DNA from: Thermoproteaceae archaeon | Lineage (GTDB): Archaea; Thermoproteota; Thermoprotei; Thermoproteales; Thermoproteaceae | Length of the DNA stretch: 15,233 bases | Direction of reading: 5' to 3' | Assembly (NCBI GenBank): GCA_020833025.1 | Contig: JAJHRB010000038.1 | Location: 1-15,233 of the forward strand | Shown here: piece after piece, positions 1 to 15,233 of the stretch | Position numbering within the stretch: position 1 is the stretch's first letter | Layout: each line of letters opens with the position of its first letter | Program-made: the position numbers and the translations under genes | Notes under the pieces: generated by a model | The model's database searches: none | Told to the model about the DNA's origin: nothing | What the model saw: the letters and a program-made list of their open reading frames with translations, nothing else

Positions 1-1
1 G

Positions 2-817
2 GCGGGCGCCGCTGCCTCCTTTGTATCCGCCTTCGCGCTGACGCTCCTGCTCGCGCAGTGGCATCTGTTCTACGCGAGGTTCACGTACCTGCTCGCGCTG
101 CTCAAGGAGTACGTCGACGCGCACAGAGTAGACGCCGAGGTGAGAGCCCTGCACATAAACCTCGGCTTCGCGCCGTCTAGGGCGGCGGAGGAGGCGGCGA
201 GGGCAGCTGCCGAGACCCTGGGCGTGGACATACGCGTCGTGAGCGCGGGAGAGTACCTCGACATTATCGCGGCGGCCAGGAGGGCAGGGCGCCCTGTCTG
301 CTCCGTCTGCGGCACACTAAAGCGCTACATTATCAACAGGGTGCCGAGGGAGCTGGGCGCCACGAAGGTCGCGACGGGGCATCACGCTCACGACTTTCTG
401 GTCTACTACTTCAAGAACCTCGCAGGGTGTCACCACGAGTGGAATTTCAAGATACTGCCCGTTGTTAAGGGCAGCGGCAGCGCGCTGACCAGGATCAGGC
501 CGCTGATACTCGCGCGGCCGGAGGAGAACGCAGAGTACTGCAAGCAGGCGCGCCTGCCCTTCACCGAAGCCTGCTGCGAGCACAAGCCGGAGAGGCCGCC
601 GGGGTCGTGGGTTCTCGAGATGCTCGCCGCCGCCCGGAGGGCCGAGCCGGACGTCGATATAAGGCTGGTCAGCGCAATCATGAAGTTTAATGAGAAGTAC
701 GGCAGGGCTGGAGCGCCGGAGGGCATTGGGCGCTGTAAAGTCTGCGGCGAGCCATCAGGCGGCGACGTCTGTGCGGTGTGCAGGCTCAGGAAGCTGCTCT
801 CCCGTCAGCATGGATAG
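2..817 (+). CDS. TtuA/Ncs6(Ctu1)-like tRNA 2-thiolation family protein, open at the 5' window edge; expected PP-loop replaced by a hydrophobic segment (possible fusion or pseudogene)
   Basis: Frame is open from position 2 (AGAAASFVSAFALTLLLAQWHLFYARFTYLLALLKEYVDAHRVDAEVRALHINLGF...). Family motifs: HINLG, CSVCG, VATGH, RIRPL, ACC, and C-terminal Zn ribbon CKVCGEPSGGDVCAVC. No SGGKDS precedes LLALLKEY. Confidence 0.8.
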   Translation, partial: AGAAASFVSAFALTLLLAQWHLFYARFTYLLALLKEYVDAHRVDAEVRALHINLGFAPSRAAEEAARAAAETLGVDIRVVSAGEYLDIIAAARRAGRPVCSVCGTLKRYIINRVPRELGATKVATGHHAHDFLVYYFKNLAGCHHEWNFKILPVVKGSGSALTRIRPLILARPEENAEYCKQARLPFTEACCEHKPERPPGSWVLEMLAAARRAEPDVDIRLVSAIMKFNEKYGRAGAPEGIGRCKVCGEPSGGDVCAVCRLRKLLSRQHG

Positions 818-1772
818 ACGTGTTTGCCAGCCCCCAGCGCCTCATTAGCTTGTCGCAGGACTTGAATACCATGAGCACCTCCGCCGCGCGCTCGGGCGGC
901 ACGCCGCGGCTTGCCAGCATCTCCGCGTGGAGCTCGGTCGGAATCCCAAGCGATATTAGGAGGTCTGCAGCCTTGTCCACCGGCAGATCCTCCTCGTATA
1001 TAATGCGCGCTGCCGCGTTTGCTGCAAGAGCGGCTCTCGGGTCAAACACGAAGCCAACCGTCGCGATGAGGCTTACCTCAACGCTGCGGGACCCCCCGCG
1101 TATCTTGACCACGCCGTACTCGCCGCGCGCGGCCCGCACGGCGATTGACGACGCCTCAGTCACGCAATGCTCTGCCAGCCTCTCGAGCAGCGCGATCTGA
1201 TCCCTCACGAGCCCCACGGAGCCGAGGTAGCCTCCCCTCCTGGCAATCTCAGCCGCCCTCCTAAGCGCGTAGTCCAGCGGCAGCTCGCCGTCAGCCCCCG
1301 GCGACATTACGACGAGCTCGGCGCTGCCGCCCAGGTCCTCGACGCGCGCGAGCACGGCCAGGCTGTACGCGTCGGCGAGGGGGCTCCTCAGGGTGTCCTC
1401 GCAGCCAGCGCCGAGCACGTCCCCGCCCACGTCCACCCCGACGACCTTCCCGAACTTAAGCAGCGCCCTGGCGACCTCTGACGGCCTCCTGTACGGGTCC
1501 ACTGCGTAAACTGGCCTGTTCAGCACTCTCGCAACGCAGGCTCCCTGCGTCTCGAACCTCCTGCCTCCCCTCTCGGCGTAGCTGCCTGGCATCACGGCGT
1601 AGAGCCCGTCGCACACCCTGATGGCTCCCCTGACGGCCTCAGGGGGCACCGGGCCGGGCTCCGGGTCTACGGAGCGCCTCTCCCACGGCACGTGCCCGAC
1701 GTCCTCCCATCTCGCGAGCGTCGCGGCCATTATGACGTCCCCGCCGCCCCCGACGCCGAGGTAAAGAGCCAC
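786..1772 (-). CDS. DUF1152-like protein of unknown function
   Basis: 328 aa, GTG start. N-terminal GVGGGGDV, internal VDVGGDVL, DAYSLAVL and GADGEL motifs match my recollection of DUF1152 proteins. The 3' end overlaps the upstream ORF convergently by 32 bp. Confidence 0.75.
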   Translation of the reverse strand: MALYLGVGGGGDVIMAATLARWEDVGHVPWERRSVDPEPGPVPPEAVRGAIRVCDGLYAVMPGSYAERGGRRFETQGACVARVLNRPVYAVDPYRRPSEVARALLKFGKVVGVDVGGDVLGAGCEDTLRSPLADAYSLAVLARVEDLGGSAELVVMSPGADGELPLDYALRRAAEIARRGGYLGSVGLVRDQIALLERLAEHCVTEASSIAVRAARGEYGVVKIRGGSRSVEVSLIATVGFVFDPRAALAANAAARIIYEEDLPVDKAADLLISLGIPTELHAEMLASRGVPPERAAEVLMVFKSCDKLMRRWGLANTSIHADGRAAS

Positions 1773-1792
1773 GGGGCGCGCCCTGCGGCCAG

Positions 1793-1798
1793 TTTAAT
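1793..1798 (-). promoter_or_regulatory. TATA-like element (ATTAAA) for the DUF1152 gene, overlapping the SDR stop codon
   Basis: Minus strand cATTAAAct lies 26-21 nt upstream of GTG 1772, the same spacing as other promoters in the window. Confidence 0.45.
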
Positions 1799-2714
1799 GC
1801 TTGGACACGCCTATCTTGGACGTTATGTACAGGGCCATCTCTCTGACCTCGCCCTCGAAGTCCGGCCTGGGAGTCCAGCCGAGCAGCGACCTCATCTTCT
1901 CGCAGCTGAAGCGCCTGTCAAGGTAAGGCAGGTGCCCGCGGAATTCCGGAGGCGCGAGCACTCTCAGCGCCCATTTCGGCACGAAGAGGGGCACGGCCCT
2001 GCGGCCGAGCGCCGCGTCTATCACGCGGACGAAGTCTGCAAGCGCTCTCGGCTCGCACTCCGTCGCGAAGAAAAAGTCCCTGGAGAGCTCAATCGAGCGT
2101 GCTATCGCCTCGGCGAGAGACTTTCCGGATATTACGGAGACTCTGGCTCTCACGAGCGGCGCGACCCTTCTGGCCACGAGCCTCACTAGCGCGGTCCACT
2201 CTGGGTGGCTGTTGAACTTGCCGTAGGCGAGGACGGGGCGGACTATGACCCAGTCGCTGAAGCACCCCGCCACGGCCCTCTCGCCCTCTGCCTTTGACGC
2301 GTCGTACTCAGTCAGCGGCTTTATCCCCTCCAGGTGCCTCTCCTCCTCCACGATCACGTCGCCGATGGGTCCCCTGACGGTGGCCGCCGACACGTGAACC
2401 ACCTTGCCCCTCCAGTTGACCCTGACGGCAGCTCGGCAGAGTCTCTCTGGGAACTCTGCATTTGCTTCCCTCAACTCCCGCACGGTTCCGTAGTACTTGC
2501 CCACTAAATTTATCACAATGTCTGGGTTGACCCTGAGGGCCTCCCCGGGCTCGCTGTACTCCACAATTGCGGCGAAGTTGGAGGCGTGTCGAGCTACGTC
2601 CTGCTTTCTGGCCGCAGAGCCCGGCCTGCTAGCAACGTAAACATCGCGCCCCGCCAGCGCCTCCACGAGATTTGCGCCGACGAAGCCGAGACCCCCGAAG
2701 ACTAAAATCCTCAT
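1794..2714 (-). CDS. NAD(P)-dependent epimerase/dehydratase (extended/atypical SDR)
   Basis: 306 aa. Rossmann motif ILVFGGLGFVG, catalytic Ser region VHVSAA, YxxxK motif YDASK, IVRP motif. Confidence 0.9.
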   Translation of the reverse strand: MRILVFGGLGFVGANLVEALAGRDVYVASRPGSAARKQDVARHASNFAAIVEYSEPGEALRVNPDIVINLVGKYYGTVRELREANAEFPERLCRAAVRVNWRGKVVHVSAATVRGPIGDVIVEEERHLEGIKPLTEYDASKAEGERAVAGCFSDWVIVRPVLAYGKFNSHPEWTALVRLVARRVAPLVRARVSVISGKSLAEAIARSIELSRDFFFATECEPRALADFVRVIDAALGRRAVPLFVPKWALRVLAPPEFRGHLPYLDRRFSCEKMRSLLGWTPRPDFEGEVREMALYITSKIGVSKH

Positions 2715-2737
2715 ACAGCGGCGGCGCCTGGGCGTTG

Positions 2738-2742
2738 ATTAA
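2738..2742 (-). promoter_or_regulatory. TATA-like element for the SDR gene
   Basis: Minus strand gtaagTTAATcaa, 28-24 nt upstream of ATG 2714. Confidence 0.5.
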
Positions 2743-2954
2743 CTTACCGCGCCTATTCGCGTGGTTGCCCTGCTCGCCGCAGCGCCGGCAAGTGCCGTCA
2801 GCAGCTTGCGGCAGCCCTAACCGCCGCGGGTGCAGCCGCGCGAGCGCTCCACAATTTCCCTCTTTTTCCGTGCCGCCCCGCGGCCAGCGGGCGGGGGACT
2901 CCGGCCCCCGGAGGCAGTGGGGATTGAGGGGGCGCTGACATCACACCCGTGTCG

Positions 2955-4595
<1,641 letters not shown>

Positions 4596-4615
4596 TTACT
4601 GGTGTGCGCGCGTGC

Positions 4616-4621
4616 TTAAAA
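4616..4621 (-). promoter_or_regulatory. TATA box for pyrG (leaderless spacing)
   Basis: Minus strand TTTTAA, 26-21 nt upstream of ATG 4595. Confidence 0.6.
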
Positions 4622-4664
4622 GCTATGCGCGGAGAGCCGCAGTAATTCTCTGGGCGCACGCTAA

Positions 4665-4728
4665 TCAGCGCCCGCCACGCGGGCTGCCTCTCGCCACCGA
4701 CTCCGCGTGGGTTCAACTCTTCATCGCC
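4665..4728 (-). ncRNA. Candidate box C/D sRNA
   Basis: Minus strand: GGCGATGA (C-like, 4728-4721), AGAGTTGAACCCACG, CGGA (D'-like, 4705-4702), GTGGCGA (degenerate C', 4697-4691), 22-nt spacer, CTGA (D, 4668-4665). About 63 nt, with an A/T-rich element about 25 nt upstream. Confidence 0.5.
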
Positions 4729-4743
4729 GTCCCCCCGTCACTG

Positions 4744-4752
4744 TTTTTTATT
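4744..4752 (-). promoter_or_regulatory. A/T-rich element AATAAAAAA: possible promoter of the candidate sRNA, or a plus-strand T6 terminator
   Basis: T6A run on plus. On minus it lies about 25 nt upstream of the C-like box. Confidence 0.35.
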
Positions 4753-4787
4753 CCTTCTGCGCGCGGTCTCGCCGCCCCGCCTCACGG

Positions 4788-4794
4788 TTATATT
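4788..4794 (+). promoter_or_regulatory. TATA box for the PRTase gene
   Basis: TTATATT begins 26 nt upstream of GTG 4814. Confidence 0.55.
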
Positions 4795-4813
4795 CCGGTT
4801 CCAGCAGTTGTGC

Positions 4814-5359
4814 GTGAGGCTCATTAGCATAGGGGGTCTGAGGGTTCTCGCGCTCTCCTGGCCTGAGGGCATAGCGCTCAGCGAGGCGCTTGCCAGAGAA
4901 GTGCGCGGCGCCGGCTATGTGCCAGATATAATTGTCGCTATTTCGAGAGGCGGGCTGGTGCCTGCTCGCATAATCAGCGATGTACTTGGAGTCGATGACA
5001 TTATTACACTGGGGATCAAGCACTGGAGAGTTGCCGAGAGGCGGGCGCAGAGGCCCGTGCTTTATCACGTCATTGAGGCTGGCGCAGTGCGCGACAAGAG
5101 GGTGCTGGTGGTTGATGAGGTGGCCGACACGGGCAGCACCCTGGCGCTTGCAAAGAGCCTGGTTGAGATGCTGGGCGCGCTGGAGGTGAAAACCGCGGTA
5201 ATTCACTTAAAGGCGACCAGCAGCTTCGCGCCTGACTTCTACGCCGAGAGACTTGAGGACTGGGTCTGGGTGGCTTACCCGTGGAGTCGCTGCGAGGACG
5301 TGAGGGAGCTCAGGAGGCGCGGCATGGACGTGTCCGGGCTGGGCGGGGAGCAGTGTTGA
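4814..5359 (+). CDS. Type I phosphoribosyltransferase (purine/xanthine-guanine PRT-like)
   Basis: IVAISRGGLVPARII and PRPP-binding VLVVDEVADTGSTL, C-terminal WVAYPW. GTG 4814 is preferred over TTG 4808 from TATA spacing. Confidence 0.92.
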   Translation: MRLISIGGLRVLALSWPEGIALSEALAREVRGAGYVPDIIVAISRGGLVPARIISDVLGVDDIITLGIKHWRVAERRAQRPVLYHVIEAGAVRDKRVLVVDEVADTGSTLALAKSLVEMLGALEVKTAVIHLKATSSFAPDFYAERLEDWVWVAYPWSRCEDVRELRRRGMDVSGLGGEQC

Positions 5360-5612
5360 GCCCCTCCACGCGAGCGCGGGAATCCCGCGGGGCTTCCAGA
5401 GCCGTGCCCCCATTTCCCCCCGCGCCGGCCCTCTGCGGCGCGAGCGCTCTGCAGGCTCCGCGGCGTGCCAGGAGCGCGGGGCGGGGAGCCGGGAGGGCTG
5501 ACAGCAGGCCCCTGCCGGTAGAGGCATGTGCCAGCGGCCGTGAGGGCCGCGCTCGCGCTACTCCGCGGCCTCTCTCACCCCCGGCGGGAGCCAGGACGCC
5601 GCTGTGATCGGC

Positions 5613-8237
5613 CTATTGCATTATGCGCGAGAGGATGTAGTTGTAAACACCGCCGTGCTTGAGGTACTCCGTCTCGGCGCGCGTGTACACTGCGAGCTTG
5701 GCTTTTATCTCGTCAACGCGGCCGTTCCTTCTGCGTATGCGGATTAAGACCTCCTTCTCCGGCCAGAACTCTCCCGAGAGGCCGAGGATGTCTATAACCT
5801 CCGAGCCGTCGAGACCCAGCCTGTCGGCTGTGATGCCCTCGGGCAGCCGCACTGGCGCGATGCCGACCATTATTAAGTTCTGCCTGTGAATCCTCTCAAA
5901 GCTCTCGGCAATCACCGCTCTAACGCCGAGGAGTCTCGGCCCCTTTGCCGCCCAGTCCCTGCTCGACCCGACTCCGTAGTTCTTGCCGGCGACTATCACC
6001 AGCGGCACTCCCTCCCTCTTGTAGGCCTCTGCTGCCTCGTACACCGTCATGGCGATGCCCTCGGGGAACTTGATAGTGAGCCCGCCGGGAAGCCCCCCGA
6101 TTTTGTTCACGTAGCCCCTGCTGCAAAACGTGCCGCGCACCATTACCTGCCAGTTGCCCCGGCGCGAGCCGAAAGTCCCGAGCTCCGAGGGGCTGACGCC
6201 CGCGGAGATCAGAAACCTGCCGGCAGGGCTGTCTGCCGGGATCTCGCCGGCAGGGCTTATGTGATCTGTCGTTATGTTGTCCCCCAGCACGAGCAGGGGT
6301 CTCGCGCCCACTATGTCTCCGGCTGCCGCGCCCCCCTCCGCGAGCGGCGATGGCTGTATGTACGTGTCGTCAGGGCGCCAGCTATACAGCGCCCCGGAGG
6401 GGGTCTCCAGCGCGTGCCACTCTTCTGGCACAGGCCTTGTGTACGCCTCCCTGTAGACCTCAGGTCTCGCCCACTCCTCGACCGTGGCGCGTACCTCCTC
6501 CCGCGCCGGCCAGAGGTCGCGCAGGTAGACCGGCCTTCCGTCGGGCGCGTAGGCTAGTGGCTCCGACTCGAGGTCCCGCGTCACAGTTCCAGCTATTGCG
6601 TAGGCCACGACGAGCGGCGGCGACGCGAGATACACCGCGCGGATGTCGGGGTGGATCCTCCCCTCGAAGTTTCTATTTCCTGAGATAACCGCAGCGACAA
6701 GTATGTCGTGCTCCCTCACGGCCCTAATGACGGGCTCCGGCAGGGGGCCCGAGTTTCCTATACACGTCGCGCAGCCGTAGGCGGCGACGTGAAAGCCCAG
6801 CGCGTCGAGATACTTCTGGAGGCCGCTCCTCTCTAGAATCTCCGCGGCGGCTCTCGATCCCGGCGTGAAGCTCGTCTTGACATACGGCGGGGGTCTCACG
6901 CCCAGCTCAGCTGCGCGCCTCGCGAGAAGCCCGACGGCGACCAGGAGATACGGGTTGCTGGTGTTAGTGCAGCTCGCTACTGCGGCTATTACCACATCCC
7001 CATCGCTCAGCACGATACCCCTCCCGTCAATCTCGATCTCAACGCTCTTTTTCGAGCGCCTCCTTTTCCTCTCGCAGAGGAGTTTCATAAAACTGCCGGG
7101 AACCTCCGCCAGCTTTCTTCTATCCCACGGCAGCGTCGGCCCGGCAACGCAGCGCTCCACGGCAGAGAGGTCAAAGTCTATGACGCGGCTGTACTCAGCC
7201 CCAGCGGCCCCGCCGAAGAGCCCTTGCGCCTCGTAATACTTCCTTACTAGGGCAATGTGACTCTCGGGCCTCCCGGTAATTGCGAGATAGCGTAGCGTCT
7301 CCTCGTCAACCGGAAAGAGAGCGACTGTAGCGCCGTACTCCGGAGCCATGTTTGACACGACCGCGCGGTCAGGCACTGTCAGCTTCCTCACGCCATCGCA
7401 GACGAACTCGATGAACGCGTCAACGACACCGGCCTTGCGCAAGAGCTCTGTGAGTGTCAGCGCGACGTCCGTTGCCGTGACGCCAGGCCTGGGCTCGCCG
7501 TAAAGACAAACCGCAACGACGCGCGGCAGCCTAATGGTGACGGGCTCGCCCAGCAGTGCCGCCTCGGCCTCAATCCCGCCTACGCCCCAGCCCACGACCC
7601 CGAGGCCGTTTGTCATGGTCGTGTGGCTGTCGGTTCCTATCACGGTCTCGAAGTAAGCAAGGCCCCCCTCAGCTACGACAACTCTCGCCAGCAGCTCGAG
7701 GTTTACCTGGTGGATGATGCCCGCTCCCGGCGGGAACACCCTCAAGTTTGCAAACGCCTGCTGGGCCCACTTTATGAAGCGGTACCTCTCCTTGTTCCTC
7801 CGGATCTCGAGCGCCACGTTTCGCCTCAGCGCGTCGCGCGACCCCCAGAAGTCAACGCTTACCGAGTGATCTATTACTAGGTCGACAGGCGCCTGCGGAT
7901 TGACGACGAGCGGGTTGCCGCCGGCTCTCGCCACGGCATCGCGCAGGGTCGCAAGGTCCACTAGCACCGGCACTCCCGTGTAGTCTTGCATTATTACACG
8001 CGAGACCCGGATTGCGACCTCGCCCTGCGGCGCCCTGGAGTCCCAGCGCAGCAGCGTCTCGAGGTGCTCCCTCGTCACGCTCCTGCCGTCTAAGTTGCGC
8101 AGGACGTTCTCCAAAAGCACGCGCAGCGAGTACGGCAGCTTGTCAATGTCGTGGCCCTCCTCGCCGAGTGCTGCAATTCTGTAGTAGCGGTATACACTGT
8201 TGCCGACGGAGAGCTTGCCCACGAGGTGCTCCGTCAC
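5613..8237 (-). CDS. acnA: Aconitate hydratase (AcnA/IRP1 type)
   Basis: 874 aa. LPYSLRVLLEN, MQDYTGVP, DLVIDHSV, GTDSHT, cluster Cys in SCTNTSNP and GCATCIGNSG, SGNRNFEGRIH, DHISPAG, GSSRDWAAKG, ESFERIH. Confidence 0.98.
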   Translation of the reverse strand: MTEHLVGKLSVGNSVYRYYRIAALGEEGHDIDKLPYSLRVLLENVLRNLDGRSVTREHLETLLRWDSRAPQGEVAIRVSRVIMQDYTGVPVLVDLATLRDAVARAGGNPLVVNPQAPVDLVIDHSVSVDFWGSRDALRRNVALEIRRNKERYRFIKWAQQAFANLRVFPPGAGIIHQVNLELLARVVVAEGGLAYFETVIGTDSHTTMTNGLGVVGWGVGGIEAEAALLGEPVTIRLPRVVAVCLYGEPRPGVTATDVALTLTELLRKAGVVDAFIEFVCDGVRKLTVPDRAVVSNMAPEYGATVALFPVDEETLRYLAITGRPESHIALVRKYYEAQGLFGGAAGAEYSRVIDFDLSAVERCVAGPTLPWDRRKLAEVPGSFMKLLCERKRRRSKKSVEIEIDGRGIVLSDGDVVIAAVASCTNTSNPYLLVAVGLLARRAAELGVRPPPYVKTSFTPGSRAAAEILERSGLQKYLDALGFHVAAYGCATCIGNSGPLPEPVIRAVREHDILVAAVISGNRNFEGRIHPDIRAVYLASPPLVVAYAIAGTVTRDLESEPLAYAPDGRPVYLRDLWPAREEVRATVEEWARPEVYREAYTRPVPEEWHALETPSGALYSWRPDDTYIQPSPLAEGGAAAGDIVGARPLLVLGDNITTDHISPAGEIPADSPAGRFLISAGVSPSELGTFGSRRGNWQVMVRGTFCSRGYVNKIGGLPGGLTIKFPEGIAMTVYEAAEAYKREGVPLVIVAGKNYGVGSSRDWAAKGPRLLGVRAVIAESFERIHRQNLIMVGIAPVRLPEGITADRLGLDGSEVIDILGLSGEFWPEKEVLIRIRRRNGRVDEIKAKLAVYTRAETEYLKHGGVYNYILSRIMQ

Positions 8238-8257
8238 GCGAGCCCGCGGCGGGCTAG

Positions 8258-8270
8258 TTATGAATTATGA
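8258..8270 (-). promoter_or_regulatory. AT-rich tandem TCATAA-T-TCATAA in the last radical SAM codons; possible acnA promoter
   Basis: The second TCATAA (8263-8258) lies 26-21 nt upstream of the acnA GTG at 8237. Confidence 0.4.
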
Positions 8271-9394
8271 GACTCGGGGCGCGGCACATAGACGCAAGCT
8301 GGATCCTCGGCAAGGGGGTCGCCGAGCTGCGCGTAGGCGCGAGCTCTGGAGCCGCCGCATATCAGTCTGTACTCGCACCTGCCGCACCTCCCCCGGAACT
8401 CTCCGGCGCGCATTCTCTGGAGCAGCGGGTGCTCCCTGTAGACTCTGATGAGGCTGTCGCGCCGCACGTTGCCGAGCGGGTAGGGCAGGAAGCCGCTTGG
8501 GTGAATTGTGCCGTCGTAGGCCACGAAGACAATCCCGCACCCGTCTCGCGTGGGGACCACTGACTGGTCTACACCGCGCGCAGGCTCGCCAAGCAGCTCT
8601 CTCAGCCTGCCGACGAGCGCATGGTAAAGCGGGTGCTCAAACCGTCTCCCTCTGAGTCTCTCGAGCTTAGCCCTTCTAAAGAACGGCGCCTCTACAGCCC
8701 TCACCTTAATGCCGTACATTGTCACGTCGACGAGAAAGTTGACGGCCGCTTCATACTCCTCCGGCGAGATGTCCAGCTCCTCCCTCGCGCGCCCGGTGAC
8801 CACCAGGAAGAAGAGCTCCCACGCGCTCGCGCCCAGCTCTATCACGAGCTTAGCGAGCTCCGGGAGCTCGGGCAGAGAGCCCCTCCACACTGCAGTGTTC
8901 ACCTGAACGGGAATTCCCATGCTAACGGCGGCCCGTATGACTCTAATCGTGTCCCTAAAGTTGCCGCTGGCCCCACGCAGCCAGTCATGAGTCCTCTCGC
9001 TGGCCCCGTCAAGGCTTATCGACACCGATCTGACGCCGCACTTCTTGAGCGCCTTGAGCGCGTTCTCGCCTAGCGCTTGCGTCACGCTTGGCGCGAGCGC
9101 AACCGGCACGCCGAGGGAGCTGGCATGGTCGATCACGTCAAATAAGTCCTCCCTCATGAGCGGGTCGCCGCCTGTAATTACGAGTAGCGGGGCGGGGCTC
9201 CCGAAGCTTGCCACTTGCTCGACGAGCGCCTTGGCCTCGCGTGTGGTAAGCTCGCCGGGCAGAGGCTTGAGTACCGCATCTGCTCTGCAGTGCTTGCACG
9301 CGAGCCGGCACGCCCTTGTCGACTCCCAGAACACTATCAGGGGGGTCTCGCGGAATCTCTCAAGCAGTCTCTCGGCGCTGCCGGGCGCGCTCAT
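8258..9394 (-). CDS. Radical SAM/SPASM-like protein, NirJ/AhbC/AhbD family (alternative heme pathway candidate)
   Basis: 378 aa. FWESTRACRLACKHC (CxxxCxxC), ITGGDPLMRED, ISLDGA, C-terminal CGRCEYRLICGGSRARA...DPAC. Its start overlaps the hemL stop (ATGA, 9391-9394). Confidence 0.88.
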   Translation of the reverse strand: MSAPGSAERLLERFRETPLIVFWESTRACRLACKHCRADAVLKPLPGELTTREAKALVEQVASFGSPAPLLVITGGDPLMREDLFDVIDHASSLGVPVALAPSVTQALGENALKALKKCGVRSVSISLDGASERTHDWLRGASGNFRDTIRVIRAAVSMGIPVQVNTAVWRGSLPELPELAKLVIELGASAWELFFLVVTGRAREELDISPEEYEAAVNFLVDVTMYGIKVRAVEAPFFRRAKLERLRGRRFEHPLYHALVGRLRELLGEPARGVDQSVVPTRDGCGIVFVAYDGTIHPSGFLPYPLGNVRRDSLIRVYREHPLLQRMRAGEFRGRCGRCEYRLICGGSRARAYAQLGDPLAEDPACVYVPRPESHNS

Positions 9395-10689
9395 GGCGCG
9401 CTGGCGCCGGCCTCGAGTTTCAACTCTCTGAACGCCCTCTCCAGCGCCGCGAGAGTCTCGTCGACAATGTCCCTCGTGTGGGCCGCCGACGTGAAGTTGA
9501 CTTCGTACTGCGACGGCGTCAGGTAAACGCCGTGCCTCAGAGCAACTTCGTGAAGCTTGAAGTACAGCTTCTCGTTGCTCTCCCTGACGTCCTGCGGCGT
9601 CTTAATGTCGCCCCTCTTGAAGTAGAGCTGGAACATTGACGCGATATGTTTCACGACAACATCGAAGCCAGCGCGCCCGGCGATATCCTCCACTCCTCGG
9701 GCGAGTCTCTCCGCGGCCTCGTTTGCTATTGCGTACGGCTCGCCGCGCTCGAGCTCCTCGATGACGGCGATGCCGGCGGCGATAGACACAGGGTGCGCGT
9801 TGAAGGTGCCGGCATTGTAAACGGGCCCGCTCGGCGTCACTAGCTCCATAATCTCCGACCTCCCGCCGAACACGCCGATCGGAAAGCCGCCGCCAATTAC
9901 CTTGCCAAGTGTTGTCAGCTCGGGCATCACTCCGAAGTACCCCTGCGCGCCCGAGAGCCCGACCCTGAATCCCGTGATTATCTCGTCAAATATGAGCAGC
10001 GCGCCGACTCTCTCGCTCTCCTCTCTCAGCGCCTTTATGAACTCCCTGTCCGGAATTATCAAGCCGCAGTTCCCAGCCACCGGCTCGACTATGATGGCCG
10101 CCAGGCGCTCTCCCACCTCCCTCACGGCCTTGATGAGCGCATCGGCGTCATTGTAGGGCACGACCACTGTGAGCCTGACCACGTCCCGCGGAACTCCGGC
10201 ACTGATGGGCACGCCCCACGTGGCGGCGCCTGAGCCCGCTCTGACAAGCACGTAGTCGTGCGAGCCGTGGAAGTTCCCGTCAAACTTGATTATTACATCG
10301 CGCTTGGTGTACGCGCGCGCAAGCCTTATTGCGTTCATTGTGGCCTCGGTCCCGCTGTTAACTATGCGCATCTTCTCTACCGAGGGGACGTGTGCCCGGA
10401 TTTTCTCGGCAAATACAACCTCCCTCTCCGTCAGCAGCGCGTATATCCAGCCGCTCTCTAGCTGCCCCATCACGGCCTCCCTCACCCTTGGGTGCGCGTG
10501 CCCCAGTATGATCGCCCCAAATGCCATGCAGTAGTCAATGAGTCTCCCTCTGTCCGTGTGAAGGTAGGGGCCCGAGGCGCCGAGCGCCACGAGCGGCGCG
10601 CCGAGATGCTTTAAGGCTCTTGCTGGCGAGTTCACGCCGCCCGGAAAGACTCTTCTCGCCCTCTCAACGATCTCGCTGAAGCGCGTCAC
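9391..10689 (-). CDS. hemL: Glutamate-1-semialdehyde 2,1-aminomutase
   Basis: PGGVNSPARA, IILGHAHP, NSGTEATMNAIRLAR, FDGNFHGSHD, DEIITGFR, PLP lysine in TTLGKVIGGG, AGTFNAHP. GTG 10689 fits TATA spacing; GTG 10698 is the alternative start. Confidence 0.98.
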   Translation of the reverse strand: MTRFSEIVERARRVFPGGVNSPARALKHLGAPLVALGASGPYLHTDRGRLIDYCMAFGAIILGHAHPRVREAVMGQLESGWIYALLTEREVVFAEKIRAHVPSVEKMRIVNSGTEATMNAIRLARAYTKRDVIIKFDGNFHGSHDYVLVRAGSGAATWGVPISAGVPRDVVRLTVVVPYNDADALIKAVREVGERLAAIIVEPVAGNCGLIIPDREFIKALREESERVGALLIFDEIITGFRVGLSGAQGYFGVMPELTTLGKVIGGGFPIGVFGGRSEIMELVTPSGPVYNAGTFNAHPVSIAAGIAVIEELERGEPYAIANEAAERLARGVEDIAGRAGFDVVVKHIASMFQLYFKRGDIKTPQDVRESNEKLYFKLHEVALRHGVYLTPSQYEVNFTSAAHTRDIVDETLAALERAFRELKLEAGASAP

Positions 10690-10708
10690 GCACTTCACCG
10701 CGCTGCAA

Positions 10709-10716
10709 TATTTATT
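10709..10716 (-). promoter_or_regulatory. TATA-like element for hemL
   Basis: Minus strand AATAAATA, 27-20 nt upstream of GTG 10689. Confidence 0.55.
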
Positions 10717-10860
10717 CGCTTGAGCGGGCCGGCCCGCGCTCTAACAGCCTGACAGGCGGCTCCCGGCGCGCCGCTGAGACCAAGCGGCGCTGGTGAGGGG
10801 GCGGCCGCTGCCATTGCCGCGGGCGGCTGGATCCAACTACTCTTCTCTGTGCCCGAATAC

Positions 10861-10867
10861 TTATTTA
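10861..10867 (+). promoter_or_regulatory. BRE/TATA-like promoter, plus strand
   Basis: cgaatac-TTATTTA begins 27 nt upstream of ATG 10888. Confidence 0.5.
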
Positions 10868-10887
10868 GCCTGACGCTACTCTAGCGC

Positions 10888-11052
10888 ATGGAGGGGCGCC
10901 TACTGCCGGGCGAAAGGCCTGCCAGGCACCGCCGCCCTGCTGTCCGCTGGCTGCCTTCGGCTAGTGCTGATGCGCCGTGCCAGACGAGACTCCACTCCAG
11001 GAGGCCTAGTGCGCCTCGGACCCCCTGCCCCCCGAGGAGCTGCGGGAATTGA
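10888..11052 (+). CDS. Possible 54-aa Arg/Pro-rich leader ORF (may instead be a non-coding leader)
   Basis: MEGRLLPGERPARHRRPAVRWLPSASADAPCQTRLHSRRPSAPRTPCPPRSCGN*. The ATG sits at leaderless distance from the TATA-like box, but the composition is not protein-like. Confidence 0.2.
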   Translation: MEGRLLPGERPARHRRPAVRWLPSASADAPCQTRLHSRRPSAPRTPCPPRSCGN

Positions 11053-11067
11053 GGGAGCGCGGCTGCA

Positions 11068-11265
11068 ATGGAATACCTCCACGCGCTGCTTATAGCCACG
11101 GCGGCTTACGCTGCCGCCGTCACTGCGACGTATCTCGCGCTGCTGAGAAAAGCACCGCCGGAGTTCAGAAGGCGCAGGAGGGCCAGAGTCAAGGAGGTGG
11201 TTGCAATAGTATTACTGGTACTTATGTTCTTCGCCGTGGGCTACCTCATTAAGCAATTTGTCTAG
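11068..11265 (+). CDS. Small hypothetical membrane protein (2 predicted TM helices)
   Basis: 65 aa. Two hydrophobic stretches flank a basic loop (RKAPPEFRRRRRARVKE). SD-like GAGGGAG at 11051-11057. Confidence 0.7.
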   Translation: MEYLHALLIATAAYAAAVTATYLALLRKAPPEFRRRRRARVKEVVAIVLLVLMFFAVGYLIKQFV

Positions 11266-11547
11266 CTCTGGGAGTACATCGTCTGGGCTGTCTGGGCCGA
11301 TGTACTTTACATTTATGAGCTGAACTCCACCCGGGAACTGAAAATAGACAAACTCGCAAGTCCCGCGCAGCAAGGCCCTCTTCGTCACAAGTATCTTGTA
11401 GCGCTCCCCGATTTGCAGGACCTCTGCGTTGTTTGGAGGCTCTTTCAGCTGTCTGAAGATGTCGACGGAGATGACGTAACAGCCGCCCTCCTCAATTATG
11501 CGAATTCTCGGCACGCCCCTACCATCCACATGCACTCTGACCGTCAC
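11212..11547 (-). CDS. Hypothetical protein (beta-rich, 111 aa)
   Basis: Protein-like composition (EFVYFQFPGGVQLINVKYIGPD), lower GC than the flanks, TATA-like element upstream. 54-bp convergent overlap with the small membrane gene. Confidence 0.75.
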   Translation of the reverse strand: MTVRVHVDGRGVPRIRIIEEGGCYVISVDIFRQLKEPPNNAEVLQIGERYKILVTKRALLRGTCEFVYFQFPGGVQLINVKYIGPDSPDDVLPELDKLLNEVAHGEEHKYQ

Positions 11548-11571
11548 GGAAAGAGTGAGGAGGAGAGGAGA

Positions 11572-11577
11572 CTAAAA
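11572..11577 (-). promoter_or_regulatory. TATA-like element (TTTTAG) for the 111-aa gene
   Basis: 30-25 nt upstream of GTG 11547. Confidence 0.4.
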
Positions 11578-11697
11578 GGGGAACTGTGGACTGGCAGTCC
11601 ATTAACGCCCCCACCTCCCCGCCGCTCCCGGCGCCGGCCCTCTCGCGTGTCGCGGCGCGCCGCCGCTGGGCAGGCGCCGGAATGAGCGCGGCGGGGA

Positions 11698-11712
11698 GAT
11701 GAGGACCTCATC
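11698..11712. repeat. 15-bp palindrome GATGAGG-A-CCTCATC
   Basis: Perfect 7-1-7 inverted repeat read directly from the sequence. Confidence 0.9.
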
Positions 11713-11933
11713 GCGAAAGTTATCGCCACCGGCAATTACTCCACTCACAGGAGCGGGGAGGCCGGGCTGCCGATCCAGAGCCGCGGTCCGCAGTGAGGCC
11801 GGCTGCTGGCGCTCAGGCGACGCGCGGAAGCCGGCGGGGCGCCCGCCCGGGAGAGCGCGGCGCGCTCCGGCATTTTGCGTCCCGCGCTCTTGAGGAGCGG
11901 CTGCGGCGGAGGAGGGCGTCTCTCTGCCCCCGC

Positions 11934-12809
11934 TCATAGGCGTGCCAGCGTGAGAGCAAAGAGCACGATTACCAGCGCGGCGCTGGGGCACAGCCACGGC
12001 ACCGCGACGTACGCGAAGTGCGCGAGAGATGCGGAGAGCAGCGCGACCGACACTGCCAGTGGTATCTGCTCGAGCAGCGCGTGGCTGTGCCTCGATGCGG
12101 CAGCTCCCGGCAGTATTAAAAGTGCCGCTGGCATTAACACGCCGAGCGTGTACACGCTCGCGGCAATTGCCAGCGACATTGACGCGATGAACGCGTAATC
12201 CAGCCGCCTCACTCTTATCCCGACGGCCTCTGCAAAGTGCTCGTCAAGCGCCGCGTAGAGGTGCTTAACCCCGCAAAGCGCCGGGAACGCGAGCGCGGGG
12301 GCGAGTAAGGGCAGCTGCGCGATCACGTCTTGTCTGGTTATGAGCACGTACTCGCCGGCAATTAGGGAGACAGGGTCCAGCGCAGCGCTCCCGGAGTACC
12401 TCACGAGATAGAGCAGCGCAGCGGCTGTGGCTAGCTGCAGCGATACTACAACGCCAGTCGCGACGTCCCTCTTGAGTCTGAGTCTCTCCGCCGCGATCGT
12501 GAGATAGTTTAAAGCGAGCAAGAGCGCCAGAGTCGTTGCGTAGAACGCCGCGGGGCGCCCAGGCCCGGCGACTGGCAGAGAGATAACCGCGGCGGCGAGC
12601 GCGGCTGCGAGAACGGCGTGGGCCTGCGCGTGAGCTAAGAATGCCATTCTGCGGTGAATTGCGAGCGGGCTGTGTGCTGCCAGCACCGCGGACGTGATGT
12701 AGAGAGAGATTAGTGGCCAGAAGACGTACGGCACGCAAAGCCATGCGTGCACCGCCGCGGCGGTTGCCAGAGTGGCGGCGGCCGCCAGGGCGCGCAGCGC
12801 CGGCCTCAC
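11934..12809 (-). CDS. ABC-3 family metal (Mn/Zn/Fe) transporter permease, ZnuB/MntB-like
   Basis: 291 aa, multiple TM segments. RRMAFLAHAQAHAVLAA aligns with the family RRMSxxGDxxSHA motif; DVATG, FAEAVGI and LLILPGAAA motifs present. Confidence 0.85.
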   Translation of the reverse strand: MRPALRALAAAATLATAAAVHAWLCVPYVFWPLISLYITSAVLAAHSPLAIHRRMAFLAHAQAHAVLAAALAAAVISLPVAGPGRPAAFYATTLALLLALNYLTIAAERLRLKRDVATGVVVSLQLATAAALLYLVRYSGSAALDPVSLIAGEYVLITRQDVIAQLPLLAPALAFPALCGVKHLYAALDEHFAEAVGIRVRRLDYAFIASMSLAIAASVYTLGVLMPAALLILPGAAASRHSHALLEQIPLAVSVALLSASLAHFAYVAVPWLCPSAALVIVLFALTLARL

Positions 12810-12829
12810 GCTCCCAGGGGTGCCTGCCC

Positions 12830-12836
12830 TTAATTA
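12830..12836 (-). promoter_or_regulatory. TATA-like element for the permease
   Basis: Minus strand TAATTAA, 27-21 nt upstream of GTG 12809. Confidence 0.55.
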
Positions 12837-12988
12837 GTCGCGCCGCTCTCCCGCGCCCGTTGAGCCTCTAGCGCCTTCACTAGCCACTCAATTATGCAGC
12901 CGTGCGCTGTCCCGGGCTCACGCGGCACTCCCTCGAGACATTTCAAGTACCTTTCCGCCAGTCCCACGCACCGGCCGCGGGCAATGGA

Positions 12989-12994
12989 TTATAA
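12989..12994 (+). promoter_or_regulatory. TATA box for polB
   Basis: TTATAA, 28-23 nt upstream of GTG 13017. Confidence 0.65.
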
Positions 12995-13016
12995 CTAAGT
13001 TGCGCACTACAGACGC

Positions 13017-15233
13017 GTGAAACTCAGAGTGTGGCCGCTCGACATGACATACACCGTTGTCAGCGAGGTGCCCGAGGTGCGCGTTTTCTGCATCACCGAG
13101 AGCGGCGAGCGCGCCGTCATAGTGGACAGATCCTTCCGGCCGTACTTCTACGTTGACTGCCAGTCGTGCGACCCGGCGTCCGTAAAGGCACAGCTCTCGC
13201 GCGTGGCTTACGTGGAGGACGTGCAGTCAGTTGAGAGGAAACTGCTGGGGAAGCCCAAGAGGCTTCTGAAAGTCGTGGCGAGAGTGCCGGAGGACGTGAG
13301 GCGCCTGAGAGAGGCCGCGGCGAAATTGCTGGGAGCGCTGGGAGTTTACGAGGCAGACATACGCTTCTACATGCGCTACGCAGTAGATAAAGGAGTCGTG
13401 CCGTGCAGCTGGAACGTCGTTGAGGTCGAGAGCGCCGGGACTCTCGGGAGGTACGCGGCCTACACAGCGATTGAGTGGCTCGGCGCCTTCGGCGGCATAC
13501 CGCCGCCTCTGCGCATTATTGCATTCGACATCGAGGTCTACAACGAGAGAGGGACTCCGGACCCCGCCAGGGATCCGGTCATAATGATTGCCGTGAAGAC
13601 GGGCGAGGGGAGGGAGGAGCTCTTCGAGGCGTCAGGCAGAGACGACAGACAGGCTCTCCGCGCGTTCGTCGAGCTCATAAAAGAGTACGACCCCGACGTG
13701 ATCATCGGCTACAACTCCAACAAGTTCGACTGGCCTTACTTATCAAGGCGCGCCGAGGCTGTGGGAGTGCCGCTGAGAGTTGACAGGCTGGGGCGCGCCC
13801 CCCAGCAGAGCGTCTACGGGCACTGGTCCATAGTCGGCAGGGCAAACGTAGACCTTTACAACATCGTCGAGGAGTTCCCGGAAATAAAGGTAAAGACTCT
13901 GGACAGGGTTGCCGAGTACTTCGGCATTATGAAAAGGGACGAGAGAGTTTTAGTACCGGGGCACAAGATATATGAATACTGGAGAGACCCCGCCAAGAGA
14001 CCGCTGCTCAGGCAGTATGCGCTGGACGACGTGAGGTCGACTCTCGGGCTCGCCGAGAGGCTCCTGCCCTTCCTCGTTGAGCTGGCGGCAGTATCGGGGC
14101 TCCCGCTAGACCAGGTCGCCGCTGCCAGCGTGGGCAGCCGGGTCGAGTGGATGTTGATGCGTTACGCCTACCGCACGGGAGAGATAGCGCCGAACAGGGA
14201 GGAGCGGGAGTACGAGCCGTATAGGGGAGCGATCGTGCTCGAGCCGAGGCCGGGGCTCTACAGCGACGTCCTCGTGCTCGACTTCACGTCGATGTACCCA
14301 AACATCATGATGAGGTACAACTTGTCTCCGGACACATACATAGAGCCAGGCGAGCCGGAGCCCCCCGAGGGCGTTTATGTGGTGCCGGAAGTAGGTCGCA
14401 GGTTCAGAAAGAGCCCAGAGGGCTTCATGCCCCTAGTGCTCAAGCACCTTGTCGAGCTTCGGCGCGCAGTGAGGGAGGAGATGAAGGAATACCAGCCGGA
14501 CTCCCCGGAGCGAAGGGTTCTCGAGGAGAGGCAGAGAGCCCTCAAGGTTATGGCAAATGCCATATACGGCTACACGGGCTGGATAGGAGCCAGGTGGTAC
14601 AAGAGAGAGGTCGCGGAGTCGGTGACGGCATTTGCTAGGAGCATAATGAGCGACGTAATACAGTTCGCGCGAGAGATTGGAATAACCGTGATATACGGCG
14701 ACACTGACAGCCTCTTCATCGCGAAGAGCGACAGCGCCGAAAAGCTGGCATCGTACGTCGAGAGCAAGTATGGCATTGAGATAAAAATTGACAAGGACTA
14801 CGAGAGGGTCTTGTTCACAGAGGCCAAAAAGAGGTACGCGGGGCTCGTGAGAGACGGGCGCATTGACATAGTCGGGTTTGAGGTGGTGAGAGGCGACTGG
14901 AGCGAGGTCGCGAAGGAAGTGCAGCTCAGGGTGATAGAGATCATCCTCAAGTCGAGGGACGCGCGCGAGGCAAGACGCGCCGTTGTAGATTACATGCGCA
15001 GCGTGATAGAGAAGCTGAAGAATTACAGGTTTGAGCTCGATGACGTCATTATATGGAAATCCCTCGACAAGGAGCTGGGCGAGTATAAGGTGCTGCCGCC
15101 TCACGTACGCGCGGCACTGCTGTTAAGGAGGCACGGCTTCAGAGTCCAGAGGGGGGGCACCATAGGCTACGTCATAGTCAAGGGCGGGGGCAAGGTGTCA
15201 GACAGGGCCGTGCCGTATATTCTTGTAGACGAC
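13017..15233 (+). CDS. polB: Family B DNA polymerase (crenarchaeal PolB3 type), 3' partial, 739 codons in window
   Basis: My translation: MKLRVWPLDMTY...FRPYFY; Exo I FDIEVY, Exo II GYNSNKFDWPY, Exo III YALDDV; polymerase motifs DFTSMYP, KVMANAIYGY, YGDTDS, KKRYAG. No stop before the window end and no intein at the motif A/B/C sites. Confidence 0.99.
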   Translation, partial: MKLRVWPLDMTYTVVSEVPEVRVFCITESGERAVIVDRSFRPYFYVDCQSCDPASVKAQLSRVAYVEDVQSVERKLLGKPKRLLKVVARVPEDVRRLREAAAKLLGALGVYEADIRFYMRYAVDKGVVPCSWNVVEVESAGTLGRYAAYTAIEWLGAFGGIPPPLRIIAFDIEVYNERGTPDPARDPVIMIAVKTGEGREELFEASGRDDRQALRAFVELIKEYDPDVIIGYNSNKFDWPYLSRRAEAVGVPLRVDRLGRAPQQSVYGHWSIVGRANVDLYNIVEEFPEIKVKTLDRVAEYFGIMKRDERVLVPGHKIYEYWRDPAKRPLLRQYALDDVRSTLGLAERLLPFLVELAAVSGLPLDQVAAASVGSRVEWMLMRYAYRTGEIAPNREEREYEPYRGAIVLEPRPGLYSDVLVLDFTSMYPNIMMRYNLSPDTYIEPGEPEPPEGVYVVPEVGRRFRKSPEGFMPLVLKHLVELRRAVREEMKEYQPDSPERRVLEERQRALKVMANAIYGYTGWIGARWYKREVAESVTAFARSIMSDVIQFAREIGITVIYGDTDSLFIAKSDSAEKLASYVESKYGIEIKIDKDYERVLFTEAKKRYAGLVRDGRIDIVGFEVVRGDWSEVAKEVQLRVIEIILKSRDAREARRAVVDYMRSVIEKLKNYRFELDDVIIWKSLDKELGEYKVLPPHVRAALLLRRHGFRVQRGGTIGYVIVKGGGKVSDRAVPYILVDD

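What the first reader, a model, noticed from the sequence alone, without database searches (positions are those of the whole stretch)
4665..4752. Candidate box C/D guide RNA upstream of pyrG, with tRNA T-arm and 16S decoding-site antisense elements
Seen on minus: A/T-rich element, then GCGATGA ... CGGA ... GTGGCGA ... CTGA over about 63 nt. The D' spacer is antisense to CGUGGGUUCAA(C)UC, which fits tRNA positions 48-61; GCGUGGGUUCRA is what I recall for archaeal tRNA-Leu. The N+5 rule would give Gm52. The D spacer GUGGCGGGCG can pair with 16S CGCCCGUCGC (E. coli 1400-1409; 10 bp including 2 G-U), predicting C1404. Caveats: C' is degenerate, the D spacer is long (22 nt), and the two spacers can pair with each other (CCACGCGG/CCGCGTGG). 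It could therefore be a K-turn-capped hairpin or a leader reading into pyrG.
Basis: partly seen in the sequence, partly recalled or inferred. Interest (0 to 1): 0.7.

Follow-up and report, generated by a model that had tools for sequence, protein, structure and literature searches.

The report
Conserved tRNA-targeting box C/D guide RNA
This is a real small methylation-guide RNA gene (archaeal box C/D sRNA) of a Pyrobaculum-like archaeon, conserved across its whole order and aimed at the T-stem of leucine, serine and arginine tRNAs; it is an ordinary member of a well-catalogued RNA class.

Summary
The motifs are present and far above chance. A 60-nt minus-strand element (4724-4665) has its own A/T-rich promoter box. 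It is conserved from C box to D box in all 17 congeners searched, while its flanks diverge. C box plus D' guide occurs once per genome in 47 of 61 genomes of the order and in none of 58 from other families of the class. Relatives with canonical boxes fix the register: C box AUGAAGA (not GCGAUGA), a 12-nt D' guide GUUGAACCCACG, D' CGGA, C' GUGGCGA, a 22-nt D spacer and D CUGA. The D' guide forms 11 Watson-Crick pairs with tRNA positions 48-58 of Leu, Ser(CGA) and Arg tRNAs of this genome. It is not the Cm56 guide: a separate canonical Cm56 guide lies on contig C91, and Trm56 is missing. The 16S decoding-site match of the D guide is at chance level, so that guide is best called orphan. It is not a pyrG leader, because most relatives carry it on the opposite strand. 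Fibrillarin, Nop5 and L7Ae are encoded. Verdict: a genuine box C/D sRNA, a new member of a known kind. Methylation at G52 is inferred, not shown.

The parts
4744..4752 (-). A/T-rich promoter (TATA-like) box AAUAAAAAA. It overlaps the TAA stop (4750-4748) of the upstream 152-aa ORF.
   Evidence: An A/T-rich 8-mer lies 17-24 nt upstream of the C box in 24 of 28 homologues. That spacing fits an archaeal TATA box with transcription starting at or just before the C box (inferred).
4718..4724 (-). C box AUGAAGA (consensus RUGAUGA; position 5 is A here)
   Evidence: The register is fixed by homologues with AUGAUGA or GUGAUGA at the same column. Across homologues the box reads RUGANGA.
4706..4717 (-). 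D' guide GUUGAACCCACG (12 nt), antisense to tRNA C48-A58. C4710 is the N+5 nucleotide and pairs with G52.
   Evidence: Invariant (R/C-UUGAACCCAC-G/A) in 47 genomes of the order. 11 Watson-Crick pairs with 12 tRNA loci of this genome, and 10 pairs plus 1 G-U with 4 more. Shuffle test 1/1000.
4702..4705 (-). D' box CGGA (degenerate CUGA)
   Evidence: The same column reads CUGA in L005, L007, L010, L015 and L146-L148, and CCGA in L008, L020 and L021. It is variable within Pyrobaculum (CGGC, CGCC and others).
4698..4701 (-). Variable loop GUCG between D' and C'
   Evidence: Length and sequence vary among homologues.
4691..4697 (-). C' box GUGGCGA (RUGRCGA in the genus; UGAUGA, AUGAUGA or GUGGUGA in other genera)
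4669..4690 (-). D spacer, 22 nt. The 3' part UGGCGGGCG (4677-4669) is invariant in genera g1 and g3. The 5' part varies.
   Evidence: The other genera of the order have a 12-15-nt D spacer of unrelated sequence. No target above chance in rRNA.
4665..4668 (-). D box CUGA
   Evidence: Invariant in all g1 and g3 homologues.
4615..4641 (-). Hairpin GCGG-CUCU-CCGC followed by CUUUUAAG. It is a possible stop for the sRNA transcript, and CUUUUAAG (4622-4615) is the likely TATA box of a leaderless pyrG mRNA (ATG at 4595).
   Evidence: Terminator-like hit. The TATA reading is my inference from the 19-nt distance to the ATG.
2955..4595 (-). pyrG (CTP synthase), the downstream neighbour. It is not part of the sRNA.
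   Evidence: 546-aa ORF. 74-85% identical (most 74-82%) to the pyrG of the Pyrobaculum and Thermoproteus relatives.

Best explanation
An independently transcribed archaeal box C/D sRNA of about 60 nt. It would assemble with L7Ae, Nop5 and fibrillarin. Its 12-nt D' guide would pair with the 3' side of the variable region, the 5' strand of the T-stem and the T-loop (positions 48-58) of unfolded precursor tRNAs that carry CGUGGGUUCRA. In this genome these are all five tRNA-Leu genes found, tRNA-Ser(CGA) and the tRNA-Arg family. Fibrillarin is then placed over the nucleotide paired to the fifth guide base upstream of box D', which gives 2'-O-methyl-G52 in the T-stem. The D guide (UGGCGGGCG next to box D, in an unusually long 22-nt spacer) has no target above chance and is treated as orphan, as is common for tRNA-targeting sRNAs. 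Shown here: the boxes, their register, order-wide conservation, the promoter box, target complementarity and presence of the RNP genes. Inferred: expression, RNP assembly and the methylation itself.
For: The 60-nt block from C box to D box is conserved while flanks diverge, in 17 of 17 congeners and in the sister genera. C box plus D' guide occurs exactly once per genome in 47 of 61 genomes of the order and in 0 of 58 genomes of other families; the reversed-pattern control gave 0. Homologues in other genera have fully canonical architecture: AUGAUGA, 12 nt, CUGA, loop, UGAUGA, 12 nt, CUGA. That fixes the D' box and hence N+5 = G52. The guide makes 11 contiguous Watson-Crick pairs with 12 tRNA loci here; 1 of 1000 shuffles does as well. 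The best rRNA match of the D' guide is only 6 bp. A TATA-like box sits at a constant distance. Fibrillarin, Nop5 and L7Ae are encoded. Lui et al. 2018 (PMC6009581) report that one third of Pyrobaculum C/D families target tRNAs, that about 80% of these have one orphan guide, and that a T-stem position (G51) is a predicted target of another family.
Against: No RNA-seq or modification data are available for this genome. I know of no mapped Gm52 in any archaeal tRNA, and a full-text search for 'Gm52' found nothing relevant. Within Pyrobaculum the D' and C' boxes are degenerate (CGGA with GUGGCGA lacks one sheared G-A pair), which could weaken the internal K-loop. The D spacer is about twice the canonical length. 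In this genome an 8-bp pairing between the two spacers could occlude the D' guide in the free RNA. No Rfam family is matched at its gathering score.
Confidence: 0.72

Rival explanations
1. It is a bona fide C/D sRNP that binds the T-arm of these pre-tRNAs but works mainly as a folding or processing chaperone. Little or no methylation occurs, because the internal C'/D' motif is degenerate in Pyrobaculum.
For: D' varies freely within the genus (CGGA, CGGC, CGCC, CGAC, CCUA) and C' often lacks the GA dinucleotide, yet the guide is invariant. Lui et al. 2018 argue for chaperone roles of conserved guides, even with mismatches at N+5.
Against: Many homologues keep canonical CUGA and UGAUGA. The N+5 pair C:G is Watson-Crick in every target. 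Pyrobaculum sRNAs in general tolerate divergent K-motifs (PMC6009581).
Confidence: 0.15
2. It is the guide that replaces the missing Trm56 enzyme and makes Cm56 in the T-loop, as Renalier et al. 2005 showed for P. aerophilum.
For: Trm56 (PF01994) was not found in this genome or in any of the 38 genomes of families f1 and f2 searched. The guide pairs across C56.
Against: C56 pairs with the ninth guide nucleotide upstream of D', not the fifth. A separate sRNA on contig C91 (15673-15626, minus strand) has GGGAUUUGAACG followed by CUGA, which places C56 exactly at N+5. That sRNA is conserved in 17 of 17 congeners. The present family also exists in a genome that has Trm56 (G026).
Confidence: 0.03
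3. It is a dual guide whose D guide also has a real target. The candidates are 16S C1404 (E. coli numbering) in the decoding centre, C72 at the 3' end of tRNA-Arg, or the intron/leader of tRNA-Leu.
For: UGGCGGGCG next to box D is invariant in two genera. It pairs over 10 bp (2 G-U) with 16S CGCCCGUCGC in three congeners. It pairs over 8 bp with GCCCGCCA-3' of seven tRNA-Arg genes that are also D' targets. It pairs perfectly over 10 bp with CGCCCGCCAC just upstream of the 3' exon of tRNA-Leu(CAG) and tRNA-Leu(GAG) in this genome; 17 of 1000 shuffles do as well.
Against: The 16S match is equalled by 260 of 500 shuffles of this G-rich guide. The tRNA-Leu intron match is absent from all 28 other genomes of the family, which nevertheless keep the guide. 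The 8-bp tRNA-Arg match is short. The spacer is 22 nt instead of 12.
Confidence: 0.2
4. It is a chance motif cluster, a structured hairpin, or a 5' leader or attenuator of pyrG.
For: It lies 70 nt upstream of pyrG on the same strand. It has an 8-bp internal pairing. Its fold energy is slightly below that of shuffles (z = -1.35).
Against: The fold is not significant and the pairing is not conserved. In 15 relatives the element is on the strand opposite to pyrG. pyrG has its own TATA-like box about 20 nt before its ATG. In family f2 the element is not next to pyrG at all.
Confidence: 0.02

Closest known systems
Pyrobaculum box C/D sRNA families (110 families, 526 genes; Lui et al. 2018, PMC6009581), specifically the tRNA-targeting ones such as sR64 (predicted G51 in the T-stem)
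   Same: Same genus-level host. Same architecture (C, D', C', D), own promoter, one tRNA guide plus one orphan guide, divergent K-motifs, and a tight intergenic position next to protein genes.
   Different: I could not read the paper's supplementary tables (not held), so I cannot say which numbered family this is, if any. The predicted target here is G52 rather than G51. The D spacer is 20-24 nt in Pyrobaculum and Thermoproteus. The D' guide is conserved across the whole order, whereas that paper says guide-target interactions are rarely conserved beyond the genus.
The Cm56-guiding C/D sRNA of P. aerophilum (Renalier et al. 2005, RNA 11:1051; cited in PMC7912444 and PMC2651775)
   Same: Both are C/D sRNAs whose guides pair with the tRNA T-arm, in lineages that lack Trm56.
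   Different: That function belongs to another gene here (contig C91:15673-15626), whose D guide GGGAUUUGAACG puts C56 at N+5. The window's guide puts G52 at N+5 and matches only tRNAs with a GUGGG T-stem. I identified the C91 RNA as the Renalier type from its geometry; I could not read the original paper.
Rfam RF01309 sR60 (Pyrococcus C/D sRNA)
   Same: Weak similarity over the C box and the start of the D' guide (GAUGA.GAGUU).
   Different: 12.6 bits against a gathering score of 50, E = 2.9. It is not a member.

Membership tests
Archaeal box C/D sRNA | C box RUGAUGA near the 5' end | tested here: met
   AUGAAGA at 4724-4718 (6 of 7). The GA and the terminal GA are kept in nearly all homologues; position 5 varies.
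Archaeal box C/D sRNA | D box CUGA at the 3' end | tested here: met
   CUGA at 4668-4665, invariant in genera g1 and g3.
Archaeal box C/D sRNA | Internal D' (CUGA) and C' (UGAUGA) boxes able to form a K-loop | tested here: inconclusive
   CGGA and GUGGCGA here: one sheared G-A pair is retained and the second is replaced. The same columns are canonical CUGA and UGAUGA in other genera. L7Ae binding was not testable.
Archaeal box C/D sRNA | Guide spacers of about 12 nt | tested here: inconclusive
   The D' spacer is 12 nt (met). The D spacer is 22 nt (not met), against 12-15 nt in the homologues of family f2, genus g2 and family f3.
Archaeal box C/D sRNA | Guide complementary (8 bp or more) to tRNA or rRNA, with a Watson-Crick pair at N+5 | tested here: met
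   D' guide: 11 Watson-Crick pairs with tRNA 48-58, with C:G52 at N+5; 1 of 1000 shuffles does as well. D guide: only chance-level matches.
Archaeal box C/D sRNA | Boxes and guide conserved in relatives, flanks not conserved | tested here: met
Archaeal box C/D sRNA | Host encodes fibrillarin, Nop5 and L7Ae | tested here: met
   Fibrillarin on C72:20393-21070, Nop on C19:12390-13073, L7Ae on C100:11900-12169.
Archaeal box C/D sRNA | Expressed as a stable RNA of about 50-65 nt that directs 2'-O-methylation | not testable with these tools
   No transcript or modification data for this genome.
Rfam C/D families (release 15) | Score at or above a family's gathering threshold | tested here: not met
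   No hit at gathering score. The best is sR60 at 12.6 bits against a threshold of 50.
Cm56-guide C/D sRNA (Trm56 substitute) | C56 paired to the fifth guide nucleotide upstream of box D or D' | tested here: not met
   C56 pairs with the ninth nucleotide. The C91 sRNA meets this feature instead.

The most novel reading that the evidence does not exclude
The order-wide D' guide would direct a so far unmapped 2'-O-methyl-G52 in the T-stem of class II (Leu, Ser) and Arg tRNAs of Thermoproteales. In this genome, the D guide's perfect 10-bp match to the intron/leader just upstream of the 3' exon of two tRNA-Leu genes would let one sRNP bridge intron and T-arm of the same pre-tRNA, coupling methylation or folding to splicing.
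Probability: 0.07. Interest if true: 0.6.

Novelty: new member of a known kind. Interest (0 to 1): 0.3.

Why it matters
The finding adds a correctly delimited C/D sRNA gene to an unannotated MAG. It also shows that one tRNA-directed guide is kept unchanged across an entire archaeal order, in 47 genomes. That is unusual for methylation guides, which are reported to turn over at the genus level. It makes a concrete, testable prediction: Gm52 in Leu, Ser(CGA) and Arg tRNAs. It separates this RNA from the Cm56 guide that stands in for the missing Trm56 enzyme. The biology is otherwise expected for Pyrobaculum, where about 85-90 such genes per genome are already catalogued.

Tried and rejected
1. 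Cm56-guide idea. It looked attractive because Trm56 is absent. I rejected it after strict patterns for a canonical C56 guide failed and a looser pattern then found the true one: G008, and own contig C91.

2. 16S decoding-site target: chance level. A 23S site, CGCCGGCCACUG, pairs at 11 of 12 positions but is mismatched exactly at N+5, and the match is weaker for this genome's guide.

3. tRNA-Leu intron target of the D guide: not conserved in 28 genomes of the family.

4. A tRNA target for the D guide of genus g6 (GGCCUAAACCGA): nothing convincing.

5. Conserved hairpin in the long D spacer: no consistent pairing across homologues by inspection.

6. Rfam: no family matched.

7. Literature. The sequence strings are not in any held paper. 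The supplements of Lui et al. 2018 are not held. Renalier et al. 2005 is not held.

8. Earlier scan notes: nothing relevant.

9. A blastn-short scan of the D spacer against the genome was uninformative because of G+C-rich noise.

Full report
**What is there.** On the minus strand the region reads as follows:
- an A/T-rich box AAUAAAAAA (4752-4744), which overlaps the TAA stop of a 152-aa ORF
- 19 nt of spacer
- AUGAAGA (4724-4718)
- GUUGAACCCACG (4717-4706)
- CGGA (4705-4702)
- GUCG
- GUGGCGA (4697-4691)
- a 22-nt spacer (4690-4669)
- CUGA (4668-4665)

pyrG starts at 4595 and is preceded by its own CUUUUAAG box (4622-4615). The window is contig C36 of a 1.56-Mb, 62.6% G+C, 94%-complete MAG. 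Its pyrG is closest to records titled Pyrobaculum sp. (81% and 77%) and Thermoproteus sp. (74%).

**Is it more than chance?** A search with 205 nt of this region against 40 relatives matched only the roughly 60 nt from C box to D box, in 17 of 17 genomes of the same genus and in the sister genus g3. Alignment shows invariant GAGUUGAACCCACGC and UGGCGGGCGCUGA blocks with unrelated flanks. The 17-nt pattern TGNNGANTTGAACCCAC (C box plus D' guide) occurs once per genome in 47 of 61 genomes of the order. By family the counts are f1 22/28, f2 23/31 and f3 1/2. It occurs in 0 of 58 genomes from twelve other families of the class, and the reversed control pattern was found nowhere. An A/T-rich 8-mer lies 17-24 nt upstream of the C box in 24 of 28 homologues. 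That is the spacing expected for an archaeal TATA box with a start at or just before the C box (inference).

**Box register.** Homologues from other genera are textbook C/D sRNAs. One example is GUUGAUGA-AUUGAACCCACG-CUGA-UUG-GUGGUGA-GGCCUAAACCGA-CUGA (L148). Another is AUGAUGA-AUUGAACCCACG-AUGA-UUG-GUGAUUA-AGCCCAGUACC-CUGA (L159). The D' spacer is then exactly 12 nt, and CGGA is confirmed as the D' position. Within Pyrobaculum the D' box (CGGA, CGGC, CUGA, CCGA and others) and the C' box (RUGRCGA) are degenerate. This agrees with the divergent K-motifs reported for this genus (PMC6009581). Rfam has no matching family.

**Target of the D' guide.**
- CGTGGGTTCAA occurs in 12 tRNA loci of this genome: five tRNA-Leu, tRNA-Ser(CGA) copies and three tRNA-Arg.
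- Four more tRNA loci with the same T-stem have G57 and pair with one G-U.
- The duplex covers C48 to A58 (11 bp). Only 1 of 1000 shuffled guides does as well on the tRNA set.
- The best rRNA match of this guide is 6 bp.
- Counting five nucleotides upstream of D' gives C4710, which pairs with G52 of the T-stem.
- tRNAs with a CCGGG or CCCGG T-stem are mismatched at positions 49-50.
It remains a prediction.

**Not the Cm56 guide.** Trm56 (PF01994) is missing from this genome and from all 38 genomes of families f1 and f2 searched, and is present in f3. This recalls the published replacement of Trm56 by a C/D sRNP in P. aerophilum (PMC7912444 and PMC2651775). In the window's RNA, however, C56 pairs with the ninth nucleotide, not the fifth. 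A looser pattern search found the real Cm56 guide, first in G008 and then on this genome's contig C91 at 15673-15626 on the minus strand. It reads GUGACGA...GUGAUCG-GGGAUUUGAACG-CUGA, with C56 at N+5. That RNA is conserved in 17 of 17 congeners and also occurs in f2. The window's family also exists in G026, which has Trm56. The two RNAs are therefore independent.

**The D guide.** In genera g1 and g3 the D spacer is 20-24 nt, with an invariant UGGCGGGCG next to box D. Other genera have an unrelated spacer of 12-15 nt.
It is equalled by 260 of 500 shuffles of this G-rich sequence. The corresponding rRNA regions are not assembled here.
- tRNA-Arg: there is an 8-bp match to the 3' end GCCCGCCA of seven tRNA-Arg genes that are also D' targets.
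- tRNA-Leu: there is a perfect 10-bp match to CGCCCGCCAC just upstream of the 3' exon of tRNA-Leu(CAG) and tRNA-Leu(GAG) (17 of 1000 shuffles). This match is absent from all 28 other genomes of the family, so it cannot explain the guide's conservation.
- I treat the D guide as orphan. This fits the report that about 80% of tRNA-targeting Pyrobaculum sRNAs have one guide without a target (PMC6009581).

**Not a pyrG leader or a hairpin.** The element sits between a homologue of the 152-aa ORF and pyrG in most of family f1. In 15 relatives it is on the strand opposite to pyrG. It is co-directional only in this window and in L018 and L019 of genus g3. In f2 it is not next to pyrG. The predicted fold is not significant (z = -1.35). 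The 8-bp CCACGCGG/CCGCGUGG pairing is specific to this genome.

**Machinery.** Fibrillarin, Nop5 and L7Ae are encoded.

**Verdict.** This is a genuine box C/D sRNA gene. It is a new instance of a class that is exhaustively catalogued in Pyrobaculum. I could not check which numbered family it is, because the supplements are not held. The parts worth remembering are the order-wide invariance of its tRNA guide, the untested Gm52 prediction, and the doubled D spacer in two genera.

Noticed in passing
own genome contig C91:15626-15673 (minus strand); locus L050: A second T-arm-directed C/D sRNA: GUGACGA-AGGGCUGCGGG..GUGAUCG-GGGAUUUGAACG-CUGA. Its D guide puts tRNA C56 at N+5. It is the likely Cm56 guide that stands in for the missing Trm56. 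It is conserved in 17 of 17 congeners, in genus g3, and in some f2 genomes.
   Followed up: yes
genomes G001-G040 (relatives): Trm56 (PF01994) was not found in any of the 24 genomes of f1 or the 14 genomes of f2. It is present in both f3 genomes. The loss therefore appears to cover two whole families of the order, not only P. aerophilum.
   Followed up: partly
own genome C89:53513-53579 (minus strand) and C102:3150-3216 (plus strand): tRNA-Leu(CAG) and tRNA-Leu(GAG) 3' parts are preceded by a G+C-rich intron or leader, CGCCCGCCACCACCCGCCCAG. A matching 5' half, ending in GGGUGGCGGGUG, lies about 1.5 kb away on C89. These may be long-intron or split tRNA-Leu genes. The leader is perfectly complementary to the sRNA's D guide in this genome only.
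   Followed up: partly
window 4600-4760 compared with L004-L019, L066 and L071: The sRNA gene with its promoter is inverted relative to its flanking genes (152-aa ORF homologue and pyrG) in this genome and in two g3 genomes, compared with 15 other relatives. The small gene has flipped in place at least once.
   Followed up: partly
window 4669-4690 and homologues: In Pyrobaculum and genus g3 the D spacer is about 12 nt longer than in other genera. Its first 12 nt (GAGCCUGCCCAG) resemble the ancestral 12-nt D guide (GGCCUAAACCGA) and are followed by CAGU. This could be a decayed D box with a new CUGA recruited 8 nt downstream (speculation).
   Followed up: no
window 4748-5206 and 5207-5527 (minus strand): Two ORFs upstream of the sRNA (152 and 106 aa) have no Pfam family. 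The 152-aa ORF has homologues at the same position in congeners (31-40% identity). Further upstream is an aconitase (5613-8237).
   Followed up: partly
own genome: The assembly holds only positions 4-828 of the 16S rRNA (contig C81) and no 23S rRNA. rRNA targets of guide RNAs therefore cannot be tested on this genome itself.
   Followed up: yes
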